DNA from: Vitrella brassicaformis CCMP3155
Taxonomy: Eukaryota > Protista > Chromerida
NCBI GenBank assembly: GCA_001179505.1
Contig: CDMY01000305.1
Location: 456,233-520,232 of the forward strand
Length of the DNA: 64,000 nt
Direction of reading: 5' to 3'
Positions 1-64,000 of the stretch are shown in pieces. The notes under the pieces are model-generated. The model ran no database searches, was not told the origin of the DNA, and saw only the letters and a list, made by a program, of their open reading frames with translations. Positions within the stretch are counted from its first letter, which is position 1. Every line of letters starts with the position of its first letter. Made by a program: the position numbers and the translations under genes.

Positions 1-3000
1 ATGGAAGGAGTGCGGGGCCGCGTGATCGCCGTCAGTATCTGCCGAGCATCACCGAGTGGAACAAAGAACGCAAGCAACTGGCACTGCAGTGAGCGGCACA
101 CGAAAAGATGATGGGTAGCAACGGCGTATATGGTACAAAGTTGTGAATGGGATCATGTCCGGTGAATGTGTGCACTGCAGGGAGTATGTCTGCGCGCAGG
201 ACGTGAGGCGCCATTTGGCACAACCCAAGCTCCTCGACGCCGCACTGGTGCGTGCGGGGCTGAAAGATACCGAATGGATCCATACGCTGTACACGTCGTG
301 TGTCTTTCTTCTCTTCCAACAGGGAGAGGATCTGCTCAGGGAGGATGAGGACCTGACAGCTGCACGGCGACAGGTACTTACTGCAGGGCCCGCGGAGAAA
401 TCCACAATGAGCACACCACTCCGCTGTCCCGTTCGTTGCATGTGCGCGTGTGTGCAGTGGGAGAGTCATTTGTGGGGTCAGATATCTTGTCTGAAGGAGC
501 AGGTGGGCGGACTCATCGACCGGTGGACTGTCGAAGAGCAGCAGCAGCGGGAGCAACTCAAACACACCACCGAACAGGTCAATACCAGACGATTTGTGAC
601 GCATGCTTGAGTGATGCCCGACACGTGTGGGTGGGTGCAGTCGCTGGCCACCTTCAAAGAGGTGGCAAGACAGGAGTTCGACATACTCGCCAAAGAGGAG
701 GTGGCACTGCGCAAACAAGAGGCGCCCTCACACATGTATGTATGATGCACGTCCGCGTGTCCGATTGCAGGCAGCACTGTCCGCCGGTCTGAAGGACCTG
801 AGCCGCCGCGTCCACAGCTGGACTGACGGGCCCCCCACGCCGCACAGCAGCAGACCACGGCCATCACGACCTGCATCCGCGAGGCAAGGCAACCGCACAG
901 AACATGCTGCAGCACACCAGAAGAAGACATTCCTTCCGCCCTTGCTGTTTGTTGCAGGGTGCGAGGTTCCTCGTTGTCGCATCGCAACTCTGGCGACCTT
1001 GGTCCGTCACAGGGCACGCTGACATCGACGGCGGCTCGTCTGCGGCTGTGGCGAGAGCAGTCTGAGCACCCCAGGAGCAGGGGAAGGAGGAAGGCACTGT
1101 CCATCAAGGACCAGTTAGAGCAAGGTCGGCAGCACCAGGCAGCGGGCATCACAGCGCCATGGTGCGTATCCTGTTTCCTTGCTGTTGGTTTGCAGCATTG
1201 GCGTGCCTGGAGGGCGTGAAGGAGGAGCTGAGGGGCGTTGACAAGGAGATTGAAACCAAGGGCGGCATACTGGTGTGTTACGAATAACCCACCCGCACCA
1301 CACACAAACATGAGTGTGTTGAAATGAAATATGCAGGGTGGCTGGAGAGAGGATGACCACCAGATCTTCCTGAAGGTCAAGACCGCCTGCCGTGACCACA
1401 TACACACACAGGTACATCCATCCATCCATCCACCTTCATGGCCGCCATATCTCCGTTTCTGCAGTCTTTCATGGACCGGCTGCTCTTGTCGCTTCCCAGT
1501 CGGACTCGCGAGGAGGCCGCGGCGCACATTGAGTGGTACGACCACTTCGCCATCCTGCAGGCGGAGCGGCGGCTGCTCATACAGAAGTGGCGGTCCCTCA
1601 AGCAGCAGATACACAGGCACCAGAGTAGACTGCAGCACAGCGAGGAGGCCAAAGACCCGCTGCTCGATGACATGCACGTACACACAACACAGGCGGACGG
1701 GGTGCCACATGGGTGATCAAGTCAAGTCGATGTGTGTTTCCTTCCCTTCCTTCAGCTGACGCCAGCGGAGGAGCGCTATCGCAGAGAAAAGCAGGAGGCA
1801 AGCTAAGCTCGATGGATGTATCAGAAGAGTCCGAACGAAGATGGCCATGTGTTTCTGCCTTTCTGTCTGTGTTGCCCTGTGAATGGCTGGCAGGAGAGAG
1901 AGAGTCGCCAACAGGAGGCCAAGAGGCGGAGAGTGCAGGAGTGGAGACACATGAAAAGTGAGCTCTTCAAGTGGAGCCAGCCAGTCCATCTCTTGGCAAC
2001 CCCACACCATGTATACCGTGGGCATCAGACAGACACAACTGATGTGTGTGTGTATGCTTCAGATACGGAGGAGGCCCAGCGTCGCGAGGAGGAGGAGAAG
2101 CGGAGAAAGGAGGAACAGCGCAGACACAAACTGCGCTCTCGGAGGTAATGCATGTGATGAGAGAGACTGCAGACGGAGAGACCAACATACTTGACTTGCT
2201 CATTTGGCTGGCGTCTGCACACATGCGTGTCTCTCTGTCTGTCTGTCTGTCTGTCTGTCTGCAGGGAAGCGGAAGAGCGGCGAGTGCTCCTGCGGGCCAT
2301 CTACCACCACAAACAACAACAGCAGTACATCCAGCAGGTCAGTCACCAGCCAGACACACAGACAGAGACACACGAAGGCAGGCCAAGGGATGATGTAACA
2401 TGTCGTGTCCCAGCTGGCTGATGCCGCCAAGGCGACCATGAGGCCCACACTAACTGCCGAGGACAGACAGCGACTGAGGGATCGCGAGCAACAGTGAGTT
2501 GGTTGAATCCCTCCCGCATCATTTGGCCCACCCTATAGATATGTCACCCACATCTTACCTATCAGGTTGTTTGAGCGTCGTTTGCGTGACGTAGAGGAGC
2601 TCCGGCGGCGCTCACAGTCGCAGGCCGCCAGCCCCCACCAGGGCCGGTCGGTCAGTGCGAGATACGCACACATCGACGCCAGACTTCTCGACGACACAGG
2701 TAGGTACAATTGTGAATGAATGGATGGATCCATCCATCCGTGTGGGCGGCTTGGCGTCAGTCAGTAAGCCATTGTTCTGCCTGCCTGTCTGCCCACCATC
2801 ATGATGCAGAGTCCCATGCGTCTCGTCTCGTGACGATCCAGATTGAGCGGGAGGAGCGCATGGGAATGCGGCCGTCGGCCCACACAGCAACGTGAGCAAC
2901 CGAACGCAAATTAAGTGCACCCATCACCCGCCGGTGTCTCCCCGTATCTCTCTCTGTGTGCAGGATCGCGGGCAGCTTCGGCCACCGTCTGCCCGAGACC

Positions 3001-3066
3001 ACTCGCCGTGTGCGGGCGACGCCCTCCTGGCGCAATGTCGCGGCCGCTGCAAACTCGATGCAGTGA
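1..3066 (+). CDS. CCDC112: CCDC112-like coiled-coil protein, multi-exon, 5' end probably outside the window
   Basis: Spliced exons give GGWREDDHQIFLK (~1336-1375), AHIEWYDHFAILQAERRLLIQKWR (~1522-1592), RYAHIDARLLDDT and terminal RRVRATPSWR...MQ* (TGA 3064-3066). These resemble CCDC112 motifs (GGW..DH..FLK, HE.WY..Y..L...K...I..W, C-terminal RA.P.WR) recalled from memory. Confidence 0.75.
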
Positions 3067-3674
3067 CTGAGTGACTGACTGACTGACTGACACAGACCGG
3101 GAGACAGGACGGGAGGTCTACCGATGTGCCGTGACGGGGCAGCTGCATGTCGACAACTGGCGTGCCCAGGGACTCGTGAGCATGTGATGTGCACATGATG
3201 TGTGTGAATGAATGGAGTGGGGTCAAACACCTCAACCTCGATTGGTCTGACACACGCCACATCGGCAGAAAAGAGCTGACTGAAAGGATGAATCACTAGC
3301 TAGCTGCAGATGTCGCATCCCGTGCGATCGATGCTGTGCGTGCCGTGTGTCTGTACGTCCGTCCGTCCGTCCGTCGTGCACTCACTGACTGACACGGATG
3401 TTCGGTCATGATATGCTGCAGGTCAGTCAAGTCGTGGGTATTGCAATCATTGACTGATCGAGTGGTCAATGGTATGGATGTCTCGCTTCGGAGAAAGTAT
3501 GTAGCGCTGCGTCCCCTCTCCCCGGTTCATAAAAGAGCCTGCCTGTGATGTGCGTGCGTGTTGTCGTGTCTTTCCTTCCCCCCGGCCATGCAGCCCAACC
3601 CGAAACACATATACATCTTCCCCTTTATCACTCCTGCCGTCCCTCCCTTCCGGCCCCGCCCCCTCATTAGTTAA

Positions 3675-4892
3675 TTAAGGCATGCCGGTGCCGTGTGTGC
3701 CGACACAGAAGCTCAGCGACCGCAGCCACAGACGGCCCTCAGCACCACCGACACCACCCGCACCATCGCCCCCCGCCGCCCTGCCCATGTCACGCTCTGT
3801 GTGTGGGGCAGCTGGGCGACGGCTGCCGGTGGCCCTGGCGCGTACGGGAGTGGTCGAACGAGACCTGACACAACACCACAAAGACCCGCCGCACAGCACA
3901 CACACGTGTGGGTGGGTGGCTGAGCGGTTTGCCATGGCCGTGAGTGGTAACTGACCTTTTCAGCTGTGTGATGGGGGCTGGGTCTTCCGAGTGCATCACG
4001 GAAGCAGGCGGCTCACTCGGCAGCACCGCAGGCAATGCTGGAATAGACGGCAAGGCTGACCAACACACACACACACACACACATTGTACACTCGCATGCC
4101 AGGATGCACCTTGGCCACCGCACCGTTCATCGGCGTCTTATCGTTCCGTTGGGGGCCCGTCAACTCAGCTATGGTGGAGATGGTCTCTGAGAAGAGCGTA
4201 CACAGGTGACGTAAAGAGCATGGCTCTCGATTCATTGTCCCTGCCACTCCCTACGTGTGTGTTTGTGGCTTCTGTCGGTGAGGGGCCAGGCGGCCATGTG
4301 GGTGGTGCTGGTGCCCCGCAGCTGTGCGTGCAGAGCCTCCTTGAGCAACTGATTCTCCTGGACGAGGGCATCGTTCTTGCGCACCTGCACACACATACGA
4401 GCCATCCATCCATCAGGTGTGTGGGTGGGTCCTCTGTGGGATTGTGTACCAGCTCTTGGTCGGATTCTCTGCGCTTGTCCTTGCGCAGCAGCATCTCGTA
4501 GATCTCACACCGCTCGCGCATCTCATCCTGACAACACACACACACACACACACAAACACACAATGCACACACACGCACAGTACCACCACACACAGCATGG
4601 ACTGCCGCCCCGTTCCACTCCCTGCCTCACCATAGCTGCCTGCCATGCCTCCCAGCCGTCCGTGAGTATGTCCGCCTGCACACCCACCCCCACACACGCC
4701 TTCGCAGCCACACGCACTATCGACGCACCGCCACCGAGGCGAGCTGCGGTTAGGGGCGGCGTCAGAGGACTCTTGGTCGGTGAGGCGTCCTTCTGGTGCG
4801 CTGTGGTCGTGAAGAGTCGGCCGGGGAGAGAGCCGCGATCGCCCATAATGTCAGGGATGGCGAAGGGCCGGGTGTCTTTGAGAGTCCTGACA

Positions 4893-4925
<33 letters not shown>

Positions 4926-6295
4926 GGATGCATGGGTGTGGATGTTGGGTCTGTTGGTTGATGGTGTTGGTGTGTACTTGATCTCGTCCTGGAGGCTCTT
5001 CTCCTTCTGCAGCCACTTGTCCTGGAGGCGCTTCTCCTTCTGCAGCCACTCCTTCTCTGACCGACAATTAATGACACCCAGAATGCGTCCATGGGTGGGC
5101 GGGTGTTGTGAGTGTGCTGATACGTGAATGCCTACCCTCCCTGTCGCGCTCTCGTTTGCTATCATTGTCGACCTTCTCGGCACCATCAGTCCGTCCGCGA
5201 TGGTAGATCAACACACGCTCTGTGTCCGTCATCTGCTTGGCCTTATCGAGCTCGTCGTGCAGGGCTTGGTTCTCCTGACGTAGGGTCGAGTGCACACACA
5301 GGTCTCATTCTGCTGTTGATGCACACTTGCGTACCTTTCTCAGCCTTTGGCCGGTGTCCTCGCTGCGGCGTATGGCGTCACCCCTCTCCCTCAGGGCGGC
5401 CCGCAGCTGCTGCACACGCGACTCCTTGGCAGCCAACTTGGCAGCGCTGCATGAGTGGATGGATACACAGACACATGGATGGATGGAGAATGAGGAGGGG
5501 CGCGGTGCGTACCATGTGTGTTGCAGCTCCTTGTACCATCTGTCCTTGGTATCCAGCTGCCGCTTCAACTCCGCGATCTGATGAGTGACGCACACACACA
5601 CACACACACACGCACACATCAGCACACACACAGCACAAAGCATCAACACACGTGGCCACAGTCGTCATGCCCACCTGTACATAGGCCTGTTCCCGCGCCT
5701 CCTTCTCGGCCGCCTTGCTCAGCTCATGATCCCTCGCCAAGTCCGCACACCGCCCCGCCTCCATCTGCGCCGCCCTCTCACGCTCGGCGCGATGCATCTC
5801 TGTCAGATCCTGCGTCGGCGGCAGATCATCCCGCCGCACCGACTGCACCCACGGCATCCTCTTCTCCCCCTCCCTCGCCCTGTCCATGCTCGGCCCCCCA
5901 CCGCTGCCGGCCTCATGACCACGACCATGCAGCAGCGAGCCCTGCGACGGTGCCTCGGCCATTTGCCGCTGCTGATGCTGCTGCTGCTGCTGATGGTACT
6001 GGCCACCGTGGCTCACAACTCCATGATGATAGCGGATAGGTAAGGGAGATACGTTATGGCGCTGGACGGCGTTGCGCATGGGGGAGGGGTTGACTGGGAT
6101 GAACGACGAGTGGGGCGGGGGCGAGGCTACGGCCATGTTTGAGTAGGGAATGAAGGCGGGAGGGGTGACGTGGCGACCTGCAATGGATAACGACGAATCC
6201 AGTGAGAAACGCATGTGCATCCACTGTGCGTCTGGTGGGTGAGGCTGCTTACCATCCCGAGGCGTGTTTGGCGAAGGCAAGTGACCTGCCACCAT
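3675..6295 (-). CDS. Hypothetical coiled-coil protein with Q/H-rich N-terminus, multi-exon
   Basis: ATG 6295 (MVAGHLPSPNTPRDG|gtaag). Exons encode heptad-rich segments (IAELKRQLDTKDRWYKELQH, AAKESRVQQLRAALRERG, ENQALHDELDKAKQ, DEMRERCEIYEMLLRK). The 3' end at TAA 3675 is tentative. Confidence 0.6.
4986..5052 (-). repeat. 33-bp tandem duplication inside a coding exon (WLQKEKRLQDK / WLQKEKSLQDE)
   Basis: Two near-identical copies of tcctggaggc.cttctccttctgcagccact on the + strand. Confidence 0.85.
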
Positions 6296-6503
6296 CGTAA
6301 AAGGACAACGTCAGTCACGTGCATTTGATGGATGCATCCGCAGAGGAGCTCCTCATCTAGTACTTGATGCGATGTATTCCCTCCCGCGCATGAGCCCGAC
6401 AAAAAAGGAAAGCGCGACTTTCGCTAGGGTTCCCCAACCCTAGACCCCGAGCCTGGTCGAACGAATCGCTTTCAAGTGGATCATCCTGGCTCTTCATCTC
6501 CAG

Positions 6504-8165
6504 ATGCAGCAACAGCAACAGCAGGAGCAGGAGCAGCATCCCTTCTCGTATATCTTCGTTGGCCGCCGCACCTTCTACGTCTTCAGCAGCATCAAGGACA
6601 TCGTGCGGCTGAGGGCCACCTGCACATGGCTCAGAGAACTCTTCGGAGCGGCGCAGCTGCGAGATCGGCTTCGCCACTCTGTCGGCTCAGTAAGCCCAGC
6701 GAGCAGCAGCAGCACCCCGTGTCATACCTATGTGTCGGCCGGAGGAGCCGCTACCTCCTCAGCATCAAGGACATCGTGCGGCTGAGGGCCACCTGCACCT
6801 GGCTGAGAGAGCTCTTCGGAGCGGCACAGCTGAGAGATCGGCTCAGCCACTCGCTGGGCTTACAGGCGGGGCTGCGGCGGGTGGTCAACGGGCAGCAAGT
6901 GCAGCTGCTGCGGTTCGACGACGACCACTTCGGCACATATGATCTGCTGGCGGCTGTGTGTGTGATGGAGGAGGGGAGCTGGGTGGAGATCGGCGAGATC
7001 ATTGATTGGGCGGGGCAGTGCGGCAACTGTGACCTGCCGGTGACCCTCATGGCAGATGACATCAACACACACGGCGACAAGACGGTAAGACACACACACA
7101 CAGGGGGTGGGAGAGAACAGAGAGGCCTCATCCATTCCCTCTGTGTCTGTCTGTGTGTGTGTGGTCCTGCGTGTAGGCGTATAGTTCGGTAGCTCGTGTG
7201 TTGGCGCAGCTGATGGTGGTCGGCCGCCACGTTGTTGGCCTGCAGATCTTCGGCCATGCCAACGGTGAGGTGCGGGCCATCGTCAACCCGCCCCTCCCTC
7301 CCCACCATCTGTATCAGCGGCACCGCATTCAGCATGACCCACCAGTGGCCAGCGACCTGTGCGAGTATGCGTCTCTGTCGTCGTTGGCCAAGTGCAACAT
7401 CCTCAGCCTCTTCGCCTGCACTCACCAGCCCAATCGCACATTGACTAGACTCTACAGGTAACACATCAATGGCATCAGTGGGTGAGGGTGTGTGTGTTTG
7501 ATTGTGTGTGTGTGTGTGTGGTTGGTTCAGGCGTGTTGGTGGCGGCCGTCTGGATGGCCTCCTCAACCAGTCGCCCCACACACCAGTGGCCGGCTGCACC
7601 ACCACACTCAGCTGTCACGGCAATGTGCGGTGGCTGGTGCTCACCAACAGCAGCGACCCCTTCGTCGCATGGATTACCATGACGGATCGAAACAACCTCA
7701 GTCAGGCCGGCAGATAGACGGCTCTGCTCGTCAAATGTTATCACTGTTTTTCTCTTTCTGACTGTCTGCAGTGAGTGTTGCTGTCATGACGACCGAGGCG
7801 CCCGTGGCGTGTGAGAGCAGTGCCTTCAAGGACCGCTTCCCCGTCACCACTCAGCTGGCCCGTGTGACTCTGGGGCGAATGGCGCCATACGTCTTCGACG
7901 GACAAGTAGACGATGACAGCGACGATGACAGCGACGGTGCGGTCAGGGGAGGGAGGGACACACACATGGTGGCGATGGATGGATGGATGGATGGATGGAT
8001 GGCATTTTGTCTCTGTCTGTCTTTTTGTATGGTGTAGATTTCGACGGCCATGGCGGCGGTTGGGATGATATGGACGACGACAGCAACGGAGAGGGCGGCG
8101 GAGGTATACGGGAAGGTCAATCCGCATCACTTAGACGTCTGTGTGTGCCCGGGGATGGTAGGTGA
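6504..8165 (+). CDS. Lineage-specific protein (SIKDIVRLRATCTWLRELFGAAQLRDRL type) with acidic tail; 5' module duplicated out of frame
   Basis: Exons ~6504-7084, 7177-7458, ~7531-7710, ~7771-7967, ~8039-8165 with GT-AG introns; D-rich C-terminus. No recognised catalytic motif. Confidence 0.55.
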
Positions 8166-9562
8166 GGATGCATTTGCCGACGAGGGGAATGGGGACTGAT
8201 CAATCCAACCAGTCCATCAATACCGGGACACCACAGGTACACACGCCACATGGTGCCGCCGAACTTTCTGTCTGTATGCCATATGCGTCTGTGTTTGTCT
8301 TGGCAGAGTGTCTAGATAGCTGTCTGCAGCTGCTGGCTGCCCGAATCGACTCATGGCTGTCTGTAACAGAGAGAAGTCGTATATCACCTTCTCTGTAGAG
8401 AGACCAGCTGACACATGGATGACTCAATGGCTGTGGGTGGGCGACCTGTCTGCCTTGCTCCATCCATGTGCACTTCCCTCCCTCCCTCCCTCTCTCCCTC
8501 CCTCTCCTCCTCTCTGTGTTGAAACTTATGTGTCCTGCTGGCTGGCTTCGTGCCTGGCTGGGTTCGAGTGTGTTGTGCTCCACTGCTGGCCGGTTTTGAC
8601 CTTACGCCTCGGCCTCTGTGTGTGTGTGTGTGTGTGTGTGTGAGGCCTGTCTGCCTGACCCGCTGCCTGGGTGATTCACATGGAGTGAGACCTTCTTACA
8701 TGGTATTAACGGCACACATACCACCCTCCAGGTTTCTCCCACACCAGTTGGCCAACGAGCTGCATTGGGCTGACTGCCCGGCTGTGTCTGTGTGTGTGAT
8801 GGTGTGGATGGACAGAAATCAACACAGGTGTACACACTCCAACATTCCTTGGCTGCCGTGTCCATCTGTTTTTGCCCCTCCCTCCCTCTCCGTCTGGACG
8901 GCTGAGCGGTCGGTGCTTTTGGTGGGCTGATGATTGACATCTTCTCTCTCTCTGAATGGCACAGACAGATGTGACACAGACAGACAGACAGACAAACAGA
9001 CAGGCCGATCGACGCACCACACACACGTTCTTTGTTTGTCCATCCATTGATCCACCTGCGACGCATTGTTTGCTCCATGCACACACACATCATACATCAC
9101 ACGTACGTGGCAGTGTGTGTTTCACAGTCGTGGTCCATCCACTCACACCATCACATCAGACGGACAGACAGACAGACAGACCGACAGGCCGCTTCGATGC
9201 AGTCAGTTGGTTTTGCCTACTTGTTGGTTCCCTGGGGCTGTGTGCGGCTCCTGCATGGCACATCCGGTCATGTATCTGTAAGCATACGCAGCAGCACACC
9301 CTGCTTGGTCTGCGTGTGTGTGTCGCTCCAGCATGGGCGTCCCCCTGTGTTCCCTTTTTAGGCATGTGGCTGCACTTCCCGCATCACCCATATGTTTCCG
9401 TGCGCTCCATTATTCAGGCGGCGGAGCCTCACGAATGGACTCCGTATGTCTTTGAAAGATCCATGCACGCGCGTGAAAATCAGTGACCCAAAACACATGA
9501 TCCAGCTCACGTTCGCAAAGCCTGCCTGCCTGTCTGCGTGTCTCGCATGTGTGTTCAGTCAG

Positions 9563-12500
9563 TCAGTCATCAAAGTGTCCCTGTTCGTACACTGGCCCCG
9601 ATGCTCGTGCAGAAAACTGCTGGCGACAGACGGGGCAGAGCCGCTGACTCTTGTCAGGCAACGCCTTCAGTGACTCGAAACAACCTGAACGAAGCAATGC
9701 ACACACAGCCTTATCGCCAGCCTTATCGCTTCCCGTGTCCTTCCTGCCTGCCTCCCTGGGTTCTCACACGTACCCTTGCAGAGGCATTTGTGTCGACACG
9801 GCATGAGCACGACGTCATTTCGCTCGGCAAAACACGCAATGCACCATGTCTCGCTCCGCTTGGCCTTTTCTCTCTCATCTTCGAGTTGCTGCTGAATCTC
9901 CTGGATCTTGATTGCCGTCGCCTTCTCGTGTTTGCGCAGCTATTCGGCCGCCTCCCTCTCCCTGGCCGCCTTGGCGTCCTCGATCCGGCGCTCGACGTCA
10001 CGCTGGAAGTGGGCATTCTCCAGGCGTTTCAGGTGCTCTGTGGCTAGCTTTGTCAGCTCCACGAGACGCTGGCTCTCCCGCAGGGCAGTCTGCTGGAAGG
10101 AAGCTACATCCTCGGGTGACTTGAGGGCGTGGAGCTTGGCCTTGGTCAATCTGAAAGACAAAGGAAGGGACCGTGATGTGTCTGTGTCTCTCTGTGTCTC
10201 CGTGTATTTGTGTGTAGTGCATCGCGAGCAGCTGTCATCTACCGGCTTTCTTCGCGTTGTTTGAGCTCGCTGTTCTGGTCACTTAGACCACAGAGCCGCA
10301 TCGCGGTCACCTCGCGGCGTGTCACAGCTTTCCCAACCTCACAGGCCAGCCTGAAGCAGCAGCGTGCAGTCAATGCAAGGAAAGAGCACGTGATCATTGA
10401 GTCGCTCACCTGGCGATGTCCTGATTGATATTCTCCAGCTTTTGCGAGGCCATCGCGCACTGGTCAGGGATGTCAAGATCGCTGCTCTCCAGGTCCTCAA
10501 GCCACGCGACGGGAACGGCTGCAGCCGGCTGGATGGATGGCGGACGGATGACAGGGGAGGGAGTCCGAGCTGCAGGACCAGCTGATGTCGCGTTGGCTGC
10601 ATTGGGGCCCTTGGTGAGGTGCAGAGCTCGCTGCAAGCACTCGCCGATGACTGACTGCAGTTCATTGTAGCGGCCGTCTATAACGCTCTGGAACAGCTTG
10701 ACGTCGTCAGCGGAGGCCTTGAGGGCCAGCTCGTCAACACTTAGGCTGAATGAAGGCATAAAAGGAGCATTGATGTGTGTGGGATTGGTGTGGGCCCATG
10801 TCTCGTGCGTGTGTGTACATGGGATTGGCCATCTCGAGTTGCTCGTTTTCTTGGATCAGCCGCTGCTCCTTGGCTTCAGCCTCGTCAGCCATGCCCACCT
10901 CTATTTCCAACTTGCGCTCCAGCCTGAGTGATAAATACACTCAGCCTCTCGGTGAGGAAGGCTTTGATTGTCATGCATTCCTACCCCTTCTTCTGCGACT
11001 CGGCTGCGATGGCATCCGCTTTGATGGCATCCCATTGATTCGCGGCCGCCTGCATCGATGCGACGATCGCCTTCTGCTCATCAGCAGCAGCGCTGCAGAC
11101 AGACAAATGAGCATACGCGTGCCGGGTGTTCGGAAATAAAAGGTCAATCCTTACTTGCCAGAACGGAAGGTGCCAGAACGGGCCGACTCGGGATGGAAAG
11201 AAGACCTGAAAGGAAAGAAACGGCAGACGTGGAACAGCCAGATGATCCCGGCCACAGATCATGAGCTGTTTGCTGCTCTATCTATGGTTACGAGCTTGAG
11301 GGCTGCATCGATGGCACATCCTCATCGGCCAGTCTTTTGTTCTTCTTCTTGCCTCTCCTGGTCTTGCGCCATCGCGACTGGCTACCAGGCAGCCTGGAAA
11401 CGACAAGAAAGAGCTGGCTGTAGAGTCCTCTTGCAGCCAATCAATGCCTTACTCGTCCGCGACAGTTGCGTCCCTAGAAGGGCTGCTAGGTGACTCATCC
11501 TCGCACATGTCGCCGCGGCATTCCTCGCTTCCTTTCTCTCCCGCGTTAGGTGGACAGTGCGGCGACGCATCCTCCGGCCCCCTGTTTTTTCCATACCCTC
11601 TCTAACCTTGCGGCTCTCTTTGCGAGCGACGTCAAGAGCCGTCAAACCCCAATCGTTGACAACCTCGGGGTCGACTCCTCGTTTAAGCAACCACCCGATC
11701 ATGCCAGACCAGCCATAACGAGCCGCGAGGTGAAGCAGCGAGTTGCCCTTGTGGTCTCGGCAGTGCAGACTGAGGATGGGCCCCTGTCTCCTCCCTCCCC
11801 TTTTCTTGCCGGTGCCGCGCGTCAGTCCTCGCGCCTCCAGGACGTCGAGGACGGCCACTGCACGTGACTGCATCCTCTGGTTGTCGAAGGTTCCTGGTCC
11901 AGTCTCAACCGTTATGGGGATGGGATTCTTCTTGCTGCCAAAGGGCTCGTCATCGCCCTCATCTTTCTGCTGATCTTCTGGGTGGGAAGTGCCACCCTTG
12001 TCGGGGCACTTGCCCTTGCTGGCGGCGTTCTTCCGCCCATTCCTTTTGCTCTGGGGACCTGCACCGCATAGGGAGACACGAAGTGCCTATCTGCGCATCG
12101 ATGGTGGTCGATTGACTGACTTGTGTGCACTAATTCGATTGCTGACCTTCTGAGTCCTTTTTGCGGTATTTTGGTACCACTAAGGGCGCCCCGATGCAAA
12201 TGAGCTGCAGAAGGTTCAAACTATCGGCCGAAGACCGGACCCCTGATCGATTCATCATGGAATCACTAGTGGAATGCGTGTGGTGAAACGGACACGTTTC
12301 ATTTGCGCGTACCTTTGGATTGCGGAGATGCAGATGCTGCCTGCACCTCAAAGCGGTCTGTGGGATCGACCTGCGGCAACTCCAAGAGATAATCCAGAAT
12401 CTCTGCGGACTGCCACATGGCGGCAGCGGCTGAACAGCAACAGATGATACAACGTACTAGGTTATTAATTCGCGGGACATTCTCGTAGATACCGACGGCG

Positions 12501-14130
12501 GTTGTTTCCAAGCGCAACTTAGTCGAGCGCTGATCCACCGTATGCTTCTCGTTGACGTTAGCGTTCCACTCGACCAACGTCTGCACGCCAGCAGCCATCC
12601 AATCGTATTTGTCCACCCCTTTGTACGGTATGCGAAGGTCACCTTGACGACATTTAGGACAGAGTGAGCAGGCAGATACTCGCAGGGCGATCTCGAAATC
12701 GCCTGGATCAATATGGGCGCCCCGGAGTGCAGCATCGAATCTGTCACGTTAAGGCATGGAGAACAAGCAAGTGAAGGCCAGCCACGCACCAGCCCCCTCC
12801 GTCTTACAGATATCGACAAAAGGCTCGCCCTCGAAGCACTCGGCATGACGAGGGCAGAGCTCAGACCAGCTGAGGACCGTGCCATACCGCGTTCGTATCT
12901 GCCCGACGAAGAGCTCCTCATACGCATTTCTCCAGACTGCTGGGCTGATGAGCTTCTCCTGCAGCAGGGCCTCGAGCGAATGGAAGGACGCATTCACGAC
13001 ACACGAATGAAGGGCTTGCTTGAAGAGGACGCCGTCCATGAAGGAGAGACGGGGGATGAACGGCTTGGGCAACGCAGAAGCGAGAAGCGCATGGTCTTCT
13101 ACCAAGTCGAGCTCGTCGACAGGCGTGCGCTGCTCTTGTGGGGCCAATTGATCGTACGCGCACAGCTCTCTCATTGCCCTCGCCATTGCTTTCGTTTTCC
13201 CCTCTTCACAGTAGGCAGCGGCACCGGCGCGCTTTTCTCTCTCCTCGCTGAGAATGCGCCTGTACAGCCTCTGCATCTGCTCCCGCGTCGGCGTGGAATA
13301 GGAAGACGCCTTCTTTGATCGTGCAGCGGGCTTGCCATCGCCAAGAAAGACATCTCTCACGGTCTCCCGCAGCTCTTTGACCTCTTTTCGGTCTGTCTCT
13401 GGTGCCGGCAGAAGCGTTCGATTGTCTTGATCGATGTGGAACCAGTAGAATGTGCTGCCTTGAAGAGCCTTGTCCACGAGCGTCTTGAAGCAGTCGACCT
13501 CGACCATATCCTCAGCTCCACTGTCCAAGTACACGAACTTGCGGCTGTCTCCTTCGTGAATCTCTCCAAGTGCATCGCAAAGCAGGTTGACCGCCCCGTT
13601 GGGCTCTTTCGCCTCTTCGGCTTTCAATATTGAGACTGACACGTCAAGGACTTTTGGTGGAAAAGACATAGTCCTCCACGAGGCACTGCAAGAAGCAATG
13701 AAGGTGCTGAAGAGGAGATGTGTCTACACTTACTTGTCTTTGTGGCCGTGTCTGTTCCAAGAAATGTCTCCAACTACGAGGCTCAGCTCGGCGGGCTCAT
13801 CTTGACGATCTGGATGTACCGACACCGCGACAAGCACATCGTACAATCGACAATGCGTGACGAGCGATCGCATGCACGCTGCTTCCGGGTTTCCGCGTAC
13901 CTGCGTCGCTCCCTCCATCGTTTGCCTCCCCAGCAGGGGGCGACTGTGGTGCTGCTCCTTCCCCTGCGACACTGCCCGGCATCATCGACGCCTGAGCCTC
14001 AGGACGCCCTCCCTCTAAAGACCGTTCATCAGGCTCCTGACAGACATGAAGGATCTTGTGTCCCGCCTACGCAGAGCATTCTTTTGCCTACCTCGTGGTT
14101 GTTCTCGCCAGAGCGAGTCGGTTCCTCCAT
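9563..14130 (-). pseudogene. Ankyrin-repeat / coiled-coil / C-terminal C3HC4 RING E3 ligase-like gene with an in-frame TAG and a probable frameshift
   Basis: ATG 14130 (MEEPTRSGENNHE|EPDERS...), long exon ~13680-12790, ankyrin repeat GNSLLHLAARYGWSGMIGWLLKRGVDPEVVNDWGLTALDVA (~11730-11625), coiled coils, RING CIAC...PCRHKCLCKGC...LCPVC ending TGA 9563. In-frame TAG at 9942-9940. Reading frame unresolved at ~11590. Confidence 0.6.
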
Positions 14131-14958
14131 CGTCGCGCGCGAGGAGAAGCGAGCAAGAAGCGAGAGAATCGCAGGCTCCGCCCCCTTGGGGGCAGGGCAG
14201 TCTCAAGCGCGCAATATCCGCCTCGCAGCAAGGCCCAAAACTGCCGGCCATCAAGACATGCCTTGTTGCCAAGGCGCTCGGGGTGGCCGCCTTGGACGGC
14301 TCGTGCACGCTTCGGGCGGGAGCAAGATGAAGTCAGCCAGTCCCAACCAAGGCACCGACACGTCTCATGGAGTCTCAGGGGAGATCGGGGTGGTGCTCAA
14401 CGTGAAGGACGTCACGCCGAAAAAGGTTCGCATGTGCGCACGCGTCTGTGCACACGTGCCGGACCGATGTATGCATGTTGTATCCGATAGTGAAGAATGC
14501 CATTGATCACAAATATGAGCAATTCATTGTAGCTCCATCAACACACACACCAACACACACGATAGATAATGTGCAGACATGTACAGTACACCACTCACCC
14601 ACGACTGGCACCCAATACACAGACATCCCTGGCTGTCCCTCTCTAGATCTCTCTCACTCTGATTGTCTCTCGCCACTCAGCCACCCAAAGATGCACTGAG
14701 GAAAACAAGGAGATGAAGGACATGTAGGACCAGAAGCCGGTGGCAAAAGGAGCAAGAGAGAAGAAATCTGCACTCGATCCCCGAACACACAGAGAAGGAG
14801 AGAGACAGCATGCCGAAATGTATGAGCAATGAGTCAATGACCGACAGAGGCATCAATCAAAGAGACGCAGACACATCAATGCATTCAATGCACACAGGCG
14901 GGTAGATAAGTAACCCTTATACTCAACGCACTCTCACACGCAGTTTCATGCATTCACA

Positions 14959-17900
14959 TCACGGCGAGTAGTAGTGTGGGTGAGTGTCTCGTCTGAGCGC
15001 ATCGATCACTTCATGCCCTTGCGTCGATATTTGTGCCGGCATTTGAAAATGCGACACATAATTCCCCGACACGGACCTGCGGCGGACGTCGACGCCGCGC
15101 ATCGTTGGAGATCCCTCATCCTCGTCTGTCTCATCTCCTGGGCTCTCGCTGTAGCCGAGCTGCACTCACACACAGCGCAGTGCCACACGGACCGACCGAG
15201 ACACGGTGTGCATGTACCCACCCGCGAGACGGTTGCCGTCTTTGATGTGCGTGGCTGGGATCTGCGCCGCCCCTGTGGTACCTCGTCGTCCTCGTCAACC
15301 GTCTCTTTGAGTGGAATGGGCTGAGGGCCGTTTGGCGCCGACTGAGGCCGATCAACCAGCTCTCGTGACCGCCTGGCCGCCTCCCTTGCAGAACCGGCAA
15401 ACGCTGTCGCACGCCGCGATGACGACGCAGAGTCGGCAGAGAAGTGCACACCATGCTTGTGGCTTGGTTCCGTAGGCGACTCTGTGGCCGATATGCTCTC
15501 GGCCGACTCCATGATGGTCATCTTCTTGGTGGCCCTGGCAACTTGTTCCGGCGTGATAGTGACGGATTGGTGCATCGGCGGCCGCGTCTGCATGGCGTCC
15601 TCCTCGTCGTCAGTGTCGTAGGTCAGCGGCTTGACGCGAGACGATGGCTCCTGCGGATGGGCTCTGCAGGCAGCACAGCCACAGTAAGTAAGTCGCCAAT
15701 ATCACATTAATTAGTGTGTGCTGAATTGAATTGGTCCGTGTGGTCTGCATGTGACCTTCTTCTGAGTTCCAGGACGGTCTTGAGCGTGAAATTGAAATTG
15801 CTGGGCAGCGGCAAAACGACCGCCCCACCCTCCCTGAGGCACACACACACGCACAAAAGGATACAGCCCATGTCTAACACAGGTGCTGATATCCACCCAA
15901 GCCCACTCACTCTTTGATTTGTATTGCCCTTTCGAGCGTCTCTTTCTCCTTTTTCCACTGCTCATAGTTGGCCTCGCCCTGCACCTGCAGCTCGCGAAGG
16001 GCGGGCAGCAGGGCTGCGAGACTGCGCCACTGCGGCAGGGCGACGTACTCGACGAAGCCGATCTGCATCTTGGTCCTGGCGAGCTCGTCCCTCGCGTCCA
16101 TGAAGGTGGTGATGGGAATGTTCTCGGCCCTCTCGCGGTCCACCTGGCCATTGAATTCCTCGACGATGAGCCCCGCCCACTTCATGTAGAAAGGTTCGGG
16201 CATCACTGGGTTGTTGACGTCAGCTGAGTGGAGGATGGACTCGACCAGCAGCAGACGATCAGAGTTGTTCTGCACGCTGATCGGGTCATCTGCACACACA
16301 CCCTGGGTCTTGTCTTGCCGTTGTGGTCTGTCTGGAGCACTGCTCACCTGACGAGGCCCTGTCTTTGAGTTTGGTGAGCTTCTTGATGTGGTAGGCCATG
16401 TCGGTTGCCAGCACGGCAGCTATGAAGGTCTTACGGAAGTCCAACCTGCCCAATTGGACATGGAGACATAATCAAGGGCCTTCCCCAATTTGGTGCTCGC
16501 TGTCAGATCGGCCTGCCTCTGTTCCTCGGTCAGGCTGATACGGAAATCACACGTTGGATTGGCTGTCAGCAGCCTGCGGCAAGGACAGTGAGCATGGTGA
16601 TAAGTGGATGGACGCGCGTTTATGCCGTGTCGTGTGCCCCTACTTGAATGTGTGGGCGCAATGGTGGTTCTCCAGCACAGACTGGTCGTTGTACGTCAAC
16701 GCCTGAAACAGTCGATGCACACAAACAGGATATGTGTGTCTCTGTCTCTGCGTATGTTGGCAGGCAGGCTGACCAGGTCGTCTTGTGCGGCGATGAGAAA
16801 GGTGTTGTTGACGCCTCGGTGGTCAATGTCGTGACACAAGGCTGCACACCAAAAGAGAGGGATATCCAGACAGGCACCATGCCATGGTTACCTGCGATGA
16901 GGAGTGTGAACTGGTCCAGCTCAGTGAGGTGCTCCCGGCAACCATACTTATACAGGACCAGAAAGCACGACTGAAACACACGCAGAAAAAGTGACCATAT
17001 CAGCCCCAGCTGCATGTTTGTCACGTCTGTCTGTCCAGACCTGGAAGACGTGCACTGCATGGTACATGTTGTGGAAGGGGTTCGTCAGATGATACGATGA
17101 GCTTAATACAGACAGAGCGAGAGGGAAGCTTTGCACTCTTGTTCATGGCTCTCCCTCTTCTTGTGCTCCCTTTCCCTGCTCACTCGACGCGGTGGAAGAA
17201 TTCCTTCAGGGAGACCGTCCGCAGCGAGAAATATGTCACAAGTCCAAGACGAACGAGGCCGTCCGCGAAAAACTGGGCCATGGCCGACGTCGAGTAGTCC
17301 CATATGTCCAGACTCCAGCTCATCCACGGCTGCAACCGACTGTTCAATGCCTCATCCTACAAACATGCGCAAAACGGCACGCAGTGGGGTGAAAGCGACT
17401 GTAAAGGAAACCACCCGGGATGTTTTCATTCTCGACCTCTTCCTCCTCTTGTTCTTCATATTCCGCCTCCTCGGCGAACGCCTCCAGGCCGTCTCTCTTC
17501 TCGGCGCACGGCACGCTAAGGCCCCTTTCCCTGTCGACCACTCGATCCGCCTTGTCGCGGGACCTCCTGTGGCCGACAACCCCGTCGCCATCGGACAATG
17601 CGGGTGACGCAGGCACCTTGACGGCGCCCACGTCAGTTGTCTGGAACCGGCGCGGACGCATGGTGTTGCGGCGCTGGGTTGGCGGGGGATGGTGGGACTT
17701 GCTGAAGACTGTGGTGGACCTCCGTGTGTCCCTGCTGCTCGCCATTGGGGAGAGGAGGTTCTCGTCGAGGAGAGACACGCCAAGACGGCGGACCTGACCC
17801 CTGCGAACAAATGTTGGGTCGGCGGAGTGGTATGGGTGGGCAGATATCTGTGTGGTGGGATGTTTGCGTACTTGTCAGGGGCGATCCATGAGATGACGGA

Positions 17901-18920
17901 GTTAGGATTGGCAGCAATGATGACCTCAAGTGTCAGTTTGGTCAACTTGCCGCCGAACTGGTCCGCCACCTCGTCTACCACCCTAGACACAACCCGCTCA
18001 TCGTCTCTGAGACACAACACAAGCACCCATCCAGCTACAGACAGGCAGCTTATCCCTCCCACTCTACTTGGAGAATGACTGGAGCGGCTCCCACTCCTCC
18101 CGGTTGAACTTGTAGAGCTCCTTCCAGAAGGACTCGCTCACCACAGACGTCTTCATAGACTGAAATCAATCCACACAAACAGAGATATAGCTCCCGACGC
18201 TAATATGTATGTACGCCCATCGATATCTCCCCAAACCTCACTGATGAGAGCCCGGTGGAGCCCATTGTCGGGCTTTTGGCGTCGGGAGACATCTCACCAA
18301 ACCCAAATTGTCTGACGCCCTTCTTGGCCGCCGATGTTCCTCTCCGCGGCCCAGGCGATGACTGGGTGGTGGCTGGCGTGCCGAGGGACTTAGAGAGGAA
18401 GGTGGACCCCTTAAGGTGGCGGTTGTACTCTACCTCGGACGACATCTTGTTAATGAGGTGCACTATCGCCTTGACGTTGCCTCTGTGGTCATGTAAAGGC
18501 GCCACCATCGACGCTCTGGCACACAGACACAGACGCACAGAATCACGGAGAGTGTGGGGGGGTGCAGGTGTCATCTAATATATAGGGGGTCATGGGAACC
18601 TGGTGGAGATGCCCACAGCGTCGTCGAACTGCTTGTTCTGCATCCGCACTTCAGTGTCGGCTCGCCGGATGATCTTGCGCGACTTGACGGCAGCGGCCAG
18701 CAGCGGGTGGGTGCTGAAGGGAAGAGTCATCCCGATCGCACTGCAGACAGATTGACACATGACACATGGCACACAACGAGAGAACGGCGCTGCTTGCCTT
18801 TTACTGACCCTTTCGGTCCGAAGTAACATATGAGGGAATCATTTGGGTAATCAATCGCATAGAACGCCACCTGAACAACGCAGGATTGGCGATTGTGTCT
18901 CGCCGCGTTTTCTGTCCAGA

Positions 18921-18951
<31 letters not shown>

Positions 18952-21178
18952 GTCTCATTCAGTGACCTCTTGTGCCTTGGTGAGGTTGACGAGGAGTACA
19001 AGCAGCTTGAAGACGGTGTGCTCGGCGTCGTTGCTTTCGAGGAACACCCGCCGGTGCATGTGAATCATCACCTGCGACTCACGCAACTCCCGCTGCAGCC
19101 TCTCCAACTCCAACGCGCGGATCAACAAGCCCTGCAGTCACCGAAAGACACATGCAATGCACAGAAATATCTGCCTCTGCCTGCTGTGTTCACCTGCACG
19201 GCCTCTGTGAGTCTGTCCATGAGCACCACGTCGGCCAGTGCGGGAGCGAAGCACAGGACCACACCTAATGGCTTGCCGTGCCTTGGGTCCACCAGCCGCC
19301 CCGCCAACACATACACCCGCGGATGGTCGCGGCTGACCTCCCTCTCGAGCGCCTCACCCTCACCCTCACCCTCGCCCTCCGCCTCCTCTTCTCTCTCGCT
19401 GGCGTATTCCCTGTTGCCGCCTTCGTCCCACCTGACACGACTGGCGTGCACCGTAGGTGACGTGTTGCGACGATCGCGGGATGGAGTCACAACCCTGACA
19501 GTGAGACAGACGGTGAGTTACAGGCTCTGAGTGGTTGTGTTGTCTGCTTACCCCGCTGGTGGCATGGTGGAGAAGTCAGGTACAGACTGCCTCTCTTTGG
19601 CGGTGGTCAGGTCGGACTGGGAGTCCTCCTCGGGCACCGTCTTCATCTGGCTCGGTGTGGCGCTCACACACGACATGCGGCGGGAGTGGTACTCGAATCG
19701 ACCGGAGGCCGCGTCGTACACCTGACAAGGCCATCCATGCCATGCACCCACACGTGATGGATCGATTACACAGGCACACCGCCACGCTGACCTGCAGCGG
19801 CACATGACTGGTGGTGGCGCTCGTGGCCCTCGCAGGAGAGGCGGCCGTGAAGTCGGCCATCAGTGACGCAGAGCTTGAAGACGTGACTGAAGAGGGGACG
19901 GGCCCCATTGCTGGCGACCGCGACTCGTCTGCCCTGTGTGCGGCCGACAGTTTCTCGATGAGGAAATGCGAAAGAAGGACATCCGGCAGCTCCTCCTCCT
20001 GCACCGATGGGGGGTCGTTGAGCACCTCTGTCCACCGGTGCTTGGTGGCGGTGGACGGGGGGGTGGGCTGACCCGTTGGTGGGGTTGTCCACGGCAGCAA
20101 AAATTCCACAAACTGACAACGCATGGGCAGCCCTGGTGGACCCTGATATAGATAGCAATTGGTCCCGGCCACGCTTACCCGGGCGCCAGCAGAGTCATTA
20201 AGAATCGATCCAGCAAGCCCCTTTGATGACGAAAAATGCAAAATCTGAGAAGAGAAAGGAAACAAGTGAAATACATACGCATGCCCAATCATCGTCTCTG
20301 TGTGCCTTCCGCTCGCCTCGTGTGGAATGTCATAAGTCTGTCCGTGACTCTGCGCATGGTCTGGCTGAGATATCGTTGTCCTTTTCCTCTGGCCAGGCGA
20401 GCCGCCGTCCCCCTCCTTCGGCGTTGCGGCGCTGGGCGACTTTGGCGCCTTACCCCGCTGCTTGGCATGTTCCTGTGCGAGTCGCGGGAGGTCTATCCAT
20501 GTGCCCTCCAAGGGGTAAAACCCTATTAGCTCGTCATCCAGATCGCGGGCGAGACATAGCACAACGGGGGAGCCGAACAGCTGCAAATGGCAAGAAATGG
20601 ACAATCCACAGAATTGGAAGTTGAGACGGGCAGCACGGTTGGCTCACCGTAGAGCAGCAAAAGGAGAAGTGCTGGCAAAACTCGAATGTTGTCATGTGGG
20701 TACATTTCGCTGCAGGCACAGCAATCGTCACACACTGAGGGCTGATTGATACTCGGCGTGCTCACCCTCCATGTGCATGTGAATGACATGCGCCTGCTTG
20801 ACATAGGCGGCCTTGAGGGGCAAAGACGGGATGTCTTGGGAGCTGTGCGGACTCCCCTGAGCTGAACCGACAAGAAACAGACAGATGATATGCAACCAGG
20901 AAATGTCGTATGTAATGGGAAGGCATACATACATGGGAAGAGCTCCTCCAAGTGTGCCCGGAACTGTGGCAGAAAAACCAAACCACAGCATATCTCTCAT
21001 GCCTTCGGCCCGTCCAATTTCCCTCCGTGCAACCGCCTCACGTGCTGTATGTCATCGGCCGATATGCTCGAGCCCTTCCGGACGCGAACATGCTCGCGGC
21101 TGGCAGACTGCATCACACACAACACGCACAAGCACACACAAGAGTGCGACTCCCTCCCCGCGGGTAGCTGCCTACCAT
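14959..21178 (-). CDS. PDE: Class I 3',5'-cyclic nucleotide phosphodiesterase with upstream GAF-like region
   Basis: Catalytic motifs NPFHNMYHAVHVFQ (~17085-17042), ALCHDIDHRGVNNTFL, YNDQSVLENHH, VLATDMAYH, ILHSADVNNP, MQIGFVEYVALPQW. GAF-like SMVAPLHDHRGNVKAIVHLINK (~18510-18445). N-terminal exons and start codon are uncertain. Confidence 0.9.
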
Positions 21179-21496
21179 TGTGCCCGTTTCTTGAGGGCCC
21201 TCTTCGTGCGTCCGGCTTCACAGCGCCTGCCTTCCGATCCTCGGTCAAAGCGGGAGCGCTTTCAGTTCTTCCGCTGTTCTTCCCTTCGAGCTCGCAGTCT
21301 CGCCCCCACGGCCTACAGAGATCGCAATTGGCAGACTCCCGCCGCCAGCCGCAGTGACCGCAAACCAACAGCATGTACAGCGTATTCACGCAAGAAAGAC
21401 GGCAGCAGGAGGGAAGAGATACCGCTCGCATCAGGCGCCTCAACTTCCATCAGCCCGCGCACTCACCACACGCAGCGGTTGCATCGCCTGTGATCC

Positions 21497-22231
21497 ATGT
21501 CCACCATGACAGCGCAGGCGATTCAGCCAAGGCCGCCAGGTCCATCCGGCGGGTGTCCAGCTGGATATCCACCGCCGTATATGCGAGCGCCGACAGACAA
21601 GCGGAAGAAGCGAGAGGTCAACAGGCGACGCACGCACGCGGTGCCCGCTTCTGGCCGGTGAAGAGGTAATATGCATGCATGCTGTCCAGGAAGGTGCATG
21701 ACGACAGCATTCCACGGTTGCACTGTCTGTTGTCTGTGTGCAGGTACGAGGAAGAGAGAACCCGCATCATCGAGACTCTGGACAGGCAGAGCAGGGAGCT
21801 GCCGTCACGAGAACGTAAGAACGCTGTCCGCCCTCGGATCTGACTGATGCTGACATGACCTTCTTGTTGTTGCAGCCTATGCCGGCGGCAACCTTGCGAA
21901 CGTGCAGCGCGACGTTTGCAAGTCCAAGCACATCGGGGCTACAATCAGGTGAGAGACATGCAGACACGCACACACCTCCTTGTTGCCCGTCGGTCACGAT
22001 GACAGGCACAAGCCGAAGCTGGAGTCTGCCCGCATCAACGATTCTATCAGCCGGCAAGGCACCTTGTTCGTGTCGCGGCCCCTGCCGGCCCTTCCCCCGT
22101 CGTCCCACGACAGCACACTCTTGATGACATCGCAGTCCACATGGCGATTCAGCGGGGGCCCTTCGACAGAGAGGCCATCCACGTACAGACTGATGGTAGG
22201 CAAGGCGGCAAGGGAGCCAGGCATACACCAG

Positions 22232-22266
<35 letters not shown>

Positions 22267-23104
22267 GTAAGGGTGATCCCTATGCGTCGAAGAGCACCTT
22301 CTTCCATCCCGCCACCTCCTCCCTGCCGCCGCTGAGCTCCCCCCGTCCGCCGCTCCCCTTCGTCTGCTCAACCGCACGGCTGTCCTCGCCCCTCTCCAGC
22401 ACCGTGATGGCCATGACCACGTCGTCACTCTGCTGGCCGCCCACTGAGCCATGCAAAGAGGCCGACAGTGTGGAAAAACAGCTTCTGCGAAAGGTGAGGT
22501 GCGCGAGAGACAGCACAAGGAGACACGATGGGTGGGTGGTGCATGTTGGTGGGTTGGTGTCTGCACTGCAGGGGTACAGAAAGTACGTCAGGAGGGGCGA
22601 GAGGGAGGCAGAGTCACCACCAGGGTAGGTGACATACGAGACAGAGACAGCCAGGCAATCAATCGATGTGCCAAACATGTGTGTGTGAATGTCTGTCAGT
22701 CCCGCGTTGGCCACCGCCCAGCCGTTTGTGCAGCTCGACCCCACGAGCCTTTTGGAGAGAAAACCAGACAGAGACAAGCACCTGCACGGCGACTTCAAGA
22801 CAATCGTGGCCCGACGCAAGACTGACGCACATCTCAAATCGCAGCGCACATCAGCTATCATCGCGAGCAGACCCGCACAGCTCCGCGACAGCCTTCTTGA
22901 TGAAGAGGACGATCTGCTGGACGTGCTGGACGACGGTTGGGTGGGTGAGAGGGAGAGTGTGCGGGGCCGGGGAGGGCGGGCGCTGTCGATGTCGACGAGC
23001 ATAACGGGAGGAGGGCTGCCGCCGCATTCAGGCATGACCACCACCAGCATGTCCACCAAATCAAGACGGAGGTGAAGACCGGGGCACAAACACACACAAA
23101 CACG

Positions 23105-23140
<36 letters not shown>

Positions 23141-23380
23141 TTCGTGGATGATGTGCTCGTTGGTTGCAGGACTTACTTCAAATCGCTTCAGTCATTCGCC
23201 CTCGGTGGCGCCCTGACGCCAGCCAAACCATCGGAGGCGCTTGTAGGCAGCCACGCACCGACAAGGATGCCCTTGTGTCTCTCTGGGCGTATTTCGTCGA
23301 TGTGTGTGTGTGGTTGCCAGGAGGACTCACAACGGCGAGGTGCAAGGAAGCTTCTGTCTAAACTCACTTCTGCTAGATAG
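21497..23380 (+). CDS. Hypothetical low-complexity (P/S-rich) protein, multi-exon
   Basis: ATG 21497; phase-consistent splice to YEEERTRIIETLDRQ; exon with QLRDSLLDEEDDLLDVLDD; stop TAG 23378-23380. Confidence 0.5.
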
Positions 23381-24036
23381 GGGATGACACACGTGTGTGT
23401 GTGTGTGTGTATTGCTCCAGCCCATGTAGCCATTGGCGTAGACGTGGTGGTACATGAAGGGACTCATGCAGCCAAGGGGACTCGACTCGTGTGTGTGGAG
23501 ATCATAGATAGCATTGACCCTATCGCAAATATCAAATCGAAGCTTGGCTTCACACCATTGTGTCTGTGTGGTCGTCGTGTCCCCTACTACGCCATCCATC
23601 GCCCATCCATCCCACCACGCCACACACGCACACAAAATCCTTTGCCGGAACGTACACGACTGCACATATGTACACCCACTCACTCACACATCAATATCTT
23701 CATCATCCATCCATAGCCATCGACACGCACCAAGGCGGCCACCAGACAGACAGACAGACGGAGGGAGGGAGGGAGGGAGTCGCACAGCACACGAAGAATC
23801 CCTCCCTCTTGGAGCTCTTCCTTCCTGACTGCTCTCTTTTTCCACATCTTGCTTGCCGTCAGTCAGTCCAATCACGTGTGTCTCTTTCCACTTGCAGCGC
23901 TGCAGCCAGCGACCGGCCTCGCCGTGGTGGCCACAGTGCCATCACATCACCACAGCAAGAAGGATCGATATATGCCGCGTTGAAAGCGAAAAGAGATCAC
24001 ACCAGACAGACCAGACCACAACAGTCAGTACACCCA

Positions 24037-25513
24037 TCAGTGTCCCCTCCTCTCCCCCCGTGTCAGCAAAGGCTCGTTTAGGGACACCAGCTGGTTGCCA
24101 TCGCAGCTATCGATAATGCCGTCCTCACCCCCCCGCCGCCTCTGCACACCACCCGCCCCGGCCCCCTCGACATCAACACACACCGACATTTGGCCGATGT
24201 GGTCGGCAGCCGTGGGGTACTCATCGTTGCACTGCTTGTGTCGGTCTCTGTAGGCGGGGTATGTGACGGCCGCTCGGATGGCCATGGCGGCCACCACCAC
24301 GCCACACAGCCCGATGCACAGGAAGCCCACATGGAAGCCCACTAAGCCGCTGATCAAGCCGCCGATCAGAGGGGCCAGCAATGTGCCGGTGCAGAAGCCC
24401 AGACCTATTTGTTTATTACGCACACACACACAGACACATGGGCGAGAAGCACTGACGCCTGCAGGCAGCGAGGGGGTCTCTCCCTCTCGCCCACCTACCT
24501 GTGAGTGCGTATGCCTTGCCGACGATGTCGTTAAGGTTCCTGTCGTTGCAATAGTGCCCCACAAATGCCTGGACGCACGCATCGGCCATCCCCAGCCCGA
24601 CGCCGCTCACACACAGCCCCACACACTGCACCGCCTCTCTCCCAATGTAAAGCACTCCACAGACAGCCACCGACTGCATCACGATGCCCGCAGCCACCAG
24701 CTGCAGCAGCGGCACCCCCAGCCAGTCCGACACAATGGGCGAGAGGAACCCACTGGCCACCTTGACAATCGCCGACGGCAGGAACAGCGCCCCAACGACC
24801 TCGGGCGACGTGCCGAAATGTGTGTGCCAGTAGAGGGGCAGCAACGCCTGCAGCGTCAGCGTGGCGCCCCACAGGTAGAGCGTCGCGACAGTAACAGTCA
24901 TGAAATGGTACTCCATCAGCGGGGCGAACGAGGACGTCGTTGTCTTGGCGCGGCTCGGCTAAGATGGCACTGCATGGCCACTCGTGTCTGCCGTAGATGC
25001 CCCGCTGCTGGCTGGCGCGTCGAGAGATGCCGGTGTTACCACGTTAAGAGCAGAGGAAGGGGCCTCTGTCGTGGTGCCGCTGTCGTGTTCTTGCTGTGGC
25101 GGCTTCTGGGTCTCATCGGCCGGGAGGAAGGGATGCAGGACGAAGGCACAAATTAGGAGCAAAGAGCTGATGACGATGATTGTCAGGAACACACAGCGGG
25201 TCCCGCCGAGAGCAAACAAAACTCCCCCAACAACAGGGCCAATAACTGTGCCCACATCACTCGAATACGCCTGCACGGCCAGAGAAAAGACGAACACACC
25301 ACTTGCTCCCGAACACACGAGCGCGGTTGTCTGAGCAGTGCACTGCCCACCACTCCGAGAGCCGAGGCGACGATGGCCTTTGGGTGCGTCTTCGCGATGG
25401 CCGTGAGCATGAGCGGCCATACAACAGCGGACGAGATTCCGTGAAGTGCCCTGGCCACAAAGTAGCACGGCAAGGAATTCTTGATGGCGAACACAATGCT
25501 GCCGGTGAGCAGC

Positions 25514-25551
<38 letters not shown>

Positions 25552-25945
25552 CGTGTGGCGTGTCTTAGCGCATTCCTGTATCCCTTTTGTGGCTTGCCTG
25601 GGTATGGGAACCAGAGCATTGTACGCCATCCGATGTGGTCGATGAGCCAGCCACTAAACGGAGTCAGGATCAGGCTGGTGAGTGGGTGCCCGATGTACAC
25701 CACACCCTGCACAGACAACACACACAGGCGCACACACACATACACTCACACATTCCCACGACGTGGCCGCGTTAATGCTACGTGTGTGTTTCGTTCACCT
25801 GATAGAATGGCGTCAAGTGCAACACTTCAGGTGTGATGGGAATGATGACGGTGTACAAGAGCGTCTCGAAGAATAGGGTGGCCCAGGCGAGCGCCAACAG
25901 GCCATAGTGGAAGCCCGAAGGAATGCGAAGGCGAAACAGCGCCAT
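24037..25945 (-). CDS. Major facilitator superfamily transporter (SLC18/DHA1-like)
   Basis: MALFRLRIPSGFHYGLLALAWATLFFETLLYTVIIPITP; MFS motif-A-like PFSGWLIDHIGWRTML; YFVARALHGISSAVVW; GTVIGPVVGGVLF; second-half repeat SGFLSPIVSDWLG; about 12 hydrophobic segments. Confidence 0.85.
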
Positions 25946-26014
25946 ATCCTTGTCACAACTGCAGTCTTCTCGTCATCTCTCAAATATATTATATATAGTT
26001 CTGATTCACAGACA

Positions 26015-26035
26015 TTCAGGGTTCAGGGTATAGGG
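26015..26035 (+). repeat. Telomere-like heptamers TTCAGGG TTCAGGG TATAGGG in the MFS / FG-protein divergent intergenic region
   Basis: Seen directly; an AT-rich TATATTATATATAG stretch lies at ~25984-25997. Confidence 0.5.
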
Positions 26036-26264
26036 TTTCGAACCCGCTTTACCGCAGCAACTTGGGATGGGAGCCTCAACCAGTACATGCGCGAATAGCA
26101 CGGCAACACCAAGGACGCCAACGCCATTCCAATTGATTGCGCCGGACGCGCGAAATTAAATTTACGCTGTTTTGTCGTGCAGCTTTCTCCATCGGTATAC
26201 GTATCTCTGTGTGAGTGAGTATACACATGTTAACGTGTGGGATGCCGACGCTTACGCCGCCAAC

Positions 26265-29200
26265 ATGTTCGCCAAGGTGAAGGACGGCCAAGCCACAGGT
26301 GAGAGCACCGAGGTCGTCCAGCAACAGATGATGCATCCATCTGATGTCCATCCCACCCATCCGTTTGTTTGTCTGTTTGCTTGTCATTTGTTGCTGCAGG
26401 TGGTTTTTCGTTGCTCTCGTCGTCATCTGGTGCGTCGTCGTCTGGCGGCGGGCTGTTCGGCAGCAAACCGTCCTCGCTCTTCGGAAACACAAACAACAGC
26501 AGCAGCAAGGCAAACACAGGTCTGCCATGACATGAGAAGCAATGGTCACCACCACACCATCACCGCACTCTTCTCTTCGTTGGTTCATTGGTTGTGTCAG
26601 ATTCGTCATGTGGCGGCTCAGTTCTCTCTTCTTCGGCCTTCGCAAGAACACCAAAAGAGGTACACACACAGCACCATTGATTACCATCCTCATGTCATCC
26701 AGTTGCATCAATGCATGTGGTGCTGCTCGTTCACAGGGCGATACCTCAGGCGGTAACACAGAACAAGAGAGACCTACCTGAGACACAACATGCCTCTGGT
26801 TCATTCATTCATTTGTCGGTGTGCGCGTGTGCGTGTTCAGGATTCTTCGCAGCTGGAAGCGGCGGCTCACTCTTCGCAGCCCTCCGCGCCCAGCATCAGC
26901 AGCAGCAAGGCCCTTCAGACTCATCATCAGACGCAAATGGTGACCACACCACCAAAGCCTCACATCGCGGCAGTGGTGGTGGTGGAGGGCTGTTCGCGGC
27001 GGCGTTCGGAGGGGGGTTCGGCAACTCGAAGCTGTTCAGCGGGGGAGGAGGAGGGGGAGGCGGGATGGTGGGTGAGAGTAAGCAGGCGCTCTTCGGCGGC
27101 CAGCGGCAGACGAACACCGGCGACAGCTGTGACAAGGACGACAAGTCGACGTCCGACCAGACCGTGCAGCAGAAGCAGCAGAGCGCGGACGGCCTCTCTG
27201 CTCAGAGTGGAGGATCAGGCACGTGGACAGGACAAAACTAGCCCCACACTCATGCACCACCTCCCCTTCTCTCTGTGTGTGCCTTCTTGTCAGGTTTGGC
27301 GTTTCTGTCGAGGCCGCCGGCTGCAGTGGACGACGCAACAGACAAACACAATGACGACACACAGAAGAGGTAAATCAAGGCGACATCATACACATTTGTG
27401 GAAGTATCCATCTGTCTCCCCTGTTTTCATTTTCAGTATGTTTGCGATGCACGAGGGCGAGTCGGCTGCCGCACACGCCATGACCGACCCCCGCCAAAAC
27501 CAACATGAGAGACACGATAATGGTAGAATGGAGGCAGAGAGAAAGGCGCCTCGAAGGGTGTTGTGTACCATTTCTGCTGTTTGTGTGTCGCACAGATGCC
27601 ATAGGTGGTTCTGCTGGCGGCGAAGGTGCGGTGGCTGCGACGGACATGACGACGGATGAGGGCACCAACCAGGAGGACGAAAATAAGGACAAGTCTACGA
27701 CAGGTCAGCGCACACACACCGAGACACAACACACACACACTCGCCTTGAAACATTGCCTTTGTTCATTGCGCTTCAGACGGTATGGATGTGTGTGCGTTG
27801 TCGCCGGCCAAGCGTCCGCTGGGGGATGAGCACCAGCAGGAGAGCGGCGAGCCGCAGATCAAGCGGCCCAAACCACCACCCCGCCCCTCCCCATCCATCA
27901 GAGCTGCTGCTGCTGCTGCTGCCGTACACAAGCCGACACCCCACCACCATCTGACCACCGAGGCGACCGGAGCGAGTCATGTGATCGCCCGTCCCAAGGT
28001 GCCGCGGAGCTCACCCATCAGACCGCCCAAGACCATACGTCAGCCACCAATGACACCGAAGGAGGAGCCCAGGGATGTGAGTGCATTGTGTGTGTGTGTG
28101 TGTGTGTCAGTGTCGGGTGCGCCTGTGATTAATCAGCCCAAGAGGATGCCTAACAAGTTGGGTGCAGCCCCACCCCGACCCAAACACGCACCTGTCGCTA
28201 AGACGTAATAACGACACCGCCACATGACATGCATGGCACCCGCATGCACCCTCTCGTGTTTATATGTGCAGTCCCATTGTGCCTCGTCCGACGTCTCTGC
28301 TGCTGCCGTCGTCTAACCCTCGCGCGCCATTCCCCCCTCTCCCCGCCCATACCCTCAAGAAGCCCAACACACTGCTCAACGGCGGCAAGGCGCCGCCAGC
28401 CATCAATCGCAGCGGCCAGCAGCAGAGGGGCGGGGGTGGCGCGGCCACACCACAGACACCCGACACGCCAGACAAGGCCGTGAGCAGGGTGGGCACGGGT
28501 CTGACGATCGGCCGCAATCGCAACGTGTCGTCGGCGTCGCCACTCCCCGCTCCACCGCCCTCACCCAGCCACAACGCAAAGGCAGACACACAAGACAACA
28601 CACAAAGGGTGACCTCCATGTGTGTGTGTGTGTGTGTGTGCAGCGTAAGGGGCATCCGCATGCATCTGTCGGCTCTGGCGCGGCTGTCCTGTCAGCGCTG
28701 CAGAAGGCCATCACTGGCGGGCAGGATGCACACAGTGGTACGAGGGAGACACACAAAGACCACAGACCAGAGACACGTTCGCTCGTGTGTCTGGCTCAGT
28801 TGAGGTGAAGGCAGCGAGTGTGGCGGCGAGCGAGCGGTCGTCGGTGCAGGGGAGTCCGCAGCCCGACACACTCTCACACGCCATCGAGAGCTTCACAAAC
28901 ATGCAGAAACAGGTGGGTGACTGACATGCTTTCACAGGAGTGCGTACACATCTTACATCAGCTCAATGCAATGTGTGTGTGCTAGTTGAGTGTGGTGCCT
29001 ACGAGTGATCGCATCAGCCAGATGGAGCAGCGGGACCAAATACTGCAGAAGACATTCCAGCAATCCACCAACAGGTAAGTAAAGTCACACAGAAGAGCAA
29101 TCAAGTTAGTTGATCAGGATGCACCCAATTGTGTGTATTGCAGGGAGAACGAGACGATGTGTCAGCTGGGCAAAATCGAAAAGGACATGGCACAACTGCA

Positions 29201-29426
29201 GGTCACAACCCCACACACGCATACACATCCACCCACAGAGCCGACAAGACGACTGCGTCTCTCTCTGTGTATGTGTATCTAGGAGTTGGCGACGGACCAG
29301 ATCATGCGTCTGACTTTCATGACGATGGAATTCTTGCTGCTGCGCGACCCCTGCAGCGAAGACATGGCCATCGAGTGCATCCAACAGAGCGACCACCACC
29401 ACACACACGACACCATCACCATGTGA
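26265..29426 (+). CDS. FG/GLFG-rich low-complexity protein with C-terminal coiled coil; candidate divergent FG-nucleoporin
   Basis: MFAKVKDGQAT|GGFSLLSSSSGASSSGGGLFGSKPSSLFGNTNN, GFFAAGSGGSLFAA, GGLFAAAFGGGFGNSKLFSGG, QALFGGQ; then acidic and P/K-rich spacer; C-terminal helical region (ISQMEQRDQILQKTFQ...LGKIEKDMAQLQ); TGA 29424-29426. Confidence 0.5.
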
Positions 29427-29983
29427 TAACATGACACAATGCGTGACACAAAACCTACAACACATGAGAGAACACCCATAAGCGACACAGACAGACAGAC
29501 AGACAGACAGAAAGGCTCGAAAGAGTCCAGTGGTGGTGCACGTGGTTGTGAGTGGTTGTGTCTGCGCGTGAGGTGCGTGTGGGTTGGACTGCCAAGGCAT
29601 CATATCATGCCGAGTGAGAGGACTCTTCAAGGACTCATGGACGTACACGGATGCATGACATGACGTGAATGCGCGTGTGCCTGTGCCTGTTGAAGAGCTT
29701 ATTTGGGTACGTCGTCAACCTTTCATCATATATATACAGATCGTGTGCACGCGTCGGCAGTATGCTGTGCTGCCATGTGATGTCCCTGTCTGCCAGGGCC
29801 CTCTCGTCAACCCACATGCAGGCAACGCGAGAGGCGCCTGGCGGACATCGGATTCACAGCACGCACCACCACCTCAGTGCGTAGCTCAAAGGTAGGTACA
29901 TCATCAATCTCGGGGTCACAGATACACACGTGCGAGCATTACACAGTCGCACCCATCCCGTCTAGATAGTCTATCTAAGATGG

Positions 29984-32920
29984 TCAGCGTGCCCCTCTCG
30001 CAAGCACCAGCCTGGCCATGAAGGGAGGAATGCGATCAGCGTCCTCGAGACCCTCACCCTGACAACACACGCACGTCATTGACCACACGAGCCGTACGTA
30101 TCTGAACAGCATGCCCTGCGAAGCTCACCCTCTCATCAAAGTCCGTCCGCACCAGCGCATACCGCCGGCTGCCGTGGCCCTTTGCCAGCGTCATCTGGAA
30201 CACCGTGCATCGGTTCTCGGTGGTCGAGCGCAATGTGAATGTGCCGATATCGTCATATTGCTGGGGCTGGGGGGGTGGTATCGCTCGAGAGGGGACGGGG
30301 GCCACTGGCGATGCGGACGGCGATGGGAGGGGGGGAGGGAGACGGGGCGACGGTGTGGCAGCACCAGGGGAAGAATCTGCCGACATTAATGAAAGAGAGA
30401 GGGAGAGAGATCACCATTGGATCGATGCACCGATGCGTGGTCTGACTGTGTCGCTCGAAATCGACTTTCCACCCGAGCAGCGTTTTGATGCCCTCACGAT
30501 ACGCCCTGACGACAACACCAGATCGGACAAGATCGAATCAGATCAAATCTGCCTGTCCGCCCTCTCCATCTCTAGGTTCTCACTGCATGGTGTTCTGGTA
30601 TTGCGTGTTTCTTCGTTTCTCTTGATCCACTCGTCTGCGACATTCGTCCAGGTCCTCTTTGAGCGACCGCACCTGGTTTGTCAACGACTCCCTCTCCTTC
30701 TCCATACGCACCTGCACACACATAGGGTATGACAGGCAAATGGTGCCGCTGTCTGTCTGTCTGTCTGTCGTGTGCGCGTCGCGTACTGTGTCTTTGTTGC
30801 CGGAGTGGCCGTCAGTGCCTTTGCTGTGTGGTGCTCGGTCGGGGTCTGGGAAGGAGGGGCTGCCCTTGAGGCGGGAGCGCTCCTCTGCATAAGCTGCATG
30901 CGATGGTCGGGCGGCATCGGTGTCGGCCCCTGCCAGTGATCTTGCCTCGCGCAGCTCCTGATGGACGCATGGATAACATTTGCCACGTTTCACCCTGCCT
31001 ACATCGGTTTCAGTCCTGCACCTGTTGCAGCCGCTTGTTCTCTTGTTCCAACTCGGCGATCCGTGACCTGTCGCGAGCGCTATGCGGGGGCTGACATGAG
31101 CGACGGGGAGATGACATGCCAATATGTATGGGCCCACATGTGCCTGCCTTGTGTGGATGGCTCATGCATTACCTGCTGGTCGGCTACGACGCGTGTGCCT
31201 CGAGAAGGCGACCTGTCCTTCTGCCTGGCAAACACACACAGATGGACGGACCATTGATTGGACGGTGTCCTGTGTGTGTCGGCAGCTACATGCCTACCGC
31301 TGTCTTTGCGTCTGTTTGAGGTCCTCGCGCAGCCTCTGCATCTCACGCTCGTGAGCTGATATATGGACAGATCCAGACAGAGGTCAGTCGAGCATGGAAT
31401 ACCGCCGGATGGATGCTTTCCAAGGCCTTTGCTTTGGTACCTCTTGCCTCCTGCTTGGCGGCCTCCGTGAGGCGCTGCGTGCACACGAACGAAAAGAACA
31501 AGAAGATGAAGAACACGACACTTACACTAGGTACCTAGATACCTTTCTGTCCTCCTCGTATCTCTTGGCCTCGGCCTTTCGCTGGTGGATAGATACCAAC
31601 ACAGACAGCACACATAATGACATCATGTGGTCTTCCCGGGTCGGTGTATATCACATCACCGACCGACACACCCTGTCTATCTCTTCTTGCAGCCTGCGGT
31701 CGGCGTCCTGAAGCTCAGCGATGCGATCATTTGTCCGACGGTCGTCCGCCGACGGAGCCTGCATGGCATGCATACGCACAAGAACAAACACCTTGGTGTT
31801 GATATGATGCAAGTGTGTTGTCAGTCACCTGTTCTAGTTTCTTCTGCAGGTTTGCGTATCTCTGTTTGTGCTCTTCCGCCAGCTCCTTCTCGAGCACCAG
31901 CTCCTCAGCCTTGGCGGCACACTCAGACCTGCAGGAAATACATACCCGCCCGCCACAGACCAAACGAACCGCCACGTCACGCGTACTCATGTGGGTGCCT
32001 GCCTGTGCATCCGTACTGACTTGGCCTCGTCGTGTTCCTGCTGCAGGAGGTTCATCTGCGCCTCGAGAGAACAACACTCTGCACACACGACAGACACCTC
32101 TCACGTTCGCGTGCTGTCGATTGATTGCATCGCTTGGCTGAGTGTTTAGTTACTTGATCTCAGCTGAGTGAGTTCCTTCCTCATGTGGTCGGATTGCTCC
32201 TTGGCCCGCTGCTCAGACTCCGCCCGCGCCCTCGCCTCTCGGCTCGTCACATCCTGCCTGCGGACCGGGCACACATTTGGCGATATGATTACACGCAGGA
32301 ATGGAATGTAGGCTGTGCAGTTGTGTCGTGCATTTGCGTAGCTTACGAGTGCCTGAGCTCCTCTACGAGCGACTCTTGGCGTGACGCATGCTGTTTGACA
32401 CACAGGCATGGGCAGGTGACCTACGCGCTTACACGTCTGTGTATGAGTGCCGGCTGCCCACCTCTTGCGCCTCCCTGAGGCTGGTCTGCAGCTCCCTCAC
32501 TCGCCCTTCCAGCTCGTCACACCTCGACTCATATGGACGATGGCGCTCCAACTCGGCCAGCGCATCTGCACAGAGAATGTTGATCAACACAATGCACATA
32601 CAATACACAGACGGGCGTGCGTACGTACCATCTCTCTCTCTGATGACGTCCTGGTGCCTTCTGCCGTTGCGCTGCATCTGGGCGATTGCATCGCGGGCAT
32701 CGGCAAGGCTCAGATAAGGAGCTCTCTCGCGCAACTCTGACAGCTGAACACAAGACATCCACACGCACACACACGGGATCATCGTGCTTGTGGAATTCTG
32801 CTGTTTGTTGACTACGTCTTGGGAGCTGAATTCATCGACGCAGTTGACAATGTCCTCGAGTGATCGTCGTAGGCTCCTCGTCTCCCATGCGCTCCCAGGC
32901 CCGCCAGACGGCGGCCGCAT
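29984..32920 (-). CDS. MAD1: MAD1-like spindle assembly checkpoint protein (long coiled coil plus C-terminal RWD-type domain)
   Basis: Spliced C-terminus RRNTQYQNTMQ|AYREGIKTLLGWKVDFE...FTLRSTTENRCTVFQ...YALVRTDFDER|GEGLEDADRIPPFMARLVL aligns by eye with human MAD1 [27 protein letters not shown]...YRLTS...LIFK...MQLLETEFS...SIPAFLSSLTL. Upstream exons are all coiled coil. Start 32920 (alternative 33088). Confidence 0.75.
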
Positions 32921-33086
32921 CGCAACAAACAGCGGCAACACACGTGGCAACACAAATTGCTGAGGTGCGATGCTCGCGGCGACCGAGGATTCTTTCAAGT
33001 GCTGTATACCATTAAGCCCTAGTACCTCCGCCAAAAGCTTGCAATCATCCCAAGGGCCGTTGAATGACCGTTGGTGCACCGAACTC

Positions 33087-36000
33087 ATGGAGGAGGCCCT
33101 AGACGTCCCTCCCTACTCGCCTGATGGTCTCAGGCCTGCAGCGTACTTCTTCAAGTTTCTCGTACGCTCACAGATTCATCCACGCACACGTCTGTCTGTC
33201 TGTCTGTCTGTCTGTGTCTGTATGCGCGCACACAGGCCCGTGAGTCCATCCTTGGCAAGGCTGCGGTGGACAGCGCCGCCAAGAGAAAGGCACAGGAGGC
33301 AGAGGCGACGGGGCAGATGACACTCACTGGGCTTAAAGGGACCGCTCTGCAGGCCGCTGAAGGACGGGAGGCATGGATCATGGCGAATCGCCTGTAAGGT
33401 TCCGAAGGGATGCGCTTATTCTGTATGTATGGTGGCTGTTTTGTTGTGTGGTCAGGTATGTGTGGATTCCCGACACGATAGTGTTCAACGATGTGGGGAG
33501 GCAGGGGGGCATGGAGCAGCCGCCGCCGAGATGGTACTACTCCAACACTTCAGGACAGCTCACCTACTCTACCAAAGTCAGCACGTGACACCCAGTTACA
33601 CAGAGACAGACAGACAGACAGACAGACAGACGGAGAGACAGACGGAGAGACAGACGGAGAGACAGACGGCAGCCTCATAATGATTCTGCCCCTGTGCATG
33701 GTCAGTTCAACCTCGAGACGATCCTCAGCAATCTGTCCAGAGGCACTTCGGGGCCCACCGCGCCCATAGCAGTGGTCAAGAAGATCGCCAAGAGCGCCAC
33801 GACATTCCCCAAGGGTTGTGCGAGCCAGCTGATGACGGTGCACCAGCTGTCCAACTTCCTGCAGGGGGTCAAGGGCGCCACGGACCTCACCATCTGTGTG
33901 CAGAAGTTCATACCACCGCACGGCAGGAAAGCCACACTGCTCAGGTAAAAGGGACACAGAGAGGGAGAGGGGCATGACCTCCATGTAAATGAGCGTATCG
34001 ATTTCTACCGGCCGCTCTCCTTGTTCTATTGTCAGGTGCAACTGGAGACGGGAACTCCCACCACAAGGTCTGTTCTCATCTTGTCTCTTTTCCGCCATCC
34101 TCTCCTTGTCCATCTGTCCCAACGATTCAGGCTGGTATCTCACAAATGGCTATTCTCTGAGCGAGCGGCGAGTGCCGCCATCAGCGAGGCTTCTGGTGTC
34201 GCTCAATCCCATCAAGGAGGTGGCGCAGAAGACGAGCACAGTAGGGGAGGCCGGGGAGGGTGCGGGGGGTGACGAGAGGAGGAAGGTTGCCGAGAAGAAG
34301 GTCGAGGTCACGCCTGCATACACGGCGGCCCTGCAGGAACCTACAAAGATACTCCAGAGTGAGACAGACAGGGAGACAGGGGGAGAGGGTGGAGGGTTTC
34401 CGCCACCCTTTCTGTCCCCATATTGTGTGGTGGGTGTCATTACAGGAATTGCTGACTATGTGGGTCGTGTGTGCGGTCTGCGCTTCGATGAGCTCATGGG
34501 CGACTTCATCAAAGACAGCGCAAAGCAACTCTGGCTCATACAAGTAACCACACACAAACCCCCCCATTCACACCCACCCAGTCACTCCTCACACTGCCAG
34601 GTAAAGGCCTTCCGTCTGGTCGCCTCGCCCTACACCCAGCCGTCCATCGCATGTGAAGACTCGGCCATGCTGGAAGAGGAGGATTATCACGCAGCGGGTG
34701 ACAGGGAGGGGCGGGAGGGTGGGAGGGGCAAAGGCATTCCTGGCGATCGCAGCGAGCCGTTGCAGTGGCGGTGCGGCTTCTGCAAATGTGAATACAGGCT
34801 GGATGTGAGTAGGGCGGGGTGGGAGGGAGGAAGACATGGTCGACGTGTCTTCTCAATGCAATGCAGAAGTTGGCGTATCGGTTGACGCCTTCGATGGTGC
34901 TGAGATCGCAGGACCTGCTCAGACACATGGGCAGGTACTGATGTACACGCAGACACCCATAGAGACGCGTACTGTGTGTGTGTGTGTGTGTTGGACGGCA
35001 TGACATGGCCTGCAGGCCGCTGTCATGGTATGAGGAGGAGCTGCAGTCGGCGTCAAGGCTGTCTGAGAAAGAAATATATCGCATGCAGAGGTGAGGCGTG
35101 GCAGGCGCAACACCATATGCATTTCAGCACCTGCTGCCATGTCTGTCTCTCTGAAGGGCGTGTCAGGCGTGTTACCGCCTCCACAGCGCCCTGCAAGTAG
35201 CCAACCACCATACCGTCAATCCACTGGCGGGCCCATATGCCTGTCTCCTTTCTGTTGTCCTACAGGAGCTAGAAGAGGTGGAGCTTCTCTTCCACACCCG
35301 GCTGGGCCTCCCCATTCCCCGCACCCCGCAGCACAGCGGACCGCCGCCACAACTCTCACCCAGGAGAAGACAACAACATCAGGCAGCCGCAGCCGCACCA
35401 CAGCAGCCCGGCTCTTCCTGCCTGTCTCTCCCGGCCGCAGTGGCAGTGGGGCCTCTGACGTATACAGAGATCATGGCACACCACCCCGCACTCAGGGGGG
35501 GCTGGAGGGATAGAGATCGCGACACCCCACAAGAGATGGATCACGATGCGGACACTGAGGCGGCCCCGGCACGTGCAGTGCACATCCGCACGAGAGAGGA
35601 CATCGAGGGCGGCGACAGTGTGGCCAAGAGGCAGAGAAGGAAAGACCAGCAGCAGCGGGGTGGCGGGGGTGGTGGGAAGAGGGAGAGGCGTGTCCTGGGG
35701 TGGGTAAGCGGGGGGCTCGCCAGGAGCTATAGAGGCTTAGTTGAGGGAAGAGGCAGACACACTCAGATGGTCGGTGAGTGACAGACAACACATACACTAA
35801 GCCTGAATATCCGTTTGTGTCTGTGTGCGGGGTATTTCAGCACAGCGACGGTCTGTTTCCCTCGGCGGCCATCTCATCAGGCTGGGAGAAAGACCTCAAC
35901 CTCCCCGACCTCATCACAGCCACACACGCCGCCACGCAGCCTCACACACAAGCCCCATCGGCAGCAGCAGCAGCAGCGGCGGTAGGCCGGCCATCCTTCT

Positions 36001-37528
36001 CCCTCTCACCAGGTCTCTCCCCAATGTCGGCAGAAGCCCCCGACTCGCCCAAAGCGCTCATGCGGCGAATGATGAGCGACATGAGACTGGCGAAGGAGAA
36101 GGATGGACCCCGGGGCAGTGCCGACAGTGGAGATTCCCGCGTTGCTGATATTGTGGCGGGGGGCCGGAGGGGCAGTGTGGCTGTGGGAGGGGGTGGTGGT
36201 GGTGGTGGTGCGCAGCTGATGAGTGTGGTCGTCAACAGGGGCGTGACGAGTGAGGCCGGGTCGACCGCCAGGATGATGATGAGATACAGACTGTTCATTC
36301 TCCTGCAGGTACGCATTTATGCATCTGTCTCTCTCTGTCTTTCTATCTACCATTATCTGTGTGTCGTGTCGTGTGTGCCTCAGGAGCTCCGGAGTGTCCC
36401 AGCCGAGTACATAGCGACCCTCAAAGCACGACGGCAGTGTACGCTCCAGTTCCGCCTCTTCGGGCTCACACACATCGTCCCCCTCACCCACCATGCCCCC
36501 GTCCTACACTCACAGGACCAGCAGCAGACGGACCAAAGACGAGAGGGCGACAAAGAGGGCGAGAAAGAGGGAGGGGGAGAGGGAGAGGGAGAGAGGCGGC
36601 GGACCATCGGGCGGTCGGACGTCCTGGGGACACAGCCCGTCAACTGCATGCGGATCGCGTATTTCTTCTCGCAGAATCCGAAGCGGCTGATGACGTTTGT
36701 CCATAAGATGAAGAGCCTTAACGTCACTTTCTGCTGGCGCAACCAAAGGTGAGCGTGTGTGTGTGTGTGTGGATGTCGCTCATTCATGTGCTGGCTGATC
36801 CGTGTGTCTGTGTGTGTGTGTGTGTGTGTCTGTGTGTGTGTGTGCATTATACAGGCTGGGTACGTGCAGCTTAGCCCTGCAGCCGTGTTGGCGGAAGTCG
36901 ATCAGCCGGCAGAACATCCTCCACCCCTTCACCGGCACCCCCAGCAACCTCGCCACTCTCCAACTCAAGGTCACCCCCTCCACCAAGCCCATCCACACAC
37001 AACACAACCATGTCTCCCTCTCCCTCTGTGTGCGTGTGTTGTGTGCAGGCAGTGGTAGGCGCGACGAGTGGTGTGATAGAGAACGTGCAGCCTTTATCAG
37101 TGAAGCTCTACCGCGGCGTGTTCGTGCCCTCCCCCTCCTACACCGCCCCCGAGCCGCTGCCGCCCGTCTGGCTGGAGATACTCTCCCAACACACCACCAC
37201 AACCGCCACAGGCAACAAGAGCAGCGCTGCCGACAGCAGCACCGGCCAACCACAGCAGCAGCAAGACGAAGGTAAAGGAGACAGGGAGGATGAGTACGGT
37301 GCGTTTATCAGGCAGGAGAGTGACAGTGATGTTTCTAGTGACGACGGCGATGGGGAAGATGCCGTTTTGACCAGAGGGGAGGGGGAGGGAGAGGGGGATG
37401 CTGTGCACATGGCGACGGCCGCGCCTTTGCTGTCGGTGTATGAGAGTCATCCGTACAATAGAGACACGCACATTGAGGCCGGCATGGACCTGTTGAGACA
37501 TATCGAAGAGACGGGCAAGGGCAGATGA
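33087..37528 (+). CDS. Large uncharacterised protein: TTL/ATP-grasp-like N-terminus, paired CxxC motifs, C-terminal C2-like beta domain
   Basis: Exons give WIPDTIVF, ICVQKFIPPHGRK, FDELMGDFIKDSAKQLWLIQ|VKAF, CGFCKC...ACQACYRL, IAYFFSQNPKRLMTFV...LGTCSLALQP...ILHPF...NLATLQLK|AVVG...YTAPEPLPPVW; TGA 37526-37528. Domain names are inferred. Confidence 0.6.
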
Positions 37529-37798
37529 TGTGCTGTGTGGCTGATTCTGATGGGTCATGGCCTCTCTCTTTGATGTGACTGATCTGTGCCGATGGATGGA
37601 TGGATCTATAGATGGACGTTTGCAGCCAGCGGCGATAGGCCGGTGTGTGGCTGATTTGATTGATGGGCAGTGACTCCACCGACCGATCGTTATGAATGTC
37701 AACCCATATGGCATATATGTATGATGTCTGTGTCATGAGGACAAAACCTGCACCACGCACACACCCACACATCACATACGCATGGCCAACATCTTGAC

Positions 37799-38410
37799 TC
37801 AAGGAGTGATAACCAAGGCAGTCGCTGCCGCGGATACCCAACCATCAATGAGAGCAATCGCAACCAAGACGGAAAAAGTGAGACACACCATACCCAGCAA
37901 AACCACCGCTTCTGTTCCGCTCTTCGATTTTTTGGAAGCGACATCGAGCAGGTGTTCTTTTCGCTCCATGATGGCCAGGTAGCGGTGAGCGAAAGGAACT
38001 TGAGCAACACTGATGGAGACACATGTGGCCAGGAGCCGTGCGGCGGTCAGACCGGCCAGAAGCATGCCCTTCGTGCTGCTTAGGGCTGTGCCGATCCACA
38101 CGCCAATCAGCGCCAGCATTAGTCCATAACCCCAGAACTTGGTCCATCTGACCCCAAAAACTCTATCCAGCAGAAGCCTAAAGCCACCTTGGATGAGGTA
38201 GCCGCAGACAATCAGCTTGTTGCCAAATTCGGGGAGCTCTTGCCACTGCATAGAATTGGACCGAGAGCCGGGCCCGACCACTGCAGCGATCGCGACTGAA
38301 GTGATGACGATGTTGAGGCAAGACAAGGCCGCAAAACATAGGGAATCTCTGAAACATGCCCAGTGGGGCTCTCTCGCACAAAGCCGGTCCTGGGGCGGCT
38401 TGCTGACGAC
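37799..38410 (-). CDS. Multi-pass membrane ORF (about 5 TM) with no ATG at its 5' end; probably the last exon of the adjacent RING-CH gene
   Basis: Open frame from acceptor gtcgtcag at ~38410 (KPPQDRLCAREPHWACFRDSLCFAALSCLNIVITSVAIAAVV...ALVITP*), strongly hydrophobic. Confidence 0.45.
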   Translation of the reverse strand, partial: VVSKPPQDRLCAREPHWACFRDSLCFAALSCLNIVITSVAIAAVVGPGSRSNSMQWQELPEFGNKLIVCGYLIQGGFRLLLDRVFGVRWTKFWGYGLMLALIGVWIGTALSSTKGMLLAGLTAARLLATCVSISVAQVPFAHRYLAIMERKEHLLDVASKKSKSGTEAVVLLGMVCLTFSVLVAIALIDGWVSAAATALVITP

Positions 38411-38479
38411 ACAACGAAGGCGACAGACAGCTGATGCAGCTGATGCTCGTTCGTCAGTCTGTGTGCGCTATTTTGTTGC

Positions 38480-39698
38480 TTAAGCTCTGCAGTCGGCGCA
38501 CTGGTAGTGTGCTGCATGAAGCGACAGAGAGAGGAGACACACAAGGAAAGGAAGATTGAGAGAACTATGGGCCAACTCCCCTCACCTGGCAGAAAGTAGG
38601 TTGTCAAGTGCCGCTCGACAGCCGGCCGACGCCGCCATACAGCCATCAATGCCAGCAGAGACGAGAACGTAAGCACGATAAAGCCGGTACAGCCCAAGAA
38701 AGCAGGTATGACGGCCAATACTCTCGACAAACAACATGCCGCCGCCAAGCTATGCGAAGACTGAAGGAGCCCATACAGCACACACAGCAGCTGGCGACCC
38801 GCCTGCTGCAGCACGTTTTGGCCACGCTGCATCGTAAGAAGTCGGCGGCGCATGCTGAAGTGGTCATGCGCCTTCAGGCTGATCGGAAGCAGCACCACAA
38901 AGCCGCAGACAAACAAGAGGGCAAACTCAGGGTCCCTCCAGGCCGATCCATCGGCTCCCAAGCAAAATGCCAGCGACAGCAGCAGAAGGACGCCCCAACG
39001 CAGCTGTCGGCCGCTGACACACTGGGGATGTTTAGCAACCAGACACTCCAACAGATAGGAACTCAGGTATATCAACGCTGGGCCGGGGAAGTACGTGGAG
39101 ATCTCCACATCATCGGCGGCCCAGCGTGAGAATGAGAACGACAACAACGGCCTGAGTTTGGGAATGGCAGAGCCCCACAGTACTCTCCACCACAGGGCCA
39201 CGAATGGCACAACCCATAGGCAAAGCATCTGGCAAAGGGCGTCCCAGCGGGTTGTTGTTCGCCCCTGGGGAGTACCGCCCAGCCAGGACTCGTCGTGCTC
39301 ACTGCCACGACCCACAAACAGTGCAGGTAGAGTCGTCTGTCCCCGTGGTTCAGTTGGTGGCCTCACTTACCTCTGGCAGATCTCACAGCTGGTCGGCCGC
39401 TGACCTGCACAGACCAGCAAAGCCATCCATTCCACACCATGGGCATCTACTCTACACATCTTGCCCGTTGTCTGCAGCCTCTGCTGCCGAAATGCCTCCA
39501 AACAGCCCGTGTGGACAAAACCTGCACGTGACAGGGATGGAAACGCCCAATGGCATGCATTAGGTGATCATATGAGATCAGGCAGGCAACCTTACGCACG
39601 GTGCCGCGACAGCTGCAGGGCGAAACCAGGAGGCCTGTTTCGGTGGACTCCTCCCTATCGCCACAGATGCGGCACGCGTCATCAAATCCGGGATGCAT
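38480..39698 (-). CDS. RING-CH (RINGv, MARCH-like) membrane E3 ubiquitin ligase
   Basis: Spliced C4HC3 finger CRICGDREESTETGLLVSPCSCRGTV|RFVHTGCLEAFRQQRLQTT|GQRPTSCEICQ. The second intron needs a GC donor at 39464. Several TM segments follow in the 39330-38585 exon. The 3' end is uncertain. Confidence 0.8.
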
Positions 39699-39836
39699 CA
39701 AACAGCTGTTTCTGGGATTCTAGATCTCTTTCTGGCCAGGGCCAGGAGACGGCCCGCTTCTTTCTGATCTCGCCCATCGTCCTTTCCCCGTGTGTTGTGG
39801 CGTTTTAGCTCCAGCTACCGTTTGTGAACAACTGTC

Positions 39837-42800
39837 TCACAGTACGTCATGCACATCACCGGTCCTCTTTGTCCGTCTCGACGATGCCGCCCCTTTGCCC
39901 TTTCCTTTGCCTTTGCCCTTGCCTTTGCCTTTGCCTTTGCCTTTGCCCTTGTCCTTGCCCTTGTTTGTGCTCCTCTTGCTGCTGCTGGCCTTGTCTGTGC
40001 TGTTCTCGTCATGGGTCACAATCACCTCTACACCCTCGTTGTCAACCACCTCGTCCTCAACGTCACTGTCTGTGTCTGACTGTGTGGCCGACGGGGGGAT
40101 CAAGTCGTCCTGCTCGGCCTCCGGCACCACCGACACGCTCTGCACCTCATCTCCATCAGGCAGGCGCTGCACCAACACACCCGTCGCCGTCCGGCCCTGG
40201 TGGCAAACACACACACCATCGGGAAGCTCTGTGTTGTTGGTCGTTCTGGTGTGCCCATCTGAGTCACCTGCAGTGAGATCTCTCCGGCCTTCTGTCTGAG
40301 CACGGTGCCGCCGGCGGTTGAGAGCATGATCTCGTCGTTCAGGCGGCACACCCGCATACACGACACAGCGTCGCCGCCTAGCTTCTTCTTCTCGGCCGAT
40401 GACGCCTTGTTGCCGCTGGTGTTGCCGCCATTGCCCTTTCCCTGAGGCTTGAACTTGGTGGCGATCACACCGAGGCCTCCGCGAGACTGCAGACGGAAGT
40501 GCGACGGCTTGATGCGCTTGCCTGACACACATGGACACGACACACAGATATAGGGAGAGAGTGTGGTGTGAACGGGCTGGAGTGGGTGGGGCTGGACTGT
40601 GTACCACAGCCGTTTTCGGTGACGGCGAGAAGGAAGAATTTGTTGGCGCCCTTGCCGTCGTCGTCCTCGTTGCCCGGCAGGATGTCAAGGTCGGCCACCT
40701 GGTCACCATCCCTACACACACGCATGCACACACAAGCCAGCCATTCATTGTGAGGATGGTCATGTCCTGCATTCAAACACGCACCCCTGCCCTGCAAAGA
40801 CCTGATTTTGAGCGATTTGACCCCTCTGGATGTGCGCGAGGTCGGTCGAAGCTGCTCGCCATCGGTGCGGAAGCGGATCGCATAACCGCCACGAGTTGCT
40901 GCCAGCAGCACACACACAGCACGACATACACAAGTAGAATGGGCACCCATTGCCCCACTGCATGTGTGCGCACCAATGATGACGGAGTCGTCGTCAGTGC
41001 ACCGCCGCACGAAGCGCAGTACGTCATCTGGCTCGAGGGCGATGAGTGTGAGCCCCCTGTTGGAGACGTTGGCGAAGGCCGCCAGAGGGGTCTTCTTGAT
41101 CCAGCCCTTCTTGGTCAGCAACACCAGGTACTCATCCTCCTGACATGTGCATGTGACCAACACACACACACACACGCGACAAGCCATCCGTCCATCCCTC
41201 TCTCTATCTCTCTCTGTGGGTGTGTCTGTGTCTGTGTGGGGGGGGGGGGGGGGNNNNNNNNNNNNNNNNNNNNNNNNNNNNNNNNNNNNNNNNNNNNNNN
41301 NNNNNNNNNNNNNNNNNNNNNNNNNNNNNNNNNNNNNNNNNNNNNNNNNNNNNNNNNNNNNNNNNNNNNNNNNNNNNNNNNNNNNNNNNNNNNNNNNNNN
41401 NNNNNNNNNNNNNNNNNNNNNNNNNNNNNNNNNNNNNNNNNNNNNNNNNNNNNNNNNNNNNNNNNNNNNNNNNNNNNNNNNNNNNNNNNNNNNNNNNNNN
41501 NNNNNNNNNNNNNNNNNNNNNNNNNNNNNNNNNNNNNNNNNNNNNNNNNNNNNGGGGGGGGGGGGGGGGGGGCACCTTACCTTGAACTGTGTGATGGGCA
41601 GGACAGATGTGATCCGGTCGTCCGCTGCGATGGGCAGCACCTGAGGCAGCGGGACCCCACGTGCTGTCCGTGAAGACAGAGGCACCTACACACACACATC
41701 ACATCCCCCACCCATCCGACCACACGTGCCTTCCCTCCACACACACGTATACACACACGTGCACTGCACCTGGTAGGCCTTCACGGTGAAAGCCACCCCC
41801 CTGTTGGAGACGAAGAGCAGCGTGTCGTGGTCGTTGCACGCGAAGAAGTGGGCGACGCTGTCGTCGTCGGATATCTTGGCGCCGAGCTTGCCGCGGGTGC
41901 CTCTCGATTGGGGGTCGAACTCCTCAACGGGCAGGCGCTTCACGTAGCCAGAATGCGTCACGATCAACACCGACCTGTCGTTGGGGATGAGGTCCTCTTC
42001 GGTGAGGTCGGCGGCCTCGTGTATGATCTCCGACCGCCGCTGGCCGCCGTATTTCCTTTTGAGCTCCTTGAGCTCGGTCTCCATGAGGTGGTACACCTTG
42101 CTGTCCTCGCGCATCAACGCCTCCAACTCGGATATGCGCGCACGCAACTCCTGTGCACGTCCACACAACACAGACACAGACACACAGAGAGAGAGAGAGA
42201 GTGGGTGTGTGGGATTGGCTGGCTGGCTGGCTGGCTGGGTGCGATTGCGTACCTCAAGCTCTGTCTTGAGCTTTTCCTCCTCGAGCGCAGTGAGCCGGGC
42301 GAGGGTGAGTCGCAGCAGCGCCTCAGCCTGCTCCTCACTCAGGTCAAACGGGGAGCCTGACACACACACACAGACACACGTATGAGTTTATGTCCATGGC
42401 TGTTTTGTCCATGTTGGCTCTCTCCACTCACCCTGGAGGGCTTCTCTGGCCTGGTTGGCGTCCTTTGCCTGCCTGACGACATCGATGACGTCGTCGATCT
42501 GCGCCAGGGCCTTGAGCAGCCCCTCAACCACATGCGCCCGCTGCTTCCGCCGACCAAGCTCGAAGTTCGTCCGCCGACGGATCGTTCGGAATCGGAAATC
42601 AAGCCAGATCTGCAGAGCAGACCTGATCAAAGCAAAACACCCACAACCACAGAATGCGCGAATTGTTCGATGGTGTGTATCTGTGAANNNNNNNNNNNNN
42701 NNNNNNNNNNNNNNNNNNNNNNNNNNNNNNNNNNNNNNNNNNNNNNNNNNNNNNNNNNNNNNNNNNNNNNNNNNNNNNNNNNNNNNNNNNNNNNNNNNNN

Positions 42801-43298
42801 NNNNNNNNNNNNNNNNNNNNNNNNNNNNNNNNNNNNNNNNNNNNNNNNNNNNNNNNNNNNNNNNNNNNNNNNNNNNNNNNNNNNNNNNNNNNNNNNNNNN
42901 NNNNNNNNNNNNNNNNNNNNNNNNNNNNNNNNNNNNNNNNNNNNNNNNNNNNNNNNNNNNNNNNNNNNNNNNNNNNNNNNNNNNNNNGGGGCCGCGCCTG
43001 AGAGTGAGTCTGACGGGCTGTTTGCCGTCGTCCCCGAGCGAGAGTAGGTTGCCTGCGAATGAGGTCTGCAGCTGCGTCTTCTTGAAGAGGTTGTTCTGCA
43101 CGACTGTCGCCCTGGCGTCCTTCTTGAGCTCGATGACGATGCGCGTGCCGTCGCGGTCGCTCTCGTCACGGAGGTCGGCGATGCCCTCGAGCTTCTTCTC
43201 GTTCACCATCGTGGCCATCCTCTCTAGCAGCACACTCTGGACACACCCACCCATCCCATCAGCCATACCCTCTCTCCCTCTCTCCCTCTCCCTCTCCG

Positions 43299-43334
<36 letters not shown>

Positions 43335-44252
43335 TGTCAGGTCAGCAGACTGTCGCACCTTGTTGACCATGTATGGCAGCTCCGTCACGACGATAGCGGT
43401 CCTCGACCCCAGCTGCCCGCCCTTCCTGTTGGTCTTCTTGATCTCCTCCACGTGTGTGCGGGCCCGCATCACCACCGCACCGTTGCCCGTCTTGTACAGC
43501 TTCCGCACCCCCTCCAGCCCCACGATCAGCGCTCCAGTGGGGAAGTCGGGCGCAGGGATCAGCGAGAACAGACGCTCGTCGGACAGAGAGGGGTTTCTAC
43601 ACACACGCACAAACACACACACAGTGGGAGGGTTGGTGTGTGGGTGTGTGGGAGAGGGGGGAAGGGGCTACTTGATGAGTGCGATGCATGCATCGACGAG
43701 CTCGCCGAGCTGGTGTGGGGGGATGTTGGTGGCCATCCCGACAGCAATACCCGTGGCGCCATTCAGCAGCAGGAAGGGCAGCTTCGCCGGCAGGATGGTC
43801 GGCTCCACCTCGTTCCCATCAAAGTTCGCCACAAAGTCCACGGTGTCCATGGACACATCAGCCAACAGCGCGTCACGGCTGAGCGGTGTCAGCTTGCACT
43901 CGGTGTATCTCATGGCTGCAGGCGGGTCCCCGTCCACCGACCCGAAGTTGCCGTGTCCGTTGACGAGCGGGCCGGACATGACGAAGTCCTGGGCCATCCG
44001 AACGAGGGCGTCGTAGACGGCTACGTCGCCATGGGGGTGGTACTTGCCAAGGACCTCCCCCACCACACGAGCACACTTGCGGAAGGACGACTCGGGCGAG
44101 AGGTTGAGGCCCTGCATGGCCCAGAGGATCCTTCTGTGGACGGGCTTGAGGCCGTCGCGGGCGTCGGGGAGCGCCCGGCCGAGAATGATGGACATGGCGT
44201 AGGACATGAAGGACGCCGAGAGCTCGGACTCCAACTCGACATCCATGACCTA

Positions 44253-44285
<33 letters not shown>

Positions 44286-44864
44286 GGAGAGAAAGAACAA
44301 AGAAGCATCCATCCACCACACACGGCTGGATGGATGCCTCCATAGCTGTCGGTGTCTGACCTGTCCGATGTTGCCGCCGCCCTCTCCGCCCTGCTGGTCC
44401 GCATCCGGCGGCGCAGCCACGACGCTCTTCATCTCAGTGACAGCGCGGCGGTTGTGCTGTGCCGTGTGTGGTGCCTTCCTGCGGAAAGGCTGAATGTGCG
44501 GGTGCAGAGCTGATGTTCTCGTTCGTCGGACACACGGGGAGGAGGGGAGAAAACACATACATGTAGACCAGGAGGGATCACGCCTGCAGACAGACGGACA
44601 GTCAGTCGACAAGACGCGATGACCGACCGACCGACTTGCATAGTGTGGTGTGTGTCGTGCCGCTCACCTTGCTGATTCATCGCGCGGTCGTGCAGATCTG
44701 TTTCCGGCCTGGATGCGGCCGCGGCCACCCCATCTGTGCCTAAGGCTTGCAGATCTGCCAATCCACCTCGTCTGTTGCAGCGTGTCTGTCGCTGCATCGC
44801 CGTTCTTCCGAGCACTGCAGGGCACCAGGCAGACCAGCACGGCCACAATGCTGCTGAACAGCAT
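39837..44864 (-). CDS. gyrA: DNA gyrase subunit A, nucleus-encoded, plastid-targeted
   Basis: [56 protein letters not shown] (catalytic Tyr), [11 protein letters not shown], GyrA-box QSRGTRG, beta-pinwheel repeats ([23 protein letters not shown]). N-terminal signal peptide [18 protein letters not shown] plus R/S-rich transit peptide. Two N-gaps lie in introns. Confidence 0.97.
41254..41553. other. Assembly gap (300 N) flanked by poly-G, inside a gyrA intron
   Basis: N run. GyrA reads continuously across it (PITQFK|EDEYL). Confidence 0.99.
42688..42987. other. Assembly gap (300 N) inside a gyrA intron
   Basis: N run. GyrA reads PVRLTLR|[10 protein letters not shown] across it using a GC donor. 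Confidence 0.99.
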
Positions 44865-45033
44865 CGGGATGAAGCGGGAGGAGAGCTGCGTCCAAGATCT
44901 GAGCTCGCGCTGCAAGATAAGCGCGCAAAGACCCGAAGCGAACGGCCCGAGTCCGCGGAGTGGCGCATGATCCAGTGTCCGGCGGATATAGTTAGTTTCC
45001 CTTCTGCCGTGACGCATCTATTCTGCCGTACGC

Positions 45034-48000
45034 ATGGCGTCTGTGTGCCGGTTTGCGCGGGAGGTGATAGTCGGCGCCCTCACAGGATGGCCGAGCACAC
45101 AGGTACACACGCACACACAACAGGCACACGCAGCAAGCACCCAAATTCCTGCTCTGCTGCGTCTGTTTCTCTTTCTCTCCCTCTCTCTATGCTGCCCGTG
45201 GTGCGGCCCGATATGCATGGCATGCAGGAGCTGCTTCGTTGGCCGCTCTTTTTCCTCTTCGGCTTCAGCGCCCTCGTGGAGCTGGCCATCTACATCGTCG
45301 TCCGCAATGCCGTCCGGTTCATCGAGAACCTCTCGCAGTCCTCGCGGGTGCGCCGCATACGGGAGGCGCTGAGGGGGGCGCGGTCGTACGAGGAGTACGC
45401 CAAGCGTGCGCGAGAGCTGGACCTGGTGTACAAGTGTGAGGACTGGAAAAGGGAGAAGCAGAGCGAATATTATGACTGCCACCTGTAGGGCTTCCTGCCA
45501 ACAGGCAGACATGGGAGCATCGATGTGTGTGTGTGTGTGTGTGGACAGGCTGGAGCGTCGTTTGTCGCAGCTGCGCAAGATGCGCCGCGAGAGCAACATC
45601 GAGGGCATCCTGCAGGTGCTCAAGCTGTGCATCCACACGGGCTTCGCAGGCATCTTCAACGAGACCCTCTACTCCCAGTCCTACACCGGCACCAAACACC
45701 TCATCGAGACCTTCATCCGGGAGGTCTGCGAGGCGCTCGAGTACCTCCGGGCCAACGCCCACCTCTACGCGCCGCAGCTGACGCGGTTCATCAGCGCCTG
45801 CAACAGCACCTGGGGGACCACCGCGTTGTGCCTGTCGGGCGGTGGGATGAATTGCATGCACCACTTCGGGGTAGCCAGGTCGCTGCTCGACCATGGCCTG
45901 CTGCCACAGGTGCGGTGGACAGGCGGATAGACAGAGAGGCGGCTGGGGATGGCTATGTGTCTCTGTGTGTGTGTGTGTGTGTCTGTTTGTGTGTGTGTGG
46001 TAGGTGATCTCTGGAGCGTCAGGTGGTGCGGTGGTGGCATCGTTCCTCTGCACGCGGACCGACGACGAGCTGAGGGCGCAGCTCGTGCCCGAGTACATCC
46101 AGCCGAGGTTCCAATGTGAGCAATCGACCGACGTGTGTGTGCATGAGAATCGACATGTGTTCACGTGAAGTGTGTGTGTTGGCCTCTCTGTCTGTGTCGA
46201 CCGACAGGCATGTCGCCGGCGAGCTGGTTCATGCGGTTCTGGAACATGATGACGGTGGGGTACATGTTTGACGCCGAGCAGTGGAACAATACCATGGAGA
46301 TTCTCAGCATGGGGCTCACATTCGAGGAGGCCTACAGGCGGACAGGCAGAGTACTCAACGTCGCGGTGGGCCACCCACCAAAAGTCCCAAGTTCGCCCGA
46401 TTTGGTGTGATGTGCGGTGTGGTGTGTGGTGTGTGGTGGTGCGTGAAGGTGTCTCGACGGGCGGATCATTCCCCGCCCACCGTGCTGAATTACCTGAACG
46501 CTCCCCACGTGCTGATCAGCTCGGCGGTCATCGCATCTTCCGCAATGCCGTTCCTCGTCCAGCCACAGTAAACACACACCATCCCATCACCGCACCCACA
46601 CATGCATAGCTAGCACAGCACAGCTCTCTGTGGGGGGGGGGGGGGNNNNNNNNNNNNNNNNNNNNNNNNNNNNNNNNNNNNNNNNNNNNNNNNNNNNNNN
46701 NNNNNNNNNNNNNNNNNNNNNNNNNNNNNNNNNNNNNNNNNNNNNNNNNNNNNNNNNNNNNNNNNNNNNNNNNNNNNNNNNNNNNNNNNNNNNNNNNNNN
46801 NNNNNNNNNNNNNNNNNNNNNNNNNNNNNNNNNNNNNNNNNNNNNNNNNNNNNNNNNNNNNNNNNNNNNNNNNNNNNNNNNNNNNNNNNNNNNNNNNNNN
46901 NNNNNNNNNNNNNNNNNNNNNNNNNNNNNNNNNNNNNNNNNNNNNGGGGGGGGGGGGGGGGGCGATAGGATACTGAAGGAGAAGGGTCCCGACGGGAAGC
47001 TGCGGTCGTACGCGGCCTACGACACCCAGTTCATGTGCGACGGCAGCGTCGACGCCGACATCCCCGCCAACGCACTCTCTGAAATGTGGGGCGTCCAGTG
47101 GATCATCACAGTGCAGGTGTACCCAATACACCCACACCCACACCCACACCCACGCCAACCACCCCACACACCAAGTGCGTTCACCTTTCCCTCTGTCTGT
47201 CTGTCTGTCTGTGTGTGCGTGTGGTTCAGGTGAATCTGCACGTCTTTCCGTGGCAGGCGTTCCGCAACCGTGGGAGTGCGGGTGCGCCGCTGACGTGGCG
47301 CCACGGCGGGGGCAAGTGGCGGGGCGGCTTCGTGCTGTCGGCCTTTGAGGTGCTACTCAAGGAGCACATGCGACTCTGCATCAGGTGGGTCGCTGGATGC
47401 GTGGGTCGGCAGACAGAGAGAGGGAGGATGTGTGTGTGTGTGTGTGTGTGTGGTGCTCACCTGCCCATCCATCCATCTCGATGTGTGTGTGTGTGTGTGT
47501 GTGTGTTAGGTTGATGGCGCTGCTGGATGTGTTCCCGCACTTCTTCGACATCAACTGGGGGCGGGTCTTCCTGCAGGTAGGTACCTAGGTGGGTGGGTGG
47601 TTGATGGGACATAGATGTGCATGTAAGTAATCATCGGTGTTGGCGGTGTGGCTGATTGATGCCATCGATCATATCAATCAGGACTACCAGGGCAGCAGCA
47701 ACGTGATCATGACGCCCCGCCGTCTGTTCCTCAACCACTTCCTCCTCATCGGAAAGGACCTCACGCTACCAGAGGTCAAATGGTCAGTCAGCAAAACCAC
47801 AGAAACACTCACGCAGCGCAGCCACACAGCCGTGTGGCCACCGCACCGCGTGTGTGTGTGTGTGTGTGTGTGCAGGTATATGTCAGAAGGCCTCCTGATG
47901 GTGTGGCCGAAAATCCCGATGATCACCTCCCGCATGAGAATCGAGAAGGCCCTCACGGGCATCGAGCTCGCTCTCAATCCCAACGCCCTCTTCGTGCAGT

Positions 48001-48296
48001 ACGGCCTCTCCACAGACATCACCGACGAGAGCGAGAGCAGGGCCGCCAACATGGACCGCACACACGGCAGCGGCAGCAGCAGCAGAAACAACGCCTACAA
48101 TGCCTACAATGGCAGCGACGACTCGACGGGGGCGTTCGATGCCGCTGCCGGGGCGAGTGACGGTGCTGAGAAGAATGGGGGCCCTTCTATCGTGGCGAGT
48201 GGTCAGCACAGGAAGAAGGACAGCAGAGAGGGCGGCCAGAGGGAGAGGGCGCACACTCACACCCATAGTGAGATGCCGAATGGGCCGGTGGGGTGA
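45034..48296 (+). CDS. SDP1: Patatin-like triacylglycerol lipase (SDP1/TGL3-5 type, DUF3336 plus patatin)
   Basis: N-terminal TM segment, SYEEYAKRARELD...EDWK, LYSQSYTGTKHLIETFIREV, TALCLSGGG, VISGASGG (GxSxG, Ser ~46018), LISSAVIASSAMP, FMCDGSVDADIP (catalytic Asp), VQVNLHVFPW; TGA 48294-48296. Confidence 0.92.
46646..46945. other. Assembly gap (300 N) flanked by poly-G, inside a lipase intron
   Basis: N run. The protein is continuous across it (LVQPQ|ILKEKGPDG). Confidence 0.99.
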
Positions 48297-48724
48297 AATT
48301 AAGAGACAGATTCGTAGAGAGAGATGCGAGAGAGAGGTGGCGTGGCGTGGCGAGAGGGGTCGGGGTGGTGCGGGGTGTGTACATAAATACATCACACACA
48401 CATACACATGGATGGATGGATGGATCGATGGATTGGATCGTCATACATTCAGTCAAGCAACACATTGATTGCATAGAGTGAGTGGCTCATTTATGTAATA
48501 TGTGTCGCGTTTGTGTGTGTATGTGTGTGTGATGAACACAGTACGTACGTGTCGGTGCATTTAAACATGATGATAAAAAAAAATTCACCCCAACCAACAA
48601 AGGACTGAGATGACTCAACGGCACCTACACAAACACCGTGAGATCACCAGCAGACTCTTTTCCCTGCGCTTACATGAAGGTAAAAGGGGAGGGAGCGTGG
48701 CGCAGGACTCGTAGCAGACGTCGC

Positions 48725-51700
48725 AATTCATCCAAAGTGATTGGGGCTCACTGCGGCTGAGTGCTTGGCTTCCGACGAGTCCTGTGAGCCCACAGAAGGG
48801 GTCTTTCCAGCCCTCCTCCCAACTTGCGAGTTGATCGATGCGAGCTGGAGAGAGGGGGGAGAATTCCCGCGGTTAAAGGGTTGGTGCGCCAGTGGAGGCA
48901 CAGTGAGTCCTGCTGATCCACTGGTGGTATTTTACGCCAGTGATCCATCAACGGCGTATATTCATCGCTATCGCCGCATAGCGGCTTCTCGTCCTGACGG
49001 TGAGTCAAGATGCGGCGATTGGTTGCATTCACAAGCACACCATGATGATCTATTCGCTGTCTGGTGTGTTGAAGGTGGTCTTCAGGTCTGCCTTGTCGAC
49101 CGGGCGGACTGTTTGATTGAGCGACAGTGTGGATGGGTATGCAGCTAGCCGTCGACTCATAACTGACAGGTCAGCACTAATTGATGCACACAACACATGC
49201 ACCAGATGCCTGCCCATCTCTTTGTGTGTGTGTGTGGTCCATGGTGCAGCTGAGTGTGGGTGAGAGTGATGTCGTCTGGTCGTCACGACACCGACATGGC
49301 CTCCGCTGGCCCGGCGGACGGTGGCGATGGCGACGAAGGTACACTCAATTCAGACAAATTGCAGCACATCACACACACAGCATCATCGCCAAGCATTACG
49401 CGTGTGGATGTGTGTGTTCCTTTGCAGACGATGTAGCCGAGGAGGAACAGCGTGACGGCAGCGCACAACCAGACGGACCAGATCCCAGTGCTGTTGATAG
49501 TGGTGAGTGACCATCATACCACACACACGAGCGAGCAGCACACTCCCCCGATGGGTGCCTCACTAGGCTCTTTGTGCCTCTGTGCAGGTGGAGGTGTTGG
49601 CAGTATTGGCGAGCGTAGAGGAGTTGGCTTTGGTCGGGCTGGTGTTGGCGGGCAGCAGGGCAGCGGGCAGAGCCGGAGTCAACAGAATGGAGGTACACCG
49701 ACCGACACACAAATCAGTATCGCCTTTCATTGATCATCGTTGACAATCTGTGCAGCCACAGGTCCGTCGCTACCTCCTCGCTGGAAGAGCTACGGGAACG
49801 GCATCGACCTCGCCTTCCCTCCTGGCACCAGTGAAGCAAGCAGACGGCTGTTTGGCATCATAGAGCGCACCATCACTGGCGAAGAGCATATGACGCAGCT
49901 CATCCAGCAGCAGGGAGCCGACCCCAATGTGATGCAGGCGCTGCGGGCGGCGGGCACCACGGGCGGCTATTTCGCCTTTCCTTTGCTGTCGCTGTGCATC
50001 GACAACCTCACGGACAACAGCGTGCCTTCCCTCTGGGCAGCTAATTGCGAGGATGTTGAGACTATGACTTCCGTCGCCTTGTCGACGTGGCGGACCCGCG
50101 ACCTACAGCTCGCCGTCATGCGCACCCTGATCGAGAGCGGTGCCGATATCAACGCGGGCACAAATACCACCTCTTTGCCCATCCGCGTGGCCATCGCCTC
50201 GTGCAACCCGGAGGCATTCGACCTCCTGATGGGCCAGCCAGGTGAACACCCATTCACAGCATTCACGACACGTAAACTCACAGCATGATGTTCGTCGGGA
50301 CGTCTGTCTGCCTCTGTGTCTGTCCCAGGTATCCAGCTGCGGGGGCGTCGGGTGCTGGCGCTGCCGCGCACATTGCCGACGGACCAGCCGACTGAGGAAA
50401 GCGAGCGCACCCTGCTGTCCTTCTACCGGCAGCTCATCCAGCGGGACACCACACTCGCAGCCGAGCGGGACCTGGATGGCAAGAATCCGATGCATTGGGC
50501 AGCCTGCAGACATCCCGTCTGGTCCCAGCAGTTCATCGAGAGCTACATCGACCTGCTGGTGGCCAATGGGGCGGACGTCACGGCCGTGGACAAACTGGGG
50601 TTGTCACCATTGCATTTCGCGGCCTTCAATGGTTCCCGCTGTGTGGCTGCCTCTCTCTGCCGCCGCCTCGCCGCTGCCGACATCAACAGAGGGCTCCCGA
50701 ATGACCGCACCAGCACACCCCTCACCGTCGCTGCCATACGGCTCCATTTGGACACCCAACAGCTGCAGGACGACACCACGGGGCGGGCCGAGAGGGACCG
50801 CCTCACCGTCCGGATCCCCCACGTCAAGACCACCATCCGTGTGCTCTTCCAGGCGGGCGCTGACATCGCCCTCATGCTCACAGCCACAGAGTGGCACCGC
50901 GGCGGTCGCCAGCTGGTGCTGCCCGAGTACGCGACAGTGCTCAACGACCTGCCGGATGACGTCATGGCTGCCATCAACGCCGCCCTCGCCCCTCAGCGGT
51001 CGCTCGCAGCCTTGCTCGGCCCCCGGCTGGTCGTCGGCCCGCAGGAGGCCCCCATCTTCGCCTGGCGCATCGCATCATACCTCTTCGACATGGAGGCCGC
51101 CATCCAGACCATCACTGACAAATTCCCCTTCCGGCACTCCGCCATGGCCCGGCGTGTGCGTGCGGCTGTCGAGCATTCCGTCCGCTCGTCAGTGTACGAG
51201 GCCAGCAGCAACAGGGAGGTGGTGGGCGGGATGGCCAATGTGGGCGGCGAGATGGTGCGGGTGCCGCTGCAGTGCTTCGCCATCAATGCGGGACAGCAGG
51301 GGGGCGGGCAGCACCAGCTGCTGGGTGTGCGTGAGGTGGTGCACAGGGCTCGGCTGGACGAGGCGGCCCAGCATGGCGTGACGGGAGTTGTCAAGGGCTT
51401 CAACGAGCACTTGGGCAATGACGACTGCCAGTTCCAGTGGCAGCAGCTGGGGTGCGTCGAGAGGGGCCGGGACGGCGGAGCGACCTTCAGACCGCTGCAG
51501 CTGACGTGAGATGTGTGAGCGAGGCACGTAGCCACATGGATGGATGGATGGATGGATGAGGGTGAGGGGCAGGCAGACGGGCGGGCAGGTTTTGATGTGC
51601 GCATGACCAGGTTGGTGTCGCTGCCTCACTCGCTGCTTCTCCGGTGTGGGTGGACGGCCAAATGGGAGGCAGGCAGGCCAGCAGATGGACAGACAGGCAC

Positions 51701-51890
51701 TGGTGAGTCGGTGCGATTCATTCTCATGATGTGTTCACCCAGTGGCACTCATCTAGTCGGGTGTCACCGATGTGAATGCGATGGTGGATGGCTCACCTGC
51801 TGCCTCCCTGCCTCCCTGCCTATGTGCCAGGTGCCTGGCTGCCTGGCTGCCGTGTGTGAATAGCTACAGACGGGTGACTGACTAGCTCTG
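48725..51890 (+). repeat. Left arm of inverted segmental duplication (upstream region, ankyrin gene, 3' flank)
   Basis: From aattcatccaaagtgattggggctc onward, homologous to the reverse complement of ~55945-59733. Confidence 0.9.
49296..51509 (+). CDS. Ankyrin-repeat protein, lineage-expanded family (C-terminal VRVPLQCFAIN...FQWQQLG domain), copy A
   Basis: ATG 49296, five phase-consistent exons; ankyrin repeats VMRTLIESGADINAG..LPIRVAI, GKNPMHWAA, LLVANGADVTAVDKLGLSPLHFAA, VLFQAGADI; TGA 51507-51509. Confidence 0.9.
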
Positions 51891-52555
51891 TGACCGTCGT
51901 GATGTGTGGGTGGGTGCTGCTGGATGGATGGATGTGTGTGTGTGTGTGTGGCGACTGACTGACAGACTGACTGACTGACTGAATGACATTGAAAGCGATC
52001 GATTGGTGGTCCGCACGCACAAGAGAAACTAGAAAATATCTTGAAGAGATGAAAACCCGTTTCTTGCCAAACACCTACCTAATCCACCCAGCCATGCCAC
52101 TGGAAACACCTCAATCGGCTGTGAGAAGGGCTGATTGCATTGCTTGAACACAGACAGACAGAGACGTACTGCTGTGCCGCCGCTTGACGGGTTTCTGTGT
52201 ATGTGTGTGTGTGTCCAGTGACCGATGGATGGGCCGTGTGACCAAGAGACAGCATGCAGAGCAGATTGAGTGGTCGATCGTGCTGCTCCATTTGATCATA
52301 TCCATCCATCCATACATGTCACGCCACCGCACGAGGACAAAGAAGTCAACGAACCACACACGCAATTAACGTCTCAGTCAGCTACACAGCCACACGCAGC
52401 CATGTTGCCGGCCTTATACGGGTACGCTCACACGCCTCTGCTCGTCGATTGTAGGCAGGCTGTATGTGTGTGTCAGGCACATGCCAAGGAGAGCCAGCAG
52501 CATGGACGTGTCAATTTGCTCTCTGGGTGCATGTGTGTGTTGGGGGGGGGGGGGG

Positions 52556-52855
52556 NNNNNNNNNNNNNNNNNNNNNNNNNNNNNNNNNNNNNNNNNNNNN
52601 NNNNNNNNNNNNNNNNNNNNNNNNNNNNNNNNNNNNNNNNNNNNNNNNNNNNNNNNNNNNNNNNNNNNNNNNNNNNNNNNNNNNNNNNNNNNNNNNNNNN
52701 NNNNNNNNNNNNNNNNNNNNNNNNNNNNNNNNNNNNNNNNNNNNNNNNNNNNNNNNNNNNNNNNNNNNNNNNNNNNNNNNNNNNNNNNNNNNNNNNNNNN
52801 NNNNNNNNNNNNNNNNNNNNNNNNNNNNNNNNNNNNNNNNNNNNNNNNNNNNNNN
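52556..52855. other. Assembly gap (300 N) flanked by poly-G
   Basis: N run, intergenic. Confidence 0.99.
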
Positions 52856-53141
52856 GGGGGAAGGCTGCTAGGGGCCAACCCTGTTGGTGGCATTCATAGT
52901 CACAATTGATGACTTGTGGCGCCTTGTGCATGGACGAAGAGAATTAAGGACAGACACCCAGTGGCCACATATATCAGGAAAACAGAGTGTCACTGAGCTG
53001 ACCCTGCTGTTCATGCACTCAATCAACTAAAGACTAGTCATATGCGAGTCTAGTACTACCCATGTGTAGCACGCTCGGTGCTCTCACTAGACTACTCACA
53101 GCACTCTCGGCCAAGCCCGTCTCTGCTAATGCCACATCGCG

Positions 53142-54001
53142 TCAGCACGCAACGGCCGCCCGATGCAGGTCAGCAAGTCGACCATTGCAGTTGATAGCGG
53201 CCGCAGAAGCAATGACTCGCCCCCTCCAACTGGCTGCATACACGCCATCACAGACATAGCCACCAATCGTGCGCAGGACAGCATGTGACACCTTACTAGT
53301 AGTCGCCGATCAAGGAGGAGGGAGCCCCCAACATGTTGCCGCCTGCTTCCTTCTCGAAGGCGTGCATCTGTTCTAGTATGTCGCCGCGAGTGATGCCCTT
53401 GGACTGACGACATTCACACAGACTCTTGCACATCACAGATCGATGGCAGTGGTCGTCTCACCGGATCTGATGCCCTGATGGCCAGCGTGTCGGCCGGGTA
53501 GGGGAAGTCGCTGGTTTCGTTGAACGCCATCTCGGACACGATCTCGAAATCCTCTGCGTGCATGGGCATCCATAATCATCAGGCAACAATGAGGTGAAGT
53601 TGAGTGGACTGACTTGGTTTGAGCTCCGGGTGACCATTGTCCAGCGATCCTGCGCTCGTGATGATGACCGATGGAAAAGGGTACACAATCTCCCGCATCC
53701 GCCTGTCGTGCTTCTTCCGCTCCTCCTCGTCCATCTCGGCCAGCAGCTCCTTCATCTCCTCCGAGTCACCGAGGCCTTCAAGGTCGATGAAGTCGGGCTC
53801 ATTCGCACGCCGCTGACCCTTGACCTCATTCAACACCTCCTTCAAGCGCTTCTGCACAAGCACAAGAGGAGATAAGAAGCGGCGAACGAACGATACTCTC
53901 CACTGGGTCGGGCTCACTTCGTAGTCGGCTCTGACTCTCTCCTCGCGAATCCTGGCCTCCCTCAGGAGGGCGGCACGAGTTTCATGAGTTTCGGAACTCA
54001 T
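53142..54001 (-). CDS. Small hypothetical protein (~200 aa, 5 exons)
   Basis: Phase-consistent splicing gives MSSETHETRAALLREARIREERVRADYE|KRLKEVLNEVK...PELKP|KDFEIVSEMAF...RASDP|SKGITRGDILEQMHAFEKE...LIGDYY|QLEGRV...AVAC*. Confidence 0.55.
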
Positions 54002-54361
54002 GCCTCTCCGACCGGCCTGTTTCCAGCAGCGGATCTGCGAGCTTGAAGCAGATCTGACACAGCCGCCACAAAGTGCGTCTGACACAGCGGGCACGACCAC
54101 ACAGACGCCACGAGCATCGCTGACGTCGCTGGTAGACAGATCTGCTGGAATCTCGACACATATGCTGATGATATGCATCTGGCCGATGCGCTTGCCGTGC
54201 TTGCAGGGAGGGAGCGTGCAGACGCACGAAGAATGGAGAGATCTACCTTCCCGCCAGCTCACGAGCATCGCTGACACCGTTGGTACGCAGATTTGCTTCA
54301 CGCGCTGCGAATGTGATCGGGGTGTGTGTGTGTGTGTGATTGCGTTGTACTGCAGGCCGAG

Positions 54362-55507
54362 ATGTCGCAGCCATCGCCCCGAGTCTTGACGCTCGACGAA
54401 GCAGGCAACCAGCTCATCGAGACGGAGCGACAGCTCAAGAACGAAAGATGGCGTGCGACCATGGATATGCGGCTCACGGCTCTCGAGCACCAGCACCAGA
54501 TGGAAGGGCTACAAGTACAGCTGGCAGCCCGCGACGCATCACTGGCAGAGAAGGACAAGCAGCTCCTCAGTGCCCAGGCGGCCGCCAAGGCCGTACAGCA
54601 ATCGACGTCTGTGGGTGCGGGCCTGCTATCTGTCGCTGTCCATGTGCTGCTGGCCGTGGCGCTCATCGGTGTGGTGGCTGTGTCCATGGGATGGTGGGAG
54701 GCTGCTGAGGGCCTCGTGTGCGCCAAGCGAGAGGCGGCTATCGATGACAAGCTCAGAGCGCTTCTGACGGAGAAGGACAAGCAGCTGACCGAAGCGAGAG
54801 AGGCTCACGAGAGGCGACTGGCCGACAGGACGGGCGAGATTGTGGCACTGAAAGGGCAGCTCGCAGACCGGGAGGCGGCCATCGAAACACTCCAACAGAA
54901 GGTGGATGGACCCATCACGCACATGCCTTGGTCTTCTACACCCCCAGCCCCTACGTATGTATGTATGTATGTGTCGGCAGAGCCTCTCGCTCGATGTGAC
55001 TCCCCTCTCGCTCGGGTCAGCAGAGGGCGAGTTAGGCACTTTCATGCGCATCGTGGCAAGAAACACGACCATCCCCATCAAGAAATCGAGAATCCACATG
55101 ACTGTCGTCGACAACCAGGCAATGGTGAAAGGCGAGAGACGGTGTGAAACCCACGCCCAGCTCTGTATGTGCATCTCTCTCATCGATTGTAGATACTCTT
55201 CAAAGTATACGAGGGCGAGAAGCCGATGGCTGAGGACAACCATCTGCTTGGCGAGTTGCTCTTCACCGGCATCCCCCGCGCCCCCAAAGGCAAGGGCAGG
55301 GTCGAGCTGACCTTCGAGATTGACGCCAACGGTATCCTGACCATCGTTGCAACGGAGGAATCCACCGGACACACACAGGTTGGTCGCCTAAGAAGACAGC
55401 ACCACAAAGCATCCGTGACATATCCGTTATATCAGAGCATCACGATTGTGTCGAGTGCGGTCAAGACCCTGGTCGACATCAAAAGAATGGTGCGGCAAAG
55501 CGAATGA
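54362..55507 (+). CDS. Coiled-coil / single TM / coiled-coil protein fused to an isolated Hsp70 substrate-binding beta domain (no ATPase domain, lid truncated)
   Basis: Exon to 54900 (heptads, TM ~54611-54696) splices in phase 0 to [12 protein letters not shown]...[10 protein letters not shown]...DNQAM|[62 protein letters not shown]|[23 protein letters not shown]. Upstream exons from ~54000 are possible. Confidence 0.8.
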
Positions 55508-55944
55508 GCAGATGTTCATGTGTATGTCTGTCGAGCTGCTCATTCGTCTCGTGAATGACGAGTGAGAGTTGCATGCCTGCATCCTTTTTATGCATTTATT
55601 GGTGCCTTCCATTGGCCGTATATTACGATTGCCATGGCGTACGGACGTAAGTGAGGGTAGGTGGGTGCGTGGGGCTGTCGTTTCTATCTGTAAAGTAATT
55701 TTGTCGTCATGTGTGTGAAGTGTTTTCTGTGCTTGCTGCGTGTTTTGTGGACAAGGACAGCCGACCGGCTGTGGATGTGCTTCTGCAAGGGACCGGATGT
55801 CAAGTGCACGTGTGTATCCATGTGTCCAAATGCCCAGTCGACACACACGTCACACTATCATCACAGACACACACGTTCATGCGTGAGTGGTTGAGGTGAC
55901 GAGATCCATCGATCCATCCAGCAGCACCAACATGTGATTTTGTT

Positions 55945-58757
55945 CACACGGCTAGTCACCCGTCTCTAGCTATTGACATGCAGGCAGGCAGGCAGGCAGG
56001 CAGAGAGGCAGCAGCTGAGCCATCCACCATCGCATTCACCTCAGTTACACCCGACTGGATGGGTGCCAGTAGGTGAACACATTATGAGAATGAATCGCAC
56101 GGACTCACCGGTGCCTGTCTGTCCATCTGCTGGCCTGCCTGCCTCCCATTTGGCCGTCCACCCACACCGGAGAAGCAGCGAGTGAGGAAGCGACACCAAC
56201 CTAGTCATGCAAACATCAAAACCTGCCCGCCCGTCTGGCTGTCCATCCCCCTCATCCATCCATCCATCCGTCCATCCATCCATGTAGCTACGTGCCCCGC
56301 TCGCTCATCTCACGTCAGCTGCAGCGGTGTGAAGGTCGCTCTGCCGTCCCGGCCCCTCTCGACGCACCCCAGCTGCTGCCACTGGAACTGGCAGTCGTCA
56401 TCCCCCAGATGCTCGTTGAAGCCCTTGACCAGCCCCGCCACGCCATGCTGCGCCACCTCGTCCAGCCGCGCCCTGTGCACCACCTCACGCACACCCAGCA
56501 GCCGGTGCTGCCCGCCCTGCTGTCCCGCATTGATGGCGAAGCACTGCAGCGGCACCCGCACCATCTCGCCGCCCACATTGGCCATCTCGCCCACCACCTC
56601 CCTGTTGCTGCTGGCCTCGTACACTGACGAGCGGACGGAATGCTCGACAGCCGCACGCACACGCCGGGCCATGGCGGAGTGGCGGGAGGGGATGGACCCA
56701 GTGATGGTCTGGGTGGCGGCCGCCATGTCGAAGAGGTACGATGCGATGCGCCAGGCGAAGATGGGGGCCTCCTGCGGGCCGACGACCAGCCGGGGGGCGA
56801 GCAAGGCCGCAAGCGACCGCTGAGGGGCGAGGGCGGCGTTGATGGCAGCCATGACGTCATCCGGCAGATTGTTGAGTACTGTCGCGTACTCGGGCAGCAC
56901 CAGCTGGCGACGACGGCGGTCCTCCTCTGTGGCAGTGAGCATGAGGGCGATGTCAGCGCCCGCCTGGAGCAGCACACGGATGGTGGTCTTGACGTGGGGG
57001 ATCCGGACGGTGAGGCGGTCCCTCACGGCCTGCCCCGTGTTGTCTTCCTGCAGCTGTTGGATGTCCTCATCGAGCCGTTCGGCAGCGACGGTGAGGGGTG
57101 TGTAGGTGGGGTCATTCGGGGTCCCTCTGTTGATGTCGGCAGCGGTGAGACGCCGACACAGAGAGGCAGCGACACGGTGGGAGCCGCAGGGGCAGAGTGC
57201 CGCGAAGTGCAATGGCGTGCGTCCACCCATCATGTCCACGGCCGTGATGTCGGCCCCGTTGGCCACCAGCAGGTCGATGTAGCTCTCGATGAACTGCTGG
57301 GACCAGACGGGAGGTCTCAGGGCCGCACTATGCAGCAGATTCATGCCACCCAGGTCCCGCTCGGTTGCGAGTGTGGTGTCACGCTGGATGAGCTGTCGGT
57401 AGAAGGACAGCAGGATGGCCTCGTGAGCCTCAGTGGGCTGGTCCGTCGGCAATGTGCGCACCTGCATCGCCGCCTCCCGTCCGCGCAGCTGGATGCCTGG
57501 AACAGGCAGACAGACAGAAAGACAGACAGACAGACATCATGATGTGTGTTCCGTGTCGTGAGTGCTGTGAATGGGTGTGCACCTGGGTGGCCCATCAGCA
57601 GGTTGAAGGCGGCCCGGTTGCACGACGCGAGGGCCACCCGGATGGGTCTAGACAAATGGCTACCGCCATTGATGCCCGCCCCTCTCTGGATGAGAGCACG
57701 CATGACGGCGAGCTGGAGTCCTGGCGTCTCCCACGTGGGCATGGCGACGGGAGAGGCGTCACCGCAGTCGCCTGCCCAGATGGACGGCAGACTGTTGTCC
57801 GTGAGATTGTCGATGCACAGCGCCACCAGCGGGTAGGCTTGATAGCGACCCGTGGTGCCCGTCACCCGCAGCAGTGGCTCCACGTTGAGGTCGGCTCCCT
57901 TCTGCTGAATCAGCTGCGTCACCTGCTGTGCGTCAGTGATGGTGCGGCGAATGATGGATTCGGACAGCTGTCTGCTGGCGTAACTGGTGCCAAGAGGGAA
58001 GCGGACGTCGACGACCCCCTCCTTCAAGCTATTCCAGCCAGATGGTAACGGCGCACCTGGTGGGACAGCGTCCACAGGGGAGGGTGGTATGTGTGTTGGT
58101 GGTGGGTGATTTGCTGACCTATCTCCGGTCTGTCGGCCCTGCCGGCTGCCCTGCTGCCCATCGGATCCGTCACCATCGATACCAGCACCGATAGCACGAT
58201 CCCCACCAGCACTACTTACGCCCCCTCCGAGGCAGGACAGGGGCGGCGGGTGATGCGCATGGCCGCTCAGCGTCAGACCAGTGGATGGAAGGACACCAAC
58301 ACCAGCAGCAGGATGGGGAGCGGGGGGACGCTGCACACACCATCCACAACACAACACAATTCACAACACAACCATGCCATCATCGTGTCCTGGTGCTGAC
58401 TGAGGGGCAGAGGAGGCATGCAATCACCTGTGGCTGTTGGGCACTGGGCAGGTTGGCGGCGGGCTGGTGCCTTTGGCTGTCTCCCTTGGCCCTCTTGTGC
58501 TCCTCACGCTCCAGAGGAGAGCCGGCACGCTTCACAACACCTACACCTACACCTTCACACACATACACACACGACCCAGACAATGATGACGTGCTGCGTC
58601 AGGCTGGCTGTGGTGCATTCATTGACTACCTGTATAGCTGGATGACGATGCTGCTGCTTGTGGCCCATCCACCGCCCTTGCCTTGAGATGAATGGCCTGC
58701 CGTTTACCGCGGCGGGACAACCGATGACACACACACGTACCGGAGAGTGGGTGAAGG

Positions 58758-58789
<32 letters not shown>

Positions 58790-59733
58790 GCGGTGCTCTC
58801 GTTCGTTGGCGTACCGGCGATGGCATGTGAGAGGGCTCTGTCATGGAGGCGTTGTTCCTCTGCCTCACGACGACATTGTTCACCGCTCCACCGCCCGGAC
58901 GGCCCTCCTGGCGCTCCTCCAGGTCCACTGGGCGCCGCACGTCACCGCCGCCATCTTGCCCTGCACGCTCTAAATCGTTTGCAAAGATGGTGACACACAC
59001 ACACACACACACAACGATGCTGTGTGTGTGACGTGCTGCATATTTGTCTGAGTTGAGTGTACCTTCATCGCCATCGCCACCATCCGCCGGGCCAGCGGAG
59101 GCCATGTCGGTGTCGGGACGACCAGACATCACTCACACACAGATAGAGCTGCACCATGGACCACACAGACACAGAGATGGGCGGCCACCTGGTGTGTGTG
59201 TTGTGTGCATCAGTGCTGTGCTTGCCTATCAAGAGTTGGAGTCGGCGGGCATCTGTACACAAAGCCGCTCAATCAACCAGTCCGCCCGTCGACGAGGCAG
59301 ACCTGCTTGAGACCACCAACACACACAGACAGCAAACAGATCATCCGTCATGGTGTGCTTGTGAGTTATCCAACCGGCGCATGTTCCCACTCACCGTCGG
59401 ACGAGAAGCCGCTATAGCTACGATAATCCATCGGGGCAATACGTAGTGTGGACCCTCGAGATGGATCAGGCACCACGAGAAGCGGCTGATCTTGGGCCGA
59501 GCGGCGGACATACGGACTTCTCTGCTCCGGAGGGCCTCACTGTGCCTCCACTGGCTCACCAAGAGAACCTCGTAAGGACGAAATCGCTCATTCTTCTCCC
59601 CCTCCCTCCCCAGCTCGCATCGATCGGCTCCCGGGTTGGCAGATGAGTGCGAAGGAGCCCTTCTGTGGGCTCACAGGGCTCATCAGGTGCCAATTATTCA
59701 GCCGCAGCGAGCCCCAATTACTTTGGATGAATT
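55945..59733 (-). repeat. Right arm of inverted segmental duplication
   Basis: Reverse complement matches 48725-51890, including the 5' noncoding region, exon 1, ankyrin exons and ~380 bp of 3' flank. Confidence 0.9.
56310..59105 (-). CDS. Ankyrin-repeat protein, lineage-expanded family, copy B (longer low-complexity N-terminus)
   Basis: ATG 59105 (MASAGPADGGDGDE, same as copy A); ankyrin exon ~57487-56310 closely similar to copy A; exon-2 acceptor mutated AG>AA at 58979. Confidence 0.85.
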
Positions 59734-60324
59734 CCTCTCAGTGGGTAGAGCGGCTCACATGGCTCGCTATGCGTGTGTCAGGGTGTCGTGCCTCATTTAA
59801 GATGGGTTGCTTTTAAGCGATGGAATGAGCAGGTCGCGGGATATCCAGGTGTGTTGTGCCTCATCATTGACAGACTCACGCCCGCAACGTTTGTGTCTGC
59901 ACTCTTCGTGAACGACAAAGAGCGGTCATCACTTCACACACACGGACGCGACCACATGAGAAACAAACACAAGAGCAGCAGCATCCGACCTATTCAACCA
60001 CTGGATGGACAGGTAGACAGATCTTCAGGCATTCTATCGAGAAATCTCGCCAAGCATTCAGTCGCAGCAAGTGTCTCACTCACTCGTCGTAGACTGCTGT
60101 TGTTGGATAGAGACTCGTGGAGAGCAAGGGAGGGGGAGGGGGGGGAGGGCGTGACAGGTGGTGGTCGAATCGTGTCTCTGTGTGTATGTGTGTGCGTGTG
60201 TGCGTGTGCATGATTGACACCATTGCGCGGTTGAGCGAGTCTGGTTCGAGTCCATATGAACGGAATCACTTGCATCCCCCACCAACAAACATGTGTCTGC
60301 AAAAAGCGAGCGTATATATAGAAC

Positions 60325-60624
60325 NNNNNNNNNNNNNNNNNNNNNNNNNNNNNNNNNNNNNNNNNNNNNNNNNNNNNNNNNNNNNNNNNNNNNNNNNNNN
60401 NNNNNNNNNNNNNNNNNNNNNNNNNNNNNNNNNNNNNNNNNNNNNNNNNNNNNNNNNNNNNNNNNNNNNNNNNNNNNNNNNNNNNNNNNNNNNNNNNNNN
60501 NNNNNNNNNNNNNNNNNNNNNNNNNNNNNNNNNNNNNNNNNNNNNNNNNNNNNNNNNNNNNNNNNNNNNNNNNNNNNNNNNNNNNNNNNNNNNNNNNNNN
60601 NNNNNNNNNNNNNNNNNNNNNNNN
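60325..60624. other. Assembly gap (300 N)
   Basis: N run downstream of the HEN1 stop codon. Confidence 0.99.
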
Positions 60625-60727
60625 GCCCCGGCCCGCCCCCCCCCCTGGCGGCACAAACTGCACATCCGTCCATCCATCCATCCATTTCTCTCATGCATGC
60701 AGCAGTGAAGCAGCCAGGCAACCGCTG

Positions 60728-62487
60728 TCACCACGCTTCTTCGTCGTCTTCCCAATCCATCGCCACCACCGCCCTACCCTGCTGCTCCTGCTGCTGCTGG
60801 TGGTGGTCCTGATGCTCGACGTCGTCTCCCCAGCCGCCCCAGCCGCCCCATCCACCGCTCTCCTGCTCCTGCTTTCCGTCCTCCTCCCCATCGATGGCCA
60901 TGGCCTGGTCGATGGTGTCGTCGTCCATCTCGTCTTCTGGTTCGGTGTCAGAGTGGATGGATGGGGGCGGGGTGAAGGAGACCGTCACCAGTGACGGCTG
61001 AGAGGGGTCGGCGAAGGAGAAGTGGTGGTCGTCAGAGAGGACCTGGAGCAGCGTCTGCTGGTCGTTCAGACACAGACGACGGAGCTGCACACACACACAC
61101 ACACACTCACACAAGGCGCCACAGACAGGCATCCATCGATCCATTTACACGCCCATCCATTAATGTATCTGATCTGCGTGTCTGCCCACACACTAACTCA
61201 CTCACTGACCTCTTTGGCGCTCTCAGTGTCTTCCTGCCACACGTCGGTGAGGTCGAGGGTCTGGTCGGGGATGGCCTCGGCCTCGACCTCGAGCTCCTCA
61301 TCGGTGGGCCGGCCATAGGGTTCCATCGGGGGCCTGACACACACCGGACACCACCTAGCCACAGAGCCACCGACAGGTGGTGTCCGTATGCTCGTGGGTC
61401 TGGTGTTGTGTGTGCCCATGTGTGTGGGGGGTGGGGGAGGGTGGGGCTTACTGTGCAAAGCGCTGGACGAGACCGACAATCCGAGACTGACAAACAAAGA
61501 CACAGACAGACAGACAGACAGTGATAGATGCTCGCTATGTAGGTCTCACTCCTTTGTCTCTCTCTCTGTCTGTCTGTCTGACCGTCGCTGGATCGCTCAC
61601 CGTTCGGTCGTATCCCTCGTCCCTCACACTGGGCCACCAGAAGCCGTCGAAGTCCTTCCACCCCGCCACTTCCCCGCCCCCGCCCCCGCCCCCTGCACCA
61701 ATGGCTGCACCGCCATCATCCTTCCTCCGAAACACAGCACACTGAGTGCAGCACCCATACGCCTGGGACATGGCCCACGCGGCGGCATCCGGCGCACACT
61801 CGGTCGTGTACGGCACACCCAGCACACTGCTCGTAGCTGCGGCCGTGGCTTTGCCTGAGGCGTCGATGTAGCTGTCGGGCGGCAGCAGCCTGACGATGCC
61901 GAATGGCTTGCCGTGTCGCGAGTGGCTGAGCGTGGTAGGGTTGGTGTAGATGAAGGTGGGCGTGTTGGTGTTGGTGTGTGACGGAGAGGGAGAGGGAGAG
62001 GGAGAGGGAGGGGGAGGGGGAGGCAGGAGAGAGGGCGGCGTTGGGTGGGCCGGTGTCGGCGAGCCGACGCCGACGAAGAAGACGTCATAGTTGGGGTAGC
62101 TCTTGCAGACGGACAGGCACCACTCCTATCGCCAGACAGACAGACAGACACACAGACACAGACCAGCGTTGGCATTTTTGCGTTGGCGCGGGTTCGTGCG
62201 CTTGGTCACCTGGAACTCCTGGCGCGTCCACTCGAACTTGTGATCAGAGTGGCGAACGAAACTGCACACGTGGACACACACAGCCAAATGCACCATTTGT
62301 CCTTTCCCCAGCGTGTGTGTGTGTGTGAGAGTGGGCACGTTGGTTTGTCGGAGAAGAGGGGGTTGAAGTCTTTGTTTGGCGTGGTGACGAGGCACATGGC
62401 TGGGCAAAGGTCGCCAAAGATGCTCTTGCTGAGGGCCGGCAGGTCAGCAGGCTGCAAATGCTCAATCCTGGCGAGTAGCGTCACACA

Positions 62488-62522
<35 letters not shown>

Positions 62523-63524
62523 GGAGAGAGGGACTGTGTGCATCAATTGTCCATGTGTGTGTGTGTAATTCGGGGGCGGTGCGTACACTTCGATGAGCGT
62601 CACTGCGTCGGGCCAGCCCTTGTACTCAAGCGGCACACGCAGAATGTCCCCTACATCCACACACACACACAGCGCGACACGAGCATCCACTCGAGCACCC
62701 ACACGTCCACCCAGCAGCCCTCTGTGTCGTCTCAGTCTCACCTTTGAGCAGCTTCAGCCTGAGCGGAAAGTCCCGCCGCCACGCCACACACAGGTGCCGA
62801 CCGAACGGGGCCACACACCACTGGCAGACACGCACGCACGCACACCCCACAATGCAATGCAGCCAGCGATGTCCAAATCACATCCACGCCTCCTTCTCTG
62901 CATGTGCGCGGCGTCTATGCCATGCTCACTCACTCCCTCCCTCCCTCCCTAACTCACCCTGTCGCTGTCGAAGAGGGCATTCTCGTCGGTATCGACGCCA
63001 ACCTGACACAAACCACCACATACCACACCACACCACGGCATACAAGGCGCATCGCATGCACTCGTGGATCTGATCTGGTCTGGTCTGGTCGGTTGGTCTC
63101 ACCACTAGTACACTATCGGTGTCGAGGGCGTTGTTCAGGCCGATACGGCCCAGCAGCTTCCCCTCGCCACAGCCCAGATCAACAACCTGACATCAATGAC
63201 AACCACACCACACCACACTGCGATCCCCTCAATCCCACCTCCCCCGCCACGCACCTTGTGAGCTCCACACGCTTCCAGAAGGTCGATAGCCAGCCGCATT
63301 CGCTGCAGCCATACCGGGCTGCTGAATTTCACCCCTCCTTTGCCGCCCTTGGACGGGCTCCCGCTCCCCTCCTCGAGAGTCAGCTCGCTGATGCTCTTGT
63401 CGATGCCGTCGATGAGCAGCGCGCCGGCCTTGTCAGCGGCATCGCTGCCGCGTGCAGGAGGTCCGCCTGGGTGGAGAGGGTCAGACTTACGACTGGGACC
63501 GGGAGCCGTCGTAGCGACGTCCAT
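60728..63524 (-). CDS. HEN1: Small RNA 2'-O-methyltransferase HEN1 (short HENMT1-like form) with acidic GW-repeat C-terminus
   Basis: VKFSSPVWLQRMRLAIDLL, VVDLGCGEGKLL (SAM motif I), VGVDTD, TLIE|...IEHL, IFGDLCP...LVTTPNKDFNPLF, RHSDHKFEWTRQEFQ|EW (~62254-62209), YGCCTQCAVFRR; TGA 60728. Confidence 0.93.
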
Positions 63525-64000
63525 TCTTCCAGATGTTCTACTACCTATACCGAACCTTCGAAGCTGTACTCGACTCGACGAAGCAAATACATGACTAAGC
63601 TCGCGTTTTAGGGCTTTGAGGTAACGGAAAGCGACCAGATCGTCTGATCTCGAGTCTACCGGGCATCAAGACCATCCATTCACGCAGGCAAGAGAGCAAA
63701 GTGCAGGCGGGATCACTATTGCAAGCAGCTGGGGACTCATCGCACAGAAGAAAGGCAGCATCAAGTCACACCACACGACACACACGCACACTGCAGAAAC
63801 CACACCACCGAGGCAGGCATGCCACACGCCATACACCAACGCGCACGCACCAGACTACCTGTGGGAGAAACTGTCATTAACCGTAACACTCGTCTGTGTG
63901 TCCGTGATACTCATACAAATACAGTCCCATCAGCACGCAGAGTCAAACAGGCTCAAGGGGAGGAGGGATCAATCCCCGCCCCATCAGCACACCCCAGTCC

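What the first reader, a model, noticed from the sequence alone, without database searches (positions are those of the whole stretch)
54362..55507. Membrane-anchored coiled-coil protein carrying a stand-alone, lidless Hsp70 substrate-binding domain
Seen: a coiled-coil / hydrophobic TM ([29 protein letters not shown]) / coiled-coil exon is joined in phase 0, at an intron, to sequence starting exactly at the Hsp70 interdomain linker ([11 protein letters not shown]). It continues through the whole SBD-beta ([31 protein letters not shown]) and stops right after lid helix A ([10 protein letters not shown]). No nucleotide-binding domain is encoded nearby. Established: SBD-beta binds extended hydrophobic peptides, and release normally needs the NBD and lid. 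Inference: exon shuffling created an ATP-independent, membrane-tethered holdase or peptide sensor. I do not know this architecture from any characterised family. The binding-loop motifs look retained rather than decayed.
Basis: partly seen in the sequence, partly recalled or inferred. Interest (0 to 1): 0.78.

Follow-up and report, generated by a model that had tools for sequence, protein, structure and literature searches.

The report
Membrane-tethered Hsp70 substrate-binding domain, no ATPase
The alga Vitrella brassicaformis transcribes and splices a small gene whose product is only coiled coils, one membrane helix and the peptide-binding beta-sandwich of an Hsp70 chaperone, with no ATP motor and no lid; it belongs to a three-gene family found so far only in this species, and its function is untested.

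Summary
Window 54362-55507 (+) is a four-exon CDS with GT..AG, phase-0 introns. They also show two 5'UTR introns. No NBD or lid remnant lies anywhere in the 64 kb.

The organism is Vitrella brassicaformis CCMP3155, where the gene is an unnamed protein (CEM01589.1). It has two paralogues on another scaffold:
- Coil + SBD-beta, 174 aa.
- Coil + two tandem SBD-beta, the first broken by a frameshift.

All three share the coil-SBD junction, the intron positions and the C-terminal stop. They form one clade, and pairwise dN/dS is 0.39-0.60. Only this copy has the membrane segment. Each copy lies near related ankyrin genes.

The binding cleft is only partly canonical: loop L1,2 and two pocket residues have changed. 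My best reading is a coiled-coil, membrane-tethered, ATP-independent peptide-binding adaptor (about 0.4). Drift, Hsp70 tethering and a dedicated partner remain open.

First readers of this scan noted related NBD-less SBD genes on other pieces of this genome.

The parts
54035..54130 (+). 5'UTR exon 1. Transcript contigs start at 54035-54047.
   Evidence: Pieces table.
54206..54281 (+). 5'UTR exon 2. It is flanked by GT..AG introns of 75 and 73 nt and holds a 13-codon uORF.
   Evidence: Joints table; mRNA reconstruction.
54355..54901 (+). Exon 3. The CDS starts at 54362 and encodes residues 1-180: helix, hydrophobic segment, helix.
   Evidence: AF2 helices 11-84, 90-109 and 115-180. No Pfam family.
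54611..54697 (+). Predicted single transmembrane segment, V84-W112 (29 uncharged residues).
   Evidence: KD19 maximum of 2.73 against a threshold of 1.6. Paralogues B and C have no such segment (maximum below 1).
54542..54786 (+). Two copies of a 23-nt direct repeat encoding L-A/T-EKDKQL, 222 nt apart, on either side of the membrane segment. This indicates an internal duplication in exon 1.
54902..54980 (+). Intron between the coiled-coil exon and the SBD exon. It is phase 0, GT..AG, 79 nt, and contains a (GTAT)n run.
   Evidence: (record 719 to 721).
54981..55124 (+). SBD exon a. It encodes the linker end ([12 protein letters not shown]), beta1 to beta3 and the L3,4 DNQ.
   Evidence: Pfam HSP70 profile 387-429; PDB alignment.
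55193..55378 (+). SBD exon b, encoding beta4 to beta7.
   Evidence: Pfam HSP70 profile 433-492, E 1.5e-14.
55436..55507 (+). SBD exon c. It encodes beta8, the family tail [10 protein letters not shown], about 12 residues of helix A, and the stop at 55505-55507.
55508..55962 (+). 3'UTR of about 455 nt, unspliced, with no lid remnant.
   Evidence: Contig length and pieces; tblastn.

Best explanation
This is a real, spliced, transcribed gene of Vitrella brassicaformis (CEM01589.1). Its product has four parts:
- An N-terminal helical, coiled-coil-like arm.
- One membrane-spanning helix.
- A second helical arm.
- An Hsp70 SBD-beta sandwich that ends early in lid helix A.

It is the membrane-bearing member of a Vitrella-restricted family. 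In that family a three-exon, phase-0 SBD-beta module sits directly behind a coiled coil, with no ATPase domain.

Most likely mechanism (inferred, not shown): the helical arms oligomerise and the hydrophobic helix anchors the complex in a membrane. The open, lidless cleft then binds extended peptide segments without ATP and with fast on/off kinetics. This would make the protein a membrane-localised adaptor, receptor or holdase. Its specificity is shifted from the canonical Leu-centred motif, because loop L1,2 and two pocket residues differ.

Flank charges and the long N-terminal arm weakly favour N-in / SBD-out (lumenal or exoplasmic) topology.
For: Shown:
- Gene model and splicing, with an identical MMETSP ORF.
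- SBD-beta identity by Pfam, by PDB sequence search (Hsc70 SBD, E 4e-33), by AF2 (SBD pLDDT above 90) and by Foldseek (TM by target up to 0.78 to SBD-only chains).
- No NBD in the 64 kb.
- Paralogues B and C share the coil-SBD junction, three phase-0 intron positions and the C-terminal tail.
- The family is one clade, support 100/99.
- dN/dS for A against B1, B2 and C is 0.45, 0.50 and 0.39, and no bootstrap replicate reached 1.
- A keeps 43 of 61 near-invariant Hsp70 positions.
- The hydrophobic segment has KD 2.73.

Established elsewhere:
- Isolated human Hsp70 SBD constructs bind the NR peptide without nucleotide, Kd about 8 uM (PMC3696110).
- Lid-truncated BiP and DnaK crystallise with intact SBD-beta (7a4u and 5obu).
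Against: - No direct evidence exists for protein, membrane insertion, oligomerisation or peptide binding.
- dN/dS of 0.4-0.5 is high for an Hsp70 domain.
- Paralogue B carries a frameshift in its first SBD, in both genome and transcript, so the family tolerates loss.
- In A, the strand-1 and L1,2 residues are replaced and F426 is His. Classical substrate binding may therefore be weak or lost.
- The family was found in one species only.
- The topology call rests on a flank charge difference of +1 against -1.
Confidence: 0.42

Rival explanations
1. The gene is a young, lineage-specific chimeric gene that is transcribed but has little or no function. It would be one product of birth-and-death turnover of duplicated SBD fragments and is drifting.
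For: - The family is restricted to Vitrella in an exhaustive phmmer search, a profile search and a metagenome scan.
- dN/dS is 0.39-0.60.
- Paralogue B has lost one CT unit in a CT run and is frameshifted, yet it is still transcribed.
- Pocket and L1,2 residues are non-canonical in A.
- The copies sit in segmentally duplicated ankyrin-gene neighbourhoods.
Against: - Bootstrap intervals for A against each paralogue exclude omega = 1.
- The reading frame, three splice sites and the stop position are preserved across copies that differ at dS 0.7-1.0.
- A keeps 70% of near-invariant Hsp70 positions.
- The transcript was assembled in four runs from three studies.
Confidence: 0.2
2. The protein is an Hsp70-system tether or regulator. 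Either the free SBD-beta cleft captures the hydrophobic interdomain linker of a canonical Hsp70, or its own linker end plus SBD-beta docks on an ATPase domain supplied in trans (a 'split Hsp70'). Either way chaperone activity would be placed at a membrane.
For: - Linker-into-SBD engagement between protomers is documented for BiP oligomers (PMC4608358 abstract). A linker-SBD interaction is documented for human Hsp70 (PMC3696110).
- A retains positions that in DnaK face the NBD or carry allostery, numbered from the literature: D393 (D185), K414 (R207), N415 (N208), P419 (P212) and L484 (L277).
- VTPLSLG is invariant in all copies.
Against: - The Leu-rich linker motif is weakened to SLSL.
- The retained residues may simply be structural.
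- No NBD-only partner gene was seen in the window or in L002.
- If the SBD faces the lumen, cytosolic Hsp70 is out of reach.
Confidence: 0.15
3. The SBD-beta has become a dedicated protein-protein interaction module with its own specific partner. It would form part of a lineage-specific system together with the neighbouring ankyrin(-RING) genes, and it would no longer act as a general binder of unfolded peptides.
For: - Loop L1,2 is hypervariable in length between copies (8, 7, 11 and 23 residues), while the scaffold strands are conserved.
- Each of the three family genes lies near related ankyrin genes. In L002 these are Ank-RING or Ank followed by B, and Ank followed by C. In the window, homologous Ank copies lie at 49855-51017 (+) and 56451-59125 (-).
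- Unchecked first-reader notes report ART-SBD-SUMO-like fusions elsewhere in this genome.
Against: - The linkage may only reflect segmental duplication.
- In the window an unrelated minus-strand gene and an assembly gap lie between the upstream Ank gene and gene A.
- There is no co-expression or interaction evidence.
- I did not verify the ART/SUMO notes.
Confidence: 0.2

Closest known systems
Canonical Hsp70/DnaK substrate-binding domain beta (C-terminal part of Pfam PF00012; e.g. rat Hsc70 SBD 1ckr/7hsc, DnaK SBD 1dkx)
   Same: Both have the eight-stranded beta-sandwich. Sequence identity is 43-51%. The VTPLSLG, NTTIP, DNQ, VYEGE and IDANGIL motifs are kept, as are 43 of 61 near-invariant positions.
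   Different: The window protein has no ATPase domain, no lid beyond about 12 residues of helix A, and no EEVD or KDEL tail. A coiled coil and a membrane helix take the place of the NBD. The GIET-x-GG strand and loop are replaced, and F426 is His.
Vitrella paralogues CEM12032.1 (B, coil + 2 x SBD-beta) and P0277 (C, 174 aa, coil + SBD-beta) on scaffold CDMY01000431
   Same: They share the coil-to-SBD junction, three phase-0 introns and the C-terminal tail SA.K..VDI followed by a stop. The SBDs are 49-56% identical, and the copies form one clade.
   Different: Neither paralogue has the long N-terminal arm or the membrane segment. B has a tandem module and a frameshift. C has a 23-residue L1,2 loop and lacks DNQ.
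Engineered isolated or lid-truncated SBD constructs (human Hsp70 SBD variants, PMC3696110; lid-truncated BiP 7a4u/7a4v; M. genitalium DnaK lacking SBD-alpha 5obu)
   Same: They show that SBD-beta is stable without the lid or NBD and that the SBD binds peptide without nucleotide.
   Different: Those constructs are laboratory truncations of full chaperones. This is a natural gene with its own promoter, introns and paralogues.
Bacterial NBD-less tandem SBD-beta proteins with a lipoprotein-like or signal-like N-terminus (P0131, P0141; metagenomic, unnamed)
   Same: They are natural proteins that carry SBD-beta without an ATPase domain and are apparently exported or membrane-attached.
   Different: They are not specially related to the window protein: about 37% identity, scoring below canonical Hsp70 per domain. 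They have no coiled coil, and one retains a lid-like tail.

Membership tests
Hsp70/DnaK chaperone (full-length, PF00012) | Actin-like N-terminal nucleotide-binding domain | tested here: not met
   The Pfam match covers only profile positions 387-492. tblastn of an NBD against the whole window gave only hits with E > 0.6. The mRNA has in-frame stops upstream of the ATG. NCBIfam DnaK scores are 130 bits against cut-offs of 650-1000.
Hsp70/DnaK chaperone (full-length, PF00012) | Leu-rich hydrophobic interdomain linker (VLLL/DLLLLDV) | tested here: inconclusive
   The sequence is K-SLSL-DV. The three near-invariant Leu positions read L, S, L (two kept, the middle one Ser), and D393 is kept.
Hsp70/DnaK chaperone (full-length, PF00012) | Eight-stranded SBD-beta sandwich | tested here: met
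   AF2 predicts eight strands at pLDDT above 90. Foldseek matches Hsp70 SBDs at E 1e-14, with TM by target up to 0.78. The PDB sequence search gives E 4e-33.
Hsp70/DnaK chaperone (full-length, PF00012) | Alpha-helical lid (helices A-E) and C-terminal EEVD/KDEL-type tail | tested here: not met
   The stop comes after about 12 residues of helix A. The unspliced 3'UTR has no lid-like coding remnant.
Hsp70/DnaK chaperone (full-length, PF00012) | Canonical substrate cleft residues (DnaK I401, T403, M404/A429 arch, F426, V436, I438, I472) | tested here: inconclusive
   By alignment the equivalents are Ser/Ala, Gly, Glu/Val, His, Ile, Phe and Val. The cleft is partly hydrophobic and partly changed. 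Binding itself cannot be tested with these tools.
Vitrella coil + SBD-beta 'mini-Hsp70' family (A, B, C) | Coiled coil abutting VTPLSLG at a phase-0 intron; a three-exon phase-0 module; the tail SA.K..VDI and then a stop | tested here: met
Vitrella coil + SBD-beta 'mini-Hsp70' family (A, B, C) | Monophyly of the SBDs against canonical Hsp70 SBDs | tested here: met
   IQ-TREE support is 100/99 for A+B1+B2+C. Branches are long, and the sister group is unresolved.
Single-pass membrane protein | One hydrophobic helix of about 20 or more uncharged residues; actual insertion and topology | tested here: inconclusive
   The segment is 29 uncharged residues with KD19 of 2.73, and AF2 predicts a helix at 90-109 with low pLDDT. 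Insertion and orientation cannot be tested here. Flank charges are +1 (N side) and -1 (C side).

The most novel reading that the evidence does not exclude
In Vitrella the Hsp70 SBD-beta has escaped from the chaperone and become a mobile, phase-0 exon module. It would serve ATP-independent recognition of linear peptides. The module is deployed behind coiled coils, in tandem, on a membrane anchor (this gene) and, according to unchecked notes on this genome, in ADP-ribosyltransferase/SUMO-like fusions. It sits next to ankyrin-RING genes. Together these would form a lineage-specific protein-surveillance or conflict system in which this gene is the membrane-bound sensor arm.
Probability: 0.15. Interest if true: 0.8.

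Novelty: new variant of a known kind. Interest (0 to 1): 0.55.

Why it matters
Hsp70 biology assumes that the peptide-binding domain works only under control of its ATPase and lid. A natural, expressed family of ATPase-less, lidless SBD-beta proteins would show that evolution can reuse this domain as a stand-alone peptide-recognition module. One member of that family is membrane-anchored. The gene also offers a ready-made natural minimal SBD for studying nucleotide-independent binding.

The value is limited for now by three things:
- The family is restricted to one alga.
- Selection on the domain is only moderate.
- No protein-level data exist.

Tried and rejected
1. Hidden NBD or lid: tblastn of Hsp70 NBD and lid sequences against all 64 kb found nothing. 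The 5' exons of the mRNA add no coding sequence.
2. Mis-modelled gene: rejected. The transcript contigs and the MMETSP ORF agree with the model. The NCBI model's 10 extra N-terminal residues lie inside what the transcripts remove as a 5'UTR intron.
3. Wider family:
   - The hits that outscored canonical Hsp70 in the exhaustive search (P0123-P0136) are tandem or mis-fused full Hsp70s, or kinase/TIR fusions that keep the NBD. They are not relatives of this architecture.
   - The family-profile search found only A, B and C above the canonical fragments.
   - The metagenome scan returned only canonical Hsp70 loci, and none matched the N-terminal patterns.
   - The ESM Atlas searches by features and by fold gave nothing beyond Hsp70.
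4. Origin of the SBD (cytosolic, ER or organellar type): unresolved. PDB scores are close (Hsc70 117, BiP 115, mortalin 113, DnaK 97-111 bits), and the tree places the family on a long stem outside both the DnaK-type and the eukaryotic cytosolic groups.
5. Exon 1 identity: Pfam gave only sub-threshold hits.
6. Literature: four searches found no description of natural NBD-less SBD proteins or of this Vitrella family.
7. First alignment attempt: A1 was poor and was replaced by A2.

Full report
**Observation**

The region reads as a four-exon CDS on the + strand: 54362-54901, 54981-55124, 55193-55378 and 55436-55507. All introns are GT..AG and phase 0, and the product is 313 aa.

Pfam HSP70 matches exon 2 (profile 387-429, E 1e-6) and exon 3 (433-492, E 1.5e-14). 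Exon 1 matches no family above threshold.

The hydrophobic stretch is V84-W112 (nt 54611-54697). It has 29 uncharged residues and a Kyte-Doolittle 19-residue maximum of 2.73.

**Expression and splicing**

Eleven public runs hold half or more of the sampled words. Those holding about 0.72 lack exactly the intronic words.

I laid four of those runs (X8-X11, three studies) on 53900-55900. Contigs of up to 1576 nt skip:
- 54131-54205 and 54282-54354, two 5'UTR introns.
- 54902-54980. The joint row was dropped at a GTAT repeat, but the pieces table shows record position 719 at 54901 and record position 721 at 54982.
- 55125-55192.
- 55379-55435.

The contigs then run unspliced to about 55962.

The reconstructed mRNA has in-frame stops upstream of the ATG at 54362 and one short uORF.

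A word search with exon 1 returned a 313-aa MMETSP ORF (P0001) identical to my model. Its cluster mate is CEM01589.1 / A0A0G4ETF4 of Vitrella brassicaformis CCMP3155, annotated only as an unnamed or uncharacterised protein. The NCBI model has 10 extra N-terminal residues. They lie in what the transcripts remove as an intron.

**No ATPase, no lid**

tblastn with an Hsp70 fragment and with a full-length Hsp70 against all 64 kb hits only exons 2 and 3. NBD hits have E > 0.6.

The immediate upstream neighbour is a minus-strand gene. Its ATG is at 54001, and its transcript contigs end at 54023-54027. That is about 10 nt from the start of this gene's contigs, so the two genes are head to head.

**Fold**

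AF2 was run with a 72-row alignment and gave mean pLDDT 81.5:
- Helices at 11-84, 90-109 (low confidence) and 115-180.
- Eight strands between 191 and 294, at pLDDT above 90.
- A terminal helix at 302-312.

Foldseek finds Hsp70 SBDs, with E about 1e-14 and TM by target up to 0.78 for SBD-beta-only chains. PDB sequence hits are led by the Hsc70 SBD (E 4e-33). BiP, mortalin and DnaK follow closely.

**A family, not an orphan**

A search with the SBD part found one protein far above all canonical fragments: P0003, at 204 bits against 123 or less. It is the Vitrella gene CEM12032.1, which I call B.

The genomic locus of B (L002, scaffold CDMY01000431) also holds a third gene, which I call C (P0277, 174 aa).

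| Gene | Architecture | Notes |
|---|---|---|
| A (this window) | Helix, membrane segment, helix, SBD-beta | Only copy with the long N-terminal arm and the membrane segment |
| B | Coil + two tandem SBD-beta modules | First module frameshifted |
| C | Short coil + SBD-beta | 23-residue L1,2 loop; lacks DNQ |

The first module of B has lost one CT unit of a CT run. The resulting frameshift is present in both the genome and the transcript.

All three genes share these features:
- A coiled coil abutting VTPLSLG at a phase-0 intron.
- Two further phase-0 introns at the same positions.
- A tail SA.K..VDI followed by a stop early in helix A.

The module is therefore symmetric, phase 0 at both ends. 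This fits its tandem duplication in B and is what exon shuffling requires. However, the coil-SBD fusion predates gene A.

Only A has the long N-terminal arm and the membrane segment. Exon 1 carries a 23-nt direct repeat (EKDKQL motif) on both sides of that segment, which suggests an internal duplication.

**Constraint**

Pairwise NG86 dN/dS over the SBD is 0.39-0.60, at dS 0.5-1.0. For A against B1, B2 and C, no bootstrap replicate reached 1.

Of 61 positions that are at least 90% conserved in 65 canonical SBDs, the copies keep these numbers:

| Copy | Positions kept |
|---|---|
| A | 43 |
| B2 | 37 |
| C | 35 |
| B1 | 30 |

The four SBDs form one clade (100/99) on long branches. Their sister group is unresolved. 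Selection is therefore purifying on average but much weaker than on Hsp70 proper.

**The cleft**

I mapped residues by alignment, with DnaK numbering taken from the literature:

| DnaK position | Residue in A |
|---|---|
| I401 | Ser/Ala |
| T403 | Gly |
| M404 | Glu |
| G405 | Leu |
| F426 | His219 |
| V436 | Ile |
| I438 | Phe |
| I472 | Val |
| Q433 | Kept |

- B2 and C keep a fully hydrophobic pocket.
- L1,2 differs in length in every copy: 8, 7, 11 and 23 residues.
- R445 and R467 vary among the copies. From memory, these residues contact the lid in DnaK; this is a lead, not a test.

**Neighbourhood**

In L002, ankyrin(-RING) genes precede both B and C.

In the window, homologues of those ankyrin genes lie at 49855-51017 (+) and 56451-59125 (-), flanking gene A in inverted orientation.

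First-reader notes from this scan report the same cassette, the tandem SBD gene, the mini-Hsp70, and ART-SBD-SUMO-like fusions on other pieces of this genome. I verified the first three through L002. I did not verify the ART fusions.

**Distribution**

Three searches looked for relatives outside Vitrella:
- An exhaustive phmmer search of 1.84 billion representatives.
- A family-profile word search.
- A metagenome scan.

In the phmmer and profile searches only Vitrella A, B and C rank above canonical Hsp70; the metagenome scan returned canonical Hsp70 loci only. Other high scorers are tandem or fused full Hsp70s.

Two metagenomic bacterial proteins (P0131, P0141) are NBD-less tandem SBD-beta proteins with signal-like or lipoprotein-like N-termini. 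Stand-alone SBDs therefore exist elsewhere, but these are not close relatives.

I found no paper describing such proteins.

**Mechanism**

Shown here: the gene, its mRNA, the fold, the family and average purifying selection.

Established elsewhere: isolated SBD constructs bind peptide without nucleotide (PMC3696110).

Inferred: the helical arms oligomerise, the hydrophobic helix spans a membrane, and the open cleft binds extended peptides with fast exchange and an altered preference. Flank charges of +1 and -1 and the long N-terminal arm weakly favour the SBD on the exoplasmic or lumenal side.

I rate this reading at about 0.4. The rivals are:
- Drift of a young chimeric gene, 0.2.
- A tether or regulator of canonical Hsp70, through linker capture or trans docking, 0.15.
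- A dedicated interaction module working with the linked ankyrin(-RING) genes, 0.2.

**Verdict**

- Novelty: a new variant of a known kind. The Hsp70 SBD-beta appears in a natural architecture that lacks the NBD and lid and is membrane-anchored. The gene is already in databases but is undescribed.
- Interest: 0.55.

Noticed in passing
window 53579-54027 (-): A spliced minus-strand gene lies head to head with the SBD gene. Its ATG is at 54001, it has an intron ending at 53917, and it has no Pfam family. The two sets of transcript contigs end about 10 nt apart, which suggests a very compact bidirectional promoter.
   Followed up: partly
window 49855-51017 (+) and 56451-59125 (-): Two ankyrin-repeat genes flank the SBD gene in inverted orientation. 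They are 60-80% identical at protein level to the ankyrin(-RING) genes that precede paralogues B and C on scaffold CDMY01000431.
   Followed up: partly
L002 10176-10311 (exon 2 of paralogue B): The exon is 136 nt instead of a multiple of three. One CT unit is missing from the CT run that encodes PLSLG, so the first SBD module is frameshifted. The same sequence is in the transcript assembly L001. The NCBI model CEM12032.1 avoids the problem by skipping this exon.
   Followed up: yes
P0131 and P0141 (metagenomic proteins): These are bacterial-looking proteins with a signal-like or lipoprotein-like N-terminus followed by two tandem Hsp70 SBD-beta domains and no ATPase domain. They are a separate, undescribed class of NBD-less SBD proteins.
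   Followed up: no
window 54131-54354: The 5'UTR carries two short introns and a 13-codon uORF. The NCBI gene model places its start codon (MHLADALAAE...) inside the first of these introns.
   Followed up: yes
window 41254, 42688, 46646, 52556, 60325: There are five runs of exactly 300 N (scaffold gaps). The gap at 52556-52855 lies between the upstream ankyrin gene and the SBD gene, so gene content there is unknown.
   Followed up: no

Follow-up and report, generated by a model that had tools for sequence, protein, structure and literature searches.

HEN1 must find its small RNAs once these are loaded in Argonaute or Piwi proteins, and for animal Hen1 the C-terminal motif has remained undefined (PMC6158503). 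The animal enzyme carries a C-terminal region of ~100 residues without predicted functional motifs, which appears to mediate the interaction with PIWI and the anchoring to nuage and is dispensable for catalysis in vitro (PMC6158503); a dimer of fly Hen1 and Piwi was also predicted in an AlphaFold2 screen (PMC12014135). In the alveolate Tetrahymena, Hen1p methylates RNAs bound by the Piwi-clade protein Twi1p, and Twi1p is in turn bound by the proteins Wag1p and CnjBp, which carry GW repeats (PMC5666084). Gtsf1 has a disordered tail whose tryptophans help it to bind PIWI and, in Bombyx, an eTudor scaffold, where binding through W99 of Gtsf1L is stricter towards the Vreteno eTudor domain than towards Ago3 (PMC10711660). 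In WG/GW platforms W, G, N, S, A and D abound while L, I, M, Y and C are disfavored, and stretches biased towards W or G yield false positives when such platforms are predicted (PMC2910046).

The HEN1 of Vitrella brassicaformis described here resembles the animal short HEN1s (HENMT1, DmHen1, Pimet and zebrafish Hen1) in its N-terminal F-x-P-P-x-x-x-Q-R motif, its HEN1 methyltransferase domain and its C-terminal L-x-x-L-C-...-L-R-x-x-L module, which is followed by a variable tail; unlike them, it is extended by ~60 residues at its N-terminus and carries an insert of ~95 residues within the methyltransferase domain. Its tail holds a triplet of G-flanked tryptophans, whereas the tails of invertebrates and fish typically hold a single acidic tryptophan. 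GW182/TNRC6, NRPE1, SPT5L, Tas3 and Wag1p/CnjBp likewise have G-flanked tryptophans in a disordered segment with much G, D, S, E and Q; in sequence, the Vitrella protein also shares with these GW/WG platforms that tryptophans are retained while the flanks diverge and that L, I, M, Y and C are missing. Wag1p and CnjBp show that GW repeats are readable by a Piwi-clade Argonaute in an alveolate (PMC5666084). The Vitrella tail differs from these platforms in that three clustered tryptophans (five in the whole tail) stand where there are typically many more, in that they are spaced three residues apart, and in that the motif, a candidate hook only, sits on an enzyme and not on a scaffold. Gtsf1/Asterix is likewise a small-RNA-pathway cofactor with conserved aromatic residues, tryptophan included, in a disordered C-terminal tail, which contact PIWI proteins and/or an eTudor scaffold (PMC10711660); unlike the Vitrella HEN1, it belongs to a CHHC zinc-finger family, its aromatic residues are single and it lacks a GW array. 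The first-pass annotation of this locus had proposed that the enzyme may be recruited to its Argonaute through a GW hook, a mechanism not known to be described for HEN1; in agreement, a literature search on HEN1 with Ago hook, GW/WG motif and tryptophan yielded no description of a GW motif in HEN1, and a search on Vitrella or chromerid Argonaute/Piwi returned nothing relevant.

Gene structure and identity

In the window, the whole 64,000-nucleotide stretch of DNA that was analyzed, an 11-exon gene for a short-form HEN1 occupies 60731-63524 on the minus strand, from an ATG at 63524 to the TGA stop codon of the long isoform at 60728-60730. GT..AG joints, the distances between pieces of the same contig and an exhaustive search for GT-AG introns and open frames together yielded the gene model; contigs of the cDNA-like runs X1, X2 and X6 contain GT..AG joints that are absent from the DNA run X3. 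The coding part of exon 1 (63255-63524) starts at the ATG, exon 2 (63103-63186) reads VVDLGCGEGKLL and holds the SAM-binding motif, and exons 3 (62958-63002), 4 (62742-62820) and 5 (62587-62650) follow. Exon 6 (62339-62467), with IEHLQPADL..., provides E183 and H184; exon 7 (62210-62261), reading FVRHSDHKFEWTRQEFQ, provides the metal-binding H231; and exon 8 (61601-62125), with 175 codons, encodes the end of the methyltransferase domain and a Vitrella-specific insert. Exon 9 (61452-61486) is a mini-exon of 35 nt, placed by record spacing in contig 18 of X6 and by its splice sites, and exon 10 (61210-61333) is defined by joints in X6 and X1. An alternative acceptor of exon 10 lies at 61354; both acceptors are in frame, and the alternative one adds seven residues. 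Exon 10 is followed by the last intron (61085-61209) and by exon 11 (60731-61084), all on the minus strand.

The spliced 11-exon model is identical at every residue, tail included, to P0004, a 587-aa database protein of Vitrella brassicaformis CCMP3155, and UniRef names this protein “Small RNA 2'-O-methyltransferase”. Exons were searched singly before this record served as the full-length sequence in later searches. Pfam gave nothing useful on the single exons, the pieces being too short, and on the whole of P0004 only generic methyltransferase families below the cut-off. Because Pfam gave nothing specific, the identity of the gene was settled through the PDB. The best phmmer match of P0004 is human HENMT1 (4xcx, E 2.5e-34), with bacterial Hen1 (~1e-24) and Arabidopsis HEN1 (9e-15) ranking lower. 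With an AlphaFold2 model of P0004, whose methyltransferase core reaches pLDDT 80-95, Foldseek also ranked 4xcx first (TM-score 0.83 by target), and human, bacterial and plant HEN1 are all included in the top 13 ranks. In an alignment with animal and fungal HEN1s, D93, G95 and C96 of the SAM motif D-x-G-C-G fall in invariant columns, and so do the metal ligands E180, E183, H184 and H231 as well as D230; the E-x-x-E-H and D-H-K-F-E-W motifs are present. P0004 is without dsRNA-binding domains. The PDB match, the invariant SAM and metal residues and the HEN1 fold bear out the reading of this gene in the first-pass annotation: by sequence and structural model it is a genuine, previously annotated HEN1, with predicted activity as a small-RNA 3'-terminal 2'-O-methyltransferase. 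An assembly gap (60325-60624) begins to interrupt the sequence ~100 nt past the stop codon, and the 3' end of the transcript is therefore not definable.

Coding constraint and intron retention at the last exon

The last exon starts at 61084 with CTCCGT, directly after a canonical acceptor (..GTGTGCAG) that ends a phase 0 intron of 125 nt (GTCAGT...GTGCAG). It had first been read as a frame from 60728 to 61144; the frame is indeed open over that length, but its ATG at 61144 is intronic and the exon proper begins 60 nt downstream. An independent small gene starting from that ATG (a 138-aa ORF, P0241) was considered and rejected, as its first 20 residues come from a (GT)n tract; a predicted helix (residues 465-473) and a conserved module, both of which span the junction between exons 10 and 11, also speak against a separate gene.

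Several lines of evidence indicate that the last exon is protein-coding by evolutionary criteria. Its GC content at codon positions 1, 2 and 3 is 0.74, 0.37 and 0.81, a third-position composition like that of the confirmed exons. The first 37 codons (60974-61084), reading LRRLCLNDQQTLLQVL...VTVSF, encode the second half of a folded C-terminal domain (residues 450-507, pLDDT 72-89), and the helix across the junction belongs to the same AlphaFold2 prediction. The alignment places here a helix-rich module, L-x-x-L-C-x(5)-L-R-x-x-L, which is common to P0004 and to animal and fungal short HEN1s and in which C474 and L485 are nearly invariant among the aligned sequences. When an HMM of this module, made from HEN1s other than those of Vitrella, was compared with the last exon, its score was reached by 7/20000 shuffles.

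A further reference point is P0001, a paralog that this genome encodes at locus L001 on contig CDMY01000878.1. It has diverged by ~18% in DNA and keeps the same exon junction (ESAKE/LRRLCLND), with a 103-nt intron at the same place; its last exon is open and has the same length despite several indels, with the same end, EEAW. DNA identity between the paralogs is 82.5% in the last intron and 81.8% in the tail exon; as these values are nearly equal, raw identity is uninformative and only codon-level tests are informative. Over the 37 codons that open the last exon, dN/dS against the paralog is 0.17. An HMMER search with exon 8 returned the paralog and one environmental fragment of 94% identity (L002) that ends before the tail; a third match was spurious, of low complexity. 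HEN1s of Chromera, dinoflagellates or Perkinsus were not among the matches to exon 8, and no relative of the tail exon turned up in JGI metagenome contigs. The constraint, the open frame of the paralog and the module homology thus point to selection on the spliced product, so that the tailed protein would be made now or was made formerly.

The assembled transcripts tell of a different main product. The last intron is kept in cDNA-type contigs of three runs (record 1 of X1, record 18 of X6 and record 6 of X2). The X1 and X6 records are colinear with the genome across 61085-61209 while the upstream introns are removed in the same contigs, and the X2 record is colinear up to 61191. The bin depths across 60965-61077 equal the depth of the intron-retaining contig alone. 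The spliced 61210/61084 joint is found in none of the X1, X2 and X6 contigs, where 61080-61145, including the acceptor, is masked and joints are dropped; contigs of this kind cannot show the absence of a rarer spliced form. Database fragments did not supply this junction either: the one match to a search across it was the ORF of the window itself. The intron-retaining mRNA is thus the main assembled form in the available cDNA data. Retention brings a stop three codons past exon 10, with a protein end of ...ESAKEVSE, and the truncated enzyme would lose half of the C-terminal domain together with the tail. Since the last intron is mostly retained, tailed HEN1 may be a minor isoform or one made under particular conditions, and retention may act as a regulatory layer that provides the enzyme with or without a docking tail. 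The absence of the exon from mature mRNA had been named beforehand as an outcome that would speak against the hook; the transcripts go half of the way there, with the last intron retained in three runs, yet the exon is coding-constrained.

Tryptophans in the acidic tail and in other HEN1 tails

The remainder of the last exon (60731-60973) encodes residues 507-587, an acidic tail of 81 residues. As first described, the frame contains ...EQESGGWGGWGGWGDDVEH..., reads ...GKQEQESGGWGGWGGWGDDVEHQ... and ends with MDWEDDEEAW before the stop; both GGWGGWGGWG (60827-60856, residues 546-555 of P0004) and the C-terminal MDWEDDEEAW (60731-60760, residues 578-587) read exactly so on the minus strand. The description of the tail as very acidic and disordered also holds, with a net charge of -24 (26 D/E versus 2 K/R) and pLDDT <50 at residues 508-587 in the AlphaFold2 model. 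Five tryptophans fall within the 81 residues: W548, W551 and W554 form a cluster with a spacing of three residues, and W580 and W587 lie 26-39 residues downstream of it. The enrichment is modest against the protein's own W-rich body (binomial P 0.042) and clearer against a background of 1.3% (P 0.004).

The codons of the three clustered tryptophans lie in a tandem repeat of 9 nt, perfect over its 2.6 copies (60828-60850, CCCCAGCCG on the plus strand), which yields the GGW repeats. From so perfect a repeat it follows that the clustered tryptophans arose by replication slippage and that the threefold GGW array is, at least partly, very young. W-triplets are common in the junk frames of this GC-rich window, whose six-frame translation contains 83 of them; the GGW cluster is the only one in a G/D/E/S/Q context within a coding frame. 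Residues 540-562 consist of G, W, D, E, Q, S, K, V and H only, with L, I, M, Y and C all missing, and residues 546-555 place tryptophans next to glycines in a predicted disordered segment. Compared by residue content, the composition of the W/G cluster fits the preferences of WG/GW platforms (criteria from PMC2910046).

In the paralog, the position of the GGW array reads ESGGWRPGAWRPPWGDWNGWGDD, and the repeat found there, WRPGAWRPP, differs from the 9-nt repeat. WGGWGGWGDD of P0004 aligns to WGDWNGWGDD, so that in this one comparison all three clustered tryptophans are kept, as are DGKQE..SGGW and GWGDD on either side. The terminal W587 is also kept, the DW at W580 is replaced, and two additional tryptophans at the cluster come from the paralog's own repeat. 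The tails of the two proteins are ~55% identical, and dN/dS in the disordered tail is 0.80, which indicates weak overall constraint, near neutral. The tail of P0001 is itself enriched in tryptophan (binomial P 0.0007 against the 1.3% background).

We also surveyed the tails of 21 eukaryotic short HEN1s, which were gathered with full-length queries and profiles, so that tails resembling the query may be favored. At least one tryptophan occurs past the C-terminal module in 17 of the 21; mammalian sequences and one mucoromycete sequence in the survey have none in the tail. The tryptophans are mostly flanked by acidic or small residues and often stand among the last few residues, as in ..EESWDE, ..EESWD, ..ENWEASD, ..DDWTDSDV and ..KSWDDAG. 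In representatives of 14 lineages other than Vitrella, tryptophan makes up 3.2% of tails versus 1.2% of bodies, about a threefold difference (37 observed versus 14.2 expected, Poisson P 3.4e-7, where retrieval may favor similar tails), and 22 of these 37 tail tryptophans have small or acidic neighbors on both sides.

Docking of the tail and competing explanations

We tentatively regard docking on a Piwi/Argonaute complex as the best single explanation of the tail, although we hold it at somewhat less than an even chance; it draws on sequence, on the structural model and on analogy with the systems described above. The last exon first finishes the small folded C-terminal domain and then adds the 81-residue acidic, disordered tail, whose exposed tryptophans, in their context of small and acidic residues, could act as short linear motifs. 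These motifs might keep HEN1 on a Piwi-type Argonaute complex, either through Argonaute itself or through a scaffold bound to Argonaute, and the 3' end of the loaded single-stranded guide would then be methylated. Which partner the tail would bind, and by what mechanism HEN1 would be recruited, is what we infer. The spacing of W548, W551 and W554 may be too short to fill two tryptophan pockets of Argonaute at once, and Piwi-clade proteins may lack these pockets. The near-neutral dN/dS of the disordered tail, the youth of the GGW array, the replacement of W580 in the paralog and the retained last intron also speak against docking. As for the novelty of the recruitment idea, an interaction of the C-terminal region with PIWI has already been reported for animals (PMC6158503), so that recruitment through the C-terminus is known for animal HEN1 and only the GW/W motif as its means would be new. 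Conserved exposed tryptophans offer a concrete recruitment hypothesis, addressable by point mutation, in an unstudied alveolate small-RNA pathway.

The tail may instead be translated while its tryptophan cluster is functionless drift, in which a slippage-prone repeat of 9 nt or 15 nt happens to encode GGW or WRPG within an unconstrained acidic linker. We consider this somewhat unlikely. The perfect repeat under the GGW array, the near-neutral dN/dS of the disordered tail, the different repeat at the same place in the paralog, the frequency of W-rich strings in the alternative frames of a GC-rich genome, and the published warning of false positives in W/G-biased stretches (PMC2910046) all fit it. 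Drift accounts less readily for two paralogs that keep or expand tryptophans at the same spot, with the cluster and the terminal tryptophan surviving at so low a tail identity, or for tails that are rich in tryptophan across many HEN1 lineages unrelated to one another. Tryptophan, moreover, is normally depleted in disordered regions. Another reading is that the tail is not made at all, the mRNA retaining its last intron, the protein ending in ...ESAKEVSE and the GW frame persisting as a 3'UTR relic of a longer gene. Such a relic would fit the intron-retaining contigs from X1, X2 and X6 (those of X6 and X1 with their upstream introns spliced out), the bin depths, which hardly allow for an additional contig of the spliced form, and the lack of a junction-spanning database fragment. 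It is nonetheless quite improbable in our view, given the strong in-frame codon periodicity of the last exon, the low dN/dS over its first 37 codons, the open frame kept in two paralogs and the similarity of these codons to the C-terminal module that other HEN1s have; truncation would also split a folded domain at a confidently predicted helix, contigs cannot show absence, and the repeat that holds the acceptor is masked.

A made and functional tail could also dock on, or partition to, a partner other than Argonaute, such as an extended-Tudor scaffold, a CCR4-NOT-type reader of W motifs, a W-acidic transport adaptor or an RNA granule. The stricter binding of Gtsf1L W99 to the Vreteno eTudor domain than to Ago3 (PMC10711660) and the anchoring of the enzyme to nuage by the C-terminal region of animal Hen1 (PMC6158503) are precedents for such partners, and most HEN1 tails have acidic D/E-W-D/E motifs instead of GW. 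In Vitrella, however, the G-flanked cluster suits the composition of an Ago hook better than W-acidic motifs do, and we judge a non-Argonaute partner unlikely.

A wider form of the docking explanation would have tryptophan docking widespread, and previously unrecognized, in the tails of eukaryotic short HEN1s, with acidic tryptophan motifs at the C-terminus of many animal enzymes at one end of the range and the GW/WG clusters of Vitrella and of a chytrid at the other. Such tryptophans would be the missing motif of the “motif-less” C-terminal region for Piwi/Argonaute binding, and the Vitrella enzyme would be switched from a tethered, tailed form to an untethered, truncated one by keeping the last intron. 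Taken as a whole, this wider form is doubtful. W-bearing tails do recur in the HEN1s of invertebrates, fish and fungi, so docking of this kind may apply to model organisms. The chytrid in question, Powellomyces, has a HEN1 whose proline/serine-rich tail contains LGW, SWG, LWG, SWGG and GWG.

Two HEN1 genes in one genome and an environmental relative

The Vitrella genome carries a second HEN1 gene (L001; GCA_001179505.1, CDMY01000878.1, positions 3001-5673), whose product is 71% identical to that of the window gene. At the DNA level the two copies are 73-81% identical, and exons and introns can both be aligned. Since the introns are as alignable as the exons at this identity, the duplication behind the pair is, judging from the alignment, fairly recent. 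A further match is found outside the assembly, on a 2488-nt contig (L002) of the ENA metagenome ERZ893784, which bears a 94%-identical piece of the window HEN1 and thus places a close Vitrella relative in that sample. Its predicted protein, P0002, is a gene-caller product that reads through a HEN1 intron, and the contig stops short of the tail exon.

Splicing and transcript ends of the window gene

On the minus strand, exon 10 can begin at either of two acceptors, both in frame, as seen when contig joints are compared between two cDNA-type assemblies. The acceptor at 61333 is used in the X6 contigs, as in the annotated protein, whereas the one at 61354 is used in the X1 contigs and adds seven residues (WCPVCVR) to the exon 10 product. 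If the last intron (61085-61209) is kept, translation continues through VSE and then meets a stop, three codons in. The paralog intron (L001, 5214-5316) has the identical GTCAGTGAGTGA start and therefore shares the stop on retention. Retention of the last intron may be regulated.

In X2, also a cDNA-type assembly, the contig over the tail terminates at 61191, 18 nt into the last intron, and no X2 contig was placed on exons 9-10 when this assembly was compared with the window. X2 depth is 32 on the tail, as against 7-12 on the upstream exons. This pattern could reflect an internal transcript start, a broken assembly graph or the tool's filter. Past the tail, the stop codon is followed after about 100 nt by a 300-N assembly gap (60325-60624), which makes the HEN1 3'UTR and polyadenylation site unreadable. 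Two further joints, 60976/63199 and 60798/62308, have non-intron ends (GG..TG and GG..CC) and occur in contigs of X3, a DNA run; one of them is shared with X6. Both probably reflect repeat-induced or chimeric contigs.

A methyltransferase-domain insert and GW-type strings elsewhere

Within the methyltransferase domain of the annotated protein P0004 lies an insert specific to Vitrella and about 95 residues long (approximately 262-360; window 61700-62060), which is flanked by a VGVG strand and a GCCTQ motif and was found in no other HEN1 aligned. It contains a P/S-rich low-complexity run and is predicted to be disordered.

Among the HEN1 proteins compared, that of the chytrid Powellomyces hirtus (P0032) has a proline/serine-rich tail in its last ~90 residues, with five WG/GW motifs (LGW, SWG, LWG, SWGG and GWG). 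The chytrid protein is an independent example of HEN1 with a GW-type tail. Within the window, two further GW-like strings, one of them SSSSSSDGWGGAGWWFG, appear in putative reading frames of the six-frame translation, at 27902 (minus strand, frame 2) and 40572 (plus strand, frame 2).
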